From the NCBI GenBank assembly GCA_965248835.1, contig CBDFLJ010000002.1, positions 1 through 64,000 of the forward strand: a DNA stretch of 64,000 bases, in the 5' to 3' direction. Under the pieces are notes generated by a model. The model ran no database searches. It was not told the origin of the DNA and worked only from the letters and a program-made list of their open reading frames with translations. The DNA is from Alphaproteobacteria bacterium. GTDB lineage: Bacteria; Pseudomonadota; Alphaproteobacteria; MPNO01. Shown piece after piece: positions 1-64,000 of this stretch. Within the stretch, counting starts at the first letter, position 1, and the number at the start of each line of letters is the position of its first letter. Both the position numbers and the translations under genes were made by a program.

Positions 1-636
1 TCCGAAGACTACCCGGGCGAGCTCGATTTCGCCGATTTCAGCGCCGACCTGCTGCGACTGCTCGATCATTTCGGCGCCGATCGGGCGCATTTGTGCGGCC
101 TGTCGATGGGCGGGCGCATCGCTCAGGACTTCTACCGGTTCCATCCCGAACGGGTGGCGACGATGGTGTTGTGCGACACCTTCGCCGGCGAGGACCCGGA
201 AGACGCCCGCGCCGGCCGCACCCAGTCCGCCGACGAATTCGTCGCCTCTCGCATCCAACCCTATCTCGACGGCGCCGACCCGGCCGAGCGGGCGCCCGGA
301 GCGGCCGGCTGGCTGCTCGGACCCAACCGGTCCGAGGAGGCCTTCGCGCGCGCGGTCGCCGCCCATGCTGCGCTTCACGTGGGCTCCTATATCAAGACCG
401 TGCGTGCGTCGGCCGGCTGGGGCCGCGCCCACGCCCTGCCGGACATCGCCGTGCCGGTGCTCCTGGTGTTCGGCGCCCAGGATCCGCTCACCCCGCCCCA
501 TATCGGCGATTACATGTGCGAGAAGATCCCCGGTGCGCGGCTGGAGGTCATCGCGGACTCCGGTCACCTGACAAACCTGGAGCAGCCCGAGGCGTTCAAC
601 CGGGCGGTGCTGCCGTTCCTGCTGGCGAACTGCTGA
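1..636 (+). CDS. alpha/beta fold hydrolase, 5'-truncated by window edge
   Basis: Frame is open from base 1; nucleophile elbow GLSMGG, acid D in GAQDPLTP, catalytic His in SGHLTNLEQP. Confidence 0.85.
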   Translation, partial: SEDYPGELDFADFSADLLRLLDHFGADRAHLCGLSMGGRIAQDFYRFHPERVATMVLCDTFAGEDPEDARAGRTQSADEFVASRIQPYLDGADPAERAPGAAGWLLGPNRSEEAFARAVAAHAALHVGSYIKTVRASAGWGRAHALPDIAVPVLLVFGAQDPLTPPHIGDYMCEKIPGARLEVIADSGHLTNLEQPEAFNRAVLPFLLANC

Positions 637-775
637 ACCCCCTTGCCTCACCGACGGATTCGAACCGGCCGGCCCGGCTGATCGCCGCGGCGGCGGCGAG
701 CCGTCATCAAGGGCGTTGCATCGCCGATTGCCGCGGTGTAACAGGTTGCGCCGGTGCTAACGCGAAACGAAGCTG

Positions 776-1234
776 GTGATGAATACAGAGACAGATTCGA
801 GCCCGACACCCGCCGCCGCCTCGGAAAAACCCTCCGACAAGACCACTTCCGGCACGCCCTCGGAGACTCCGTCCGGCTCCGGGTCGGGCGGCGATGCCGG
901 CAAGTCGAGCCGCGAGTCCGTCGGCGGGTCGGCAGCCGTCCACTACGGCTATTTCAGCAACGTCAAGACCCCGGAATACAAGTCCGGATGGGATCAGATC
1001 TGGGGCAAGAAGACATCGCGACGGACCGGCGCGGCGACGCCGCGGGCGGCGCCGAAAAACGGGGCCAAGGAGCCGATGCTCCTTCGCTTGAGCCTCGAAG
1101 ACCTGCCGGAGGCGGTGCGGCTGTCGCTGGTCGAGACCGCACGCGCCAAGCTCAAGAAATCGCGGCTCAGCTACGATAGAAGGGACAAGGCGGGCGCGGT
1201 GTCCTGGCGGATCGAATGCGAGGTCCGGCGCTGA
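776..1234 (+). CDS. hypothetical protein with low-complexity Ser/Gly/Thr N-terminus and basic C-terminus
   Basis: 152-aa ORF with high-GC3 codon usage filling the gap between two genes; no family recognised. Confidence 0.65.
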   Translation: MMNTETDSSPTPAAASEKPSDKTTSGTPSETPSGSGSGGDAGKSSRESVGGSAAVHYGYFSNVKTPEYKSGWDQIWGKKTSRRTGAATPRAAPKNGAKEPMLLRLSLEDLPEAVRLSLVETARAKLKKSRLSYDRRDKAGAVSWRIECEVRR

Positions 1235-1253
1235 GCCGGACCCGCGCCGGCGG

Positions 1254-2462
1254 CTATTCGAAGCTCGCGTGCGCGCGCGTCTTGCCGGCGCCGTCGCTGG
1301 CGATCTGCTCCAGCGTCGCGACCTGGCCGGCCGGCGGGCCTCTCATGCCGAAGAAGCGGTGCATGCGCTGGTAGACCACCTCGTGGCGCAAGGCCGGGCC
1401 GAGGTCCTTGAACATCTCGTAGAAGATCGGTGAGGGGTCGGGCCAGGTGCCCTGCGGGTGCGGGTAGTCGGCGCCGAAGACCAGGATGTCGCGCAGGATA
1501 TTGTCTTCGTGCTGGAGTCCCTGGGCGGCGATGGCGTCTTCCTCGAAGGTCACCCGGATCTGCCGCTTGACGTAGACGCTCGGCAGCGCATCCAGACCGG
1601 TTTCCCTGAACAGGCCGGGCCGTTCCTCGGCCTGGCGGTCCATCCAGTGGACCAGGAACGGCACCCAGCCGGCACGGCACTCCGCGAACAGGAGCTTCAG
1701 CCCCGGATGACGCTGCAGCGCGCCGCAATAGACGATGTCGGCGATCGGCCGGGCCAGCGAGAACGGCGCGCAGGAGAAATAGGCCATCCGCTCGCCGCGC
1801 TCGGTCGGCGGGATCGTGGTCTTGGCGTTGCCGCCGATATGGACCGAGCACACCATGCCGGTCTCCTCGAAGGCATCCCAGGTCGGCTCCCAGCACTCAT
1901 GGAACATCGGCTGCTCGCCGTCGAAGGGCACGAACTCGGCCGATCGGCAGCCCATTGCGGCCAGGCGACGGATCTCGCCGGGGACCGAGGCGACGTCGAA
2001 GACCGGCAGGATCGGCAGGATCATCAGCCGGTCCGGGTCGTGGGCGTTGAGCTCCATCACCCAGTCGTTGTAGACCCGGTGGACCTCGTGGCGCAGCGCC
2101 GGATCGTCGATATCCCACTTGCGCGTCGAGCCGAACCCGACATAGCCGTAGACGCTGCCATAGTCCATGTGCTCGAGCAGGAGCGCCGGGTCCGAGGGCG
2201 GCAGCGCACCCTTGGGTATGCGCGCGCCGGACTTGCCGAAAAACTGATCGAGCAGCGAGCGGTTGTCCGGCCCGTCGGCGGTGCCGCCGTCGCGCCCCCT
2301 TATGATACGGCCCTCCCAGGCCCAGCTGATCTGGCCCCGGTCCTCGACGACCTTGGGCGCGCGCTCCTTGAACTTCGCGGCGACGCGGTCCTGCCAGAGA
2401 TTGGCCGGGATCCACCGCTGGTCCAGGTGGTTGTCGGCGGAGTTGTATTTGTACAGCACCAT
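1254..2462 (-). CDS. amidohydrolase_2 family protein
   Basis: N-terminal SADNHLD metal motif, VYNDW, VHIGG, AECRAGWVPF, FGADYPH; start placed at ATG 2462 (MVLYKY). Confidence 0.85.
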   Translation of the reverse strand: MVLYKYNSADNHLDQRWIPANLWQDRVAAKFKERAPKVVEDRGQISWAWEGRIIRGRDGGTADGPDNRSLLDQFFGKSGARIPKGALPPSDPALLLEHMDYGSVYGYVGFGSTRKWDIDDPALRHEVHRVYNDWVMELNAHDPDRLMILPILPVFDVASVPGEIRRLAAMGCRSAEFVPFDGEQPMFHECWEPTWDAFEETGMVCSVHIGGNAKTTIPPTERGERMAYFSCAPFSLARPIADIVYCGALQRHPGLKLLFAECRAGWVPFLVHWMDRQAEERPGLFRETGLDALPSVYVKRQIRVTFEEDAIAAQGLQHEDNILRDILVFGADYPHPQGTWPDPSPIFYEMFKDLGPALRHEVVYQRMHRFFGMRGPPAGQVATLEQIASDGAGKTRAHASFE

Positions 2463-2487
2463 GGCGACGTCCGATCCCACCCAGCCG

Positions 2488-3342
2488 TCACTCGGCGGCG
2501 GCGTTGTCCTCGGCCGCCGCAACACGGTCGTAGGCGCTGAACGTGGGCTTGTAGGACTTGTCGTCGAGGAACTGCTTCAGGCCGTTGGCGTAGGCGTTTT
2601 CCTTGTCGCGTTGCTTGATCTCCGCGCCCTTGGCGGCGAGGTAGTCGAAGGCCTGGTCGTCGTTCATGGTTCGCACCGCGCGGATGGCGTGCTTGGTTGC
2701 GCGCAGCACCTCGGGGTTCTTTTCCATCAGCTCACGGGCGAGCGTCTCGGTCTCGGCACGCAATCGCGCCAGCGGCACCGAGTCGTTGACCAGGCCGATT
2801 TCGCGTGCCCGCTTGCCGTCGAGCGTCCTGCCGGTGCAGGCGTAGTACATCGCATGGCGCAGCAGCAGCGCATCGGTGAGCTTCTTGCTCACCAGCCCGC
2901 CCGGCAGGATGCCCCAGTTGACCTCCGAGAGGCAGAACAGGGCCTCGTCGGCCGCGATCGCGAAGTCGCAGCACAGCATCTGGGTGAACCCGCCGCCGAC
3001 GCAATAGCCGTTGACCATGGCGATCGTCGGTTTGTTGTAGGACAGCAGCCGCCGGTTGCGCCAGCGCTCGGAGGCCTCGCCGGTCCGGCGCCTTGCGACC
3101 GGATCGCCGTCCAGCCCGCGGAAGTATTCGCGCAAGTCCTGGCCGGCGCAGAACGCCTCGCCCGCGCCGGTCAGGATCACCAGCCGGGTCTGCGGATCGG
3201 CTTCAAGTTCGGGCAGCACCGCGTCCATGTCGAAATGCATCTGCGGGTTCATCGCGTTGCGCTTCTCGGGACGGTTCATGTAGAGCCAGGCGATCCCGTC
3301 GTCCTTCTCCACGCGGATCGTCTCGTAGCTGCCTACGGTCAT
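2488..3342 (-). CDS. ech: p-hydroxycinnamoyl-CoA hydratase/lyase (crotonase family)
   Basis: NRPEKRNAM, FCAGQDLREYF, catalytic LSEVNWGILPGG, DYLAAK and GLKQFLDDKSYKP, all typical of HCHL. Confidence 0.9.
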   Translation of the reverse strand: MTVGSYETIRVEKDDGIAWLYMNRPEKRNAMNPQMHFDMDAVLPELEADPQTRLVILTGAGEAFCAGQDLREYFRGLDGDPVARRRTGEASERWRNRRLLSYNKPTIAMVNGYCVGGGFTQMLCCDFAIAADEALFCLSEVNWGILPGGLVSKKLTDALLLRHAMYYACTGRTLDGKRAREIGLVNDSVPLARLRAETETLARELMEKNPEVLRATKHAIRAVRTMNDDQAFDYLAAKGAEIKQRDKENAYANGLKQFLDDKSYKPTFSAYDRVAAAEDNAAAE

Positions 3343-3651
3343 CTGCTCCCCCTGCCATTCGTCCGGATCCGCGGCGTCGGACGCGCCGTCGCCGCGCGTT
3401 TCCGGGGATCGGTGTTTCGCATCTTCCGAGTCGGCGCGCACGCACGCGGAACTTAGCAAACCGGCCCGCCCCGGCGCACCACAAATCCGTGCGCAGCACC
3501 TTGCGGTCCCGACCGGCCCAACGGTTAGGCGATTGCCAACCCGCCGGCGCCCAGCGGCCGGCCAGCGCCGCCCGCAATGCCCCGCAGGGCTCGCCAAGCG
3601 TCACTTCCGGACACCCCTTCGCGCGCATCCGGGTCTCTTGCCGCGTGCGCC

Positions 3652-5994
3652 CTACTCGGCCGCCCTTTGCCGCCCGCTGCCATGTCTCGACGGACGGTGT
3701 GCCGACCGCAGCGCCTCCAGCTCGGCCCGTTCGCGGGCGGCCAGCCTGAAGGCTTGTTCCTTTGCCGTATGGTATTGCGCTGGCCAACGCTGACTTTCAA
3801 CGCCGTAATGTGCAGCGGCCTCCAAGGTGAAGTGCGGGTTGGTCAGATGGGGCCGCGCCAGCGCCACCAGGTCCGCGCGGCCGGCCGCGAGGATGGTGTT
3901 GACCTGATCGGCGGTGGTGATGTTGCCGACCGCGATCGTCGGCACCTTCGCCTCGTTGCGCACCTGCTCGGAAAACCAGGTCTGGAACATCCGGCCGTAG
4001 ACCGGCTGTGCCGCAGGCGTCGTCTGGCCGGCGGAGACATCGATCAGATCGCAGCCGTGATCGGCCAGCATGCGGGCGATGCGGACTGCTTCCTCGCCGG
4101 TCACGCCGTCGGCGCCGACCCAGTCGGTCGCCGAGATCCGGACCGAGATCGGCCGGTCGGCCGGCCAGGCCGCGCGCACCGCATCGAAGACCTCGAGCGG
4201 GAAGCGCATACGGTTCTCCAGCACGCCGCCATAGGCGTCGGCCCGCCGGTTGCTGAGCGGGGTGATGAAGCTCGACAGCAGGTAGCCGTGTGCCATGTGG
4301 AGCTCGAGCATGTCCGCGCCGGTCTGCGCGGCCATCTCGGCCGCGCGCACGAAATCGGCGGTCGCCGCGTCCATGTCGGCGCGGCGCATCGCGCGGGGAA
4401 CCTGGTTGAACGGGTAAAACGGGATGGCCGACGGCGCGATCAGCGGCCAGTTGCCGTCTTCCAGCGGCTGGTCCATTCCCTCCCAGCCGATCCGGGTCGA
4501 GCCCTTGCGCCCGCAATGGCCGATCTGCATGGCGAACTTGGCATCGGAGGTCTCGTGGACCATCGCGACGATGCGCCGCCACGCCGCGACGTGGTCCGGC
4601 GCATAGAGCCCGGCGCAGCCCGGCGTGATCCGCCCGTCCGTGCTCACACAGGTCATCTCCGAGAAGATCAGCCCTGCCCCGCCGGCGGCCAAGCTGCCGA
4701 AATGGATGAAATGGAAGTCGCCCACCGTCCCCTCGGTGGCCGAATACATGTCCATCGGCGAGACCACGACGCGGTTGGCCACCACCAAATCCCGGCCGAT
4801 CCGGAAGGGCGTGAACATCGGCGGGGCACCGTCGGCGACGGCCAGGCCGGTGTTGCGCACGCCGTCGGCAAACCAGCCGCGCACCCGCTCGACAAACCCC
4901 GCATCCCGCAGCGCGAGGTTGTCGTAGGTGACCTGCTTGGAGCGCGAGAGCATCGAGAACGCCGCCTGGATCGGCGCCATGTCCCAATAGCGCTCGGGGT
5001 TCTCGGTCCAGACCACGCTGGTCTCCGAGGCGTGCTGGGTGATCTCGACGGTCTCGCGGCGGGTGTCCTCGAAGCGGGCGAGCGCGGCCGCGAGCGGCCC
5101 GCCGCCGGCGAGCGCTTCGTAGAGCGCGATCGCATCCTCCATTGCGAGCTTGGTGCCCGAGCCGATCGAATAATGCGCGGTGTGCAGCGCGTCGCCCAGC
5201 AGCACCACGTTGTCGTGCCACCAGCGCTCGCACCGGATCATCGGGAAGGTGCGCCAGATCGAGCGGTTTCCGATCAGCCGGTGGCCGTCGAGCCGGTCGG
5301 CCCACAGACGCTCCATGTGGGCGATCAGCGCGTCCTGGTCGAGGTCGCCGAGCGCGGCCTCGGCGCTGGCCCAGGTCTTACGAGGCGCCTCGATGACCCA
5401 GGTGCTCATGTCACGGTTGTACTGATAGGCGCCCAGCACCCAGATGCCGTGCTCGTCGGTGGTGAAGTCGAAGGTGAAGGCCTCATAGGGCCGGGTCGAG
5501 CCCAGCCACAGGAAACGGTTGAGCCGGTCCTCGGACCGCGGCCGGAAATGATCGGCAAGCGCCGACCGGATGCCCGAGTTGATGCCGTCGGCGCCGACGA
5601 TCAGGTCGAAATCGGCAAGCCCGGCAAGGCCCTGAATCTCGCTCTCGAAATGAAGCTCCACGCCGAGCGCGCGGCAGCGTTGCTGGAGGATCAGCAGCAG
5701 CTCCTGCCTGCCGCAGCCGCAGAACCCGTGCCCGCCGCTCCTGATGGTCCGGCCGTGCAGGACGAAATCGATCTCGTCCCAATAGGCGAAACGCCGGCGG
5801 ATCGCGTCATAGCTCTCCGGGTCGTAGTCGCGGAAGGTATCGAGCGTCTCGTCGGAGAACACCACGCCGAAGCCGAACGTGTCGTCGTGACGGTTGCGCT
5901 CATGGACCGCCACCTCCCAGCCGGGCCAGGCCTTCTTGGCCAGCAGCGCGAAATAGAGCCCCGCCGCCCCGCCGCCGACCACCGCGACTCTCAT
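3652..5994 (-). CDS. bifunctional FAD monooxygenase/OYE-like reductase (salicylyl-CoA 5-hydroxylase / 2-aminobenzoyl-CoA monooxygenase-reductase family)
   Basis: GGGAAG Rossmann motif, [31 protein letters not shown]; C-terminal flavin oxidase domain [13 protein letters not shown]...NRR.D.YGG..ENRMRFP. Confidence 0.9.
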
Positions 5995-6047
5995 CGCGGA
6001 CCTGCGCCGATCCGATCCATCGCCCGTCCCACCGTCCCGCCGGACGC

Positions 6048-7907
6048 TCACAGGCGGATGACGTCGGGGTCGTCCTCGTCGAGCAGCCGTTCGGCGAGGC
6101 CGCGGCGGCGGGCGATCACCGCGCGCTGGTTGACGTAGCCCTTGTCGGTGATCTCGCCGGCTGCGACCGACGGGGGCTCGGCCATCAGGAGCGCACGGGC
6201 GATGCGCCGGCTGCTGGCCGGGTTCCGGGCGTTGTAGGCCTCCAGCCCACCTCGTACTGCTGCGATCACCGACGGGTGGCGCAATGCGTCCTCGGCCGTG
6301 CCGCCGCCGGCGAGTTCCCGGCAATGGGCGAGGTTCGGAAAGACCAGCAGCCCAAGCATGTCGCGGTTTTCGCCCACCACCACCGCGTCCTCGATCTGCG
6401 GGGCAGCGGCGTCGATGACGGCGACCCGCACGGCCCCGACGGCGACCCAGTTGCCGGTCAGGAGCTTGAACTCCTCCGTCAGCCTTCCGTCATAGACCAG
6501 CCCCTTGTCGGGGTCGTTCGGATCGCGCAGGAACCCGGCATCGCCGGTCTTGAGGAACCCTTCCTCGTCGAAGGCTGCAGCGTTGAGCGTCGGCTGATCG
6601 AGATAGCCGGCCATGACGTTGGGGCCGCGGGCGCGGATCTCCAGGCGCCCGTGGATCGGCACCAGCTTGACCTCGCAGCCCGGGACAGGCACTCCGATCA
6701 GGCCGGGGCGGTCGATCGGCCAGTGCGCGGTGGTGTGCAGCGGCGCAAGTTCGGTCATGCCCCAGGCCGAGATCATCGGCACCCGCACGCCCCGCGCGGC
6801 GACCGAGAGCGCCTCCAACCGCGCCCACAGCTCGGGCGGCAGCGAGGCGGCGGAATAGACGATGACTTCGAGCCGGCGAAAGAAAGTCTCGCGCAAGCCC
6901 GCGTCGGCTTCGAGGTAGGGAATCAGCATCGCGTAGCCGCGCGGCACGTTGAAATGCGCCGTGGGCGAGACCGCCCGCAAATTCTCGACCGTCACCGCGA
7001 TGCCGTCCTCGGTCGGCCTGCCGAGGTCGATATGGTAGGCGCCGCCGTTGCGCAGAACGGCATTGAAATTGTAGTTGGCGCCGCCGGCATGGTGCCACGG
7101 CTGCCAATCGACCACGACGGGCGGGGTGTCCTCGTAGAATTGGAAGAGTTGGGCCAGCGCCTGCTGGTTGGAGCACAGCATGCGGTGGGTGTTGGGCACC
7201 GCCTTGGGCACGCCGGTCGAACCCGAGGTGAACAGGATCTTCGCCACGTCCTCGGGCGCCACCGCATCGAAGGCGCGCTCGACATCCGCGCCGGCCTCGG
7301 CCTCGGCCAGTGCAGCGAACGGAATCGACGGCGCCGCGCCGGGCGGGCGCCGGCCGTGAACCACGGTCTGGTCGGGCCGCAGGATCCCGCCCAGCGCCCG
7401 GTCGAACGGCGGGCCGTCTTCGACATAAATCATCGCCGGTCGGACGCATTCGACGGCGTGGCGCAGCCGGTCGATGGCTTGCGGGATCAGCGAATAGGAC
7501 GGCGAGATCGGCATCACCGGAATGCCGACCTGCATGGCGGCAAGACCCAGCAATCCGTGATCGATGCTCTTCTCCGACAAGATGGCGAGCGGGCGCGCGG
7601 CACCGAGCCCGCGATCCAGAAGCGCCTGCGAGAGCCGGTCCACCACCTGCCGCGCGGCGCCGTAGGTGACCTCGCGCCAGCCGCCGCCGTCCTCGCGCGC
7701 GGCAAGGAACAGCGCTTCCGGCCGCGCCTCTGCCCAGCGCCGCAGCCAGATCCCAACCTGCCGGTCGTAGGCGCCGAGCGGCGTGTTGGAGGCGAGCCGG
7801 ATGGTGCCGTCGGACTCGCGGCGCATGGCGATGTCCGGGACGGCAAAGCGGGTCGGTGCGAAGGCTGCGCTCTCCGGTCCCGCGGGCTGTCGTCTGGCCG
7901 GCATCAC
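6048..7907 (-). CDS. fcs: feruloyl-CoA synthetase-like acyl-CoA ligase
   Basis: AMP-binding [44 protein letters not shown] typical of Fcs. Confidence 0.85.
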
Positions 7908-7929
7908 CCTGACCGCCTGTCCATCCGCC

Positions 7930-8811
7930 TTACCCTTGCGGCAGACCGAAGACCCGGCGCGCGTTCTCGCCCATCACCAGGGCCGCGGCGTCCGGACGGA
8001 TGTCGAGGGCTGCAATCTCGGCCACCGCGCGCTCGGGATCGATCGCCGGCCAGTCGGTACCGAACAGCACCTTGTGGCGGCCGTAGGTCTGGAGGAAGTG
8101 GACGAACGGCGCCGGCCAATGACGTGGAGCGTGGGCATCGGTTCCGATGAAGACGTTGTCATGCTTCCAGGCCATGGCGATCATCTCCTCGGTCCACGGG
8201 ATGCCGATATGGATGCCGAGGATGCGCAGTTCCGGAAAGTCGCAGGCGATGCGGTCCAGCGTGATCGGCCGCCCGACGCTCGGCCGCCGCCGACCGGCCT
8301 GATAGACCAGGCTCTGGCCGACCTGCATCATGACGGGCACGTCGAGCTCGCAGCATTTGGCGTAGTAGGGGTAGTACTTCGCGTGGTCGGGGGCGAGTTC
8401 GAAATGGTGCGGGTAGATATGGGCGCCGACGAAGCCCAGCGCACGCACCGCATGCTCGAGCTCGCGCAGCCCTTCCATGCCGCGGAACGGATCGATCCCG
8501 GCAAGGCCCGAGAACCGGTCCGGATGGCGCCGGCAGACGGCGTGGACGCGCGCGTAGGGCACCTCGGCCGAATCGCGCTCGCGCCGGTCCCCGGCGCGCG
8601 CGGCCACCAGAAGCGAGCGGGCGATGCCGGCGCGGTCCATCTTCCGGAGGTAATCCGGGATCGGCACGCCGTTCCTCATCGCCTCGGGCATCCTGAGCTG
8701 TTCCATGAAGGCCGGGTCGATGCCGAGGCAGCCGTCCCGCACCTCACGCGGGGTGAACAGGTTGACCACGATGTCGATCGCGCCGGTCGTCGGCCGGTTC
8801 AAGCCGGCCAT
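7930..8811 (-). CDS. amidohydrolase_2 family protein
   Basis: HPDRFSGLAGIDP, YPYYAKCCELDVP, HIGIPW, VLFGTDWP. Confidence 0.85.
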   Translation of the reverse strand: MAGLNRPTTGAIDIVVNLFTPREVRDGCLGIDPAFMEQLRMPEAMRNGVPIPDYLRKMDRAGIARSLLVAARAGDRRERDSAEVPYARVHAVCRRHPDRFSGLAGIDPFRGMEGLRELEHAVRALGFVGAHIYPHHFELAPDHAKYYPYYAKCCELDVPVMMQVGQSLVYQAGRRRPSVGRPITLDRIACDFPELRILGIHIGIPWTEEMIAMAWKHDNVFIGTDAHAPRHWPAPFVHFLQTYGRHKVLFGTDWPAIDPERAVAEIAALDIRPDAAALVMGENARRVFGLPQG

Positions 8812-8814
8812 CGC

Positions 8815-9840
8815 CTATCGTGTCTGCCCCGTGTCGGCGACGCGCTGATCCTCGGGGATGACCTCGCCCTTGATGAGCATCGGCGTCCCGTCGAGCCAGA
8901 CCGAACAATTGCGCATCGGCATGTCGAGGTGGCACAACGTGTCGCGCGTACCGCCGGCATCGGTGTTCGGCCCGGTCGAGAACATGAAGTTGCCGTAGAA
9001 CGAGCGTCCGTCGTTGCCGTTGGTCCGGTCCTTCATGATGCCCAGCGCGGTCCAGCGCGCCTTGGGCTGCAGCCCCCAGCCGAGATGGGAGACCGCATAG
9101 GCCTCCGGATCGCCGTGTTGGCGGAAATATTCGCTCAGATACTCCGCGTCGAACGCGCCCTCGATGTTGCCGATGTAGCCGTCCTCGATCGTCAGGCGGA
9201 TCGGGGTGTTCACGTAGGTGTTGAACGGGAAGATGATGTCGCCCTGGTCGAGAACGACCGTGCCGGATGCGGTGCGCTCGTTGGGCCAAGTGGCGATGAA
9301 GCCGGCCGGCCAGTGGTCCCAATGGCCGGGCTCGTCGGCATAGCCGTACTCGCGCAGGATCGGGTATTCGCCGAGCCTGACGGTAAGCTCGGTGCCGGCT
9401 GCGGAGGTGACCTGCATCTGGCTGGTCTTCTCGATCGCGCGGGCGGCGGCGCAGACCCGCGCCTTGTCGTCCGGCGAGGGCGGCATGCGCGCCAGCACAT
9501 CCGGCGGCTCGGTGACGTAGAGGATTCGCGTGCCGGCTTTCATGACCGCCTCCTGCTCGCCGCCGCGCAGCAGGTGGATACCGACCAGGTCGATCACCAT
9601 GTCGGCCCGGCGGAGCCCCTCCATCGCCGGGAGGTTGTCGGCAAGCCGGCCGGCGCCGTCGTAGATGTGCAGCCGGACGAGGCGGGCGCGGATCTCCTGG
9701 ACCGCGGTCGTCGCCGCTTCGAGATTTTCGGGGCGCGTATTCTCGCCGGTTAGCACGACCACGGACTCATCGGCTCCGAGCCCGCACAGCGCCAGCGTCT
9801 CCTTCCACATCACGACCTGCTGGCCGCGGCTCATCGGCAT
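8815..9840 (-). CDS. 2,5-dihydroxypyridine 5,6-dioxygenase (NicX)-like protein, M29/aminopeptidase T fold
   Basis: DEPGHWDHWP, SHLGWGL, FMFSTGPN, CHLDMPM (NicX Fe-ligand His/His/Asp motifs). Confidence 0.8.
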   Translation of the reverse strand: MPMSRGQQVVMWKETLALCGLGADESVVVLTGENTRPENLEAATTAVQEIRARLVRLHIYDGAGRLADNLPAMEGLRRADMVIDLVGIHLLRGGEQEAVMKAGTRILYVTEPPDVLARMPPSPDDKARVCAAARAIEKTSQMQVTSAAGTELTVRLGEYPILREYGYADEPGHWDHWPAGFIATWPNERTASGTVVLDQGDIIFPFNTYVNTPIRLTIEDGYIGNIEGAFDAEYLSEYFRQHGDPEAYAVSHLGWGLQPKARWTALGIMKDRTNGNDGRSFYGNFMFSTGPNTDAGGTRDTLCHLDMPMRNCSVWLDGTPMLIKGEVIPEDQRVADTGQTR

Positions 9841-10065
9841 GGCTCCTGTCCTCCCCTCGACATCGCATTGGACCCGACATCGTACCCATGCCGGCGGCGG
9901 CGCGTCACCCGGTTTGACCTGCGCGGTGACGCGAAGGCTTGCGATGCAAATCGCAAAACGGGGTCGGAGTCCATTTTTGGACTCTCACGCGTGAAGCCGC
10001 TTTGTGTTTGAGCGGACTTCGATCTACAAAATCAGTTCTGCTGAACCGGGGAGGAGACCGAGCCC

Positions 10066-10638
10066 ATGGCAAACGGCGTCAAACAGGACGACTACGCGAT
10101 CCGCGATCTCGCCCGGGAGGCGCAGCGGCTGACGTCGGTGCACGGCTTCGACGGGCCGAAGCTGCTCGAGGGATTGCGCGAGCCGTTGACCAGGATCCTG
10201 GCGCGCGACCTGACCGGCGTGGGCGTAAAGCGCGAAGGCAACCACATCGATGAGTCCCGCTACCTGTACTATGACGGCGAGATGTCGATTACCTTCGACC
10301 ACCTGCCCAGGGGCAAGGACATCCCGCCGCACGACCACGGCGTGTGGGAAGCGATGGCGATCTATAGCGGGCGCCTCCGGCACACCGTCTACGACCGCAA
10401 GGACGACGGCACCACCGAGGGCTATGCCGAGCTCGAGGTCATCGACGACAGGACCCTGGAGCGCAACGACATGGCCATCGTCGCTCCGCCGGCGGAGATC
10501 CACGGCTTCACCGCACTGACCGACGACACCTGGTCGGTGACCGTCGTCGGCGGCCGCTACAAGGACGACCGAGCCTACTACAAGCCCGAGACCAATTCCT
10601 ATGTTCGGCGCAACCCGAAGCTCCAAAATGTCGTCTGA
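10066..10638 (+). CDS. cysteine dioxygenase-like cupin
   Basis: PPHDHGVWE...EIH three-His cupin motif; RBS GGAGGAG upstream. Confidence 0.7.
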   Translation: MANGVKQDDYAIRDLAREAQRLTSVHGFDGPKLLEGLREPLTRILARDLTGVGVKREGNHIDESRYLYYDGEMSITFDHLPRGKDIPPHDHGVWEAMAIYSGRLRHTVYDRKDDGTTEGYAELEVIDDRTLERNDMAIVAPPAEIHGFTALTDDTWSVTVVGGRYKDDRAYYKPETNSYVRRNPKLQNVV

Positions 10639-10644
10639 ACGCGC

Positions 10645-11436
10645 GTGGAATTCGGTCTGAAAGACAGGGCGGTCCTGGTCACCGGCGGGAACCGCGGCAT
10701 CGGACTTGCCATCGCGCTCGGCTTCGCCGAGCACGGCGCCGATGTCGCGATTTGCGCGCGCGAGGAGGCAGTCTTGCAGACCGCGCGCGCGGAGATTGCC
10801 GAACGCGGCGTTCGCACCGCGGCGATCGTCGCCGACCTTTTCACCGCCGAGGGCTGCACGCGTGCGGTTGCGCGTGCCGCCGAAGCGTTCGGGCGGCTCG
10901 ACGTGCTGGTGAGCAACGCCTCGACCAACGTCAGCGGCCGGCTCGAGACCCTGGGCGATGATGCGCTGATGGAGCGGCTGATGGGCAAGACGCTCGCCTC
11001 GATGCGGTGCGCCCGCGCCGCACTGCCGCATCTGCGCAAGTCCGGCCGCGGGCGCATCATCTGCATCGGCGGCACCTCGGCACGGGCGCCGGAACGGGCC
11101 TCGCTGCCGGGCGGGCTCGGCAACGCGGCGCTGGCGAACTTCGTCAAGCATTTCAGCATCGATGCCGCACCGGACGGCATCACCGTCAACGTCGTGCATC
11201 CGTTCCTCACCAGAACCGAGCGCCACCCCGACCGGGTCGCCGCCGTTGCGCGCGAACGCGGCCTCACCCTCGAGGAGGCGGAACAGGCGATAGCTGCCGG
11301 CATTCCGATCGGCCGCGTCGTCGAGCCCGACGACATCGCGCCGCTGGTCGTCTTCCTGGCATCGGCACAGGCCGGCGCCATCACCGGCCAGGCGATTGCC
11401 GTGGACGGCGGCGCGACGCTCTACGTGGCCTATTGA
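10645..11436 (+). CDS. short-chain dehydrogenase/reductase
   Basis: TGGNRGIG cofactor motif, ITVNVVHP, ITGQAIAVDGG; canonical YxxxK not evident. Confidence 0.85.
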   Translation: MEFGLKDRAVLVTGGNRGIGLAIALGFAEHGADVAICAREEAVLQTARAEIAERGVRTAAIVADLFTAEGCTRAVARAAEAFGRLDVLVSNASTNVSGRLETLGDDALMERLMGKTLASMRCARAALPHLRKSGRGRIICIGGTSARAPERASLPGGLGNAALANFVKHFSIDAAPDGITVNVVHPFLTRTERHPDRVAAVARERGLTLEEAEQAIAAGIPIGRVVEPDDIAPLVVFLASAQAGAITGQAIAVDGGATLYVAY

Positions 11437-11494
11437 GGCGGCGCAGGCGTCCGCCTGGCGGTTCGGCCCGCCGGCAAGGCGTGAACGGTCCGGC

Positions 11495-13816
11495 TCACGC
11501 CGCCTGCGCCTGGCGGATCGCCTGCCAGACCGCGAGCGGGGTTGCCGGCATCTGGATGTTGTCGACGCCGAGCGGACGCAGCGCATCGAGGATGGCATGG
11601 ACCACCGCGGGCACGGCGGCGACCGTGCCGGTCTCGCCCGCGCCCTTGACGCCCAGCGGGTTGGACGTGCACGGCACCTCGATGTCGTCCAGCGTGAACG
11701 AAGGCATGTCGTCGGCACGCGGCATGCAGTAGTCCATGAACGAGCCCGACATGAGCTGGCCGGAGTCCGGGTCGTAGACCGCGCATTCGCACAGTGCCTG
11801 GCCGATGCCCTGGGCGAGCCCGCCGTGGATCTGCCCCTCGAACAGGAGCGGGTTGATGATTACGCCCGAATCGTCGACCGCGCTGTAGCGGACCAGCGCG
11901 ACATGGCCGGTGTCCCGGTCGACCTCGACCTCGCAGATATGACAGCCGTTGGGGAAGTTGCCGTTCGACGGCGAGAACGTCCCCGTCGCCTCCAACCCGA
12001 TGCCGAACTCGGCCGGCCAGCCCATCGGCATGAACGAAGCCTGGGCGACCTGGACGATGCCGATCGACTTGTCGGTGCCGGCGACCGTGAACGTGCCCTC
12101 GGCGAACTCGATATCGGCCTCGGCCGCCTCCATCAGGTGGGCGGCCATCTTCTTTGCCTTGTCGATGATCCGGTCGGCCGCGTCCTTCAGCGCCGAGCCG
12201 CCGATGGTCGCCGAGCGCGAGCCGTAGGTGCCGCGCCCGAAGGCGACGGCGTCGGAATCGCCCTGGACCAGGCGAATCGACTCGAAGGGCACCCCGAGCC
12301 ACTCGGAGATCATCTGGGCATAGATCGTTTCGTGGCCCTGTCCGTGGTTGTGGGTGCCGGCGGCAACCGTGACCCCGCCGGTGGGGTCGAAATAGACCTG
12401 CATGCGGTCGTTGAACGGCGCGCCGACCTCGATGAAGAAGGTGATGCCGAGCCCGCGCAGCTTGCCGCTGGCGGCCGATTCCGCGCGGCGGGCGGCGAAC
12501 GCCGAGACGTCGGCAAGCTCGGTCGCCAAGTCGGTGACGCGCTCGAACGCGCCGCTGTCGTAGATGCTGCCGACCGCGGTCTGATAGGGCATTGCGGCCT
12601 GCTTGATGTAGTTGCGCCGGCGCAGCGCGACCGGATCGATCCCCATCTCGACCGCGGCCGCATCGACCAGCCGCTCGATGACGTAGCCCGCCTCCGGCCG
12701 CCCGGCGCCGCGATAGGGGCTGATCAGGGTCGTGTTGGTAAAGACGGCGTTGACCTCAATGTGACAGGTCGGCAGGTCGTAGCCGCCGACATACATGGTC
12801 GAGCCGAGCCCGACCGGGACGGTTGCGGCCTCGCCGAGATAGGCGCCCACGGCGTGGTTGGTCTTCACCCGCATGGCGAGGAACCTGCCCTCGGCATCGA
12901 GCGCCAGCGCGGCATCGCTGACCGCGTCGCGGGCGTGCGCGTCGCTGACCAGGCTTTCGCTGCGGTCGGCCGTCCAGCGCACCGGCCGCTGCAGCCGGCG
13001 GGCGGCGATGATGACCATCACGTCTTCGCAATAGACGTTGTTCTTCATCCCGAAGCCGCCGCCGACATCGGGGCTGATCACCCGGAAATGGGCTTCGGGC
13101 TTGCCGAAGACCTTGGCGTAATGGGTGCGCTGGGCGTGCGGGGCCTGGGTCTCGGTCCACACCGTCCAGTGGTCGGTGGCGGCAGCGTAGGCGGCGATCG
13201 TCGCGCGCGGCTCCATCGCGTTGCAGATCAGCCGGTTGTTGACCAGGGGCAAACGGGTGACGTGGGCGGCCCGGGCGAAAGCCGCGTCGGTGGCGGCCTT
13301 GTCGCCGCGCTCGATCGTGAACCAGGTGTTGTTGTCGGCCTGCTCCCAGACCTGCGGCGCATCGGGCGAGGTCGCATCCGCGGTCGCCGTGATCGCGGGC
13401 AGGATCTGGTAATCGACGACGATCAACTCGGCGGAATCCTTGGCCTGGTCGAGAGTCTCGGCGACGACGCACGCCACCGGGTCGCCGACGTGGCGAACCC
13501 TTCGGCGGGCAAGCACCGGATGAGTCGGGCTGAATTTCGGCGGCGGGGCGCCGAAAGCCATCGGCGGGATGAAATGGGGGATGCCCGGCACGCCTTCGGC
13601 CGGGATATCCTCGCCGGTCATCACCAACAGCACGCCCGGCGCGGCCGCCGCCGCAGCGCTATCGATGGCGGTGATATCGGCATGGGCATGCGGCGAGCGC
13701 AGGACATAGGCATGGACCTGGCCCGGCAGGGTGACGTCGTCGACATACCGGCCCTCGCCCTTGAGGAAGCGCGGATCCTCGGTCCGCGGCACCGGCTGTC
13801 CCACTCCGAACTTCAC
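11495..13816 (-). CDS. xanthine dehydrogenase/CoxL-family molybdopterin-binding large subunit
   Basis: RTEDPRFLKGEGRYVDD, VGGGFG, PYRGAGRPE, GQGHET, GQIHGG, KGAGE; GTG start at 13816. Confidence 0.9.
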   Translation of the reverse strand: MKFGVGQPVPRTEDPRFLKGEGRYVDDVTLPGQVHAYVLRSPHAHADITAIDSAAAAAAPGVLLVMTGEDIPAEGVPGIPHFIPPMAFGAPPPKFSPTHPVLARRRVRHVGDPVACVVAETLDQAKDSAELIVVDYQILPAITATADATSPDAPQVWEQADNNTWFTIERGDKAATDAAFARAAHVTRLPLVNNRLICNAMEPRATIAAYAAATDHWTVWTETQAPHAQRTHYAKVFGKPEAHFRVISPDVGGGFGMKNNVYCEDVMVIIAARRLQRPVRWTADRSESLVSDAHARDAVSDAALALDAEGRFLAMRVKTNHAVGAYLGEAATVPVGLGSTMYVGGYDLPTCHIEVNAVFTNTTLISPYRGAGRPEAGYVIERLVDAAAVEMGIDPVALRRRNYIKQAAMPYQTAVGSIYDSGAFERVTDLATELADVSAFAARRAESAASGKLRGLGITFFIEVGAPFNDRMQVYFDPTGGVTVAAGTHNHGQGHETIYAQMISEWLGVPFESIRLVQGDSDAVAFGRGTYGSRSATIGGSALKDAADRIIDKAKKMAAHLMEAAEADIEFAEGTFTVAGTDKSIGIVQVAQASFMPMGWPAEFGIGLEATGTFSPSNGNFPNGCHICEVEVDRDTGHVALVRYSAVDDSGVIINPLLFEGQIHGGLAQGIGQALCECAVYDPDSGQLMSGSFMDYCMPRADDMPSFTLDDIEVPCTSNPLGVKGAGETGTVAAVPAVVHAILDALRPLGVDNIQMPATPLAVWQAIRQAQAA

Positions 13817-13930
13817 GACGGCCTCTCCCGAATGGTTTGGCGAATTGGTGGCAGTCTTGCCATCCGACGGCCGCGAGTAAAGGCGTTTCCGGTAGACTTT
13901 CGCCCGGTCGAGGCAATATCTACCGCTGTG

Positions 13931-14752
13931 ATGCAGCGGACCGACTTCATCAAGATGCACGGGCTCGGCAACGACTTCGTGATCATCGATGCGCGGCGGC
14001 AGGCGCCTTGCCTGTCACGCGAGGACGTGCGCGCGCTGGCCGACCGCCGCCGCGGCATCGGGTTCGACCAGCTCATCGTCATCGGGCCGCCGGCCGACCC
14101 CGACGCCGATGCGCATTTCACCATCTACAACGCCGACGGCGGCGAGGTCGATGCCTGCGGCAACGCGGCCCGCTGCGTCGCCGGGCTGATGATGGACGAG
14201 CTGGCGCAGGACACCGTCCGGCTGCACACCAATGCCGGGACGCTGGCGGCGCGGCGCGCCGGGCCGGGGTTGATCAGCGTCGACATGGGCGAGCCTGCCT
14301 TCGACTGGCAACGCATCCCGCTGGCGGAACAGGCCGATACCATGCGGCTCGATCTCGCGGACGGCGCGTTGAGCGGGCCTGCCGCGGTCGGCATGGGCAA
14401 CCCGCATGCGGTCTTTTTCGTCGACGATGCCGAGGCGGTGGACCTCGCCGTGCTCGGTCCCAGGCTCGAGCACCACCCGATCTTTCCCGAGCGCGCGAAT
14501 GTCGGCGTCCTCACCGTGCTCGCCCGCGACCGGCTGCGGGTGAGGGTGTGGGAGCGCGGGGCCGGCCTTACCCAGGCCTGCGGCACCGGCGCCTGCGCCG
14601 CCGTGGTCGCCGCCGCGCGCCGCGGGCTCGCCGCGCGCCGGGCAGAAGTCGTCCTCGACGGCGGGTCGCTGGAGATCGACTGGCGCGCGGACAACCATGT
14701 CCACATGACCGGGCCGTTCGCGGCCAGCTTCAAGGGCTGCTTCCCGGTATGA
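13931..14752 (+). CDS. dapF: diaminopimelate epimerase
   Basis: FIKMHGLGNDF, NADGGEVDACGNAARC, GNPH, VWERGAGLTQACGTG. Confidence 0.95.
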   Translation: MQRTDFIKMHGLGNDFVIIDARRQAPCLSREDVRALADRRRGIGFDQLIVIGPPADPDADAHFTIYNADGGEVDACGNAARCVAGLMMDELAQDTVRLHTNAGTLAARRAGPGLISVDMGEPAFDWQRIPLAEQADTMRLDLADGALSGPAAVGMGNPHAVFFVDDAEAVDLAVLGPRLEHHPIFPERANVGVLTVLARDRLRVRVWERGAGLTQACGTGACAAVVAAARRGLAARRAEVVLDGGSLEIDWRADNHVHMTGPFAASFKGCFPV

Positions 14753-15990
14753 GCGCGCCCGAGATCCTCACCTTCGGCTGCCGTCTGAACGCCTTCGAGT
14801 CCGAGGTGATCCGCCGCCGCGCCGGGGAGGCCGGCCTGCGCGATGCGGTTATCGTCAACACCTGCGCGGTCACCGCCGAGGCCGAGCGGCAGGCGCGCCA
14901 GGCGATCCGCCGGGCGCATCGGGCAGCACCCGCACGCCGGATCATCGTCACCGGCTGCGCGGCCCAGCTCGATCCCGCGCGCTATGCCGCCATGCCGGAG
15001 GTCGACCGCGTCATCGGCAACCGAGAAAAGCTCGATGCGGCGAGCTACCGCGCCGGTCCGGGCACCGATGTCGGCGACATCATGGCCGCGCGCACCGGCG
15101 CGCAGCACCTGATCGACGGGCTGGAGGGCCGCGTGCGGGCCTTCGTCGAGATCCAGCAGGGCTGCGACCACCGCTGCACGTTCTGCATCATCCCGTTTGC
15201 CCGGGGGCCCAACCGGTCGCTGCCGGCGGATGCGGTGATCGCGCAGATCCGCACCCTGGTGGACAACGGCTGCCGCGAGGTGGTGCTGACCGGGGTCGAT
15301 ATCACCGATTACGGCCGCGACCTCGACGGCCGGCGGGGGCTGGGCGCGCTGGTGCGGGCGATCCTGCGGCAGGTCCCCGGGCTGCCGCGGTTGCGGCTGT
15401 CCTCGCTCGACCCGGCGGAAATCGATGCCGGGCTGATGGACGCGATCGGCGAGGACGCGCGGCTGATGCCGCATTTCCACATCAGCGCCCAGTCCGGATC
15501 GGACATGATCCTCAAGCGCATGGCCCGGCGGCACGCGCGCGGCGACATCATCGCATTCTGCGACGAAGTGCGCCGGGCGCGGCCGGAGGCGGTCTTCGGC
15601 GCCGACATGATCGCCGGATTCCCGACCGAGACCGAGGCGATGTTCGCCGACTCGCTGTCGCTGGTCGATCAGGCGGGGCTTTCGTATCTGCACGTCTTTC
15701 CCTATTCCGCGCGGCCCGGGACGCCGGCGGCCAGGATGCCGCAAGTCGCGGGCCAGGCGCGCAAGGACCGCGCCGCGGCGCTTCGCAAGGCGGGCGCTGC
15801 GCGGCTGGATGCGCTGCTGGCGAGCCGCCTCGGCGCGCGCGAGCGCGTTCTGGTCGAGTCCGACCAGCTCGGCCGGACGGAGCAGTTCGCCAAGCTGCGA
15901 CTCGACCGCGCGGCGCCGCCGGGCGCGATCGTCGCCGCCGTCGTGACCGGCCATGGCGCGGGCGCACTGGACGGCCGGCTGCACGCATGA
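14749..15990 (+). CDS. mtaB: tRNA t6A37 methylthiotransferase
   Basis: TFGCRLN, NTCAVT, radical SAM CDHRCTFC, HVFPYS.RPGT; ATGA overlap with dapF; dapF-mtaB-ftsY synteny. Confidence 0.92.
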   Translation: MSAPEILTFGCRLNAFESEVIRRRAGEAGLRDAVIVNTCAVTAEAERQARQAIRRAHRAAPARRIIVTGCAAQLDPARYAAMPEVDRVIGNREKLDAASYRAGPGTDVGDIMAARTGAQHLIDGLEGRVRAFVEIQQGCDHRCTFCIIPFARGPNRSLPADAVIAQIRTLVDNGCREVVLTGVDITDYGRDLDGRRGLGALVRAILRQVPGLPRLRLSSLDPAEIDAGLMDAIGEDARLMPHFHISAQSGSDMILKRMARRHARGDIIAFCDEVRRARPEAVFGADMIAGFPTETEAMFADSLSLVDQAGLSYLHVFPYSARPGTPAARMPQVAGQARKDRAAALRKAGAARLDALLASRLGARERVLVESDQLGRTEQFAKLRLDRAAPPGAIVAAVVTGHGAGALDGRLHA

Positions 15991-16919
15991 GCGATACGCC
16001 TACGTCCTGGCTCGGCCGGCTGAGCGCCGGGCTGTCGCGGACCTCGCGCCGGCTGTCGGACGGCATCACCGGGATCTTCGCGCGGCGCACCCTGGATGAG
16101 GCGGCGCTGCAAGAGCTCGAAGATCTGCTGATCGGCGCCGACCTCGGGGTCGAGACCGCCGCCAGGCTCGCGGCCAACCTGGCCCGGACCCGCTTCGGGA
16201 CGGAGGTCACGGCCGAGGAGGTGCGCGCAGCGCTGGCCGAGGATATCGCCGGCATCCTCGATCCGGTTGCCGTGCCGCTGACGATCGATGCCGCGCTGAG
16301 GCCCCATGTCGTCCTGGTGGTCGGCGTCAACGGGACCGGCAAGACCACCACCATCGGCAAGCTCGCCAAGCAGCTCGGCGAGGACGGCCACAAGGTGATG
16401 CTGGCCGCCGGCGATACGTTCCGCGCCGCCGGCGTCAGCCAGCTCGCGCTGTGGGGCGAGCGTATCGGCTGCCCGGTCGTGTCCCGGCCGACCGGCGCGG
16501 ACGCCGCCGGGCTGGTCTTCGACGCCCTGGCGCGGGCGCGCGACGAGGGCGCCGACGTGCTGCTGGTCGACACCGCCGGGCGGCTGCAAAACCGGGCCGA
16601 CCTGATGGCCGAGCTGCAGAAGATCATCCGGGTGATCGGCAAGCTCGATCCGGACGCGCCGCATTCCTGCCTCCTGGTACTCGATGCGACCACCGGCCAG
16701 AACGCCCACGCCCAGGTCGGCACCTTCCGGGAGATGACCGATGTCACCGGGCTGGTGCTGACCAAGCTCGACGGTTCGGCCAAAGGCGGCGTCGTGGTCG
16801 CGCTGGCCGAGCGCTTCGGCCTGGCGGTACACGCGGTCGGCGTCGGCGAAGGCGAGGACGACCTGCGCCCGTTCGAGGCCACCGCCTTCGCCCGCCGCCT
16901 GGTGGGGCTGGTAGACTAG
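15987..16919 (+). CDS. ftsY: signal recognition particle receptor FtsY (NG domain only)
   Basis: GVNGTGKTTT, DTFRAA, DTAGRLQN, TKLDGSAKGG. Confidence 0.95.
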   Translation: MSDTPTSWLGRLSAGLSRTSRRLSDGITGIFARRTLDEAALQELEDLLIGADLGVETAARLAANLARTRFGTEVTAEEVRAALAEDIAGILDPVAVPLTIDAALRPHVVLVVGVNGTGKTTTIGKLAKQLGEDGHKVMLAAGDTFRAAGVSQLALWGERIGCPVVSRPTGADAAGLVFDALARARDEGADVLLVDTAGRLQNRADLMAELQKIIRVIGKLDPDAPHSCLLVLDATTGQNAHAQVGTFREMTDVTGLVLTKLDGSAKGGVVVALAERFGLAVHAVGVGEGEDDLRPFEATAFARRLVGLVD

Positions 16920-17013
16920 CGCAGGCCTGCTGCGGATCGCGTCGGGCGCTTGCCGGCCAAAATCCGTGTTGTTAGGCTCCGATAGCCGACAGGCGTTGAA
17001 CGAGGCACCGCCA

Positions 17014-18213
17014 ATGAGCACTGCCCTCTCCGACCCCCGGGACTCCAGGCGCAACGGCGCTGCGCGATACTTCTCCGAAGAGGAGCTCGCGCCGACGCGC
17101 GCGCGTCTGGAGGATGCGCGCCACCTGCCGGGCCACTACTACACCTCTCCGGACATCTACGAGATGGAGGTCGAGAAGCTGTTCATGCGGGACTGGCTGA
17201 TGCTCGCCCGCGTCGAAGAGTTCTCCGAGCCCGGCGATTTCATGACCATGGAGATCGTCGGCGAGCCGATCCTGCTTTGCATGAACGCGCATCGCGCGCT
17301 GCGCGCCTTCACCAACGTCTGCCGGCATCGCGGTGCCGCGGTCGCCTCGGGAAACGGCAATACGCCCGACTTCCGCTGCCCGTTCCACGGCTGGATCTAC
17401 GACCTCGACGGCAAGCTGGTCGCGCCGTCGCAGCCCCGCGGGCTGCCGCGCTTCGATGTCGCGAACTGCGGCCTGTCGCCGATCAGGCTGGAGACCTGGG
17501 GCGGCTGCATCTTCGTGTGCTTCGACGACGAAGGCCCGAGCCTGGCCGAATACATGGCCGCCGACGCGTTCGCCGACTCCGCGGCGTTTCTGCGGTCCGA
17601 GGACATGCGGCTGGTCGACCGGTTCACCTACGAGATCGACTGCAACTGGAAGCTTCTGCCGGAGAACCTGATCGACACCTACCATGTCGAGGTCATCCAC
17701 AAGGGCAGCTTCGCGACCGAGGGCTTCGGCGAGACCTCGCTGCGCGACGTGGTGTTCACCAAGTGGGGCTGGCGCAAGGTCTATCCGAGCCGCAGCATGT
17801 CGCCCGACGGCGCGCTTCTGTTCGGGCCGACGCCGTGGCTCGCCGATCACGAGCTCGGCCCGTCCTTTGCCTACAGCGCCTTCCTGCGGCCGAACTTCAA
17901 CTTCCTGGCCCGTGCGGACATGATCCAGCCCTGGGTGAGTTATCCGCTGGGGCCCGAACGGTCGCGGGTGACCGGGTTCACCTGCCTGTGGAAGGGCGCG
18001 GAGGAAACGCCGGCGTTCGCGCAGAAGGTCGAGCTTCTCAAGGACTTCGCCCGCAAGTTCGCGGGCGAGGACATGGAATTGCTGCAATACACCCAGAAGG
18101 GTCTGCGTTCGCGGCGGTTCGCCGGCGGTCCGATGCACGCTCAGGAGATCGCGATCCATCACCGGATCAACCGCTATCTGGACGCGATGCAGGGCGACGG
18201 CGACGCCCGCTAG
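17014..18213 (+). CDS. Rieske non-heme iron oxygenase alpha subunit (choline monooxygenase-like group)
   Basis: Rieske CRHRG...CPFHGW; mononuclear Fe site ENLIDTYHVEVIH...EDMELL. Confidence 0.9.
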   Translation: MSTALSDPRDSRRNGAARYFSEEELAPTRARLEDARHLPGHYYTSPDIYEMEVEKLFMRDWLMLARVEEFSEPGDFMTMEIVGEPILLCMNAHRALRAFTNVCRHRGAAVASGNGNTPDFRCPFHGWIYDLDGKLVAPSQPRGLPRFDVANCGLSPIRLETWGGCIFVCFDDEGPSLAEYMAADAFADSAAFLRSEDMRLVDRFTYEIDCNWKLLPENLIDTYHVEVIHKGSFATEGFGETSLRDVVFTKWGWRKVYPSRSMSPDGALLFGPTPWLADHELGPSFAYSAFLRPNFNFLARADMIQPWVSYPLGPERSRVTGFTCLWKGAEETPAFAQKVELLKDFARKFAGEDMELLQYTQKGLRSRRFAGGPMHAQEIAIHHRINRYLDAMQGDGDAR

Positions 18214-18233
18214 CCGCGAGGAAAGGGGAAACG

Positions 18234-19268
18234 ATGGCTGCCGATGCGGATATGGTCTCTCTGTTCAGGCAGGAACTCGAGCTGTGCAAGGTCGGCGCGG
18301 GCACCAGCCTTGCCGTCCTGGCCGAGGGTGAGGTCCGGGCGGACTACGCCGCGGCCTTCCTCGCCGCGGCCGCGGCGCTCGGCGCCGATGCCTTCCAGGT
18401 CAACATCAGGAAGCGGCCGGGCAGCTTCTTCGGCCCGGGCAATTCCCTGAAGGGCAATGCGCCGGCTATCACCGCGCTCAAGGGCGTGGACATGGTCGTC
18501 GATCTGGTCGGGCTGCTGTGGTCCGAAGAGCAGACCGAGATCACCGCCGCCGGCCCGCGCATGCTGCTGGTGGTCGAGCACATCGAGGTGCTGCGCCGCA
18601 TGTTGTCCACACCGGACGACCGGCGGCGCATCGAGACGGGCGCGGAAATTCTGGGCAAGGCGAAAGAGATGCGCATCACCTCGCCCGGCGGCACCGATGT
18701 CGTCTACCGGCTCGGCAAGTACCACGTCGTCCAACAATACGGATTCACCGACACGCCGGGCCGCTGGGACGCCTGGCCGGGCGTGTTCCTCTACACTGCT
18801 GCCCACGACGACGGCGTCGACGGTACCGTGGTCATCGACACCGGCGACATGCTGCTGCCCTTGATGCGCTACGTCATCGATCCGATCACGCTGACGATCG
18901 AGGGCGGCATGGTGACCGGGATCGCGGGTGGGGGGTTCGACGCTGAGCTGCTGCGCACCTTCATGGCCGGGTTCGACGACCCGCGAGCGTACGCCATCTC
19001 GCACATCGGCTGGGGGCTGGATGCCAACGCGCGCTGGGACTTCATGGCGACCGGCCACGCCGGGGCCCAATCGGGCGGCCAGGACGGCCGCGCCTTCTAC
19101 GGCAACGTGCTGTTCTCGACCGGGCCCAACACCGAGGTCGGCGGCACCAACGATACGCTCTGCCACCTCGACATCCCGCTCAAGGGCTGCACGCTGTATC
19201 TCGACAACCAGATGATCGTCGAGGGCGGGCGCATCGTGCCCGAGGAGATGCGCGTCCCCGGCCGCTGA
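18234..19268 (+). CDS. second NicX-like ring-cleavage dioxygenase
   Basis: DTPGRWDAWP, SHIGWGL, LFSTGPN, CHLDIP; starts 20 bp after the Rieske gene. Confidence 0.8.
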   Translation: MAADADMVSLFRQELELCKVGAGTSLAVLAEGEVRADYAAAFLAAAAALGADAFQVNIRKRPGSFFGPGNSLKGNAPAITALKGVDMVVDLVGLLWSEEQTEITAAGPRMLLVVEHIEVLRRMLSTPDDRRRIETGAEILGKAKEMRITSPGGTDVVYRLGKYHVVQQYGFTDTPGRWDAWPGVFLYTAAHDDGVDGTVVIDTGDMLLPLMRYVIDPITLTIEGGMVTGIAGGGFDAELLRTFMAGFDDPRAYAISHIGWGLDANARWDFMATGHAGAQSGGQDGRAFYGNVLFSTGPNTEVGGTNDTLCHLDIPLKGCTLYLDNQMIVEGGRIVPEEMRVPGR

Positions 19269-19273
19269 CGCGC

Positions 19274-20263
19274 CTAGCGCAGCCGCGGCGGCACCCCCAC
19301 GCGCTCGGGCAGAGCGGTGCCGCGGCCCTGCGTCTGCGCCCGCGCAAGCACCTCGATGCCCAGCGCAAGGTCGGAAATACCCATCCCCATGGCCTTGAAC
19401 AGGGTCAGGTCACAGGCTGCCGGGCGGCGTGCGTCCTCTGCGATCACCCGCGATATCGGCAGCACGTCCGACCAGGCAGCGTCGTCCTCGCCATAGCGCC
19501 GGCGGAACTCCGCCGAAAGCGCGCGTACCCCCTCGATGGTGTCGACCACGATCATCGCGCATCGCGCAAAGATGTCCTGCGCGAACTCGATCCGCGCCGG
19601 CACGATCGCGCCCATCGCGTTGACATGCGCCCCTGGTGCGACCATCGAGGCGTCCAGGAACGGCTCTGTCGCGTTGGTGATCAGCGTGATGATCGATGCG
19701 CCCTCGACGGCCTCTTCCAGACTGCCGCAGGCGCTCACCTCGAGGTCGAGCTCTTGGCGTGTCCGTTCGGCGAAGGCCTCGCGCGCCTCCCGCCTGCGGC
19801 TGAACACCCGGACATGGCGAAGGCCGCGGACCGCTGCGCAGGCGGCGACCTTGGGCAGCGCCTGCTTGCCCGAGCCGATAACCGCCAGAACGTCGGCGTC
19901 CGGTCGGGCAAGCCGTCGTGTGCCGACGCCGGTCATCGCCGCGGTGCGCATCTGGCCCAGCGCGGTGGCCTCCACCACCGCGCGCAACCTGCCGTCCTCC
20001 AGCGAGAACAGGACCAGCACTGTCTGCGACCTGCCCTGCAGGTTGACCCAGGTCTTGGTGCCGCAGATCCCCGCACCGGCGACCGCCCCGCCGATTGCAT
20101 GCATCGCGTCGTTGGCCGCGACCATCAGGTGCGCCTTGGGCATATTGGCCGCCTCGCCGGCCGCCTCCAACAGCAGCGTGCGCTCCAGCGCATCGATCGC
20201 CTCGGGCAGGGACAGCATCGCCGTCACGTCGGCCTCGGTGATCCACAGGGCGGTCTCGTTCAT
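19274..20263 (-). CDS. ornithine cyclodeaminase/mu-crystallin family protein
   Basis: MRTAA, IGSGKQA, GAHVNAMG, TLFKAMGMGISDLA. Confidence 0.88.
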   Translation of the reverse strand: MNETALWITEADVTAMLSLPEAIDALERTLLLEAAGEAANMPKAHLMVAANDAMHAIGGAVAGAGICGTKTWVNLQGRSQTVLVLFSLEDGRLRAVVEATALGQMRTAAMTGVGTRRLARPDADVLAVIGSGKQALPKVAACAAVRGLRHVRVFSRRREAREAFAERTRQELDLEVSACGSLEEAVEGASIITLITNATEPFLDASMVAPGAHVNAMGAIVPARIEFAQDIFARCAMIVVDTIEGVRALSAEFRRRYGEDDAAWSDVLPISRVIAEDARRPAACDLTLFKAMGMGISDLALGIEVLARAQTQGRGTALPERVGVPPRLR

Positions 20264-20266
20264 CGC

Positions 20267-20818
20267 TCAGCCGGTGCCGCCCGCGTTTTGCAATCCGCCG
20301 GGCGGGTTGCCGCGGGGCAGCGGGACGGGCTCGGCCAATGACTCGCGGTAGTGGCCGAGCGCCCATAGCACCGAGGGGAAGGCGATCTCATCGGTCGGAA
20401 TATCGGCCCAATCGAACAGGCCGACCTCCAAGCTCTCCACGCCGGCGGCGATTTCGGGCGTGGCGAGCCGGGCGCGGTAGATGAGCTGCACCTGGCTGAT
20501 CCGCGGGATGTTATAGACCGCGAGCAACCCCTCGATCTCGATCCGCGCGCAGGCCTCTTCCATCGCCTCGCGCGCCGCGCCGGCCTCGGTGGTCTCGTTG
20601 AGCTCCAGATAGCCGGCCGGCAGGGTCCAGCGCCCGCGGCTCGGCTCGATCGCCCGGCGGCAGAGCAGCACCCGGCCGTCCCAGGTCGCCACCGAGCCGA
20701 CGACGATCTTCGGGTTGTCGTAGGTGATGAAACCGCAATCGCCGCAGATCAGGCGCTCGCGCGTGTCGCCTTCGGGGATCGCCCGGATCGAAGGGCCTGA
20801 AAGAATCGGCCTTGGCAT
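20267..20818 (-). CDS. NUDIX hydrolase with N-terminal Zn-ribbon remnant
   Basis: [13 protein letters not shown], Nudix box [23 protein letters not shown]. Confidence 0.88.
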
Positions 20819-21020
20819 GGCCGCACTGTGCCGGCCCGCCGCGCCCGGTGCAACATGAACCGGCTCCGGGCTTCGTCGGTTCCCGGTCGCAAGCAAGGTG
20901 CCGGCGGCCGGTGCGGCTGCAACGCTTCGTCTCGACTGGAATCTCGCCCGCTCCCACCTTAGTCTGCGCTGCCCCGGCCGAAGAACGGCAGCGCGGGCAA
21001 TCGACAAGAGGCGCGAAGAG

Positions 21021-21626
21021 ATGACCGGAACCCGGCTCCCCGACGACATCGATCCCGAATCCGGCTGCCGGCTGCCGCTGCCCCGGCGCGAGGCGTTGGA
21101 TGCGGCCGCGGCGGAGATCTTCGATCAGCTCCGGACGCCGTCAGGGCGGTCTCTGGTCGGGCTCAACGGGCCCGGCGGCATCCGGCTCAACAGCCCGCAG
21201 CTCGCAGTGCTGAACCAGCCGCTCAACCGCTATCTCCGCTGGGAGACGGCGCTGCCCGGGCGCATCCGAGAGCTTGCGATACTGGTGGTCGCGCGCGCCC
21301 AGGACTGCCAGTTCGAATGGGTCCAGCACGAAGGTGCGGCGGAACGGGAAGGCCTGTCGGCCGAGACCATCGACGTCGTACGCCACCGCGGGTCGGTCGA
21401 CGGGCTGGACGACACGGAGGCCGCGGTCATCACGCTTGGCCGTGAAATCTTCGAGGACAAGCGCGTCGGGCCGCAGACCTACGCCCGCGCGCTCGCGGCC
21501 TTCGGTGCGCGCGACCTGGTGGACCTGGTCTCGCTGATGGGGCTTTATGCGGCGACCGCGGCACTGCTGACCGCCTTCGACATGCAGCTCCGGCCCGGCC
21601 AGCGGCCGAGCCTGCCGATATCCTGA
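21021..21626 (+). CDS. carboxymuconolactone decarboxylase/AhpD family protein
   Basis: [11 protein letters not shown]...FEWVQH...EGL motif. Confidence 0.8.
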
Positions 21627-21650
21627 TCCTGATCCTGTGCGAGGAAACCG

Positions 21651-22580
21651 ATGAAACTCCTGTTCTTCAACGACTTCAACCTGGGCGTCCTGGTCGGTGA
21701 CCGCGTGGTCGATGTCTCCGACGTGGTCGCCGATATCCCGCGGCTCGGCCCGCACGACGTCATCGCCGGCCTGATCGAGCGGTTCGAGGACTATCGTGCC
21801 GCCCTGGAGGCGGCTTCGCGGGCCGAAGGGATGCCCGTGGACAGCGTGCGGATCCGCCCACCCCTGCCGCGGCCGCGCAACATCGACTGCATGGCGGTCA
21901 ACTACATGGAAGACGGGACCCGCGACGCGCCGGCGCAAATCAACGCGTTCCACAAATCACCGGGCGCGGTGATCGGCCACGGCGACACGATGGTCCTGCC
22001 CGATGCGCCGGCGACCGTCTTCGAGGGCGAGGCCGAACTCGCGGTGGTCATCGGCAAGCGGGCCAGCCATGTCGGCGCTGCAGATGCGATGGACCACGTC
22101 TTCGGCTACACCGCCTTCATCGACGGTTCGGCGCGTGGGCTGCCACCGCCCGGCAACACGTTCTACCAGGTCAAGTCGCGCGAGACCTTCGCGCCGATCG
22201 GGCCGTGGATCGTGACCGCCGACGAGATTGCCGATCCTCAGAAGCTCCGGGTCAGGCTGTGGAACAACGGCGATCTGATGCAGGACTTCAACACCGACGA
22301 CATGGCCCACCCGATCACCCGCTGCATCGAATGGATCAGCGCGATCCACCCGCTGGAGGTCGGCGACATCCTGGCGACCGGCACCAACCACCGCGGCCTG
22401 CACCCGTTCCAGGACGGCGACCGGATCGAGCTCGAGATCGAAGGGATCGGCCGGCTCGCGATCACGGTGCGCGACGATCTGAAGCGGACCTGGGAGCGGA
22501 TAACCCGGCGTCAGCATGCCGAGGCCGGCGGCGATGGCCCGCATACCGTCCAGACAGGCGGCAAGTACGCGCCGGGCTAG
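21651..22580 (+). CDS. fumarylacetoacetate hydrolase family protein
   Basis: EGEAELAVVIGK, KSRETFAPIGPWIVTADE, GDILATGT. Confidence 0.9.
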   Translation: MKLLFFNDFNLGVLVGDRVVDVSDVVADIPRLGPHDVIAGLIERFEDYRAALEAASRAEGMPVDSVRIRPPLPRPRNIDCMAVNYMEDGTRDAPAQINAFHKSPGAVIGHGDTMVLPDAPATVFEGEAELAVVIGKRASHVGAADAMDHVFGYTAFIDGSARGLPPPGNTFYQVKSRETFAPIGPWIVTADEIADPQKLRVRLWNNGDLMQDFNTDDMAHPITRCIEWISAIHPLEVGDILATGTNHRGLHPFQDGDRIELEIEGIGRLAITVRDDLKRTWERITRRQHAEAGGDGPHTVQTGGKYAPG

Positions 22581-22621
22581 GCGCCTGCCCGGGTCACGGC
22601 GCGGATCGGGGGAGGCCGGGC

Positions 22622-24961
22622 ATGCAATTCGGGATCGGACAGTCCGTCCTGCGGGTGGAGGACCGCCGCCTGGTCCGCGGGCAGGGCAACTACACCGGCG
22701 ATCTCGACCTGCCGGGCGCGGCGTGGCTGCAGGTGGTCCGCTCGCCCCATGCCCACGCGCGCGTCCTGTCGTTGGCAACCGATGCGGCCCGCGCCGCACC
22801 GGGCGTGCTGGCCGTGCTGACGGCGGAGGATCTGCGCGAGGAGGGCTTCGGCAGCCCGGCGATCGATTTCTTCGGCATCGAGGGCGGCGCCTACCGCCAT
22901 CATGAGGGCACCGGGCTGTTCATGCCCGACAACGCGCTGCTGGCGTCGGATCGAGTCCGCCATGTCGGCGAAGCCATCGCCCTGGTCGTGGCCGAGACCG
23001 ACCCGCAGGCGCGCGACGCCGCGGCGCTGGTCGAAGTCGCGTTCGAGCCGCTGCCGGCCGTCGTCGATCCGGCGGCCGCGCTCGAACCCGGGGCGCCGAT
23101 CGTGTGGGAAGGCGCGCAGGGCAACCTGTGCGCCGATGTCGACTACGGCGATGAGGCCGCCACGGACGAAGTTTTCGCGGCCGCTTCCCATGTCGTGACG
23201 ATCGAGGCGGTCAACAACCGGGTGATCATCAACCCGATGGAGCCGCGCGGCGCGGCGGCGACCTTCGATCCGGCGACCGGCCGCTTTACCGTCCATGCGA
23301 CCACCCAGATGCCCCACCGCGCGAAGACCATGCTGGCCGAGGAGATCATGAACCTGCCGCGCGAAACCGTGCGGGTGGTCTGTCGCGACATGGGCGGCGG
23401 TTTCGGCACCCGCGGCGCGCCGATCCCGGAATGCTTCTACGTCGCCTGGTGCGCGCGCCGCACCGGGCGGCCGGTCAAATGGACCTGCGAGCGGTCCGAG
23501 GGGTTCGTGAGCGACCCGCACGGCCGCGACAACTTGAGCACCGCCGCGCTCGCGCTCGACGCCCGGGGCCGCTTCCTCGCGCTCAAGGTCGATACGATCG
23601 CCAATCTCGGCGCCTATCCCGGCGGCATCGGGCCGATGGTGCCCGTGGTCCTGGGACCGCGGGTCCAGACCGGGGTCTACGACATCCCCGTGCTCCATGC
23701 CCGGATCCGCGTGGCCTACACGAACACCGTCAACGTGTTCGCCTACCGCGGCGCCGGCCAGCCGGAGGCTAATTACCTCATCGAGCGCCTGATCGATGCG
23801 GCGGCCCGCCGGACCGGCATCGATCCGCTGGATCTACGCCGGCGCAATCACATCCCGGCCGGCGCAATGCCCTATCGCAGCCCCGCCGGGGTGAGCTACG
23901 ACAGCGGCGAATACGACGAGAACCTGCGCAAGGCGCTCGCGCTCGCCGACTGGGACGGGTTCGCCGCGCGCCAGGCTGAAAGCCGTGCGCGCGGCTTGCT
24001 CCGCGGCCGGGCGGCCGCCAACTACATCCAGGTCGCAGCCGGGGTGCCCTTCGAGTGGGGCGGGATCGAAGTGCGCGACGACGGCGTGGTCGAGCTCTTC
24101 ACCGGGACCCACAACCACGGCCAGGGCCACGAGACCGCGTTCGCCCAGATGGTGGTCGAGCGGCTCGGGGTGCCCTTCGACAGCGTGCGCCTGGTGATGG
24201 GCGACACCGACCGCATCCCGCGCGGCGAGGGGACGCATGCCTCGCGCTCGGTGATCTTCGCCGGGCCGCTGATCGTCCAGAACGCCGAGACGATCATCGA
24301 GAAGGCGAAGCAGCTTGCGGCCCGCAAGCTCGAGGTCGCCGAGACCGATATCCTCTTCGAGGCCGGACGCTTGGTGGTTGCGGGTACCGACCTGTCGCTC
24401 GACCTGTTCGAAGCCGCCGGCTTCGCACGGACCCTGGAAGATGAACCCGATGCCAGGCTCTACGCCGAGGCCGACTACACCATTCCCGATGCGACCTACC
24501 CCAGCGGCACACATGTCTGCGAGGTTGAGGTCGATGCCGAGACCGGCCGGGTGCGGATCGACCGGTTCACCGCGATCGACGATGTCGGGCGCGCGGTGAA
24601 CCCGATGATCCTGGAAGGCCAGAGCCATGGCGGGATCGCGCAAGGCATCGGCCAGGCCCTGCTGGAAGACTGCCGCTACGACCCGGGCTCCGGACAGCTA
24701 CTGTCGGGCTCGCTGATGGACTACTGCCTGCCGCGCGCCGACGACCTGCCGTCGATCGCAGTCGGCATCCACGAGGCGCCCTCGCCGATCAACGTGCTGG
24801 GGGTCAAGGGCGCCGGAGAAAGCGGATCGACCGGCGCACCGCCGGCGGTGATCAACGCCATCCTCGATGCGCTGGCGCCGCTGGGGGTCCGCGACCTCGA
24901 CATGCCGGCAACGCCGGAGCGGGTCTGGCGCGCCGCCCGAAGCGTCGGGATCAACTGTTGA
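22622..24961 (+). CDS. xanthine dehydrogenase/CoxL-family molybdopterin-binding large subunit
   Basis: RVEDRRLVRGQG.Y, MGGGFG, AYRGAGQPE, GQGHET, KGAGE. Confidence 0.9.
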   Translation: MQFGIGQSVLRVEDRRLVRGQGNYTGDLDLPGAAWLQVVRSPHAHARVLSLATDAARAAPGVLAVLTAEDLREEGFGSPAIDFFGIEGGAYRHHEGTGLFMPDNALLASDRVRHVGEAIALVVAETDPQARDAAALVEVAFEPLPAVVDPAAALEPGAPIVWEGAQGNLCADVDYGDEAATDEVFAAASHVVTIEAVNNRVIINPMEPRGAAATFDPATGRFTVHATTQMPHRAKTMLAEEIMNLPRETVRVVCRDMGGGFGTRGAPIPECFYVAWCARRTGRPVKWTCERSEGFVSDPHGRDNLSTAALALDARGRFLALKVDTIANLGAYPGGIGPMVPVVLGPRVQTGVYDIPVLHARIRVAYTNTVNVFAYRGAGQPEANYLIERLIDAAARRTGIDPLDLRRRNHIPAGAMPYRSPAGVSYDSGEYDENLRKALALADWDGFAARQAESRARGLLRGRAAANYIQVAAGVPFEWGGIEVRDDGVVELFTGTHNHGQGHETAFAQMVVERLGVPFDSVRLVMGDTDRIPRGEGTHASRSVIFAGPLIVQNAETIIEKAKQLAARKLEVAETDILFEAGRLVVAGTDLSLDLFEAAGFARTLEDEPDARLYAEADYTIPDATYPSGTHVCEVEVDAETGRVRIDRFTAIDDVGRAVNPMILEGQSHGGIAQGIGQALLEDCRYDPGSGQLLSGSLMDYCLPRADDLPSIAVGIHEAPSPINVLGVKGAGESGSTGAPPAVINAILDALAPLGVRDLDMPATPERVWRAARSVGINC

Positions 24962-25877
24962 TCTCGAAGACCAGCTTACCGCGCAGGTGGCGTGATTCGC
25001 TCAACCCCTGGGCCTCCTTGGCCGCCGACAGAGGGAAGCGGCGGATTTCGGGCACTCGCACCGCGCCGGCAGCAAGCAGTTCGACAATGCGCTCGAGATG
25101 CGCGCGGTCGCGCCCGACCCTGGGCCGGAGCGCGGTGACATCCTCGCGCGGGCAGTCCGGCGGGTTCGAGCCCGAGGCGATGAAGGCCGCCCGTCCGCCC
25201 GGCTTGAGCACCGCGAAGGAGCGTTGGGTGACATCGCCGCCAACCGTGTCCAGGACCGCATCGCAGTCCGAGACGGCTTGGGTGAAATCGGTCGCGTTGT
25301 AGTCGATGATCTCATCGGCCCCCAGGGAGCGCACATAGTCGTGGTTGGCGGCGCTGGCGGTGGTGACCACACGGGCGCCGATATGCTTGGCGAGCGGGAT
25401 GGCGAAGCCTGCGACGCCGCCGGCACCGCCGTGGATGAGGATCTTCTCGCCCGCGCGCAGCGCCAGCGTATCCTCGACCGAGACCAGCGCCGTCAGCCCG
25501 ATCAGCGACAGGGCAGCGATATCGACATGGGAGACCGTCTCCGGCTTGGCCGCGACGATTGCGGCCTTGACCGCGATCTTCTCGGCGTAGCCTCCTTCCT
25601 GGCCGGCATCGCACACGCCAAAGACTGCATCGCCGACGGCGAAATCCGCCACACCGTCCCCCAGCGCGCTGACCAGGCCCGAGAAATCGCGCCCGAGGAT
25701 GTGCGGGAACGCAGACAGCGGGCCGTAGCCCCCGGCGCGCACCTTCCAGTCCGCGCCGTTGACGCTGGCTGCACGGATATGGACCAGGATCTCGCCCGGC
25801 CCCGCGACCGGCTCCGGCCGGTCACCGTATTCGAGCATCTCGGGTCCACCGTGCCCCGTGATATAGACTGCCTTCAT
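24951..25877 (-). CDS. NADP-dependent MDR-family (quinone) oxidoreductase
   Basis: MKAVYITGHGGPE, ILGRDFSG, HGGAGGV, RGKLV. Confidence 0.88.
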   Translation of the reverse strand: MKAVYITGHGGPEMLEYGDRPEPVAGPGEILVHIRAASVNGADWKVRAGGYGPLSAFPHILGRDFSGLVSALGDGVADFAVGDAVFGVCDAGQEGGYAEKIAVKAAIVAAKPETVSHVDIAALSLIGLTALVSVEDTLALRAGEKILIHGGAGGVAGFAIPLAKHIGARVVTTASAANHDYVRSLGADEIIDYNATDFTQAVSDCDAVLDTVGGDVTQRSFAVLKPGGRAAFIASGSNPPDCPREDVTALRPRVGRDRAHLERIVELLAAGAVRVPEIRRFPLSAAKEAQGLSESRHLRGKLVFEINS

Positions 25878-25941
25878 TGTCGCCTCCCTATCGCCTGGCC
25901 GCGCGGCTAGAATTACCCGCAATCCATGGCAGGGGGCCAGG

Positions 25942-26742
25942 GTGCTCGAACTCTATCATCACAACATTTCGGTCTGCGCCCAGAAGGTGCGGCTCGCGCT
26001 CCACGAGAAGGGCATCGGCTGGCACGGCCGCCATGTCGATTTGATGAAATCCGAGCAGGTCTCGCCGGAATATCTCGCACTCAACCCCAAGGGCGTCGTG
26101 CCGACTCTGGTCGATGACGGCCGTCCGGTGATCGAATCGACGGTCATCCTGGAATATCTCGAAGATGCCTTTCCCGAAATCCCCCTGCGCCCGGAGGCCC
26201 CGCTGGCCCGGGCGGCCATGCGGATCTGGGCGAAGATCCCCGATGACGGACTCCACGCGGCCTGCGGGACGGTGAGCTATGCCGCGGCTTTCGCCGAGCA
26301 GGTGCTTGCCTTCCACGGCCGCGCGGCGCTCCAGGAACGGATCGCGAAGCTGCCCGACCGGTCCCGCGCCGCGCGCCAGGCCGAGCTGTTCGAAAAGCGC
26401 ATGGACGCATCGTTCCTGACCCGACATGTCGGCCTGTTCGACAAGGTCCTGCGTGAGATGGAGGCCGCCCTGTCCGACCGGCCGTGGCTTGCCGGCGATG
26501 GCTTCAGCGCGGCCGAGTGCGCGCTGCTGCCCTATGTCTGGCGTCTGGAGCGGTTGAACCTGGAGGAGATGTGGGCCGACAAGCCGCACCTTGCCGACTG
26601 GCTGGCGCGAGCAAAGGCACGGCCGAGTTGGGAAGCGGCGATGGAAGCCTTCCAGCCGATCGGCCCGCATGACTACGACGACGACCTGAAATCCAAGGGC
26701 GTGAGCCACTGGCCGGCCGTCGCCGCGATGCTGTCCGGCTGA
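25942..26742 (+). CDS. glutathione S-transferase family protein
   Basis: SVCAQKVRLAL, LNPKGVVPTL, IESTVILEYL, WLAGDGFSAAE. Confidence 0.9.
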   Translation: MLELYHHNISVCAQKVRLALHEKGIGWHGRHVDLMKSEQVSPEYLALNPKGVVPTLVDDGRPVIESTVILEYLEDAFPEIPLRPEAPLARAAMRIWAKIPDDGLHAACGTVSYAAAFAEQVLAFHGRAALQERIAKLPDRSRAARQAELFEKRMDASFLTRHVGLFDKVLREMEAALSDRPWLAGDGFSAAECALLPYVWRLERLNLEEMWADKPHLADWLARAKARPSWEAAMEAFQPIGPHDYDDDLKSKGVSHWPAVAAMLSG

Positions 26743-26763
26743 TCCGGGACCGTCGCGACCGCC

Positions 26764-27552
26764 TCAGCGCAGCCGGCGGCGGACCATCACGCTGGCCTGC
26801 TCGACCACGACCACCAGCGCGAGCACGACCAGGGTGAGCGTGGCCACTTTCTCGTAATGGAAGGCCCGCGCGTAGGCCTGGATATAGAACCCGATCCCGC
26901 CGGCGCCGACCAGGCCGAGGACCAGGGACTCCCGCAGGTTCAGCTCGAAGCGGAACAGAGTGTCGCGGGCAAGCTCCGGGCCGATCTGGGGGATCACCGC
27001 GAAGCGGACGATCTGCGGCCAGGCGGCGCCGGTGGTCCGCATCGCCTCGATCGGCCCGCCGGATGCGGCCTCGAACGCCTCGGCATAGAACTTGCCCAGC
27101 ATGCCGGCCGAGTGCAGCGCGATCGCGATAATGCCGGGGACCGGCCCCAGCCCGTAGGCGCTGACGAACATCAGCGCCAGCAGGATCACCGGGATGCCGC
27201 GCAAGGCCGCCATCGCCCATTTGACCGGCTGGTGGACCCAGCCCGGGGTGAGGTTGGCCGCCGCCAGCAGCCCCAGCCCGAACGACAGGAGGGCGCCGAA
27301 AACCGTGCCGAGCAGCGCGATCTGCAAGGTCTCGATCATCGCTCGAAAGACAGTGCCGGCGATGGTCAGATCGGGCGGCACCATGCGGGCGAGGAACGCG
27401 CCCAGGCGCGGCAGCCCGGCGCCAAGCTGCGTGGGGTCGAATCCGGTGCCGGCCCAGGCCCAGGCCACGGCGAGCACGATCCCGAGCAGGACCGCCGCGC
27501 GCGCGAGGCTGTCACGCCACGTGGCTGGGCGGGTCCTGTCGTTCACGCGCAC
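26764..27552 (-). CDS. PhnE-like ABC transporter permease
   Basis: ETLQIA, LRGIP, GMLGKFYAEAFE, FRFELNLRES.VLGLVGAGGIG. Confidence 0.88.
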   Translation of the reverse strand: MRVNDRTRPATWRDSLARAAVLLGIVLAVAWAWAGTGFDPTQLGAGLPRLGAFLARMVPPDLTIAGTVFRAMIETLQIALLGTVFGALLSFGLGLLAAANLTPGWVHQPVKWAMAALRGIPVILLALMFVSAYGLGPVPGIIAIALHSAGMLGKFYAEAFEAASGGPIEAMRTTGAAWPQIVRFAVIPQIGPELARDTLFRFELNLRESLVLGLVGAGGIGFYIQAYARAFHYEKVATLTLVVLALVVVVEQASVMVRRRLR

Positions 27553-28339
27553 GCTCCGAGGGCTGGGCCGGCGCGACGATCCGCGGCGGCGGGCTGCGGC
27601 CGTAGATCCGCCTCAAGGCCACCCCATCCAGGTTCTCGCCGCCGGCGCTGTCGAAGACGATCTTCCCGCCGGCCAGCCCGAGAATGCGCTCGGCGTGCGC
27701 GCTGGCAAGCGCCGGGTGATGGACAACCGCGATCGCGGTGATCGCGCGCGCGCGGGCCTGACCCATCACCAGCGCCAGGATGTCATCGGCCAGCACCGGG
27801 TCGAGCTGGCTGACCGGCTCATCGGCGGTGATCAGGTCCGGCTCCTGCGCCAGGGCGCGCGCCACCGCGACGCGCTGGCGCTGCCCGCCGGAGAGCGAAT
27901 CGGTCCGCCGCGCGGCGAGTTCGCCGAGCCCGGTGGCCGCAATCGCCCGCTGTGCCGCCTCGAGGTCTGCATCGCCGAAGACGCCGAACAGGCTCGCCAG
28001 CACACCGGTCTGCCCGAGCCTGCCGCACAGCACGTTGCGCAACACATCGGTACGCTCGACGAGCTGGAACTCCTGGAAGATCGCCGCGTTGCGGCGTCGG
28101 AAGCCGCGCACGCGGGCACCCGGGGCGGTGAGATCGACGCCATGGACCGCGACTGCGCCGGCCTCCGCCGCGACAAGGCCGTGGAGCGCGCGCAGCAGGG
28201 TCGTCTTGCCCGACCCGCTTGGCCCGATGACCGCGACCCGGGCGCCGGCGCTGATCGACAGGTGCCCGATCGACAGCGCCGGCGGCCCGTCCGCCGCGTA
28301 GCGGATGCTGAGATCGGTGATGCGCACCGCTTCTGTCAT
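27512..28339 (-). CDS. PhnC-like ABC transporter ATP-binding protein
   Basis: Walker A GPSGSGKT, NVLCGRLG, LSGGQRQR, ADEPVSQLDP. Confidence 0.9.
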   Translation of the reverse strand: MTEAVRITDLSIRYAADGPPALSIGHLSISAGARVAVIGPSGSGKTTLLRALHGLVAAEAGAVAVHGVDLTAPGARVRGFRRRNAAIFQEFQLVERTDVLRNVLCGRLGQTGVLASLFGVFGDADLEAAQRAIAATGLGELAARRTDSLSGGQRQRVAVARALAQEPDLITADEPVSQLDPVLADDILALVMGQARARAITAIAVVHHPALASAHAERILGLAGGKIVFDSAGGENLDGVALRRIYGRSPPPRIVAPAQPSERARERQDPPSHVA

Positions 28340-29211
28340 TTGCCGATAAGACCATAGGCGCGGGCGAGCCGGGCGACCGCCTCGTAAGCCGCGTGATCGG
28401 GCCTGACATAGCCGTCCGGCGCATAGACGTGCTTCAGGAGATGTTGCTTGTCGGGCTCGTTCAGCGCCAGCATCGCAGCCACGAACGCTTCGCGGACCGA
28501 GACCTCGAGCTCCTTGCGGGCGATCACCACGTGCGAGGGGATCGCCGGGGTCTCCGCGAGCGTTCTCACCTCGCCGCGCCGGCCGGGGTCGAGCAGCAGG
28601 CTGGCATAGATGCTCACGCCCGCGGCATCGACGAGACCGTTGGCGACCGCCTGGATCGCCTGCTGGTAGCCGCCGGCGAAATAGACCGCTCCGAAGAAGG
28701 CCCTGGGATCCTGGCGGCGCTTGAGATGGCCGTCGGCGACAAACAGCTCCAGCGGGTAGAGATAGCCCGATTCGGAGATCGGATCGGCGAAGGCGATCGA
28801 TTTGCCCCTGAGCGCGGCGAGGGTCGCGATGCCGCTGTCGCGCCTGACGAAGACCGCGCCGGAATAGCTCGGCTTGCCGCGATAGACCTCCGACAAAACC
28901 GCCCGCGCGCCGGTCCGCGCGCGGGCGATCACATAGGCCAGCGCGCCGAGGAACGAGATGTCGGCCTTGCCGGCCTCCAGCGCCTCGATCGCCGCGGCAT
29001 GGTCCTGGGTGAGGTAGCCAGTCACCTTGCGGCCGAGCGCGCCTTCGAGGTAGATGCCGATGGCCCGGACATCGCCCAGGAGCTTCTCCGGATTCTCCTG
29101 CGGCACGAAGGCGAGCACCAGGGCCTTGTCGGCAGCAGAAGCCGCGGGACCGGCGGCGAGGCCCAGCAGCACCAGCACGGCGGCGAGCGCGTCAATAAAG
29201 CGCGGTCGCAT
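28336..29211 (-). CDS. PhnD/PtxB-family periplasmic solute-binding protein with an altered ligand pocket
   Basis: Signal peptide; LAFVPQE, FLGALAYV, GKSIAFADPISESGYLYP; ATGA overlap with the ATPase gene. Confidence 0.85.
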   Translation of the reverse strand: MRPRFIDALAAVLVLLGLAAGPAASAADKALVLAFVPQENPEKLLGDVRAIGIYLEGALGRKVTGYLTQDHAAAIEALEAGKADISFLGALAYVIARARTGARAVLSEVYRGKPSYSGAVFVRRDSGIATLAALRGKSIAFADPISESGYLYPLELFVADGHLKRRQDPRAFFGAVYFAGGYQQAIQAVANGLVDAAGVSIYASLLLDPGRRGEVRTLAETPAIPSHVVIARKELEVSVREAFVAAMLALNEPDKQHLLKHVYAPDGYVRPDHAAYEAVARLARAYGLIGK

Positions 29212-31066
29212 CGCGCGCCTCCGCCTGTTTGTAGGCCGCCCATAGCCGTGCCGCCCCGCGCCAATCCTGCCGCCGGACCGATTCGGCGATCGCATCGATC
29301 CGGCCGGCCAGCGCCTCGACGCGGCCGCGCGCGGCGATGTTGGCCATCCCCGGCGCATCGGCGCGCAAATCGGCCGCGACGGTCTGCAGCAGCAGCAGCG
29401 CATGCCGGCGGTCGCGCGCGGGGATCAGGGTCTCCAGCGTCGACAGGAAGGTCGAGGCCTCCTCGAAGCTCATCTTGAACCGGGTGTTGGTCGCATCGAA
29501 TGTCTCGAACGGCGCCGCGCCGGTCCCGACCGCTTCGAGATACGCCACGAGGTCGGCGGCCTCGGTGTCGTCCAGGCCCATGGCGTAGCGCCGGTCGAAC
29601 CAGTTCACGACCGCCTCCAGGCTCGGCAGCGAGCCGTCATGGAAGTAGGGCGCGCTGTAGCTGAGGCCGAGCAGCGTCGGCGTGTCGAAGGCGCCGTCGC
29701 CGGCATGCGCCGAGGACGGCCCGACCGAGCCGATGTCGTGGCGCTTGCCGTCGACGAAGTTGCCGTCGGGGATATGGCAGCTTGCGCACGACCGGCCGGC
29801 CATCGAGGGGTAGGCCCGGTTGAAGATCGCCTCGCCGCGCCGCGCCGCGGCGCTCGCCCCGGCGTTGAGCCGGCCGTCGCGGTCGAGCAGAGGCGTCGGC
29901 AGGAAATCGAACTCGTTGAGGTAGGCGATCAGCGCATCGAGCATCAAAGGGCTCGGCTCGGGCCCGGCGAACTCGTCCACGATGACCGCGCGGACGAATT
30001 CGCGCAGGCTCACGATCCGGCCGTCGCGGCCGTAGGGCGCAGTAAACCGGATGCCGCGCAGGCTCGGCGTGTCCAAAGGATCGAAGCGGTGGTCGTTGGC
30101 TTTCGGGTTGAAAAACCCGCCATCGATATCGATGCCGCCCCGATGCCGGCTGAGCCCCGGGATGTAGAGCGCGTTGTTGATGTCGCCGCGGTTGTGGCAG
30201 GTCGAGCACGCCAGGCCGAGCGCACGGGCCGGGCGGCCGAAAATCAGCGGCGAATCGAACAGCATGTCGCCATAGGCGACCAGGAACAGCTTCTTCTCGT
30301 CGATCCCGCGTGCCTCGAAGTTGAGCACCAGGCGCGGCAGGCGGGCCTGCTCGACCAGCGCGCCGTCCGGCGGCAGCCAGGGTTTTCCGCGCGGCAGAAT
30401 GTCGAGCGCGCCACGCTCGAAATTCTCCGAAAGGCCGGTTGCGAGGCGGTCGATCAGCCCTTGCGCGCCGTCCCGCCCGGCACCCAGCGCGGTCGTCAGT
30501 TCGAGCCAGGCCAGACCGAAGCGCCGGTACGCCTTCGGATCGTTGCTCCGCAGGGCGTCCTCGAAGGCGCGGTAGATCGATCGGGCGGCCAGCACATCGC
30601 CGAGCGCGGCCCGCTTCCCGTCGAGCTTCGCCTTCGCGCGGTCCAGCCGCGCACGCACCGCGATCGATGTCGCCTGGGCGATCGCGGCGCGCAGGGCGCC
30701 GGTATCGCGGGCCTTGATCGCGGCGCGGATTGCCGAACCCGGGTCGCGGCCGGCAAACCCCGCCAGCCGCTCAAGGATCGCATAGGCCGGCTCGGTGCCG
30801 GCATGGAGGAATTTCGGCGGCGCCGGCGCCGTTGCATAGCGCTCCTCGATGCCCTCCCAGTCGACGGGCTCGATCGCGCTGGCAAAGACCCCGAACAGGT
30901 GGGCCGCTGCCAAGGGGTGCCATTGCGCGCGGCTGGCGACATGGGCCTCGGCAGCGGGTGCCGCAGCCACGGCGAGCCACAGCACCGCCGGCAACGCCAA
31001 CCGCGTGCCGGCCGCCGAAACCCTTGCGGTGCGGCGCCGGATCGATGCGCCGGGTTTGCCCTGCAC
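29192..31066 (-). CDS. secreted di-heme cytochrome c (CcP/MauG superfamily) with a long N-terminal helical domain
   Basis: Two CXXCH motifs (CSTCH, CASCH), DTPSLRG..TAPY, RRGEAIF, DTPTL....SAPYFHDG; signal peptide ending AEA; GTG start preceded by GGAG. Confidence 0.82.
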   Translation of the reverse strand: MQGKPGASIRRRTARVSAAGTRLALPAVLWLAVAAAPAAEAHVASRAQWHPLAAAHLFGVFASAIEPVDWEGIEERYATAPAPPKFLHAGTEPAYAILERLAGFAGRDPGSAIRAAIKARDTGALRAAIAQATSIAVRARLDRAKAKLDGKRAALGDVLAARSIYRAFEDALRSNDPKAYRRFGLAWLELTTALGAGRDGAQGLIDRLATGLSENFERGALDILPRGKPWLPPDGALVEQARLPRLVLNFEARGIDEKKLFLVAYGDMLFDSPLIFGRPARALGLACSTCHNRGDINNALYIPGLSRHRGGIDIDGGFFNPKANDHRFDPLDTPSLRGIRFTAPYGRDGRIVSLREFVRAVIVDEFAGPEPSPLMLDALIAYLNEFDFLPTPLLDRDGRLNAGASAAARRGEAIFNRAYPSMAGRSCASCHIPDGNFVDGKRHDIGSVGPSSAHAGDGAFDTPTLLGLSYSAPYFHDGSLPSLEAVVNWFDRRYAMGLDDTEAADLVAYLEAVGTGAAPFETFDATNTRFKMSFEEASTFLSTLETLIPARDRRHALLLLQTVAADLRADAPGMANIAARGRVEALAGRIDAIAESVRRQDWRGAARLWAAYKQAEARDATALY

Positions 31067-31080
31067 GAAGTTTGCTCCGC

Positions 31081-31112
31081 CTGAACAACTTAGCCTTGGC
31101 TAAGTTATTCAG
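31081..31112. promoter_or_regulatory. MntR-type operator (32-bp palindrome)
   Basis: CTGAACAACTTAGCC-TT-GGCTAAGTTATTCAG, 15-bp arms with one mismatch; core CAACTTAGC-N4-GCTAAGTTA resembles the E. coli MntR box AAACATAGC-N4-GCTATGTTT; lies beside mntR. Confidence 0.8.
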
Positions 31113-31132
31113 TCTCGGCCAACAATTGTCAA
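31104..31132 (-). promoter_or_regulatory. putative sigma70 promoter of the cytochrome/ABC operon
   Basis: Minus strand TTGACA (31132-31127), 17-nt spacer, AATAAC; the -10 lies inside the palindrome. Confidence 0.55.
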
Positions 31133-31186
31133 GGGGCCGGACATTGGGCATAGTCGGCCCCGACCGGGTGACGGGACGACGCCGCT

Positions 31187-31690
31187 TTGACCGAGCCGAC
31201 CAAGCCAATGGCCAAACAGGAGCCGGTCGAGCCGACGCTCGACGGCCCGGTCTCGGCCCCCGACCTGCTCGCGCCGGACGCCCAGGCCGACCATCACCGC
31301 CAGACCCGGGCCGCCCGCCAGACCGAGATCGCCGAAGACTATGTCGAGCTGATCGCCGACCTGATCGATTCGACCGGCGAGGCGCGCGCGGCCGACATCT
31401 CGCGCCGGCTCGGCATCACCCAGGCCAGCGTCGCCAAGATGATCGCCCGGCTGCAGCAGTCTGGCCTGGTGGTCACCCAGCCCTACCGCGCGATTTTCCT
31501 GACCGAGGAGGGACGGCGCATCGCCGAGACCTCACGCCGGCGCCACCAGATCGTGGTCGCCTTCCTGCTCGCCATCGGGGTGAGCGAGGAGGCCGCGCGC
31601 GCCGATGCCGAGGGGATCGAGCACCACGTCAGCGCCGAGACCCTGGCCGCGTTCGAGCGCATGGTCGCCGCGAAGGGCGATCCGTCCTGA
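31187..31690 (+). CDS. mntR: manganese-responsive DtxR-family regulator MntR
   Basis: EDYVELIADL...GEAR, VAKM, PYRAIFLT, RRRHQIV, DAEGIEHHVS closely match E. coli-type MntR. Confidence 0.92.
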   Translation: MTEPTKPMAKQEPVEPTLDGPVSAPDLLAPDAQADHHRQTRAARQTEIAEDYVELIADLIDSTGEARAADISRRLGITQASVAKMIARLQQSGLVVTQPYRAIFLTEEGRRIAETSRRRHQIVVAFLLAIGVSEEAARADAEGIEHHVSAETLAAFERMVAAKGDPS

Positions 31691-34023
31691 ACGAGTCGCT
31701 GATCGGGATGCCGCTTAAGCGGCTGGAGGATCCGGCGTTGCTGCGCGGCGCGGCGCGTTTCGTCGACGACATCCGCATTCCCGGCACCGTGCACGCGGCC
31801 TTCCTGCGCAGCCCGCTCGCGCACGCCCGGATCCGGGCCGTCGATCTCGCGGCGGCCAGGACCGCGCCCGGCGTGGTCGCGGCGCTCGGCCATGCCGATA
31901 TCGCCCCGCATCTGACCGCACCGCGCCTGCGGACCGCGCTGCCCAGCGACGCCTACCGCTACATCCTCGACCGGCCGATTCTCGCCTGGGACGAGCTCTG
32001 CCACGTCGGAGAGCCGGTCGCGGTGGTGATCGCCCGGACCCGCTACGAAGCCGAAGATGCGGTCGGCCTGATCGCGCTCGACCTCACGCCGCTGCCGCCG
32101 GTCGCCGACTGCCGCGACGCCCTGGAACCGGGCGCCGCGACGGCCCATGCCGATGCCGAGGACAACCTGCTCGCCGCCTACGAGGTGGCCTATGGCGACG
32201 TCGAGGCGGCCTTCGAGGCGGCCGCGCACACCGTCTCGGTCTCGCTGCGCCAGCACAAGGGACTCGGGCTCGCCATCGAGTGCCGCGGGGTGCTCGCCTA
32301 TCCCGACCCGGTCTCGGGCGTGCTCTCGGTCTGGCTTTCGAGCCAGGCCCCGCACGGCGCGCTGCGCGCGCTGGTGGCGCTGCTCGGACTGGACGAGAAC
32401 CGGATCGCGGTGCGCGCGGCCGAGGTCGGCGGCGGGTTCGGGCCCAAGCTGGTGGTCTATCCCGAGGACATCGCGGTCGCGGCGGCGGCCCGGCTGCTTT
32501 CCCGTCCGGTCAAGTGGATCGAGGACCGGCGGGAGCATTTCGTCGCCACCACCCAGGAGCGCGACCAGTATTGGGACATCGAGGCCGCGACCGACGTCGG
32601 CGGCCGGCTGCTCGGGCTGCGCGGCCGGATGATCCACGACCACGGCGCCTATACCGCGCGCGGGCTCAACCTCGCCTATAACGCCGCCACCGTGGTGCCG
32701 GGGCCCTACCGGCTGCCGGCCTACCGGCTGGAGGTCTCGATCGCGCTGACCAACAAGGTGCCGACGACCCCGGTGCGCGGCGCCGGCCACCCGCAGGGCA
32801 CCTTTGCCATGGAACGGACTCTCGACCGCGTGGCCGAGGTGCTCGGCGTCGCGCCCGAGGAGGTCCGGCGCCGCAACATGATCGGCGCAGACGAGATGCC
32901 CTATGCGCGGGCGCTGGCTGCGCGCAGCGGGGCCGGCATCGTCCTCGATTCCGGCGACTACCCGGCCTGCCAGGACGCTGCCATCGCGCTCGCCCACTAT
33001 CCGGACTTCCACCGCCGCCAGCGCGCCGCGCGGGAGGCGGGCCGGTATCTCGGGATCGGCCTTGCCAACTACGTCAAGGGCACCGGGCGCGGCCCGTTCG
33101 AGGCGGTCACGCTGCGCATCGCACCGTCGGGCCGGGTGAGCCTGTATACCGGGGCGACCGCGATCGGCCAGGGCACCCGGACGATGCTGGCGCAGATCTG
33201 CGCCGAGCGCCTGGGAGTCGCGCCGGGCGCGATCACCGTGGTCGCCGGGGACACCGCGGCGGTCCCAACCGGGATCGGCGCCTCGGCCAGCCGCCAGGCG
33301 GTCAACGCCGGCTCCTCGGCCCATCTCGCCGCGGTCGCGCTGGAGGCCAGAGTCAAGCGGCTCGCCGCCGGCGTGCTCGAGGTCGCCCCGGATGACGTCG
33401 AGCTCGCCGGCGGGCAGGCGCGGGTGCGCGGCGTCGCCGCGCTGTCGGTCGGGCTCGGCGCGCTGGCCGACATGGTCTACGGCACGCCGGGCTATTCCCT
33501 GCCCGCCGGCGCGACGCCGGGGCTGGAGGAGACCGCGGCGGCGACCTTCGACGGCTTGAGCTATGCCAACGGCTGCCATGTCTGCGAGGTCGAGGTCGAT
33601 GCCGAGACCGGCCGGATCGCGGTCCGGCGCTATATCGTGGTCCATGACTGCGGGCGGATGGTCAATCCGATGATCGTCGACGGTCAGGTCGTCGGCGGCC
33701 TCGCCCACGGGCTCGGCAACGCCCTCCTGGAACGGATGGGCTTCGATGAACAGGCTCAGCCCACGACCACGACACTGGCCGACTACATGGTGACCGGCGC
33801 TGCCGAAATGCCGCGGGTGGCGATTCGCCATTTCGAATCACCGACCGATCACAACCCGCTCGGCATCAAGGGGGTGGGCGAAAGCGGTACCGTGCCGGCG
33901 ACCGCAGCCGTTGCCGCCGCGCTCGAGGACGCCCTGCGGCCCTTTGCGGTGCGGATCTCGGAAATGCCCGTCAGCCCGGCCGATCTCGCCCGCCGGATCG
34001 CCGCCTTCCGGGGCGCCGGTTGA
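31687..34023 (+). CDS. xanthine dehydrogenase/CoxL-family molybdopterin-binding large subunit
   Basis: KRLEDPALLRG, VGGGFGPK, PVRGAGHPQ, GQG, KGVGE; start uncertain (CTG 31687 or ATG 31708). Confidence 0.88.
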   Translation: MNESLIGMPLKRLEDPALLRGAARFVDDIRIPGTVHAAFLRSPLAHARIRAVDLAAARTAPGVVAALGHADIAPHLTAPRLRTALPSDAYRYILDRPILAWDELCHVGEPVAVVIARTRYEAEDAVGLIALDLTPLPPVADCRDALEPGAATAHADAEDNLLAAYEVAYGDVEAAFEAAAHTVSVSLRQHKGLGLAIECRGVLAYPDPVSGVLSVWLSSQAPHGALRALVALLGLDENRIAVRAAEVGGGFGPKLVVYPEDIAVAAAARLLSRPVKWIEDRREHFVATTQERDQYWDIEAATDVGGRLLGLRGRMIHDHGAYTARGLNLAYNAATVVPGPYRLPAYRLEVSIALTNKVPTTPVRGAGHPQGTFAMERTLDRVAEVLGVAPEEVRRRNMIGADEMPYARALAARSGAGIVLDSGDYPACQDAAIALAHYPDFHRRQRAAREAGRYLGIGLANYVKGTGRGPFEAVTLRIAPSGRVSLYTGATAIGQGTRTMLAQICAERLGVAPGAITVVAGDTAAVPTGIGASASRQAVNAGSSAHLAAVALEARVKRLAAGVLEVAPDDVELAGGQARVRGVAALSVGLGALADMVYGTPGYSLPAGATPGLEETAAATFDGLSYANGCHVCEVEVDAETGRIAVRRYIVVHDCGRMVNPMIVDGQVVGGLAHGLGNALLERMGFDEQAQPTTTTLADYMVTGAAEMPRVAIRHFESPTDHNPLGIKGVGESGTVPATAAVAAALEDALRPFAVRISEMPVSPADLARRIAAFRGAG

Positions 34024-34045
34024 GCCACAGAAGCCGCCGTCCTAC

Positions 34046-34061
34046 CCACAACATGTTGCGG
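34046..34061. promoter_or_regulatory. NrdR box (distal)
   Basis: CCACAACATGTTGCGG fits the acaCwAtATaTwGtgt consensus, upstream of nrdA. Confidence 0.6.
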
Positions 34062-34092
34062 CCGTAATCGCTTTCGATACAATTTGCGACAT

Positions 34093-34149
34093 GAACGAAC
34101 ACGGAACAAACACTTGATTTGCCGGACAAAGTTGGTACTAATATAGAAC
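34093..34149. promoter_or_regulatory. two alphaproteobacterial LexA (SOS) boxes
   Basis: GAAC-N7-GAAC at 34093-34107 and GTAC-N7-GAAC at 34135-34149. Confidence 0.6.
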
Positions 34150-34197
34150 AAAATGTGGAGAAACCGCTTGCGTGCCGGGGCACCGGACCCCTGTCAA

Positions 34198-34244
34198 CCA
34201 CAAAATGTTGCGTTTTCATCTTGCTTCACCACAATTTGTTGTGC
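34198..34244. promoter_or_regulatory. tandem NrdR boxes
   Basis: CCACAAAATGTTGCGT (34198) and CCACAATTTGTTGTGC (34229), 31 bp apart, the typical NrdR tandem spacing. Confidence 0.75.
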
Positions 34245-34393
34245 AGTCTACGCGTTCGCACTGCCTCGTCGACCGATTCGGTTTCGGCTGGTTCGGGCGC
34301 GGGGCGGCGCTCCTCGGTGACGCCAATGCGTTCGACCGGCGCAGCCTGGTAACGGCGTTCCGGCGATGGACCGAACGACTTAGGAGGGGCGGC

Positions 34394-36262
34394 TTGCTGG
34401 ATCTGATTTCTTCGAAGCACGATCTGCTTCAGTCCCCGCGCGAGGTCACGGTCGAGATCGACCGCGGCCGCGACGATCTGCTTACCGATTTCGGCAAGGC
34501 GGTGCTGGACGACCGCTACCTGCTGCCGGAGGAGCGCTATCAAGACCTGTTCGCCCGGGTCGCCTCCCACTACGGCGATGACTCGGCCCACGCCCAGCGG
34601 CTCTACGACTACATGTCGCGGCTGTGGTTCATGCCCTCGACGCCGATCCTGTCCAACGGCGGCACCCAGCGCGGCCTGCCGATCTCGTGCTTTCTCAACG
34701 AGGCCGAGGACAGTCTGGACGGCATCGTCGATCTGTGGAACGAGAACGTGTGGCTGGCCGCGCGCGGCGGCGGCATCGGCAGCTATTGGGGCAATCTGCG
34801 CTCGATCGGCGAGAAGGTCTCGGCCAACGGCAAGACCTCGGGCATCATCCCGTTCATCCGGGTGATGGATTCGCTCACGCTGGCGATCTCCCAGGGTTCG
34901 CTGCGCCGCGGCTCGGCCGCGGTCTATATCGGCATCGACCACCCCGAGATCGAGGAGTTCATCGAGATCCGCCGGCCGACCGGCGGTGACCCCAACCGCA
35001 AGGCGCTCAACCTGCACCACGGCGTGGTGATCACCGACGCCTTCATGCGCGCGGTCGAGAACAACGAAGATTGGGCGCTGATCAGCCCCAAGGACAGGAC
35101 CGTCGTCCGCCGCATCCAGGCGCGCGCGCTGTGGATCCGTCTCCTGACCGGCCGGGTCGAGACCGGCGAGCCCTATTTCATCTATATCGACCACGTCAAC
35201 CGTGCGGTGCCCGAGCACCAAAAGCTGGCCGGGCTGCAGGTCAGGATGTCCAACCTGTGCAGCGAGATCACCCTGCCGACCGGGCTCGACCACCACGACC
35301 GGGAGCGGACCGCGGTGTGCTGCCTGTCCTCGCTCAACCTGGAGACCTATCTGGAGTGGCGCGAGGATCCCCGCTTCATCGAGGACGTGATGCGCTTCCT
35401 CGACAATGTGCTGGAGGACTTCATCGGCAAGGCGCCCGATTCGATGGCGCGCGCGCGCTACGCCGCTTCCCGCGAGCGTTCGGTCGGGCTCGGCGTGATG
35501 GGCTTCCATTCCTTCCTGCAGAGCCAGCGCGTGCCGCTGGAGTCCGCGCCGGCCAAGGCATGGAACCGCACCATGTTTCGTCATATCCGGGCCCACGCCG
35601 ATGCCGCCTCCAGCCTGCTGGCGGCCGAACGCGGGCCGTGCCCGGACGCGGCCGATTACGGCTTCCAGGAGCGCTTCTCCAACAAGATGGCGATCGCGCC
35701 CACCGCCTCGATCTCGATCATCTGCGGCGGCTCTTCACCCGGGATCGAGCCCAACGCGGCCAACGCCTTCACCCACAAGACGCTGTCGGGCTCCTTCAGC
35801 GTGCGCAACAAATACCTGAAGGCGCTCCTGGCCTCGAAGGGCCAGGACACCGACGAGGTCTGGACCTCGATCACCGTCCACGAGGGCTCGGTCGGTCATC
35901 TCGATTTCCTGAGCGCCGATGAGAAGGCGATCTTCAAGACCGCCTTCGAGATCGACCAGCGCTGGCTGATCGACCTGGCGGCCGATCGCGCGCCCTATGT
36001 CTGCCAGTCCCAGTCGCTCAACATCTTCCTGCCGGCCGATGTCCACAAGAAAATGCTGCACGACATCCACTTCCAAGCTTGGAAGAAGGGCGTGAAATCG
36101 CTCTACTACCTGCGCTCGCGCTCGCTCCAGCGGGCCGACGTGATCTCGACCAAGGTCGACGTTGCCGACAACGGCATCGCCGCACCGGAAGTCGCGGCAC
36201 CGATCCCGCTGATGGCCGCGGAGCCCGGCGCCGACTACGAAGAATGCCTCGCCTGCCAGTAG
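34394..36262 (+). CDS. nrdA: class I ribonucleotide reductase alpha subunit (short form, no ATP cone)
   Basis: PISCF, SNLCSEI, AIAPTASIS, KSLYYLRS, C-terminal CLAC; TTG start after AGGAGG. Confidence 0.95.
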   Translation: MLDLISSKHDLLQSPREVTVEIDRGRDDLLTDFGKAVLDDRYLLPEERYQDLFARVASHYGDDSAHAQRLYDYMSRLWFMPSTPILSNGGTQRGLPISCFLNEAEDSLDGIVDLWNENVWLAARGGGIGSYWGNLRSIGEKVSANGKTSGIIPFIRVMDSLTLAISQGSLRRGSAAVYIGIDHPEIEEFIEIRRPTGGDPNRKALNLHHGVVITDAFMRAVENNEDWALISPKDRTVVRRIQARALWIRLLTGRVETGEPYFIYIDHVNRAVPEHQKLAGLQVRMSNLCSEITLPTGLDHHDRERTAVCCLSSLNLETYLEWREDPRFIEDVMRFLDNVLEDFIGKAPDSMARARYAASRERSVGLGVMGFHSFLQSQRVPLESAPAKAWNRTMFRHIRAHADAASSLLAAERGPCPDAADYGFQERFSNKMAIAPTASISIICGGSSPGIEPNAANAFTHKTLSGSFSVRNKYLKALLASKGQDTDEVWTSITVHEGSVGHLDFLSADEKAIFKTAFEIDQRWLIDLAADRAPYVCQSQSLNIFLPADVHKKMLHDIHFQAWKKGVKSLYYLRSRSLQRADVISTKVDVADNGIAAPEVAAPIPLMAAEPGADYEECLACQ

Positions 36263-36326
36263 GGCAATTGCGGGCACCGCCTGTCGGACCCAGCCGGTCC
36301 GCAGGAAATTCAATGGGATGGGGTTG

Positions 36327-37289
36327 ATGTCGCTGCTGGAAACGAACGGGGTCTACAAGCCGTTCCGCTATCCCTGGGCCTACGATGCCTGGCTGATCCA
36401 GCAGCGCATCCACTGGCTGCCCGAAGAGGTGCCGCTGGCCGATGACGTCAAGGACTGGCACAACAACCTGAGCCCGGAAGAGCGCCATACGCTGACCCAG
36501 ATCTTCCGCTTCTTCACCCAGTCCGACATCGAGGTCAACAACTGCTACATGCGCCACTACGCGCGCGTCTTCGAGCCGACCGAGGTGCAGATGATGCTGG
36601 CCGCGTTCTCCAACATGGAGACCGTTCATATCGCGGCGTACTCGCATCTGCTCGATACCATCGGCATGCCCGAGACCGAGTACCAAGCCTTCTTCCGCTA
36701 TAAGGAGATGAAGGACAAGTACGATTTCATGCAGCAGTTCGGCACCGAGACCAAGCCCGACATCGCCATGACGCTGGCGGTCTTCGGCGCCTTTACCGAG
36801 GGGCTGCAGCTCTTCGCCTCGTTCGCGATCCTGCTCAACTTCCCCCGGGTCAACAAGATGAAGGGGATGGGGCAGATCGTCACCTGGTCGGTGCGCGACG
36901 AATCGCTGCACACCGATTCGATCATCCGGCTGTTTCGCACCTTCGTTTCGGAGAACCCTGAGATCTGGACCGATGACTTCCGGCGCGACCTCTACAAGAC
37001 CTGCAACACCGTGGTCGAGCACGAGGATGCCTTCATCAACCTCGCCTTCGAACTCGGCGGCGTCGAGGGGCTGGAGGGCAAGGAAGTCAAGGAGTACATC
37101 CGCTATATCGCCGACCGCCGGCTCTCGCAGCTCGGCCTGCAGCCGATTTTCAGGATCGAGCGCAACCCGCTGCCCTGGATGGACGAGATCCTGAACGGCA
37201 TGGAGCACACCAACTTCTTCGAAAACCGTGCGACCGAATATTCCAAGGCTGCCACTCAGGGGACCTGGGACGAGGTCTGGGACGACTGA
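36327..37289 (+). CDS. nrdB: class Ia ribonucleotide reductase beta subunit
   Basis: QSDIEV, METVHIAAY (radical Tyr), TEGLQLF, RDESLH, NFFENRATEY. Confidence 0.95.
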   Translation: MSLLETNGVYKPFRYPWAYDAWLIQQRIHWLPEEVPLADDVKDWHNNLSPEERHTLTQIFRFFTQSDIEVNNCYMRHYARVFEPTEVQMMLAAFSNMETVHIAAYSHLLDTIGMPETEYQAFFRYKEMKDKYDFMQQFGTETKPDIAMTLAVFGAFTEGLQLFASFAILLNFPRVNKMKGMGQIVTWSVRDESLHTDSIIRLFRTFVSENPEIWTDDFRRDLYKTCNTVVEHEDAFINLAFELGGVEGLEGKEVKEYIRYIADRRLSQLGLQPIFRIERNPLPWMDEILNGMEHTNFFENRATEYSKAATQGTWDEVWDD

Positions 37290-37292
37290 GCG

Positions 37293-38231
37293 ATGACCCC
37301 TGCCAGCGCGCAGGTGCCGGGGCGTGGACAGATCTTCCTCGACCATGTCGGTTGGTTCGTCGACGACCTCGAGGCCGCTGGGCAGGTTTTCGAGCGGCTC
37401 GGCTTCGTCCTGACGCCGATCACCGTCCATGAGAACCAGGAGGGGGACGGCAGCCGGGTCCGGGCCGGGACCGCCAACCGCTGCGCGATGATCGAGCGCG
37501 GCTATATCGAGATCCTGGCCGCCGTCGAAGGCATCGACAATGCGATCACCGGCGAGCTGCGCGGCGCGCTTGCCCGCCATGCCGGCATCCACCTGATCGC
37601 GTTCAGCTGTGCGGATACCGCCCGCGAGACGGCCCGCCTGGAGCGGGAAGGCTTCGCGCCGCTGCCCGCGACCGCCCTGCGCAGGCCGGTGCAGACCGAC
37701 GCCGGCACGACCGAGGAGGCCGCTTTCTCGGCTATCCGCCTGCCGCCCGGCACGCTCCCGGAAGGCCGCATCCAGATGCTGCGCCAGGACACGCCGGAGA
37801 CCGTATGGCAGCCCTCGCTGATCGCCCGCGACAACGCGGTCGTCTCGCTTGCCGGGGTGGTGACGTGCAGCGACGATCCCGCCGCCGCCGCCGCGCGGTT
37901 TTCGCGGTTCACCGGCAAGCCGGCCGAGGCCCGCACAATCTTTCTCGACCGCGGCCGGATGGACTTTTGCGACCCCGGCCATCTGGCGTGCCTGCTGCCC
38001 GGTGCGCAGCCGGCCACGCTGCCCTGCAACGCCGCCGTCGTCCTGGAGAGTGCCGATCTCGCGCGCAGCCGCGCCTGTTTCGCCGCCGCCGGCTTGCCGG
38101 TCTCCGAGGTCGCCGAAGGCATCATCGCCGTCCCGCCCGAGGCCGCCGCGGGTGCGTGGATGGTGGTCCGCGCCGCCGACAAAGCGTGGCCGGCCCCGGC
38201 CGGACCCCGAACCGGCGCGCCTCAGGCGTAA
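37293..38231 (+). CDS. VOC/glyoxalase-like family protein
   Basis: LDHVGWFVDDL, GTANR, GYIEIL. Confidence 0.75.
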   Translation: MTPASAQVPGRGQIFLDHVGWFVDDLEAAGQVFERLGFVLTPITVHENQEGDGSRVRAGTANRCAMIERGYIEILAAVEGIDNAITGELRGALARHAGIHLIAFSCADTARETARLEREGFAPLPATALRRPVQTDAGTTEEAAFSAIRLPPGTLPEGRIQMLRQDTPETVWQPSLIARDNAVVSLAGVVTCSDDPAAAAARFSRFTGKPAEARTIFLDRGRMDFCDPGHLACLLPGAQPATLPCNAAVVLESADLARSRACFAAAGLPVSEVAEGIIAVPPEAAAGAWMVVRAADKAWPAPAGPRTGAPQA

Positions 38232-38680
38232 TCGAGCGGCAGGGCGGTGGTGTACTTGATCTCCTCCATCGCGAAGCTCGAGCTGACATCGCTCAGGGAG
38301 ACCCTGCTGATCAGGCGCTTGTAGACCGCGTCGTACGCTGCGATGTCCGGCACCACGACCCGCAGCAGGTAATCGACGTCGCCGCTCATGCGGTAGAACT
38401 CGACCACCTCCGGGATCTCGACGACCGCCCGGGAGAACGCCTCAAGCCATTCTGCGCTGTGCTCGTTGGTGCGAACGGCGACAAACACCGTCACGCCCGC
38501 GTTCAACTTCTGGCCGTCAAGCAGCGCCACCCGGGCCCGGATGACGCCCGCCTCCTCCATCTTCTGGATGCGCCGCCAGCACGGCGTGGTCGACAGCCCG
38601 ACGCGTTCGGCGATCTCGGCGACCGGGGTCGTGGCGTCCTTCTGCAAAAAAGAAAGAATTTTCTTATCTATGTTATCCAC
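38222..38680 (-). CDS. Lrp/AsnC regulator, DecR (YbaO)-like
   Basis: GLSTTPCWRRI, YKRLI, DVSSSFAMEEIKYTTALP match DecR-type regulators. Confidence 0.9.
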   Translation of the reverse strand: MDNIDKKILSFLQKDATTPVAEIAERVGLSTTPCWRRIQKMEEAGVIRARVALLDGQKLNAGVTVFVAVRTNEHSAEWLEAFSRAVVEIPEVVEFYRMSGDVDYLLRVVVPDIAAYDAVYKRLISRVSLSDVSSSFAMEEIKYTTALPLDYA

Positions 38681-38786
38681 TAGTGTATTTTCCTTTATTT
38701 GTGTGATATAGTAGATTTTGTTTGCTCATATGTGGGATTTCACGAGAAATTAGAAAATTTTTCCAAGCACGAGTATAGGCCGATCC

Positions 38787-39398
38787 ATGCCTGATGCCAC
38801 CGACGATGTTGCGCTGCTCGACGGCCGCGCCCTTTGCGATCCGGGACCGAGCGGGCGTGAGCGCCGGTTCGCCGAGATCGGCGCGGCGGTCGCACGCCTG
38901 GCGCCAGACCGGCGCGCCGCCAAGGCGGCCGAACGCCTGTCTCCGCTGCTCGCCGCTCCGGGTCTCCTGCGGGCCGCGGAATGCGCCTGTCCGGAGACCG
39001 GCTACGGCCGCCGCAATATCTATTTCTGCCCGCACGAGACGCTCAGCGTCGTTGTGGCGGTCTGGCCGGCGGGCATCGTCTCGCCGATCCACGACCATCT
39101 GACATGGTGTGCTTACGGCGTCATTCGTGGCACGGTCGAGGACATCCGCTATCAACCGGTGGCCGGTTCCGGTCCGGACGCGGCGCGCGCCACCGAACGG
39201 GTGTGCCACCGAGCCGGTGCCGCTACCTATCTGCCCGGTGCGCAGGGCGGCATCCACCGCATCCGAAACCCCGGCGCCGAGACCGCGGTGACGCTTCACA
39301 TCTATGGCGGAGATGCCCGGAAAACCGGGCCGAACGTCAAGACGGTCTATTCGCCTGCGGGCCGATCGGCCGGCGGCAGGGCCGAGCCCGAGGGTTGA
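38787..39398 (+). CDS. cysteine dioxygenase family protein
   Basis: YGRRNIY, VW..G..SPIHDH, IHRIRN, TLHIYG. Confidence 0.8.
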   Translation: MPDATDDVALLDGRALCDPGPSGRERRFAEIGAAVARLAPDRRAAKAAERLSPLLAAPGLLRAAECACPETGYGRRNIYFCPHETLSVVVAVWPAGIVSPIHDHLTWCAYGVIRGTVEDIRYQPVAGSGPDAARATERVCHRAGAATYLPGAQGGIHRIRNPGAETAVTLHIYGGDARKTGPNVKTVYSPAGRSAGGRAEPEG

Positions 39399-39481
39399 CG
39401 GCACCGCCGCGTTCCGCAGAGTCTTGACCAAACCGCGGGGCCGTGATTCGGGTCCCAGTCTCGGAAATCGGAGGGTACGCC

Positions 39482-40495
39482 ATGCGGGCAGTGTGCTTGC
39501 GCGCACACGGTGGGATCGATGCGCTGACATTGGAGCAGGACTTTCCCGATCCGATAGTCGGCGAGGGCCAGGTCGTGATCCGGGTCCGTGCGACCTCGCT
39601 CAACTATCACGACGTCTTCACCTGCGACGGTATGCCCGGCATCAAGGTGCCGATGCCGATGATCATCGGGCTCGACATCGCCGGCGACATCGTCGAACTC
39701 GGCGCGGGCGTCGCGGGCTGGAAGATCGGCGATGCGGTGCTGATCAATCCGCTCGACCCTATCGCCCCGGAGAAAGGGCTGATGGGCGAGATGGTACTGG
39801 GCGGGACGGCCGAATACTGCCTGGTCGATGCCACCCGGCTGATCGCGATCCCCGAAGGCGTGAGCCACGCCCAGGCCGCCTCGCTTCCCGTTGCCTACGG
39901 GACGGCGCACCGGATGCTGTTCACCCATGGCGGGCTGAAGGAGGGCGAGCGGGTGCTGGTGCTCGGGGCCAGCGGCGGCGTCGGCTCGTGCTGCGTCCTG
40001 CTCGCCAAGCTCGCCGGCGCCGAGGTCGTGGCCTGCGGCAGCACGCCGGAGAAGCTCGAGGCGCTCAAATCCTGGGGCGCGGACCATGTGGTCAACTACG
40101 CCGAGGCGGATTTCGTCAAGGAGATCTGGGGCCTCTATGAAAAGCCGCACCGGCGCCGCTACACCGGCGGGGTCGACATGGTGGTCAACTTCACCGGCGG
40201 GGATACCTGGGTGCCGAGCCTGCGGGCGCTCAAGCGCGGCGGCCGGCTGATGACCTGCGGCGCGACCGCGGGCTACGGCCCCAACACCGATCTGCGCTAT
40301 ATCTGGACCTTCGAACTCAAGATCCTGGGCTCGAACAGCTGGGCGCCCGACGACCTGACTCGGCTCCTGGCGCTGATCCAGGAGGGCCGGCTCAGCCCGG
40401 TGATCGACATCGTGCTGCCGCTGGAGGAGACCCGCGAGGGCGTGCGCCGGCTGCGTGACCGCGAGGTGATCGGGAAGATCATCATCGAGCCATGA
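39482..40495 (+). CDS. MDR-family dehydrogenase/quinone oxidoreductase
   Basis: SLNYHD, LGASGGVG, TCGATAG, GKIII. Confidence 0.88.
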   Translation: MRAVCLRAHGGIDALTLEQDFPDPIVGEGQVVIRVRATSLNYHDVFTCDGMPGIKVPMPMIIGLDIAGDIVELGAGVAGWKIGDAVLINPLDPIAPEKGLMGEMVLGGTAEYCLVDATRLIAIPEGVSHAQAASLPVAYGTAHRMLFTHGGLKEGERVLVLGASGGVGSCCVLLAKLAGAEVVACGSTPEKLEALKSWGADHVVNYAEADFVKEIWGLYEKPHRRRYTGGVDMVVNFTGGDTWVPSLRALKRGGRLMTCGATAGYGPNTDLRYIWTFELKILGSNSWAPDDLTRLLALIQEGRLSPVIDIVLPLEETREGVRRLRDREVIGKIIIEP

Positions 40496-42021
40496 CGCCT
40501 TCCGGCAATCTGGGCGATATCTTCGCGGCCCACGCCGACAGCGAGCGCACGGCGATTGTCGACCTGTTTCGGCCGGAAGCCCCGCAGACCTTGAGCTACC
40601 GCGCGTTCGATCGGGCGTGCGGGGCAATGGCCGCGAGCCTGCGCGGACGCGGCCTCGCACCGGGCGACCGGGTGGCGATCTGCGCGGTCAACCGGCACGA
40701 ATACCTGGTAGCGCTGTTCGGGGCGATGCGCGCGGGCTGCGTGCCGGTGATGGTCAACATCAAACTGCCGGCCGATTCGGTCCGCTTCATTCTGGCCGAT
40801 TCCGGCTCCCGGCTGGTCTTCACCGACGGCGCGCTGGCCGCCGAACCGGAGAAAGCGGGGCTGGGCGCCGCACCGGTGGTCTCGCTGGACGATGCGGGCC
40901 CGCACGGCTACCGCGCGATGATCGCCGCGCCCCCGATGGCGTCCCATTGGCCCGCGCTCGGCGATATCGCCGAGCAGCCCTATACCTCCGGCTCGACGGG
41001 CCGGCCCAAGGGCGTGCTGCTCGATCACGCCGGCCAATGCTGGATGATCGACCAGCTCGTCGCCTCGCGCGAGATCAGGGACGATGACGCGAGCGTGGTC
41101 TCCGCCCCGCTCTACCACAAGAACGCCCTGCTCGCGGTCAAGTCCGCGCTCGCCGCCGGCGGGCGGATCGTGCTGTTTGCCCGCTTCGATGCCAGGCAGT
41201 ACATCCGCGCGATCGAAGAACAGGCGCTGTCCATGCTGACCGGCGTGCCGACGATGTACGCGCTGATCCTCCAGGAAGAAGACCTGCTGGCCCGCACCGA
41301 CCTGTCCTCGGTCCGCACCTGCTCGATGGGCTCGGCTCCGGCCTCGGATAATCTGCTCGACAGCCTGGCCGCTTTGTTCCCGAATGCCGCACTCAACCTC
41401 AACTACGGCATCACCGAGGGCGGGCCGATCATGTTCTCCTGGAGGCATCCCGAAGGACGGCCGCGCCCGCGGATGACCGTCGGCTACCCGCTGGAGGGCG
41501 CCGAGATAAGGCTGGTCGACGGCCCCGGCCCCGATCAGGGCACCTTGCATGTCAAGAGCCCCGGCGTGATGGCCGGCTATCACAACCTTCCCGAGGAGAC
41601 CGCGAAGTGCCTGCACGGCGGCTGGCTCGATACCGGCGACGTGCTGCGGCGGGATGCCGAAGGCTGGTACTACTTCGTCGGCCGCGTCGATGACATGTTC
41701 GTCACCGCGGGCGAGAACATCTATCCCGGCGTGGTCGAGGCCATGCTCGAGCGGCACCCGGACGTCCTCCAGGCCGTCGTTGTGCCGGCGCCCAATGCGC
41801 TCAAGGCCCACGTCCCGGTCGCCTTCGTGGTCCCGCGCAGCGCCGGGGCAATCGATGCCGAGACCGTCAAGCAGCACGCGCTGGCCAATGGTCCTGCCTA
41901 TGCCCACCCGCGGCAGGTCTTTTTCGTCGACGAATTGCCGCTGTCGGGCACCAACAAGATCGACCGGCGCCGGCTTGCCGCCCGCGCGGCGCAGGCGGCG
42001 CGTGAGCAAGGCAGCCTGTGA
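40492..42021 (+). CDS. AMP-dependent acyl-CoA synthetase
   Basis: YTSGSTGRPKG, YGITE, DTGD, GRVDDM...GENIYP, NKIDR. Confidence 0.9.
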   Translation: MTPSGNLGDIFAAHADSERTAIVDLFRPEAPQTLSYRAFDRACGAMAASLRGRGLAPGDRVAICAVNRHEYLVALFGAMRAGCVPVMVNIKLPADSVRFILADSGSRLVFTDGALAAEPEKAGLGAAPVVSLDDAGPHGYRAMIAAPPMASHWPALGDIAEQPYTSGSTGRPKGVLLDHAGQCWMIDQLVASREIRDDDASVVSAPLYHKNALLAVKSALAAGGRIVLFARFDARQYIRAIEEQALSMLTGVPTMYALILQEEDLLARTDLSSVRTCSMGSAPASDNLLDSLAALFPNAALNLNYGITEGGPIMFSWRHPEGRPRPRMTVGYPLEGAEIRLVDGPGPDQGTLHVKSPGVMAGYHNLPEETAKCLHGGWLDTGDVLRRDAEGWYYFVGRVDDMFVTAGENIYPGVVEAMLERHPDVLQAVVVPAPNALKAHVPVAFVVPRSAGAIDAETVKQHALANGPAYAHPRQVFFVDELPLSGTNKIDRRRLAARAAQAAREQGSL

Positions 42022-42133
42022 CGGCGAACGCCCGGTTCCCCGGCAGTTGCGCCGGCGGCGGTCCGGTTCCTGATGAGCGCGTGTTCCCCGAGGGCCGCCC
42101 GCGCGAGACCGCAACATGGCCGCGCCGGCAGAC

Positions 42134-42994
42134 TCAGGACATCAGCTCGCGGATATAGCCGGGCAGGGCGAAAGAGGCCGCGTGGATATCCGGGTTGTAG
42201 TAGCGCGTGGCGAGTCCGGCGGCGGCGAAGCGGCGTTCGATCTCCTCCCTCGCGGTGCGGCGCGGCTCGCGGCTGCGGCTGCCCCAGCCCAACGTCATGA
42301 ACCCCGCGCCATAGGTCGGCACCTGGGTCAAATAGAGCCAGGCATCGGCGAACAGCGGCGTCATCCGCGCGTGGGTGTCGCGCGCTTCGTGCTCCTGCAT
42401 GAAGGTCACGCCTGACTGGGTGACCAGGATGCCGCGCTCGCTCAGCCGCGATGCGCAATCGGCGTAAAACGGCGCCTCGAACAGCGCGACCGACGGGCCG
42501 ATCGGGTCGGTCGAATCGACGATGATAACGTCGAAGGTCTCATCGGTCGATTTCATGAACGCGGTTCCATCGGCGTAGACGACCTCCGCACGCGGGTCCT
42601 CGAACGCCTTGCCGCAGATCGAGGGCAGGAAGCGCTTGGACAGCTCGACCACGCCGGGATCGATCTCGACCATCACCGCGCGCTCGACATCGTGCTTGAG
42701 CACCTCCTCGAGCGCGCCGCCGTCGCCGCCGCCGATAATCGCCACCCGCTTCACCCGTCCGTGGGCCAGAATCGGCACATGCGCCAGCATCTCGTGATAG
42801 GCGAACTCGTCGCCTTCCGTGGTCTGGACGATGCCGTCGAGCGCGAGCACCCGGCCGAAGCGCGGGTTCTCGAAGATCACCAGGTCCTGGAATTCGGTCG
42901 TCTCGCGGTGGATGATCGCGGTGATGCGCAGCCGCTGCTGATACTCGTTGTACAAGGACTCGACAAACCAGCCCTCGTCGGTCTGTCGGCTCAT
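42134..42994 (-). CDS. speE: polyamine aminopropyltransferase (spermidine synthase)
   Basis: LDGIVQTTE.DEFAYHEM, IGGGDGG, DSTDPIGP. Confidence 0.95.
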   Translation of the reverse strand: MSRQTDEGWFVESLYNEYQQRLRITAIIHRETTEFQDLVIFENPRFGRVLALDGIVQTTEGDEFAYHEMLAHVPILAHGRVKRVAIIGGGDGGALEEVLKHDVERAVMVEIDPGVVELSKRFLPSICGKAFEDPRAEVVYADGTAFMKSTDETFDVIIVDSTDPIGPSVALFEAPFYADCASRLSERGILVTQSGVTFMQEHEARDTHARMTPLFADAWLYLTQVPTYGAGFMTLGWGSRSREPRRTAREEIERRFAAAGLATRYYNPDIHAASFALPGYIRELMS

Positions 42995-43431
42995 TCGAGA
43001 ATCCCGCGCTTTTGCTCGCTGACCTTCTCGCGGCGCGGCAGGAAGGTTCGCCGCAGCACCGGGATCGCGCGGCGCGGATTGCATTCGCCGCACATGAAGA
43101 CGTCGAAGGCCGCGTATCCGATCTCGGGCCAGGTGTGGACGCTGATGTGGGATTCCGCGAGCACCGCGACGCCGGAGACGCCGCCGTTCTCGGAAAATTG
43201 GTGGAGATGGATGTGGAGCAGTCTCGCCTGGCAGGCCGAGACGGCCTCGCGCAGCGCGCGCTCGACGACCGCCGTGTCGTCGAGGGAGGAGGCTTCCCAG
43301 AAGTCGATCAGCAGGTGGGTGCCTGCGTGGACCAGGCCTTCGCTACGGACCAGGTAGTCTTTGGATGAGTTGGTGCTTTTTCCGACGGCAACCGCCGGGT
43401 TATGTGGGGCAAGCGCGGTATTCTTGGCCAT
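42991..43431 (-). CDS. speD: S-adenosylmethionine decarboxylase proenzyme
   Basis: GTHLLID, LAESHISVHTWPE (E-S self-cleavage site), DVFMCG. Confidence 0.93.
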   Translation of the reverse strand: MAKNTALAPHNPAVAVGKSTNSSKDYLVRSEGLVHAGTHLLIDFWEASSLDDTAVVERALREAVSACQARLLHIHLHQFSENGGVSGVAVLAESHISVHTWPEIGYAAFDVFMCGECNPRRAIPVLRRTFLPRREKVSEQKRGILE

Positions 43432-43748
43432 TCATGGGACCTCCTTACGGCAGTGGGCCGGAAATTGCGGAGCGCGGGTTGTGAACCAGAATCCCAGGCG
43501 ATGCAAGGGAAAAGGCCGATCTCTCGGGCCGCCCGCCGGGTCTCGCCGACGGCCAGATCTTGGACTCAACGGCGTCCTGCTCTTCGATCATCACCCCGAT
43601 TCAGGGACCAAGCCGTCAGGCGCCAAAAGGCCCGTGCGCAAACCCTCGGCGTCGGCTACGGCGAGCAGGCCGAACAGAGGAGCGCGGTCACCTTGTTCAT
43701 GGACATCTGCCGCACGGCCACCCAGGTTCGAGCGGGCAGGGGAGCCGT

Positions 43749-44948
43749 TCACGCCAGCGCGGCGGTCCAGTCCGTGGCTTCCAGGATCTCGCGCACGCGG
43801 CCGAGGAAGCCCGCCGAGTAGGCGCCGTCGATCGCCCGGTGATCGAAGGACTGCGCAAGCACGCCGACCGGGCGGATGGCGATCGCATCGCCCGCCGGCT
43901 GCTCGATGACTACGGGCTTCTTGCGCACGCCGTCGGTCGACAGGATGGCGACCTGCGGCTGGTTGATGATCGGCGCGGTGATCAGGGTGCCGAAGGTGCC
44001 GGAATTCGACAGCGTATAGGTCCCCCCGGACAGCGCGTCGGGAGTAATGGTGCCGGCGCGCGCCCGGGCCGCGACATCGCGGATCGAGCGGGCGAGTGCG
44101 GCCACGTCCAACCCGTCGGCGCCGCGCACCACCGGCGCCATCAGCCCGCCGGGGCCGAGATCGACCGCGATGCCCAGATGGACCCGGCGGTGGACGATCA
44201 GGTTGTCGCCCTCGATCGCCGCATTGACGTGGGGGAAATCGGCGATCGCCTGGCACACCGCGCGGGCGATGAACGGCAGGTAGCTGAGCGCGAAACCCTC
44301 CTTGGCGCGCCAGGCAGCGCCGACGGCGCTGCGCGCCGCATCGACGGCATGGAAATCGACCTCGACGGCCTGCAGGACATGCGGGCTAGTCGCCTTGGAC
44401 CGCACCATGTGTGCGGCGATCTGCTTGCGGATGCGGCTCAACGGCACGGTCTCGGTAGCCGAAGCGGCGGGCCTCGCGCCGATCTGCGCCTCGACATCGC
44501 GCCGGGTGATCCGCTCCTGCCTGCCGGTGCCCGAAAGGGCGGCGATGTTCAGCCCGTGCGTGGCGATCAGGCGGCGGACCGCGGGCGAGAGCGGCCGGCC
44601 GGCCTGATCGCGGCGCGGCACGGACGCGATGGACGGCCTGGTCGCGGCTGCCGCGGCGCCGGCCGCTGCGGTGTGGCGCGCCGCCGGGGCGGGCGGCGCG
44701 CTTTGCGTTACCGCGCCTTCCTCGGCGATCACCCCGAGCTTGGTGCCGACGGCAACCGTTGCGCCCTCGGCGACGATGATCTCCGCCAACACGCCGCCGC
44801 CGGGCGCCGGGACCTCGGCCTCGACCTTGTCGGTCGAGACCTCGAACAGGATCTCGTCGGCCTCGATGCGATCGCCCGGCGCCTTGTGCCAGACCGTGAC
44901 CGTGCCTTCGGAGACGGTCTCGCCGAGCTGCGGCATCAGGATGTCCAT
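43749..44948 (-). CDS. 2-oxoacid dehydrogenase E2 (dihydrolipoamide acyltransferase)
   Basis: Lipoyl domain MPQLGE...STDKV, E3-binding LSPAVRRL, catalytic FDHRAIDG. Confidence 0.92.
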   Translation of the reverse strand: MDILMPQLGETVSEGTVTVWHKAPGDRIEADEILFEVSTDKVEAEVPAPGGGVLAEIIVAEGATVAVGTKLGVIAEEGAVTQSAPPAPAARHTAAAGAAAAATRPSIASVPRRDQAGRPLSPAVRRLIATHGLNIAALSGTGRQERITRRDVEAQIGARPAASATETVPLSRIRKQIAAHMVRSKATSPHVLQAVEVDFHAVDAARSAVGAAWRAKEGFALSYLPFIARAVCQAIADFPHVNAAIEGDNLIVHRRVHLGIAVDLGPGGLMAPVVRGADGLDVAALARSIRDVAARARAGTITPDALSGGTYTLSNSGTFGTLITAPIINQPQVAILSTDGVRKKPVVIEQPAGDAIAIRPVGVLAQSFDHRAIDGAYSAGFLGRVREILEATDWTAALA

Positions 44949-44955
44949 TGCCCGT

Positions 44956-45933
44956 TCAGCCCATGTTGGCGCGCACGGTGTCCGCGATCCGCTCGACCGA
45001 AGGCAGCGCCAGGCCTTCGAGGTTCTCGGCCGCGGGCAGCGGGATATGCGGTGTCGTGATGCGCACGATCGGCCCGTCGAGGTCGTAGAAACACTCCTCG
45101 CCTGCGATGGAGGCGATCTCCGCACCCCAGCCGCAGAGCCTCGGGTTCTCCTCGACGGTGAACAGATGACCGGTATCGGCGACCGAGGCGAGGATGGTCC
45201 TTGTGTCGAGCGGCACCAGCGAGCGGACGTCGATGACCCGGGCGGAGATGCCGTCCTCCTCCGCCAGCCGGTCGGCCGCCGCGACCGCCCGCGGCACCAT
45301 GGCGGCAAGCGCGAGGATGGTCGCATCCTCGCCCTCGCGCACCACCTTGGCGGTGCCCAGCGTGTCGACGTGCTCGCCCTCGGGCACTTCGCCCTTGGTG
45401 GCATAGAGGGATTTCTGCTCGAAGAAGATCACCGGGTCCGGATCGCGGATCGAGGCGGCGAGCAGGCCCATCACGTCCGCGGGCGTCGAAGGTGCGACGA
45501 CCTTGAGGCCGGGGATCATCATCGCCCAGTTCTCGATCGACTGGGAATGCTGGGCGCCGAACCCGACCCCGCCGCCGTTCGCGGTGCGGATCACCAGCGG
45601 GAAGGCGACCTGGCCGTTGGTCATGTAGCGCGATTTGGCGATCTCGTTGGCGACGATATCCCAACAGACTGCGAAGAAGTCCGAGAACATGATCTCCGCG
45701 ATCGGCCTGAGCCCGGTCATCGCCGCCCCCATGGCCGCGCCCAGGATCGCCTGCTCGGAGATCGGGGTGTCGCGCACCCGGATCGGCCCGAACTCCTCAA
45801 AGAGCCCGACGCTGGTCTTGAACACGCCGCCGGCCGCGGCCACGTCCTCGCCCAGGAAGACCACGGATGGATCGCGCCTCATCTCCTGGGAGATTGCCGC
45901 CGCCACCGCCTCGCGATAGGTCAGTTCCGCCAT
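44956..45933 (-). CDS. TPP-dependent dehydrogenase E1 beta subunit (AcoB/PdhB-like)
   Basis: GEDV, DTPISEQ, EIMFSDF, AQHSQ. Confidence 0.92.
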   Translation of the reverse strand: MAELTYREAVAAAISQEMRRDPSVVFLGEDVAAAGGVFKTSVGLFEEFGPIRVRDTPISEQAILGAAMGAAMTGLRPIAEIMFSDFFAVCWDIVANEIAKSRYMTNGQVAFPLVIRTANGGGVGFGAQHSQSIENWAMMIPGLKVVAPSTPADVMGLLAASIRDPDPVIFFEQKSLYATKGEVPEGEHVDTLGTAKVVREGEDATILALAAMVPRAVAAADRLAEEDGISARVIDVRSLVPLDTRTILASVADTGHLFTVEENPRLCGWGAEIASIAGEECFYDLDGPIVRITTPHIPLPAAENLEGLALPSVERIADTVRANMG

Positions 45934-47015
45934 GCCGCGCCTCCGTCGGCGTAGACCTCGGTCTCGAGGATCGAGACCGGTGGGACCGGGGATGCCTTGG
46001 CCGTCTCCGTAGCCGCATCGACGGCGGCCAGGACCTCGGCATCGATGTTCTCGATCACGGCCTCGGCGATCCCGAATTCGATCAGCCGCCGGCGATAGTT
46101 CGGGATCGGATCCCGCTCCAGCCAGGCGGCGACCTCCTCCTCCGGACGGTAGGTGCCGGGGTCGGCCCGCGAATGGCCGCTATGGCGGTAGGTCTTGGCC
46201 TCGATCAGCGAAGGGCCGTCGCCGTCGCGGGCCTTGGCAAACGCCCTCTGTGCGATCCGGTAGACGGCATCGGCGTCGTTGCCGTCGACGATGATCGACT
46301 CCATCCCGTAGGCCGATGCGCGGTCCGCGGCCGGGTGCTCGACCGGGATCACCTCCGCGATCGGGGTGTATTCCATATAGAGGTTGTTCTCGCAGACGAA
46401 GATCACCGGCAGCTTCCAGATCTGCGCCATGTTGAGCGCCTCGTGGAAAGCGCCGATATTGGTGGTGCCGTCGCCGAAGAAGCAGACCGAGACCTGATCG
46501 GTGCCGCGGTACTGGGCCGACCACGCCGCCCCCATGGCGATGGGCAGGTGCGCGCCGATGATCGCGTACGAGCCCATCGCGCCGTGCTCGACGCTGGTCA
46601 GGTGCATCGAGCCGCCCTTCCCATTCAGGAGGCCGCAGTCGCGGCCCATCAGCTCGCCCAGGACCCCGGCCATCGACGCGCCGCGAGCCAACGTGTGGGC
46701 ATGGCCGCGATAGGTGCAGAAGGTGTAGTCGCCGTCCTTCATCGCGACAGCGAAGCCGGCCGCGATCGCCTCCTGGCCAAGCGAGAGATGGACCGTGCCC
46801 CGCACCAGGTTCTGCAGGAACAGGTCGTGGACGCGCTTTTCCAGATGGCGGATCTCGATCTGGGACCGCCAGAGCTTGAGCCGGTTGTCCTCGCCGATAT
46901 CATCGTTGGCGAGCGGATCTCGCGGCTTGCGCGCGGGCCGGGCGGATCTGCCTGCCGCGGCCCCCTTCGCCGCCCCCTTGGCCGCCCGCGGCGTCTTCCT
47001 GGTCGCCTTGGCCAT
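45921..47015 (-). CDS. TPP-dependent dehydrogenase E1 alpha subunit (AcoA/PdhA-like)
   Basis: GQEA, YRGH, GKGGSMH, TPP motif GDG..N...ENN, YRHSGHS. Confidence 0.92.
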   Translation of the reverse strand: MAKATRKTPRAAKGAAKGAAAGRSARPARKPRDPLANDDIGEDNRLKLWRSQIEIRHLEKRVHDLFLQNLVRGTVHLSLGQEAIAAGFAVAMKDGDYTFCTYRGHAHTLARGASMAGVLGELMGRDCGLLNGKGGSMHLTSVEHGAMGSYAIIGAHLPIAMGAAWSAQYRGTDQVSVCFFGDGTTNIGAFHEALNMAQIWKLPVIFVCENNLYMEYTPIAEVIPVEHPAADRASAYGMESIIVDGNDADAVYRIAQRAFAKARDGDGPSLIEAKTYRHSGHSRADPGTYRPEEEVAAWLERDPIPNYRRRLIEFGIAEAVIENIDAEVLAAVDAATETAKASPVPPVSILETEVYADGGAAWRN

Positions 47016-47030
47016 GTCTTCCTCCCCGCC

Positions 47031-48308
47031 TCAGTACTTGGCCGAGATCGGCATCTCTTCGGCCGGGTAGAGGCTGATCAGCTTGGGTCCCTTGTCGGTC
47101 ACCACGACTTCCTCCTCGATGCGGGCGGCCGAATAGCCGTCCTTGGCCGGGCAGTACGTCTCCAGCGCGAACACCATGCCTTCCTTGATCTCCTTGGGAT
47201 CTTCCATGGAGACCAGGCGGCTGATGATCGGCCGCTCGTGGATCGAAACCCCCAACCCGTGGCCGAACTGCAGCCCGAAGGCTTCCATCTCGCCGGCGAA
47301 GCCGAACTCTTCGGCGTGCGGCCAGACCTGGGCGATTTCGTCGGTGGACACGCCCGGCCGAACCCGCTCGATCGCCGCGTCGAGCCATTCGCGGCATTGC
47401 TTGTAGGCGTCCTCCTGGACCGGGGTCGCGCGCCCGACATTGAACGTGCGGTAATAGCAGGTGCGGTAGCCCATGTAGGAATGCAGGACATCGAAGAACG
47501 CCTGATCGCCCGGCCGCACCATCCGGTCGGTGAAGTTGTGCGGATGCGGGTTGCAGCGCTCGCCGGAGATCGCGTTGATCGCCTCGACATCGTCGGAGCC
47601 CATCTCGTAGAGCAGTTTGTTGGCGCGCGCGACGATGTCGTTCTCGCGCACGCCGGGCTTAAGTTCCTCGCCGATCATGTGATAGACCGCATCCACCATG
47701 CCCGCAGCCTGGTTCAGGAGCACGATCTCGTCGATGTTCTTGACCTCGCGGGCATCGAGCATGACCTGCTGGCCGTCGCGCACCTCGATATTGCGCTTCT
47801 GCAATTCGAACAGCATCGGCGGCTCGCAGACATCGACTCCGATCGGCTGGTCGCCGACCCCGGCATCGTCCAGCATGGCCTTGATCTGCTCGGCGGCCCT
47901 GGTCATCAGCCCGGCGGCCGGCGGCACGGTCCCGCGCAGGCCGAGCATGCCGGCGTGGATGTGGTCGTCGGCAAGCCACGGCGCGTTGATCCGGTGATGG
48001 GTCGCGGCCGAGCCGAAGTCCCAGACATGGGGCTCCTGGCCGCGCATCAGCAGCGCATAGCGCGACAGCTTGTCCCTCGACCACTCGCCGATCGCCGTCC
48101 CGGTCAGATACCGGATATTGTTGTTGTCAAAGCACAGCAGCGCGCCGAGATCGGAGTTCCCCAACGCCTGCCTGGCGCGCTCCAGCCGGTAAGTGCGCAG
48201 CCGGTCGAAATTGACCCGTTCCTCGGTGTCGACGCCGTTATGTCCGGGCGCCGGGATGGCCCGGTTCCAGTTGTATCCCGGGTCGAGGCTCTTCGGATCG
48301 GCAACCAT
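47031..48308 (-). CDS. M24 (Xaa-Pro peptidase/creatinase-fold) family protein
   Basis: NIRYLT N-domain, VKNIDEI, GHGLG...HE.P, GMVFALET, RIEEEVVVT. Confidence 0.85.
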   Translation of the reverse strand: MVADPKSLDPGYNWNRAIPAPGHNGVDTEERVNFDRLRTYRLERARQALGNSDLGALLCFDNNNIRYLTGTAIGEWSRDKLSRYALLMRGQEPHVWDFGSAATHHRINAPWLADDHIHAGMLGLRGTVPPAAGLMTRAAEQIKAMLDDAGVGDQPIGVDVCEPPMLFELQKRNIEVRDGQQVMLDAREVKNIDEIVLLNQAAGMVDAVYHMIGEELKPGVRENDIVARANKLLYEMGSDDVEAINAISGERCNPHPHNFTDRMVRPGDQAFFDVLHSYMGYRTCYYRTFNVGRATPVQEDAYKQCREWLDAAIERVRPGVSTDEIAQVWPHAEEFGFAGEMEAFGLQFGHGLGVSIHERPIISRLVSMEDPKEIKEGMVFALETYCPAKDGYSAARIEEEVVVTDKGPKLISLYPAEEMPISAKY

Positions 48309-48337
48309 GGCTGCTCCTTTCCAGGTCGTCCTTACTC

Positions 48338-49219
48338 TCATTCAAGCCCGCTTGCGCGTGCCTGTTCAAGGGCGACGACCGCCCAGTCGCGCTCGCCGTC
48401 GCCGTGCGCGATCGCGCCAAGCAGCCGGTCGCGCCAGACATTGGCCGAGGGCAGCGGCATGTTGACCGCCTCGGCCGCGGTCAGCGCGAGGTTGGCGTCC
48501 TTGAGGCCGAGCACCGCGGTGATCCCGACCCGGTCGTAGTCCTGCTTGGCGATGATGTCGCCGTAGATCTTGTAAGCGGGCGAGGCGAACAGCGCATCGG
48601 TCATCACCTCGTAGAGCACGGCGGGGTCGACGCCGTAGCGCCGGATCAGGGCGAAGGCCTCGCCCATGACCTCGATCGCGCAGCCCAGCACGAAATTGTT
48701 GGCGACCTTGATCGCCGCCGCGGCCTCGGCCGCATCGCCGGCCGGAAAGGACTTGCGGCCGATGACGTCGAACAGCGGCTGGCAGCGCGCCAGAGCATCG
48801 GCCGGGCCGCCGATGACGATGCCCAACTGGCCGGCGGCGGCGACATCGGGGCGGCCCAGCACCGGGGCGGCGACGAAAGTCTGGCCCGCCTCGGCATGGG
48901 ACGCCGCAAGCGCGCGGCAAATGTCGACGCCGTGGGTGCCCATGCCGGCATGGATCGCGCCGGGGGGCATCGAGGCGATGATGCCTTCGGGCGCATGCGC
49001 CAGCGCCTCCAGAGCGCCATCGGTGCCGAGCATGGTGATCACCACCTCGGCGTCGACGACCGCCTCGGCGATGGAACCGGCGATCCGCGCGCCGTTCTCG
49101 GCAAGGTCAGCGGCCTTGCCCGGCGTCCGGTTGTAGCCGGTCAGCTCATGGCCCGCGCCCAGCACGCGCGCGGCCATGCCCTGGCCCATCCGGCCCAGTC
49201 CGATGAACCCAACCTTCAT
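48338..49219 (-). CDS. 3-hydroxyisobutyrate dehydrogenase-family NAD(P)-dependent oxidoreductase
   Basis: GFIGLGRMG, APVLG, catalytic KVANN, KD. Confidence 0.88.
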   Translation of the reverse strand: MKVGFIGLGRMGQGMAARVLGAGHELTGYNRTPGKAADLAENGARIAGSIAEAVVDAEVVITMLGTDGALEALAHAPEGIIASMPPGAIHAGMGTHGVDICRALAASHAEAGQTFVAAPVLGRPDVAAAGQLGIVIGGPADALARCQPLFDVIGRKSFPAGDAAEAAAAIKVANNFVLGCAIEVMGEAFALIRRYGVDPAVLYEVMTDALFASPAYKIYGDIIAKQDYDRVGITAVLGLKDANLALTAAEAVNMPLPSANVWRDRLLGAIAHGDGERDWAVVALEQARASGLE

Positions 49220-49254
49220 CCCATCTCCCCGCCGGGCTTGTATCGGCCGCCGGC

Positions 49255-50451
49255 TCAGACGAGCTCTGCCTTCACCCATTCGAGCTCGCGCACAACGTAG
49301 TCCGTGATATCGCCGGTCTTCAAGCGGTCCGGCAGGACGTCCCAGGTATAGGTCTCGATCTCGAGCTGGTCGGAGACCGGGTGTGCCTTGTGAAACGCAA
49401 GCGCATCCTCGATCGCAAACCGCGTGGTCTTGAACGCCCCCAGATCGTCGAGGAAGACCGGGACGTGGAAATGGGTGCGCCATTCGCGCGGTCCCGGATC
49501 GGCTTCGAAGGCGGCGAAGGCATCCTCGAGGTTGAGGTAGCGCGTAAGCCGGCCCTGGCGCATCTCGACCGTCTGGGTGAGATAGACCGTATCGGCAAAC
49601 GGCCGAAGCTTTTCGACGACGTCCCGGTTGACCTCGGGCATGCGCAGCGCGGCTGCTTCCTGGAGCTTGAACACAGGCACGCCGGCATCGACCAGCGCCC
49701 GCAGCGAGGCCGCGATGTCCTCGAACTCGACCGCCTGGTGGCAGATGTCGAAAACGATCCCGAGATGGCGGTGAAGGGCGGCCTCGGCCGCGGACCCTGA
49801 AAGCCCGGTCGATTTTGCGATGCTCTGCACCGCGGCAGGCGCGTAGAGCCGGTCCTTGAAGCAGGCGATGGTTTCCTCGGTGGTCTCCAGGAAGCAGTGC
49901 GGCTCCGGCTCGAGCCCGAGCCGGACCGTCTGCCCGGTCCGCGCCGCCAGGTCGATCAGATGGGCGACCACGCGCAGGGTTTGGCGGGTGTAGTCGTCGA
50001 CCACGTCGGGGCCGGTGACCCGCGGCTTGAAGCCCAGCGGGGCGCTCTGGATCGACGGCGCTACGAAGTCCGGCGAGACCTCGGCGAGAATGTCGGCCAC
50101 CGCCATGGTGTATTCGGCCCGCGTGTCGGTCCGCCAATCAGGCTCGTAGACCTGCTCCTTGACCCGCTGGTTCTTGAACGGGCCGTGCGGGAAGGCGTTG
50201 ACGGTATAGAGGTACATGTCGTTGTCGGCCAGAAACGCCTTGAGCCGGGCGCGTTCGTCCGGATCGCCGGCGAGCCGGCCGGCGGATGCGCCCGACAGCC
50301 TGAGCGAGACCCCGAACGGCACGTCGGGCGCGAACCGCGCCTTCACGGCCGGGACATAGGTCGTCAGGCTTCGCCACATCTCCTCCCAGGTGTCGCCCGG
50401 GTGGATCAGCGTAGAATAGGTGAGGTGGCCGATGCCGTTGCCGAGTTCCAT
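49255..50451 (-). CDS. eboE: EboE-family xylose isomerase-like TIM barrel protein
   Basis: TYSTLIHPGDTW, NAFPHGPF, VKEQVYEPDW, LEPEP, DICHQAVEFE, EWRTHFHVP, LEIETYTW. Confidence 0.85.
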   Translation of the reverse strand: MELGNGIGHLTYSTLIHPGDTWEEMWRSLTTYVPAVKARFAPDVPFGVSLRLSGASAGRLAGDPDERARLKAFLADNDMYLYTVNAFPHGPFKNQRVKEQVYEPDWRTDTRAEYTMAVADILAEVSPDFVAPSIQSAPLGFKPRVTGPDVVDDYTRQTLRVVAHLIDLAARTGQTVRLGLEPEPHCFLETTEETIACFKDRLYAPAAVQSIAKSTGLSGSAAEAALHRHLGIVFDICHQAVEFEDIAASLRALVDAGVPVFKLQEAAALRMPEVNRDVVEKLRPFADTVYLTQTVEMRQGRLTRYLNLEDAFAAFEADPGPREWRTHFHVPVFLDDLGAFKTTRFAIEDALAFHKAHPVSDQLEIETYTWDVLPDRLKTGDITDYVVRELEWVKAELV

Positions 50452-50455
50452 CGTC

Positions 50456-51481
50456 TCAGCCCACCTTTTCCAGTCGGCCGGAACCGGCCGAGCGCACGAT
50501 CGCCTCGGTGACCGCCGCGCCGTGGATCATTTCCTCCAGCGGGATCGGATAGGCCGGCCCGCCCTCGGCCGCGGCCGCGAAGGAGTCCAGCGCCGCGCGG
50601 CTGACGTCATAGGCTTCCACCGTGCGCGGCTGCTGGGCGCCCTTCGCCGGCTGGAAGATGCAGGAAGCGAACAGCCGGCTGCGCCGTTCGAGCGAAGAAG
50701 CGCCGGCGACATGGGACATCCCGTCGAGCCGCACCCAGCCCTCGGAGCCGAATACCTGGTAGCGATAGCTGCCGCCGGTTGCAGTCATCGTGCCGAGATA
50801 GGCGGAGCCGCCCTGCTTCATCCGCAAGATCACGGCCGTCGTATCGTCGGCATCGATCGAGACCGCCCTGCGGGTCGAAACGCAGAAGACCTCCTCGACC
50901 GGGCCGCACATGTCGATCAGCGAATCGATGATGTGGACTCCCATCGGCATCAGCCCGCCGCACGGCGTCTCCGTACGGTCCGCGCGCCAGTGATCGGGCG
51001 ACAGGGAAAGCGCGTTGGGGAAGGTCATCGTCCCCTCGACATGAAGGATCGTGCCCAGCGCACCCGAGGTGACCTGCTCGCGCATCGCCTGCATGGTCGG
51101 GTGAAAGCGCCGGTTGTAGCCCAGGCCGAGCGTTACGCCGGCCTTCCGGGTCGCGGCTACCGCGGCCTCCGCATCGGCCTTGGTCAGCGTGAACGGCTTC
51201 TCGCAGAAGACATGCTTGCCCGCCTCGGCCGCCGCGGCGACCTGCTGGGCGTGCATCGAATGGGGCGTCGCCAGCACCACCGCATCGACATCCGGATTGC
51301 CCAGCACCGCTTCCAGGCTGTCCTGGAGGGCGAAATCCTGATCCTTGGCGAACGCCGTAACCTCCTCGGTCCGGGTGCGCGTCGCACCGGCGGTAAACCG
51401 GATCACCTCGCTTTCACCCTGGACCGATTCCACCAGTGTGCGTCCCCACCAGCCCAGACCGATGATCGCTGCCCGAATCAT
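50456..51481 (-). CDS. Gfo/Idh/MocA family oxidoreductase
   Basis: IIGLGWWG, ATPHSMH, GKHVFCEKP, YNRRF. Confidence 0.9.
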   Translation of the reverse strand: MIRAAIIGLGWWGRTLVESVQGESEVIRFTAGATRTRTEEVTAFAKDQDFALQDSLEAVLGNPDVDAVVLATPHSMHAQQVAAAAEAGKHVFCEKPFTLTKADAEAAVAATRKAGVTLGLGYNRRFHPTMQAMREQVTSGALGTILHVEGTMTFPNALSLSPDHWRADRTETPCGGLMPMGVHIIDSLIDMCGPVEEVFCVSTRRAVSIDADDTTAVILRMKQGGSAYLGTMTATGGSYRYQVFGSEGWVRLDGMSHVAGASSLERRSRLFASCIFQPAKGAQQPRTVEAYDVSRAALDSFAAAAEGGPAYPIPLEEMIHGAAVTEAIVRSAGSGRLEKVG

Positions 51482-51644
51482 GGGATCCTCCCTTCTCGAC
51501 CGGCCTCGCCGGTAAGAAAATGGAAACCGCTGCCTGGGTCAATTGAATTTCGATAATTCTTCTCGTTGGTCGAAAATATATGATATTTGGTTCGATAGAA
51601 CCTGTCCCCACGCGGCGAATCGGGTGGTTATCGAGACTCGATCA

Positions 51645-52367
51645 ATGACAAATGATCCTAAACACACCGCAGAGATCGTCTGTCTGGTCGACGGCGTCGG
51701 CACGCTGGCGACGGCGGTCTGCGAGCGGTTGCGCGGCGACATCATGACCGGCGTGCTGGTGCCGGGCGAGAAGCTGCGCGTGGAGTTTCTGCGGGCGCGC
51801 TACGGCGCGGGGGTAAGCCCGGTGCGCGAGGCGCTGAACCGGCTGTCCGCGGAAGGGCTGGTGATCCAACAGGACCAGAAGGGGTTCCATGTCGCAGGCA
51901 TCAGCCGGCATGACCTGTCGGAGTTGATCACCACGCGCTGCTGGGTCGAGGAGACCGCGCTGCGCAAGTCGATCGAGGCGGCCGATCCGGATTGGGAGGA
52001 AAACGTCGTCCTGGCTCACCACCGGCTGTCGCGCACGCCGCGTTCGGCAAGCGAGGAGCGCTACCAGGGCAATCCGGCCTGGGAACGGCTTCACCGGGCC
52101 TTTCATCGGGCGCTGATCGGCGGCTGCGGCTCGCACCTGCTGCTGGATTTCTGCGAGCAGCTTATGGACCGCGCCGACCGCTACCGGCAACTCGCGATCC
52201 GCATCGATCAACCCAACCGTCAGGAGCCGGCGGAGCACCGCACGATCATGGAGGCGGCGATCGCCGGCGATGCCGACGCCGCGGTCGAAGCTCTGACGGC
52301 GCACTACCAATGGACCCGCGCGATCCTGATCGAGACGATCCCCGCCTTCGTCACCGCCGAGGACTGA
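51645..52367 (+). CDS. GntR/FCD family transcriptional regulator
   Basis: wHTH PGEKL...SPVREALNRL..EGLV; FCD FHRALI...EH. Confidence 0.9.
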   Translation: MTNDPKHTAEIVCLVDGVGTLATAVCERLRGDIMTGVLVPGEKLRVEFLRARYGAGVSPVREALNRLSAEGLVIQQDQKGFHVAGISRHDLSELITTRCWVEETALRKSIEAADPDWEENVVLAHHRLSRTPRSASEERYQGNPAWERLHRAFHRALIGGCGSHLLLDFCEQLMDRADRYRQLAIRIDQPNRQEPAEHRTIMEAAIAGDADAAVEALTAHYQWTRAILIETIPAFVTAED

Positions 52368-53568
52368 GCCCGCGTGTGGCGGCGCCGCGCAGCACGCTCA
52401 CGCCCGAGAGGCCGGCGAGCACGGCGAAGACGATGAAGCTGTTGCCGTAGGAGCCGGTCGCGGTAGCGATCGCGCCGAATACGGGCGGGGCTGCGACGAC
52501 GCCGAAGAAGGTGATGAACAGCGCCCCGCCGGTCGCACGGCTCGCCTGGTCTCCCGGAGCGATGCGCGCGACCTCGGACAGGAAAAGCCCGTTCCAGCCG
52601 ACCGCGGTGGCACCGAGCAGGGCGCAAGCCGCGACGATCCAGCCATAGGCCCAGTCTTCGGTGAACAGCGCGGTGGCGACCCCGCAGCCGGTCATCGCCA
52701 CGCCGAGCCAGCCCAGCACGACCTGCGGCCGGCCGATGAAGTCGGCCAGCGCCCCCCAGACGATGCGCGCCAGGACCCCCGCGGCCTGGGCGATCGACAG
52801 TGTCAGCCCGGCCTTGAGGAACGGCATGCCGAGGCCGTTGACCAGGTAGGTGACCAGAAAAACGCTGAAGCACTGCTGGATTGCGGCGAAAAAGAATGAC
52901 GCAAAGCACAGCCGGCGCAGCGCGTTGTGGGCCAGCACCAGCCGCAGCGGGCCGATGATGCTGCCACGCACGGTTACCGGATCGGGCCGCAGCGCGGTGT
53001 CGAAATGCCGGCGCGCCGGCTGGACCGCGAGGATGCATAGCGCGCACAGCCCGGCCACCGCGAAGGCCGCACCACGCCAGCCAAAGGTGATCACGAACAG
53101 CGGCACCAGCGCGCCGGCCAGCATCCCGCCGAGCGGAACCCCGGTCTGCTTGATCGAGAACACCAGCGAGGACAGGTGCGCCGGCGTGTGCCGAGCCAGG
53201 ATGTGGGAGCTTGCCGGCGTCGCCGGGCCGAGCCCGAGCCCGAGGAAGACCGCGCACAACGCCATCACCGGCCACAGCCCGGTCGCGGTCAGCGCGATGG
53301 CTGCCATCGAGAGCGTCATGCCGATCTGGCTCATCCGGATCGCGCCGTAACGCGGCACCAGCCCGCCGCTCAGCAGCGATGCGGTCATCGCCCCGAGATA
53401 GACCAGGGATGCAAAGATGCCGATCAGGCTCGCATCGACGCCGATATCGCTCGCGGCGGCCGGGGCAAAGACCGCCACCGTCAGCGTCGCCATGGTGACC
53501 ATCGACTGCACCAGCAGCGTCGCGGCGAGCGCGCGGACGACCTGGGGGTGCGGCGTGCTCAGCCGCAA
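52351..53568 (-). CDS. MFS transporter
   Basis: Multiple hydrophobic TM segments, SIKQTGVPLGG, GALADFIGR. Confidence 0.88.
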   Translation of the reverse strand: MRLSTPHPQVVRALAATLLVQSMVTMATLTVAVFAPAAASDIGVDASLIGIFASLVYLGAMTASLLSGGLVPRYGAIRMSQIGMTLSMAAIALTATGLWPVMALCAVFLGLGLGPATPASSHILARHTPAHLSSLVFSIKQTGVPLGGMLAGALVPLFVITFGWRGAAFAVAGLCALCILAVQPARRHFDTALRPDPVTVRGSIIGPLRLVLAHNALRRLCFASFFFAAIQQCFSVFLVTYLVNGLGMPFLKAGLTLSIAQAAGVLARIVWGALADFIGRPQVVLGWLGVAMTGCGVATALFTEDWAYGWIVAACALLGATAVGWNGLFLSEVARIAPGDQASRATGGALFITFFGVVAAPPVFGAIATATGSYGNSFIVFAVLAGLSGVSVLRGAATRGLSPRR

Positions 53569-53595
53569 GCGCGCCTCGGAGATGCGGCGGCCACC

Positions 53596-54540
53596 TCAGA
53601 CTGCCCGGTTGAGAAGGGTCTCACCGTCGCGCAGGCGCCGGCAGTTCTCGATCGCGACCGTAAGGCTCCTTTCGAGTGTTTCCGGCGTCAGCCAAGCGAG
53701 GTGCGGCGCAAGCACCACGGTCTCCAGCCGGGCCAGCGGATGTTCCGCCGCGACAGGCTCCGAGGCGAAGACATCGAGCCCGGCGCCGGCCAGACGCCCG
53801 TTCGCAAGCGCCTGGATCAGGGCGTCTTCATCGACCAGGCCGCCGCGGGCGGTGTTGATCAGGACGGCGCCCTCTTTCATCACCGCGAACGCCGCGCGGT
53901 CGATCATGTTCCTCGTCTCCTCGGTGAGCGGTAGGTGGAGCGAGACGATGTCGGATTCGGCGAGCAGGCGTTCGCGGGTCCGCCAGACGGGTTCCGGCTC
54001 GGCGCCGACCCGCCGGCTGGTCACCAGCACCGAGGCACCGATCGCCGCCAGCATCGGGCGCAGCGCCCGCGCGACACGGCCGTAGCCGATGAGGCCGACG
54101 GTCCGACCGGCGATCTCGCCGACCCGGTCGAACGCTTCGGGGGCAATCGCCCATCCGGCGCCCTCGCGCACCGCGCGGTCGAAGGCGACGATACGCCGGA
54201 GGGTGGCCAGCATCAGGGCCAGCGTGTGCTCGGCGACGGCTTGGGTGTTGGTGCCCGGCATGTTGGCGACGGCGATCTTGTGCTCGCGCGCCGCATCGAG
54301 ATCGATGGTATCCAGCCCGACACCAATCTTCTGGATCAGGCGCAGCCTCGGGGCGGCCGCGATCTCGGCCGCGGCGGTCGCCTCCAGCACGTGGAACAGG
54401 ACATCGGCGTCTGCCATCTCTCGGGCGAAGGCGGGCTTGTCCTGGTCGTCGACGGCGACGATGGTCAGCCAGTCCGGCGCACACGCTGCCAGCCGGGACC
54501 GCAGCCCGGCGCTCGCACGGTATTGCAGCACCGCCTTCAC
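53596..54540 (-). CDS. D-isomer-specific 2-hydroxyacid dehydrogenase
   Basis: GVGLDTID, AVAEH, GLIGYGRV, INTARG, LDVFASEP, PHLA. Confidence 0.9.
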   Translation of the reverse strand: MKAVLQYRASAGLRSRLAACAPDWLTIVAVDDQDKPAFAREMADADVLFHVLEATAAAEIAAAPRLRLIQKIGVGLDTIDLDAAREHKIAVANMPGTNTQAVAEHTLALMLATLRRIVAFDRAVREGAGWAIAPEAFDRVGEIAGRTVGLIGYGRVARALRPMLAAIGASVLVTSRRVGAEPEPVWRTRERLLAESDIVSLHLPLTEETRNMIDRAAFAVMKEGAVLINTARGGLVDEDALIQALANGRLAGAGLDVFASEPVAAEHPLARLETVVLAPHLAWLTPETLERSLTVAIENCRRLRDGETLLNRAV

Positions 54541-55829
54541 CGGCTGGCCGCCGGGCGCAACGTCAGGCCCGCGGCACCGGCGAAGCGGGCGCCCGAAGTC
54601 TCCTCGATGCGGAGCGCTTCGTTCCACTTGGCCATGCGCTCGGAGCGGCTGAACGCGCCAACCTTGAGCTGGGGTATCCCCCAGCCGGCCGCAAGGTGGA
54701 CGATGGTCGTATCCTCGCTCTCACCGGACCGAGCCGAGGCGATTGCCCCGTAGCCCGCCTTGTGTGCGGCATCAAGCGCGGCCTTGGTCTCGGTCAGCGT
54801 GCCGGCCTGGTTCGGCTTGATCAGAACCGCGTTGCAAACCCCCGCCTGTGCTGCGCGGGCAATCCGCCCGGCGTCGGTCACCAGCGCGTCGTCACCGACG
54901 ACCTGCAGCCGGTCGCCCCACCGGCCGGTGAAGGCAGCCAGCCCCCGCCAGTCGTCCTCGGCCAGCGGGTCTTCGATCGACACGATCGGGTAGCGCGCGC
55001 ACCAATCCGCCAGCATCCCGGCCATGGCTTCGCCGTCGAGCGCGCGGCCCTCATGGGCGAGCCGGTAGCGGCCGTCGGCGCCGAATTCGGAGGCAGCGAC
55101 GTCGAGAGAGATCCCGATCTCTTCGACCGGCCGCTTGCCGGTGCGCTCGATAGCCCTGACCAGCATCTCCAGCGCCGCCTCGTTGGTCGCCAGGCGCGGC
55201 CAATAGCCGCCCTCATCGGCAACGCCGGCAAGCAGCCCGGCGCGGTCGAGCAGGTCTCCGGCCGCCCGGTAGACCTCGGCGGTCCAGTCGAGCGCCTCGG
55301 CAAAGCTGTCCGCAGCAAGGCAGACAACCATGAAGTCCTGCACGTCAAGCCGGCCCGCGGCATGCGCGCCCCCGCCGAAGATCTGGATCTCGGGCAGCGG
55401 CAGCACCGGCGGCCCGCCGCCGGCGAGATACCGCCATAGCGGGACACAGGCCGTCGACGCCGCCGCGTGAGCCGCCGCCATCGAGGCCGCGATCATCGCA
55501 TTGCCGCCCAGCCCGCTCTTGTCCCGGGTGCCGTCGAGCGCGATCAGAACGTCGTCGAGCCCGGCCTGGTCATCGGCGGCGTGACCGCGCAGCGCCTGCG
55601 CTATCGGTCCGTTCAGGTTTGCGACCGCGGTCCGGACATCGAGCCCGCCATGTGCCGTCCCGCCGTCACGGAGATCGATTGCCTCATGCGAACCGCGCGA
55701 GGCACCGGCGGGCGCGATCGCACGGCCGAACCCGCCGCCCGCGGTCTCGATCTCGGCCTCCACCGTGGGGCGTCCGCGTGAATCCCAGACACGGCGCCCG
55801 TGAACCCGGCGAATCGCCGCCGCGTTCAC
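54537..55829 (-). CDS. eno: enolase, divergent paralog
   Basis: DSRGRPTVE, GGNA, DEGG, LDVAASE, IEDP, VGDD, LIKPNQ, RSERMAKWN. Confidence 0.88.
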   Translation of the reverse strand: MNAAAIRRVHGRRVWDSRGRPTVEAEIETAGGGFGRAIAPAGASRGSHEAIDLRDGGTAHGGLDVRTAVANLNGPIAQALRGHAADDQAGLDDVLIALDGTRDKSGLGGNAMIAASMAAAHAAASTACVPLWRYLAGGGPPVLPLPEIQIFGGGAHAAGRLDVQDFMVVCLAADSFAEALDWTAEVYRAAGDLLDRAGLLAGVADEGGYWPRLATNEAALEMLVRAIERTGKRPVEEIGISLDVAASEFGADGRYRLAHEGRALDGEAMAGMLADWCARYPIVSIEDPLAEDDWRGLAAFTGRWGDRLQVVGDDALVTDAGRIARAAQAGVCNAVLIKPNQAGTLTETKAALDAAHKAGYGAIASARSGESEDTTIVHLAAGWGIPQLKVGAFSRSERMAKWNEALRIEETSGARFAGAAGLTLRPAASR

Positions 55830-56839
55830 CGCGCGGCTGCCTTGCGCCAATCGGCCGCCAGGGACTGGAGCCGTTCCGGAGGATGACGCAGCTTCTGGAA
55901 CGCGAAGGTCCGGACGGTCGACAGGTCCGCTGCGTCCACCAGATACTCGACTGGGGACTTGCCGTCGACGCGCGCCAGAAGCAGCCCCGGAATGAGCCGC
56001 GCCGCGCGGGCTTCCAGCGCATCGGGCGCCTCCCACGTCACCGCATCCAGATAGGCCGCGCCGAGCGCGGCAAACGCCTGGAGGTATGCGCTGCAATGGG
56101 CGGGCCGCCACAGGCATTTGAGCAACAGATGATTGAGGCAGAACGCGAGGTCGAAGGCGGGATCGCCATACCATGCGCATTCGGCGTCGAGAAACACCGG
56201 CCCGTCCGGCCCGGCAAGGATGTTCTTCGGGCTGACGTCGCCATGGACCAGCGCGGCCCGGCAGGACGCGGTATGCCGGGCAAGCGCGCACAGCGGATCC
56301 GCCACGGCTGGGTGCGCCGCGGCCGCGGTGAGCAGATACGGTTCCAGCCGAAGTGCATGGAACAGCTCATCGGTCCGGAACGCCTGGGCGATGCCGGCGT
56401 CTGCCGCGCTCGCCGCATGCAGGCGGGCGAGGGTGCCGCCCACCGCAGCGGCGAAGCCGGGCGATATCCGGCCGTCGCGCAGCAAGTCCTTCCACACCGG
56501 ATAGGTCGCCGAGTCCAGGTAGTCCATGACGATCAGCCCGGCGGCGCGGTCTTCATGGACCAGAGCCGGCACGTTGCCCGGCGCCGTGCGGCCGGCATGG
56601 CGGATCCATTCGGCCTCGTAGTGATTGCGCTCGACCGGGACGCACCACTCGGCGGCGACCTTCAGCCGCGGCAGCGCACGCTTGACACAGAGCGTGCGCC
56701 CGTCGGCCTCCAGGCGCCAGATGTCCGAAGACACCCCGCCGGCAAGCGGCACGAGCCGTGCCGGCTCGGTTGCGCCGATCACCCCGGCGGCGCGAAGCGC
56801 ATCCAGCACCACGCCGTGATCGACCGGCCGGGCCTGCAT
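55826..56839 (-). CDS. aminoglycoside phosphotransferase/methylthioribose kinase-like kinase
   Basis: GGVSS, CVKRA, HGDVSPKNIL, LDAE, GDPAFD. Confidence 0.85.
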   Translation of the reverse strand: MQARPVDHGVVLDALRAAGVIGATEPARLVPLAGGVSSDIWRLEADGRTLCVKRALPRLKVAAEWCVPVERNHYEAEWIRHAGRTAPGNVPALVHEDRAAGLIVMDYLDSATYPVWKDLLRDGRISPGFAAAVGGTLARLHAASAADAGIAQAFRTDELFHALRLEPYLLTAAAAHPAVADPLCALARHTASCRAALVHGDVSPKNILAGPDGPVFLDAECAWYGDPAFDLAFCLNHLLLKCLWRPAHCSAYLQAFAALGAAYLDAVTWEAPDALEARAARLIPGLLLARVDGKSPVEYLVDAADLSTVRTFAFQKLRHPPERLQSLAADWRKAAAR

Positions 56840-58113
56840 CAAGCCGCCCGGCCGTTGAATCCCATGACCTCGCGGTAGTACTGCCAGAAGCCGCGGATCG
56901 CGACCTCCTGGGCCAACGTGTCCTGGTCCTCGACCGGGCCGCGGCCGCCCATCTCGATGAACGAGTGCTCGCCCACCTGGGTGCGGGTGGCCTGCTGGAC
57001 CAGGCGTGCGGCCTCGCCGTCCTCCATCGAGATGAAACCGGCCGGACCGACCATGTTGGAGAGCAGCAGCTTGTCGTGATGCTCGTCCGCATCCGCGTCG
57101 GCGAAGCCGAGATAGGTCCAGTAGATCTCGAACTTCTCCGGCCCCTTGGGGCGCACGTGGCGGATCTGGAAGGCGTTGTCGACCTGGGCGACGACCAGAG
57201 AGGGGAAAATCGATAGGATCACCGTGGTCACGCCGTCGTCGAACGACCGCCGTGTCTGGATCAGCCGCGGGTCCTTGAGCTTGAAGTCGGGCCGGTACTT
57301 GGCGTTGGTCTTGTACTGCTCGACCAGTACGTCGTGGTCTTTGGGATCCTTGGCATCGGCCTGGGCCAGGATGCAGTTGTGCTTGCCGCCGCCGCCGACG
57401 ACGATGCCGCCCTTCATTGCCGGTGTCTGGATGCCGAAGGTGACATGGAACAGGTGCAGCAGCGGCGCGTGGTAGGGATCGCGCGTGTTCTCGGCATAGA
57501 GCTTCCAGTTGGCCTCCACCACCTGGCGGAAATAGCCCAGCCGGCGGAGCGGCCGGTCGGTGATCCGGTCGATCTGCTTGACCGCATTCGCCCCGAGATA
57601 GGCCTCCAAGGGCATGATCTCGTCGGCAAAGGTGCCGAAAACCAGACCGCGGTAGCAGGCCGTCCGGAGCTTGCGCATCCCCCGGCCGGCGAGGTCGAAG
57701 TCCTCCGGCATGCCGCCCCGGCCCTTGACGCCCTTCTGCTGGGGCACCGCGGTCAGGCTGCCGGCATGGTCGTAGCACCACATGTGATAGGGGCAGTTGA
57801 ACTGCTTGGCGTTGCCGCGCAGCCGGGTGACGACCTGGGCGCCGCGGTGGGCGCAGCGGTTCTCGAAGGCGTGGATCCGCCCGTCCAGGGCGCGGGCGAC
57901 CACCACCCGGCGCTCGCCGAGATAGGTGGTGGCGTAATCGCCCGGCTCGGCAATCTCCTGCTCCAGGGCGAGATACTGCCAGTGCGGACCGGTAAAGATA
58001 CGATCCAGCTCCAGCTCGTACAGCGCCCGGTCGTTGAACACCTCGAACGGCACCCTTGTGCCGTCGTCTGCCTGCCAGCGAATGTCCAATCCGGTCCGAC
58101 GCGCGGAGTCCAT
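56839..58113 (-). CDS. Rieske oxygenase alpha subunit (salicylate 5-hydroxylase/anthranilate/terephthalate dioxygenase group)
   Basis: NRCAHRG...CPYHMW, NWKLYAENTRDPYHA.LLH, GPAGFISMEDGE. Confidence 0.88.
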   Translation of the reverse strand: MDSARRTGLDIRWQADDGTRVPFEVFNDRALYELELDRIFTGPHWQYLALEQEIAEPGDYATTYLGERRVVVARALDGRIHAFENRCAHRGAQVVTRLRGNAKQFNCPYHMWCYDHAGSLTAVPQQKGVKGRGGMPEDFDLAGRGMRKLRTACYRGLVFGTFADEIMPLEAYLGANAVKQIDRITDRPLRRLGYFRQVVEANWKLYAENTRDPYHAPLLHLFHVTFGIQTPAMKGGIVVGGGGKHNCILAQADAKDPKDHDVLVEQYKTNAKYRPDFKLKDPRLIQTRRSFDDGVTTVILSIFPSLVVAQVDNAFQIRHVRPKGPEKFEIYWTYLGFADADADEHHDKLLLSNMVGPAGFISMEDGEAARLVQQATRTQVGEHSFIEMGGRGPVEDQDTLAQEVAIRGFWQYYREVMGFNGRAA

Positions 58114-58222
58114 GGCCCGATGCCTTCCAGGGTGCAGCAGGTCCGGATGGTGACCCGATATCGGTCCACAGGCAACACGGCTGCGCTATAGTCGGCGCGA
58201 CAGTCAGTCAGGCGAGGCGATC

Positions 58223-59740
58223 ATGGCCGACGGCAAGACCGAAATTCTGATCCGCGGCGGGCGGGTCTACGACCACGATGGGGACACCGACCTGCCGCCG
58301 GTGGCCGACATGCTGGTCCGCGGCGACCGCATCGCCGAGATCGGGCCGGGCCTGAACGCCCCCGGTGCAAGCGTGATCGAAGCCGCGGGCAAGCTGGTGA
58401 TACCGGGATTCGTCAACGCCCACTACCACTCCCACGACGTGCTGATGAAGGGCTGCTTCGAGACGATCCCGCTGGAGCACTGGCTGTTGAACGCGCTGCC
58501 GCCCAACTACCCGCTGCGCTCGGTGGCCGAGGTCCGGGCGCGGACGCTGCTGGGCGCGGCCGAATGCCTGCGCTCCGGCATGACCACGATCCAGGACATG
58601 CTGACCCTGTTCCCGTTCGATCCCGCCCATGTCGAGACGGTGATCGCGGCCTATGGCGAGATCGGCATCCGATGCACCTTCTCACTGCAGATCGGCGACA
58701 TCCCCGGCATCGAGCGCGTGCCGTTCTGGAAGGAGGTGGTGCCCGAGGCGTTCCACCGCCATCTCGGCGCCTCGGTCGAGCCGACCGGGGACGACCCGCT
58801 GGTCCGGGTGCGCGATCAGTACCTCGCCCACCGCAATGCATCGCCCCGGCTCCACTGGGCGCTTGGGCCGACCAGCCCGGAGTTCTGCACGCCGGCGCTG
58901 CTGGAAGGCCTGGCCGGGCTATCGGCCGAGCACGGCCTGCCGGTGATCACCCACATCTACGAATCCCGCGGCATGGCGCTCGCCGGGCGCATGTTCATGC
59001 CCGAGCACGACGGCAGCCAGGTCAAATACCTGCAATCGACCGGCCTGCTGGGTCCCGGTCTCGGCCTCGCCCACAGCGTCTGGATGCGGGACGACGAAAT
59101 CGCGCTGCTCGCAGACACCGGCACCAACGTGATCCTCAACCCGGTCGGCAACCTCAAGACCCGCAGCGGCGTGCCGCCGATCCGCGCCTATCTCGATTCC
59201 GGCGTGCCGGTGGCGATCGGCTGCGACAACTGCTCCTGCGGCGACTCCCAGAACATGTTCCACGCGATGAAGGCCTTTGCCGGGCTCGCCGCGGTCACCG
59301 ACCCCGAGCCCGGCCCGCCGAGCGCGGCCGACACCCTGTTCTGCGCAACCCGCGGCGGGGCGCGCGCGCTGGGGCTGGACGGGCTGGTGGGCGCGCTCGC
59401 GCCGGGCATGAAGGCCGACATCGCGATCCTCGATCTCGCGCTGCCGCAATACGTCCCGCTCAATTCGGCGGCCCGCCAGACCGTCTTCGCCGAGAGCGGC
59501 GAGAGCGTGGACACGGTGATCGTCGACGGCCGCGTCGTGCTCGAAAACCGCAAACTCACCTTCATCGACGAGGACGCGCTCTATGAGGAGGTCGATGCGG
59601 TGATGCCGGGCCTGCGCGCCGACATGGCGAAGGTCGCCGCGCGAAACGCGGCGATGCAGGCGCCTCTGCTGGAGGCCTGGCGCAAGACCTGGGAGTCCGA
59701 TGTCGGGCTCAACCGGTTCGTCGGCAACCGCGAGATCTGA
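58223..59740 (+). CDS. amidohydrolase (AtzA/SAH-MTA deaminase-like)
   Basis: PGFVNAHYH, SGMTT, THIYES, LAHSVW, IGCDN, GALAPGMKADI. Confidence 0.88.
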   Translation: MADGKTEILIRGGRVYDHDGDTDLPPVADMLVRGDRIAEIGPGLNAPGASVIEAAGKLVIPGFVNAHYHSHDVLMKGCFETIPLEHWLLNALPPNYPLRSVAEVRARTLLGAAECLRSGMTTIQDMLTLFPFDPAHVETVIAAYGEIGIRCTFSLQIGDIPGIERVPFWKEVVPEAFHRHLGASVEPTGDDPLVRVRDQYLAHRNASPRLHWALGPTSPEFCTPALLEGLAGLSAEHGLPVITHIYESRGMALAGRMFMPEHDGSQVKYLQSTGLLGPGLGLAHSVWMRDDEIALLADTGTNVILNPVGNLKTRSGVPPIRAYLDSGVPVAIGCDNCSCGDSQNMFHAMKAFAGLAAVTDPEPGPPSAADTLFCATRGGARALGLDGLVGALAPGMKADIAILDLALPQYVPLNSAARQTVFAESGESVDTVIVDGRVVLENRKLTFIDEDALYEEVDAVMPGLRADMAKVAARNAAMQAPLLEAWRKTWESDVGLNRFVGNREI

Positions 59741-59853
59741 GACCGTTCGGGGGACGGCTTCGACCTTGAAAGCCGCGGTGATCGGGCGGCAGGGCGGGGT
59801 CGAGAACATCGTTTACTGCGCCGGCCGGACGCCAAGCGCCTTGGGCGCCGTCC

Positions 59854-60381
59854 TCAGAGCGGCTTGGCGTCGATCAGAACGAAGGCGACGGCGCAGGGCT
59901 CGGCGCCGCGGTTGACCCAGCCGTGGTTTGTGCCGCGCTGGACAACGACATCGCCGGCCCTGACGGTCACATCGGTGTCGTCAAGCAGCAGGTCGATCTC
60001 GCCGCTGATCACCACCGCGTAGTCGACGCTGCGGGTCTTGTGCATTGAGGGGTGACGCGCGGCGGCCGCATCGGAGGCATCCAGCCCGAGCTCGGCCTTG
60101 AGATCGGCATTGGAGAAGGCCGTCTCGCCGACGTCTTCGGGCGGGAAGGTGACGACACGGAAGACCGAGCCGCCGTCCGGCGGGGCGACGCCGATCTCGC
60201 GGTCGGCCTTGTCGGGCGCGCCGGCGTTGTCGGCCGGCGTTGCGTCCTCGACCCACAGGAGCGTCGAGGTCAGCCCGTTTGCCGCACGCACGCGCATGTT
60301 GGCGGCCGTCCCGTCGATCGCGACCACCGCCTTGCCGGCCGCGTCGTGGCCGGTGACGACCCGGCGGATGCCCGACGCCAT
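59854..60381 (-). CDS. cupin domain protein
   Basis: RRVVTGHD..GKA, MHKTRSVDYAVV.SGE, QRGTNHGW.N. Confidence 0.85.
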   Translation of the reverse strand: MASGIRRVVTGHDAAGKAVVAIDGTAANMRVRAANGLTSTLLWVEDATPADNAGAPDKADREIGVAPPDGGSVFRVVTFPPEDVGETAFSNADLKAELGLDASDAAAARHPSMHKTRSVDYAVVISGEIDLLLDDTDVTVRAGDVVVQRGTNHGWVNRGAEPCAVAFVLIDAKPL

Positions 60382-60387
60382 CGCCGG

Positions 60388-61461
60388 TTACTCCGCCGCC
60401 GCCTGTTCCTCGGCGAAACGGGGCATCACCGCCTCGCTGAACAGCCGCATAGAACGCGCGGCGTCCTCATAGGAGATCGTGTTGAAGTTCACCTGCAATG
60501 AGGCGTCGTCGATGCCGCCCACGATCGCGTTATAGGCGCGGATTCTCTCGATCAGCTCATCGGGCGTGCCGACCCAGGCCGCGCCCTTCTCGACCTGGGA
60601 TTCGAAGGTCTCCTTGCTGAGCGCATCGATCATCTTGTCGTAACCCTTGTAGTCGGCCGAGGTCGTGCCGCTGGTCCAGTCCGAGGCCGCCTCGACCAGG
60701 GTGCCGAGATAGTGGTTGAGCGGCTCGCGGGCGATCCTCACGGCCTCGTCGTGGTCCTCGTGGCACAGCATGTGGAAGGCGAGCATCACCCGGCCCCTGC
60801 CGGGGTGGCCGGCGGCGCGCCAAGCCTCGTGGTAGGTCTCGCACAGCTCGCGCATCGCGCCGCCGGCGATCGGGATCGCCATGATCCAATTGCCCTGGCG
60901 GCCGGCCTTCTCGAAGGACTGGGGCGTTGTGAAGGCAGCGGTCCAGAACTGCGGGCGCGGCTTCTGGGTCGGGCGCGGCAGCGAGGTGACGTTGGCGAAG
61001 CGGTGGAACGTGCCCTCCATGCTCACATTCTCCTCCTCCAGCAGCTTGGCGACCTGGGCCACGCCTTCGTCGAACCGGGCCACGGATTCGTCGAGCGAGA
61101 CGCCGAAGCGGTCGTACTCGTGCGGCAGGAACGCCCGCGCGAAGCCGATCTCCAGCCGGCCGCCGGAGATCGCATCCAGCATCGCGAGCTCGCCGGCCAG
61201 CTTGAGCGGGTTGTTGAATACCGGCAGCACCGCGCCGGTCACCAGCCGCGCTTTGGCGGTGCGCTGCGAGGCCGCGGTCAGGAAGACCACCGGGTTCGGG
61301 CTGTAGCCGCCATAGCGGTGAAAGTAGTGCTCGACGGTGCGCACGTGGGTGTAGCCGTATTCGTCACACAGCTCGCACAGGCGAAGGGCTTCGTCGAAAT
61401 AGTCCTCCGCCGACTTCTCCGCCGGTCCCACGTCGGGGAAGAACTGTATCCCGAATTCCAT
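60388..61461 (-). CDS. luciferase-like (LLM) flavin-dependent monooxygenase
   Basis: EHYF, P..LAGELAMLDAISGGRLEIG, PRPTQKPRP, VGTPDE. Confidence 0.9.
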   Translation of the reverse strand: MEFGIQFFPDVGPAEKSAEDYFDEALRLCELCDEYGYTHVRTVEHYFHRYGGYSPNPVVFLTAASQRTAKARLVTGAVLPVFNNPLKLAGELAMLDAISGGRLEIGFARAFLPHEYDRFGVSLDESVARFDEGVAQVAKLLEEENVSMEGTFHRFANVTSLPRPTQKPRPQFWTAAFTTPQSFEKAGRQGNWIMAIPIAGGAMRELCETYHEAWRAAGHPGRGRVMLAFHMLCHEDHDEAVRIAREPLNHYLGTLVEAASDWTSGTTSADYKGYDKMIDALSKETFESQVEKGAAWVGTPDELIERIRAYNAIVGGIDDASLQVNFNTISYEDAARSMRLFSEAVMPRFAEEQAAAE

Positions 61462-61483
61462 CGTCCGGTCTCCGCCTGTTGGG

Positions 61484-61527
61484 TTGACAGGCAGTGTAGC
61501 GAAGAATTTAATCCGTGTACAGAATAT
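61484..61527 (+). promoter_or_regulatory. putative sigma70 promoter for marR with an overlapping imperfect palindrome (possible MarR operator)
   Basis: TTGACA (61484), 17-nt spacer, TTTAAT (61507); imperfect inverted repeat TTAATCCGTGTACAGAATAT. Confidence 0.5.
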
Positions 61528-61540
61528 CTTTGGAACCCGC

Positions 61541-62020
61541 ATGGACGACCAGCGCCCCGCCTTCGAGCCGCCGCCAGCGCCGGACCTCGACAGCTACGAT
61601 TTGCGCGGCGCGCCGGGCCACCTGATCCGGCGCTGCCAGCAGCGTGCGATCGACCTGTTCGTCGAGGAGGTCGGCGAGGCCGGCCCGACGCCGCGCCAAT
61701 TCGCGATTCTGTTGAGCGTGCGCCAGAACCCCGGCGTCAACCAGACCGATCTGGTGCGCCTGACCGGCATCGACCGTTCGACCCTGACCGAAATTTTGCG
61801 GCGGATGGCCGCGCGCGATTGGCTGCGGCGGGACCGCAGGCCGGCCGACCAGCGGGCCAATGCGCTCCACCTGATGCCTGCGGGCGAGGCGGTGCTCAGG
61901 GCCGCCTTCGCCGCCGCCGAGCGCGCCCAGGCGCGCATCCTGGCACCCGTTGCCCCGGCCGACCGGGTGGCGGTGCTGCGTGTCCTGGAACGCCTTGCCG
62001 GCCTGGACCAGACGCCCTAA
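61541..62020 (+). CDS. MarR family regulator (PcaV-like)
   Basis: PGHLIRR, TPRQF, IDRSTL, DQRA..L. Confidence 0.88.
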   Translation: MDDQRPAFEPPPAPDLDSYDLRGAPGHLIRRCQQRAIDLFVEEVGEAGPTPRQFAILLSVRQNPGVNQTDLVRLTGIDRSTLTEILRRMAARDWLRRDRRPADQRANALHLMPAGEAVLRAAFAAAERAQARILAPVAPADRVAVLRVLERLAGLDQTP

Positions 62021-62280
62021 TAGCTCTGGGACAGGGTCTGCGAGCCCTTGCCGAATTCGGGGTAAGCCTCCAAGCCTAGTTCGACCTGGTCGAGACCGGC
62101 GAGCTCGTCCTCGGTTTCGAGGCGGATGCCGACGGTGTGGCGGATCGCAAGCCAGACCAGGGCGCTGGCGATGAAGACCATCTGGAAGAACCAGTCGGAC
62201 ATCGAGGCATAGTTGGCGCCCTCGGCGGCTTTCAAGAAGGCGGCAAGGGCGCCGGCCTTTGCTCCGTTATCGGTGCCTCC
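62017..62280 (-). pseudogene. ammonium transporter (Amt) remnant with a large internal deletion
   Basis: Early Amt motif SDWFFQMVF is fused in frame to the Amt C-terminus (GIR...DE..GLD..ELGLEAYPEF); no N-terminal helices upstream. Confidence 0.75.
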
Positions 62281-62304
62281 CTTCGGCCGGACGGCGCGGC
62301 GGGC

Positions 62305-62520
62305 TCATCGGGCAAGGCTCAGCCTCTGGGCAACCTCGCGGACCAGGACCCGATAGAGTTCGGCGATGTCCTCGGCCGATCTGCCGGTGCGCAGCAGCGC
62401 GCTCAACACGATCTCGTTCGCGGGCCATGCCGGTTCCGCCCAACCTCCGAGCGGCACTTGCGATTCGGAAGCGGTCCAAGGCGCGGCTGTCAGGGCCTCG
62501 AATACGGGCTCGGAAATCAT
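62305..62520 (-). CDS. small hypothetical protein
   Basis: 71-aa ORF with AAGGAG RBS; possible HTH-like C-terminus (GRSAEDIAELYRV). Confidence 0.45.
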   Translation of the reverse strand: MISEPVFEALTAAPWTASESQVPLGGWAEPAWPANEIVLSALLRTGRSAEDIAELYRVLVREVAQRLSLAR

Positions 62521-62641
62521 GACTGTGCGCTCCTTCAACAATGGTGCTGCGGGTCAGGCTAGCGTTGCTTAGTGTTGTCGTCTTCTGCTAGTTTTTCACC
62601 AGAGCGATGCAAATAACTCATCAGTAGGCCGGAGCGCCGCG

Positions 62642-63550
62642 ATGAGGCATCTGACGCCGTTGGTCTATATCGACCAGGTCGCCAAGGCCGGGTCGATCCG
62701 CAAGGCCGCCGAGACACTGGCGATCACGCCGTCCGCGCTCAACCGCCGGATTCTGGCGTTCGAGGACGAGCTCGGCGTGCCGATCTTCGAACGTCTGGCC
62801 CGCGGGGTGCGGCTGAACACGGCCGGCGAAGTCCTGGTCCAGCATATCCGCGGCCAGGTCGCGGATATGGCCCGGGTCCGCTCGCAGATCGCCGACCTGT
62901 CGGGCGTGCGCCGCGGACATGTGGCGATCGCCTGCAGCGAGGCCGTGCTGCGTTCTTTCCTGCCGCGCCAGATCGAGGCCTACCGCAGCGCATACCCGGG
63001 CGTGAGCTTCGCGGTGCTGCGCCGCGAGAGCGCTGCTGCCGAGCGTGCGCTGTCCGAGCACGCGGCCGACCTGGCGCTGGTCTTCGAGCCGCAGCGCTTC
63101 GTCGACTTCCAGACCATCATGACCATCGACCAGCCGGTGTTCGCCGTCATGGCGCCCGACCATCCGCTGGCCGGCCGCGACGTGCTGCGCTTGCACGATT
63201 GCCTCCAGTTCCCGCTGGCTTTGCCGCCGGCACCGGACGGCATCCGGTCCCTGCTGGAGGCGCTGGCCGCGCGCACCAACGCACGGCTCGATCTGGTTGT
63301 GCAATCCGACAGCCTCGAATTCCTGATCAATTCCGCCGCCGTGCATGGCACGGTCGCGTTCGGGCCTGCGGTCGGACTGCCGCGCGAAGGCGGTCCGACG
63401 GACCCGGTGTGTCGCCCGGTCGATCCGCGGGACATCCCGCCGCGCGTCCTCTATATGGGCCAGCTCCGTGACCGGGTGCTGCCGGTCGCCGCCGCGCGGT
63501 TCGCCGACCAACTCGCCGCGGCGTTCGTTGCCGAATACGATAGCGGCTGA
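62642..63550 (+). CDS. LysR family transcriptional regulator
   Basis: GSIRKAAETL...SALNRRI..FEDELG..IFER...GV.L. Confidence 0.92.
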   Translation: MRHLTPLVYIDQVAKAGSIRKAAETLAITPSALNRRILAFEDELGVPIFERLARGVRLNTAGEVLVQHIRGQVADMARVRSQIADLSGVRRGHVAIACSEAVLRSFLPRQIEAYRSAYPGVSFAVLRRESAAAERALSEHAADLALVFEPQRFVDFQTIMTIDQPVFAVMAPDHPLAGRDVLRLHDCLQFPLALPPAPDGIRSLLEALAARTNARLDLVVQSDSLEFLINSAAVHGTVAFGPAVGLPREGGPTDPVCRPVDPRDIPPRVLYMGQLRDRVLPVAAARFADQLAAAFVAEYDSG

Positions 63551-63576
63551 TGATCGATCAATAGGAGGCGTCTGCG

Positions 63577-64000
63577 ATGAGCGAGGCACGAATCGGCAAG
63601 CCGGTCCGGCGCGAGGAGGATTTCAGGCTGCTGCGCGGCCGTGGGCGCTACGCCGACGACGTGAACGCGCCGGGTCAGGCGCGTGCCTATGTGCTGCGGT
63701 CACCGCACGCCCACGCCGAGGTCCGCGGCATCGAGGTCGGCGCTGCGCTGCAATCACAAGGCGTGCTGGCGGTGCTGACCGGCGAGGATCTCGCGGCGCG
63801 CAGGCTGGGCGCGCTTACGCCCGCCTTTGCCGGCATGCGCAGCGACGGCAGGCCGGGCTATGCCTGCTCGCAGCCGCTCCTGGCCCAGGGCCGGGTGCGG
63901 TTCGCGGGCGAGCCGGTCGCCTTCATCATCGCCGAGACCGTGGAGGCGGCCAAGGACGCGGCCGAGCGCATCGCGGTCGACTACACGCCTCTGCCCGCGG
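63577..64000 (+). CDS. xanthine dehydrogenase/CoxL-family large subunit, 3'-truncated by window edge
   Basis: Hand translation: MSEARIGKPVRREEDFRLLRGRGRYADDV...VLRSPHAHA...VRFAGEPVA; RBS AGGAGG. Confidence 0.88.
   Translation, partial: MSEARIGKPVRREEDFRLLRGRGRYADDVNAPGQARAYVLRSPHAHAEVRGIEVGAALQSQGVLAVLTGEDLAARRLGALTPAFAGMRSDGRPGYACSQPLLAQGRVRFAGEPVAFIIAETVEAAKDAAERIAVDYTPLPA

Follow-up and report, generated by a model that had tools for sequence, protein, structure and literature searches.

The window analyzed here, a 64,000-nucleotide stretch of an alphaproteobacterial genome (contig CBDFLJ010000002.1 of assembly GCA_965248835.1), carries a minus-strand operon of four successive overlapping genes and, divergent from it, an mntR gene. 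The first gene of the operon (29192 to 31066), whose GTG start is preceded at a distance of 8 nt by a GGAG, encodes a three-domain periplasmic di-heme enzyme of 624 amino acids, as judged from Pfam, alignments, and a structure model. It is followed by genes for a PhnD-fold periplasmic binding protein of 291 amino acids with a remodeled pocket (28336 to 29211; Pfam and alignment to PtxB), a PhnC-like ABC ATPase of 275 amino acids (27512 to 28339; TIGR02315, 218 bits, below the cutoff of 266; Pfam ABC_tran, 6e-29), and a PhnE-family ABC permease of 262 amino acids (26764 to 27552; TIGR01097, 262.3 bits, above the cutoff of 216.7). Consecutive genes overlap by 20, 4, and 41 nt in this order. The PhnD-like gene most likely starts with the ATG at 29211 and not at the first start of the open reading frame (29403), since its orthologs start at the same MRPRF residues. 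Genes for a GST, a Zn-dehydrogenase, and two molybdopterin oxidoreductases flank the operon and mntR. A preliminary description of this DNA had claimed four overlapping genes divergent from mntR and an operon devoid of C-P lyase genes and ptxD. The genes were indeed found at or near the positions given there, and no C-P lyase, ptxD, or htx (htxA) genes were detected in the window flanks either; the scanned flanks of 20 related loci likewise contained no C-P lyase, ptxD, or htxA.

MntR and its operator

The mntR gene (31187 to 31690, plus strand) encodes a short DtxR-family Mn-sensing repressor of 167 amino acids when read from a TTG start; an alternative ATG is located at 31209. The whole-protein score passed the MntR equivalog cutoff (NF008273, 205.6 versus 153 bits), and the protein aligned to E. 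coli MntR (2H09) at 1.4e-39. In an alignment to Bacillus subtilis MntR (1on1), whose binuclear Mn site we take to be formed by D8, E11, H77, E99, E102, and H103, all six metal-ligand positions were kept (D51, E54, H120, E142, E145, and H146).

A putative sigma-70 promoter of the operon was read by eye on the minus strand (31104 to 31132), with TTGACA at 31132 to 31127, a spacer of 17 nt, and AATAAC at 31109 to 31104. It was missing from the list of the consensus promoter scan because its −10 element ends in C. The scan reported a promoter-like site for mntR (TTGTCA, 17 nt, CATAGT; 31126 to 31154, plus strand), which lies back to back with the −35 element of the operon. The AATAAC element falls within a 32-bp palindrome of the MntR-operator type, CTGAACAACTTAGCCTTGGCTAAGTTATTCAG (31081 to 31112; core, 31087 to 31106), and its coverage of the operon −10, as proposed earlier, was thus borne out. 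The operator agrees with the enterobacterial MntR consensus quoted in PMC1698941 at 14 of its 16 specified positions and resembles the palindrome AACATAGCnnnnGCTATGTT at a target promoter. The 20-bp core occurs once in the window and was matched in 0 of 100 shuffles. It is the sole perfect pattern match in the 4.9-Mb genome and the only strong MntR-type site, with a position weight matrix (PWM) score of 30.0 bits versus 18.4 bits for the runner-up; the matrix was trained on mntR-linked loci, and its success on 37 of 37 of those loci is circular. The divergent arrangement suggests autoregulation of mntR. No Nramp/MntH match was obtained in the genome, which is reported to be 100% complete with 9.5% contamination. 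The two ZnuA-family (PF01297) binding proteins encoded elsewhere in it score as ZnuA-like (222 and 197 bits; MntC, about 85 bits), and the binding protein of the operon gave no match to the ZnuA models of this fold.

Conservation of the cluster and its linkage to metal regulators

We found 113 relatives in species genomes and kept 80 loci, 73 of them with upstream DNA and 71 with at least 2,700 nt downstream. All three transporter genes were present at 67 of these 71 loci and absent at 4. The strict D-C-E order test was passed at 61 loci; five further loci missed it only through gene overlap, and at one (L052) the C and E genes lie upstream. The gene order cytochrome, D, C, E, in which stop and start codons overlap, is shared between phyla, and the cluster recurs in at least seven phyla, its hosts including Alpha- and Gammaproteobacteria, Thermodesulfobacteriota/Dadabacteria, Acidobacteriota, Spirochaetota, Chloroflexota, and Methylomirabilota. 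Four Anderseniella-like genomes (completeness not given) encode the cytochrome, and an orthologous binding protein was found in none of the four at E ≤ 1e-20, so the pairing is not obligatory; in its place, these genomes carry an upstream gene for a TAXI-like binding protein.

Four types of metal-homeostasis neighbors were observed, namely, mntR with a box, a box alone, a co-directional long DtxR/MntR-type gene, and, in Bosea, a Fur-family gene together with mntH. A divergent mntR was present at 37 of the 73 loci with upstream DNA, and at 34 of the 37 a box was found that agreed with the half-sites at 12 or more of 16 positions. The gene-neighborhood comparison suggested by the preliminary description thus placed homologous operons next to Mn regulators and boxes. 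The mntR-linked loci fall into two separate, well-supported clades, and the linkage needs at least three label changes on the tree, which came from a quick tree search and is not a finished one. Among the 36 loci without an adjacent mntR, a strong box was found at 6, and an MntR above the cutoff was encoded elsewhere in three of five tested genomes of box-only loci. No convincing box (score under 10) was found at 26 of the 36, which counts against a Mn module.

In the Thermodesulfobacteriota/Dadabacteria loci, a DtxR-family gene is co-directional with the operon. Two loci (L012 and L014) have a co-directional regulator with DtxR and FeoA domains, the best NCBIfam match of which is Thermus-type MntR; the L012 protein scored 176 bits against MntR and 98.7 bits against DtxR. 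The long DtxR-type regulators of other phyla scored under every curated cutoff and could be iron-responsive. At both Bosea loci (L040 and L041), mntH (636 bits versus a cutoff of 430) is followed by the Fur-family gene and then the operon, and a TTGCAA-N5-TTGCAA operator-like motif precedes both mntH and the cytochrome gene. At another locus (L045), a PepSY_TM gene lies upstream.

The di-heme enzyme

The cytochrome carries two CxxCH motifs (C287/H291 and C427/H431) and consists of a signal peptide reaching to about A41, an N-terminal helical domain (about 50 to 220), a di-heme core with the fold of bacterial cytochrome c peroxidases (bCCPs) and MauG (about 247 to 522), and a C-terminal four-helix bundle (522 to 624). 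The structure model (pLDDT, 88.3; pTM, 0.86) retrieved 5c2v_C (3.3e-7) in Foldseek, as well as bCCPs, MbnH, and MauG. In the fold comparison of the core (VIA), the bCCP structure 3o5c reached a Z score of 16.2 (rmsd, 3.5; 238 aligned), the MbnH structure 6e1c a Z score of 15.4 (rmsd, 3.5; 234 aligned), and the MauG structure 3l4m a Z score of 15.0. The protein passed Pfam CCP_MauG (PF03150; 39.3 versus 25.6 bits) but failed the equivalog models of MauG (TIGR03791; 46.9 versus 443.85 bits) and MbnH (TIGR04039; 58 versus 362.85 bits), with local matches only; the MbnH family was nevertheless its best NCBIfam match. One di-heme paralog (L098) directly follows a gene for imelysin, a family implicated in iron uptake. 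No sequence relation was detected between the extra helical domains and this imelysin (hhalign probability, 0.4), and fragments of these domains matched nothing in Pfam, including Peptidase_M75, at E ≤ 10.

The bCCP-type fold and the CCP_MauG match could also point to a periplasmic peroxidase that is induced when Mn-dependent antioxidant defenses fail, with a transporter that imports an unrelated solute and is merely coregulated. The Met of the 3o5c NTM segment, however, which we take to be a ligand of the bCCP electron-transfer heme, aligns to the invariant W489-F490 and is not conserved, unlike in a canonical bCCP. Moreover, the alignments show both extra helical domains to be invariant parts of the family, the gene order with its overlapping codons is kept across phyla, and a direct complex with the binding protein was predicted that passed its controls (see below). 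We consider such a stress response very unlikely.

The binding-protein pocket

The binding protein matched Pfam Phosphonate-bd (PF12974) over its full length (2.3e-56), and its closest solved relative is PtxB (5o2j, 5.9e-22; about 28 to 30% identity). It failed the PhnD equivalog TIGR03431 (153.9 versus 261.1 bits), and only the broad subfamily TIGR01098 was passed. The ligand positions of Te_PtxB (D22, Y55, Y100, S130, T131, S132, H160, and Y208; PMC5700983) map by alignment, in order, to Q38, H71, Y116, S146, E147, S148, Y182, and H227. Five of the eight positions are therefore replaced, including the introduction of an acidic Glu into the anion loop (STS to SES), while S146, S148, and Y116 are kept. 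The phosphite/phosphonate signature D, Y, STS, H, Y has become Q, H, SES, Y, H, whereas the other PhnD copy of the same genome, serving as an internal control, retains the original residues. The pocket residues are invariant in 46 of 46 orthologs except for H71, which is conserved at a level of at least 90%, and the replaced residues are invariant across phyla. The resulting pocket looks like a His/Glu/Tyr set of the metal-binding type, seemingly rebuilt for a metal. The transporter had earlier been called "repurposed," a view that agrees with this exchange of phosphite/phosphonate ligand residues for His, Glu, and Tyr.

A conventional importer of P-oxyanions of the PtxABC/PhnCDE type, which would take up phosphite, hypophosphite, or phosphonate and lie beside mntR by chance, would fit the Phosphonate-bd match, the PhnE equivalog score, and the relationship to PtxB. 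The five exchanges that are fixed across phyla argue against it, as do the missed PhnD cutoff, the missing C-P lyase, ptxD, and htx genes in the flanks scanned, and the recurrence of a linkage to Mn-type regulators in separate clades, and we regard it as extremely improbable.

Judged from its residues, the His/Glu/Tyr set would be no less suitable for Fe(III) than for Mn. In an iron model, the module would take up Fe(III) into a Tyr/His/Glu site of the transferrin/FbpA type, the cytochrome would serve as a ferroxidase or reductase in the periplasm, and the MntR link would stem from Mn/Fe cross-regulation. The two His, two Tyr, and one Glu of the pocket resemble the ferric site of FbpA, the DtxR family includes iron sensors and the L012 regulator also matches DtxR, and the imelysin and PepSY_TM neighbors would be compatible with iron. 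Against this stand the regulator of the present operon, which passes the MntR equivalog cutoff and has a Mn-type ligand set, an operator that fits the MntR consensus and not a Fur or IdeR box, the connection of the operon to mntH in Bosea, and the higher score of the L012 regulator for MntR than for DtxR. We regard the iron model as quite unlikely.

A predicted complex of the enzyme and the binding protein

The predicted complex of the cytochrome and the binding protein scored 0.71 (median of three runs), and the best of three controls scored 0.00. Of 80 solved complexes, 58 attained the mark applied, as did 2 of 110 mismatched pairs; these counts hold only roughly, since the calibration was run without the alignments used in this analysis and without riding ligands. 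The runs shared at least 60% of contacts, with a partner pLDDT of at least 84. We know of no solved complex of this type, which makes it unlikely that the prediction reproduces a memorized structure. In the prediction, the N-terminal helical domain of the cytochrome docks at the mouth of the binding-protein pocket. The interface comprises residues 152 to 196 (including the invariant G184, W187, and L188), 284, and 568 to 573 of the cytochrome and residues 37, 41, 69 to 72, 110, 140 to 144, and 176 to 194 of the binding protein, the last stretch being the invariant FAGGYQQ segment, to which Y182 belongs.

This geometry, in which the enzyme faces the invariant segments of the binding-protein pocket, would also suit a maturase. 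In that case uptake would still respond to Mn, but a MauG/MbnH-like enzyme would leave the metal untouched and oxidatively modify a residue of the binding protein (e.g., a pocket-lining Tyr, Trp, or His), thereby creating the metal site. MbnH, a MauG-like enzyme that acts on the periplasmic metal-binding protein MbnP, is a precedent, and the title of the 6e1c entry reads "associated with microbial copper homeostasis"; furthermore, the core resembles MbnH and MauG to about the same degree as peroxidases, and MbnH heads the NCBIfam matches, if only locally. The scores, however, lie far under the MbnH and MauG cutoffs. In MauG, a Tyr takes the place of the bCCP Met ligand; here, that position is occupied by the invariant F490, and a MauG-type Tyr ligand was not identified, the residue mapping being unreliable. 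In addition, a maturase that acts only once would not have to be retained in a strict one-to-one operon arrangement with translationally overlapping genes. We therefore consider a maturase unlikely.

Proposed function and relation to known systems

We favor an uptake module that responds to Mn and whose heme enzyme works directly on the binding protein, either once this is loaded or during loading, and we put the probability of this reading at roughly 60%. It draws on the regulation seen in this genome, the conserved cluster, the convergent association with Mn homeostasis, the pocket, and the predicted physical coupling. Under Mn scarcity, Mn(II)-MntR would leave the operator overlapping the −10 element, and the di-heme enzyme and the PhnD/C/E-type importer would be made. 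The oxyanion pocket of the PhnD fold, rebuilt into a His/Glu/Tyr site with two Ser, would accommodate a hard metal cation, perhaps along with a small anion. The enzyme would dock at the pocket mouth through its family-specific N-terminal helical domain, with the region by the first heme close, and might perform a redox step on the metal entering or sitting in the binding protein, either oxidizing Mn(II) to Mn(III) for loading or freeing Mn by reduction of a Mn(III)-ligand species. The loaded protein would then hand the metal to PhnE2-PhnC2. A more specific version, which we consider less likely than not, is redox-gated loading by the docked enzyme, e.g., oxidation of Mn(II) to Mn(III) that is trapped by Tyr, His, and Glu, in an import route unrelated to Nramp and SitABCD. 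The loading of transferrin by ceruloplasmin is an analog of such oxidative loading.

The module shares with MntH and the SitABCD/MntABC/PsaABC-type systems a short DtxR-family MntR, an AAC(A/T)TAGC-N4-GCTA(T/A)GTT operator over the importer promoter, and presumably the role of supplying Mn under scarcity. It differs from SitABCD-type systems in that its binding protein has a PhnD (Phosphonate-bd) and not a ZnuA/TroA fold, with a PhnE/PhnC-type permease and ATPase, and from MntR-repressed importers in general by the di-heme enzyme gene at the head of the operon, whose product is predicted to dock on the binding protein. Fold and gene set (binding protein, ATPase, and one permease) are those of PtxABC, PhnCDE, and HtxBCDE, but the STS-H-Tyr-Asp residues are changed to SES-Y-H-Q, an oxidizing or C-P-cleaving partner is absent, and the regulators are of the Mn type instead of the Pho type. 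FbpABC/transferrin-type systems use a class II scaffold of anion-binding ancestry with Tyr, His, and Glu ligands for a hard cation; a synergistic anion is perhaps a further likeness, given the retained S146, S148, and Y116, although the binding-protein family is another one and FbpABC has no redox partner and is under Fur and not MntR control.

With MbnH-MbnP and MauG-preMADH, the enzyme shares a di-heme core of the same superfamily and a periplasmic partner encoded by an adjacent gene, and with MbnH/MbnP also the context of metal homeostasis; it differs by its added N- and C-terminal helical domains, by having an ABC binding protein as its partner, and in that no modification is known. The best match of the core in both sequence and Foldseek comparisons is the gamma subunit of hydrazine synthase (HZS-gamma; 5C2V chain C), with which it shares an HD-x-G-x-G motif after the second CxxCH, but alpha and beta subunits and an anammox context are absent. 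The C-terminal heme of HZS-gamma is bis-His coordinated and transfers electrons, according to PMC12758564. By analogy, EfeUOB, FtrABCD, and the loci combining imelysin with a di-heme protein may be comparable in that a periplasmic redox enzyme accompanies a metal importer and a metal-responsive repressor controls both, but they differ in transporter class, enzyme architecture, and (probably) metal.

The preliminary description knew of no account of this combination, and we found no published description of an MntR-linked cytochrome-PhnDCE module in print. Bacterial Mn import is thought to use few families (Nramp/MntH, SitABCD-type ABC transporters, MntX, and ZIP), and to our knowledge the Phn-type transporter family has been linked only to oxyanions of P, As, and possibly Se. 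In this genome, MntR has a single strong operator, with no Nramp present, and its target is a transporter of that oxyanion family. If the module imports Mn, it would add a new class of importer, show the conversion of a phosphonate-type binding protein to a metal site, and provide the first di-heme enzyme of the MauG/bCCP superfamily working on an ABC binding protein. The annotations "phosphonate transporter" and "cytochrome c peroxidase" would then be corrected in more than 100 species. Cultured carriers in which the module is directly testable include Ruegeria, Leisingera, Shimia, Pseudovibrio, and Bosea. Marine Roseobacter-group bacteria, relatives of Defluviicoccus, and members of several other phyla would be the users of a redox-gated Mn route; Mn import by the module, if true, would also bear on how marine and wastewater bacteria reach oxidized or complexed Mn.

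Operon, operator and promoter

The operon lies on the minus strand and opens with the gene for a 624-residue di-haem cytochrome (29192-31066; GTG start, two CxxCH motifs). It continues with genes for a PhnD-fold binding protein (28336-29211), a PhnC-like ATPase (27512-28339) and a PhnE-family permease (26764-27552), with overlaps of 20, 4 and 41 nt between the four. The start of the binding protein was placed at the ATG at 29211 because orthologues open with the same residues. The divergent mntR (31187-31690) encodes 167 residues and passed the NCBI MntR equivalog with 205.6 bits (cut-off, 153); its product aligned with E. coli MntR (2H09) at an E value of 1.4e-39. Residues D51, E54, H120, E142, E145 and H146 occupy the aligned positions of what we take to be the metal ligands of B. 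subtilis MntR.

The palindrome CTGAACAACTTAGCCTTGGCTAAGTTATTCAG (31081-31112) is located between the operon and mntR. Its core occurs once in the window and was matched in 0 of 100 shuffles, and the operator is the sole perfect pattern match across the 4.89-Mb genome. Of the 16 specified positions in the MntR consensus given by Rodionov et al. (PMC1698941), it shares 14. The putative operon promoter, in minus-strand orientation, consists of a perfect TTGACA, 17 nt and AATAAC, and GGAG is found 8 nt ahead of the cytochrome GTG; a consensus promoter scanner did not include this promoter among its listed sites. The preliminary description was right in placing the operator over the -10 element, since AATAAC sits within the palindrome. 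It had also described the operon as free of C-P lyase genes and ptxD, and none was present among the flanking genes, which encode a GST, a Zn-dehydrogenase and two molybdopterin oxidoreductases.

Paralogous molybdopterin oxidoreductase large-subunit genes (xanthine dehydrogenase/aldehyde oxidase family; 22631-24961 and 31738-34023) stand one on either side of the operon. A class I-type ribonucleotide reductase large-subunit gene (34172-36262) begins 2.5 kb past mntR, in a stretch with a G+C content of 0.64 versus about 0.69; Rfam at gathering thresholds detected no riboswitch there, of the B12 class or any other. The Rfam search of the whole window yielded no family, and thus there is no Mn riboswitch in it.

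Conservation of the gene cluster

Among 8000 candidates scored, 1292 cytochrome homologues were obtained at E<=0.001, many of them full-length with 46-83% identity. One genome per species was scanned for loci; 113 relatives were found and 80 loci kept, in which neighbor genes were assigned by tblastn with the window's five proteins and then counted. Conservation of the cytochrome-phnDCE neighborhood, which the preliminary description had proposed as a check, was evident: of the 71 loci that extend 2700 nt or more downstream, 61 displayed the strict D-C-E order of transporter genes, and five more (L015, L019, L020, L046 and L053) missed it solely through gene overlaps. At L052, C and E are upstream of the cytochrome gene, and four of the 71 loci (L054, L055, L057 and L059) contain no transporter gene of this set. 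The hosts comprise Alpha- and Gammaproteobacteria, Thermodesulfobacteriota/Dadabacteria, Acidobacteriota, Spirochaetota, Chloroflexota and Methylomirabilota.

The Anderseniella-like clade (four genomes, completeness not given) has kept the cytochrome, with the orthologous binding protein detected in 0 of 4 at E<=1e-20. A co-directional gene for a TAXI-like NMT1_3 binding protein is found directly upstream instead (L054:5451-6644, L055:5433-6629, also L057 and L059); in hhalign, the TAXI-like protein of L054 showed no relation to the profile of the PhnD-like binding protein. Because these loci carry a TAXI-like gene and no orthologous binding protein, the partnership of the cytochrome can, as judged from gene content, be swapped, a point against the reading of the operon as an Mn module.

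The family is sparse among Alphaproteobacteria. In 301 evenly sampled alphaproteobacterial genomes, the full-length protein was confined to the window's own genome, and a class-level co-occurrence analysis with Nramp and MntR was dropped for that reason. The 16 other matches in this sample were shorter paralogues that start at profile positions 222-270 and comprise the haem core only. At eight shorter-paralogue loci checked, the phnD neighbor was absent. The closest shorter paralogue (L098, contig 20 of genome G069) is 46% identical over the haem core and C-terminal bundle, lacks the N-terminal domain and is directly preceded by an imelysin gene (Peptidase_M75, 8e-18); the pair occupies L098:754-1575 and L098:1579-2985. 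The pairing of imelysin with di-haem proteins has been tied to iron uptake.

Association with manganese regulators

Homologous operons proved to be associated with manganese regulators or boxes; the preliminary description had named the lack of such an association as refuting its proposal. Of the 73 loci that include 900 nt or more of upstream sequence, 37 had a divergent mntR (>45% identity), and the spacer of 34 of these 37 contained a box that agreed with the half-sites at 12 or more of 16 positions (consensus, AAnTTAGCCnnGGCTAAnTT). On a quick maximum-likelihood tree of the cytochrome (73 rows, the window and 72 loci; eight loci whose matches were short or interrupted were left out), the divergent-mntR loci fell into two separate well-supported clades, one of 12 rows including the window and one of 24 marine alphaproteobacteria, and this label changed at least three times. 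The "co-directional DtxR" label of L035 on the tree was given by likeness to L012 only.

A weight matrix was built from 19 distinct boxes and scored on the 36 loci without an adjacent mntR; its success on 37 of 37 training loci is circular and carries no evidential weight. Six of the 36 reached at least 12 bits in the 300 nt that precede the cytochrome gene, namely, L038 (Acidobacteriota), L043 (Methylomirabilales), L046 (Kiloniella), L047 (a gammaproteobacterial MAG), L049 (Rhodospirillales) and L053 (Halopseudomonas), and for 11 of the 36, no other 300-nt window of the locus scored as high as the upstream one. The matrix gave no convincing site in the remaining loci, and most loci without an adjacent mntR showed no recognizable box, which speaks against the Mn reading. 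Of five box-only genomes, three have an MntR gene at another location that passes the cut-off, and two have long DtxR-family genes that score under it. An exact count of TTAG-N6-CTAA with estimated gene starts (20 of 73 loci; 1.03 per kb upstream versus 0.035 per kb elsewhere) was replaced by the matrix, as it missed many sites because N-termini vary.

Scored across the genome of the window, the matrix gave 30.0 bits at 31087 and 18.4 at the runner-up position anywhere. Nramp was not found in this genome (assembly reported as 100% complete with 9.5% contamination), and its two ZnuA-family binding proteins, encoded away from the operon, scored 222 and 197 bits for ZnuA versus about 85 bits for MntC. 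From this gap, the missing Nramp and the ZnuA-like scores, MntR appears to have a single strong target in the genome, namely, this operon, and the gene complement reveals no classical Mn importer. The alphaproteobacterial MntR targets listed by Rodionov et al. are of the mntH type only, and the mntR of Mesorhizobium sp. BNC1 is called enigmatic there, its only site being upstream of mntR itself (PMC1698941).

Other metal regulators accompany the cluster elsewhere. Both Bosea loci comprise mntH (NF001923, 636 bits versus 430), a divergent Fur-family gene (PF01475, 1.9e-33 and 6.9e-31) and then the cytochrome operon, with TTGCAA-N5-TTGCAA ahead of both mntH and the cytochrome gene; the two copies at L040 are 17 nt long and 94% complementary. 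The Fur homologue of Rhizobiales is described as the Mn regulator Mur, which controls mntH (PMC1698941). In Thermodesulfobacteriota/Dadabacteria, a co-directional regulator with DtxR N- and C-domains and an FeoA domain lies directly upstream (L012 and L014 by Pfam; L014, L021, L027 and L030 by tblastn). The best curated match of the L012 regulator was a Thermus-type MntR, whose 176 bits fall short of the cut-off but exceed the 99 bits for DtxR. Long DtxR-type regulators of this kind could be iron sensors, which would favor a system for Fe(III).

Spirochaetota loci and one alphaproteobacterial locus, all without an MntR box, share the upstream motif TTTGACA-N-ATC(A/G)A(A/T)A (L032:6933-6952, L033:6934-6953, L048:958-977 and L029:2201-2220), which may be the operator of some other regulator. 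Metal-related neighbors seen at single loci were DUF4198 (downstream, L047:11690-12982), DUF4399 (downstream, L023:11481-11921), PepSY_TM (upstream, L045:5198-6586) and MerR/MerT with SCO1 (nearby, L058:5538-6428).

The pocket of the binding protein

The closest solved relatives of the binding protein are PtxB (5o2j, 5.9e-22; 5jvb), ArrX/AioX, HtxB and PhnD. Bisson et al. defined a conserved STS-H motif and described Y55, Y100, S130, T131, S132 and H160 as ligands in Te_PtxB, with Y208 as the capping residue and D22 as its partner (PMC5700983). In the 5jvb alignment, the six ligands correspond to H71, Y116, S146, E147, S148 and Y182, and Y208 and D22 correspond to H227 and Q38. Across 46 orthologues from all the phyla, Q38, Y116, S146, E147, S148, Y182 and H227 were invariant and H71 was retained in at least 90%; the Q, H, S-E-S, Y, H set was present in 10 of 10 proteins, the window's and nine sampled orthologues. 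The control, the genome's other high-scoring PhnD copy, has D, Y, S-T-S, H, Y at these columns. This second PhnD-family gene (contig 1, 1960925-1961662; L085) bears the full D/Y/STS/H/Y oxyanion signature and probably encodes the real phosphonate or phosphite binding protein.

Judged by its pocket, the window protein is no phosphite or phosphonate binder. An ordinary P-oxyanion transporter, for which the nearest solved relatives would speak, is therefore the least probable reading of the operon. An anion-loop carboxylate with two His and two Tyr has the look of a hard-cation site, and the retained S146, S148 and Y116 would leave space for an accompanying anion; we presume a resemblance to the FbpA/transferrin site. 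Fe(III) would fit such a Tyr/His/Glu site no less well than Mn. Weighed with the recurrent mntR genes and boxes, an Fe(III) system is nevertheless improbable in our judgment.

Many binding proteins of Rhodobacterales/Stappiaceae (L060-L082, e.g., L063:8806-9666) start with a twin-arginine-like MLSRRNFL, which suggests that they are Tat-exported in a folded and perhaps preloaded state. The window protein starts with MRPRF, a poor fit to the twin-arginine motif.

Architecture of the di-haem enzyme

A first cytochrome model from 18 sequences was discarded (pLDDT 60.9, haem core under 50); with 118 sequences, pLDDT rose to 88.3 and pTM was 0.86. Residues about 247-522 of this model adopt the bacterial di-haem peroxidase/MauG fold. 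VIA-align matched it to 3o5c (Z 16.2, rmsd 3.5, 238 aligned), MbnH 6e1c (Z 15.4), YhjA (Z 15.2), hydrazine synthase gamma 5c2v (Z 15.1) and MauG 3l4m (Z 15.0), and 5c2v_C was the top Foldseek match (3.3e-7). Hydrazine synthase gamma was also the best solved relative by sequence profile, and both proteins have HD-x-G-x-G after the second CxxCH; its C-terminal haem is bis-His coordinated and serves electron transfer (PMC12758564). The Met ligand of the electron-transfer haem in bCCP aligns to an invariant W489-F490 in this family, and scores against the MauG and MbnH equivalogs were far under their cut-offs. On account of the replaced Met ligand and the low equivalog scores, the cytochrome is, by sequence, a distinct branch of the di-haem peroxidase/MauG superfamily. 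The same fold would allow the enzyme to modify the binding protein in the manner of MauG or MbnH within an Mn module, a variant that we regard as unlikely, if somewhat less so than an Fe(III) system.

All full-length members share two additions to the core: an N-terminal helical domain (about 50-220), modeled with pLDDT above 90, and a four-helix bundle at the C-terminus (522-624). In the whole-model fold search, the bundle gave only generic matches (cytochrome b562 and PsbQ/CyanoQ, Z about 12), which lies within the noise stated for helical bundles. Residues 42-235 had no usable match in the ESM Atlas, Pfam at E<=10 returned nothing meaningful for the N- and C-terminal fragments, and hhalign of the extra domains against the imelysin beside the L098 paralogue gave a probability of 0.4. 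The mature N-terminus after the predicted AxA cleavage is His in most members and Asp in a few (H42, 30941-30943), and a WHP at residues 49-51 is conserved.

Predicted complex of enzyme and binding protein

A complex was predicted for the mature cytochrome (residues 42-624) and the mature binding protein (residues 27-291) with two haems and Mn. It scored 0.71 (median of three runs with 0.65, 0.71 and 0.73), and the best of three controls scored 0.00. Among solved complexes, 58 of 80 reached this mark, as did 2 of 110 mismatched pairs; these counts are a rough guide only, as our own alignments and ligands were added. The runs had at least 60% of contacts in common, with partner pLDDT of at least 84. 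We know of no solved complex of this type, and recall of a known structure is for that reason unlikely to explain the score.

To the confident interface of the model, the cytochrome contributes residues 43, 46-47, 152-196 (with invariant G184, W187 and L188), 284, which is three residues ahead of the first haem's Cys, and 568-573. The binding protein contributes 37, 41, 69-72, 110, 140-144, 176-194 and some of 202-213, and these stretches contain or adjoin Q38, H71, the SES loop and Y182 in its invariant FAGGYQQ. The model supports a role of the N-terminal domain as a docking module that would bring the region of the first haem to the entrance of the pocket. A simple peroxidase that only shares its control with an unrelated importer would agree with the core fold; set beside the predicted docking and the conserved neighborhood, it is very improbable, hardly more credible than a P-oxyanion transporter.

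A candidate manganese acquisition module

We consider an MntR-repressed Mn acquisition system, in which the di-haem enzyme acts on cargo at the binding protein and PhnE/PhnC import it, to be the best reading, with a probability of roughly 0.6. MntR would repress the operon, the enzyme would work on the cargo of the binding protein at the binding protein itself, and PhnE/PhnC would carry this cargo into the cell. More tentatively, and with odds somewhat below even, the enzyme may perform a redox step on the metal, either oxidizing it so that it is trapped as Mn(III) or releasing it by reduction of Mn(III)-ligand complexes. A full-text literature search, with supplementary tables and one roseobacter Mn-uptake paper outside its scope, returned no published description of the module. 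ABC uptake systems that are controlled by a metal repressor and have a redox partner in the periplasm are already known; what is new here is the binding-protein family, the enzyme architecture and, as far as the models indicate, the predicted docking of the enzyme on the binding protein.
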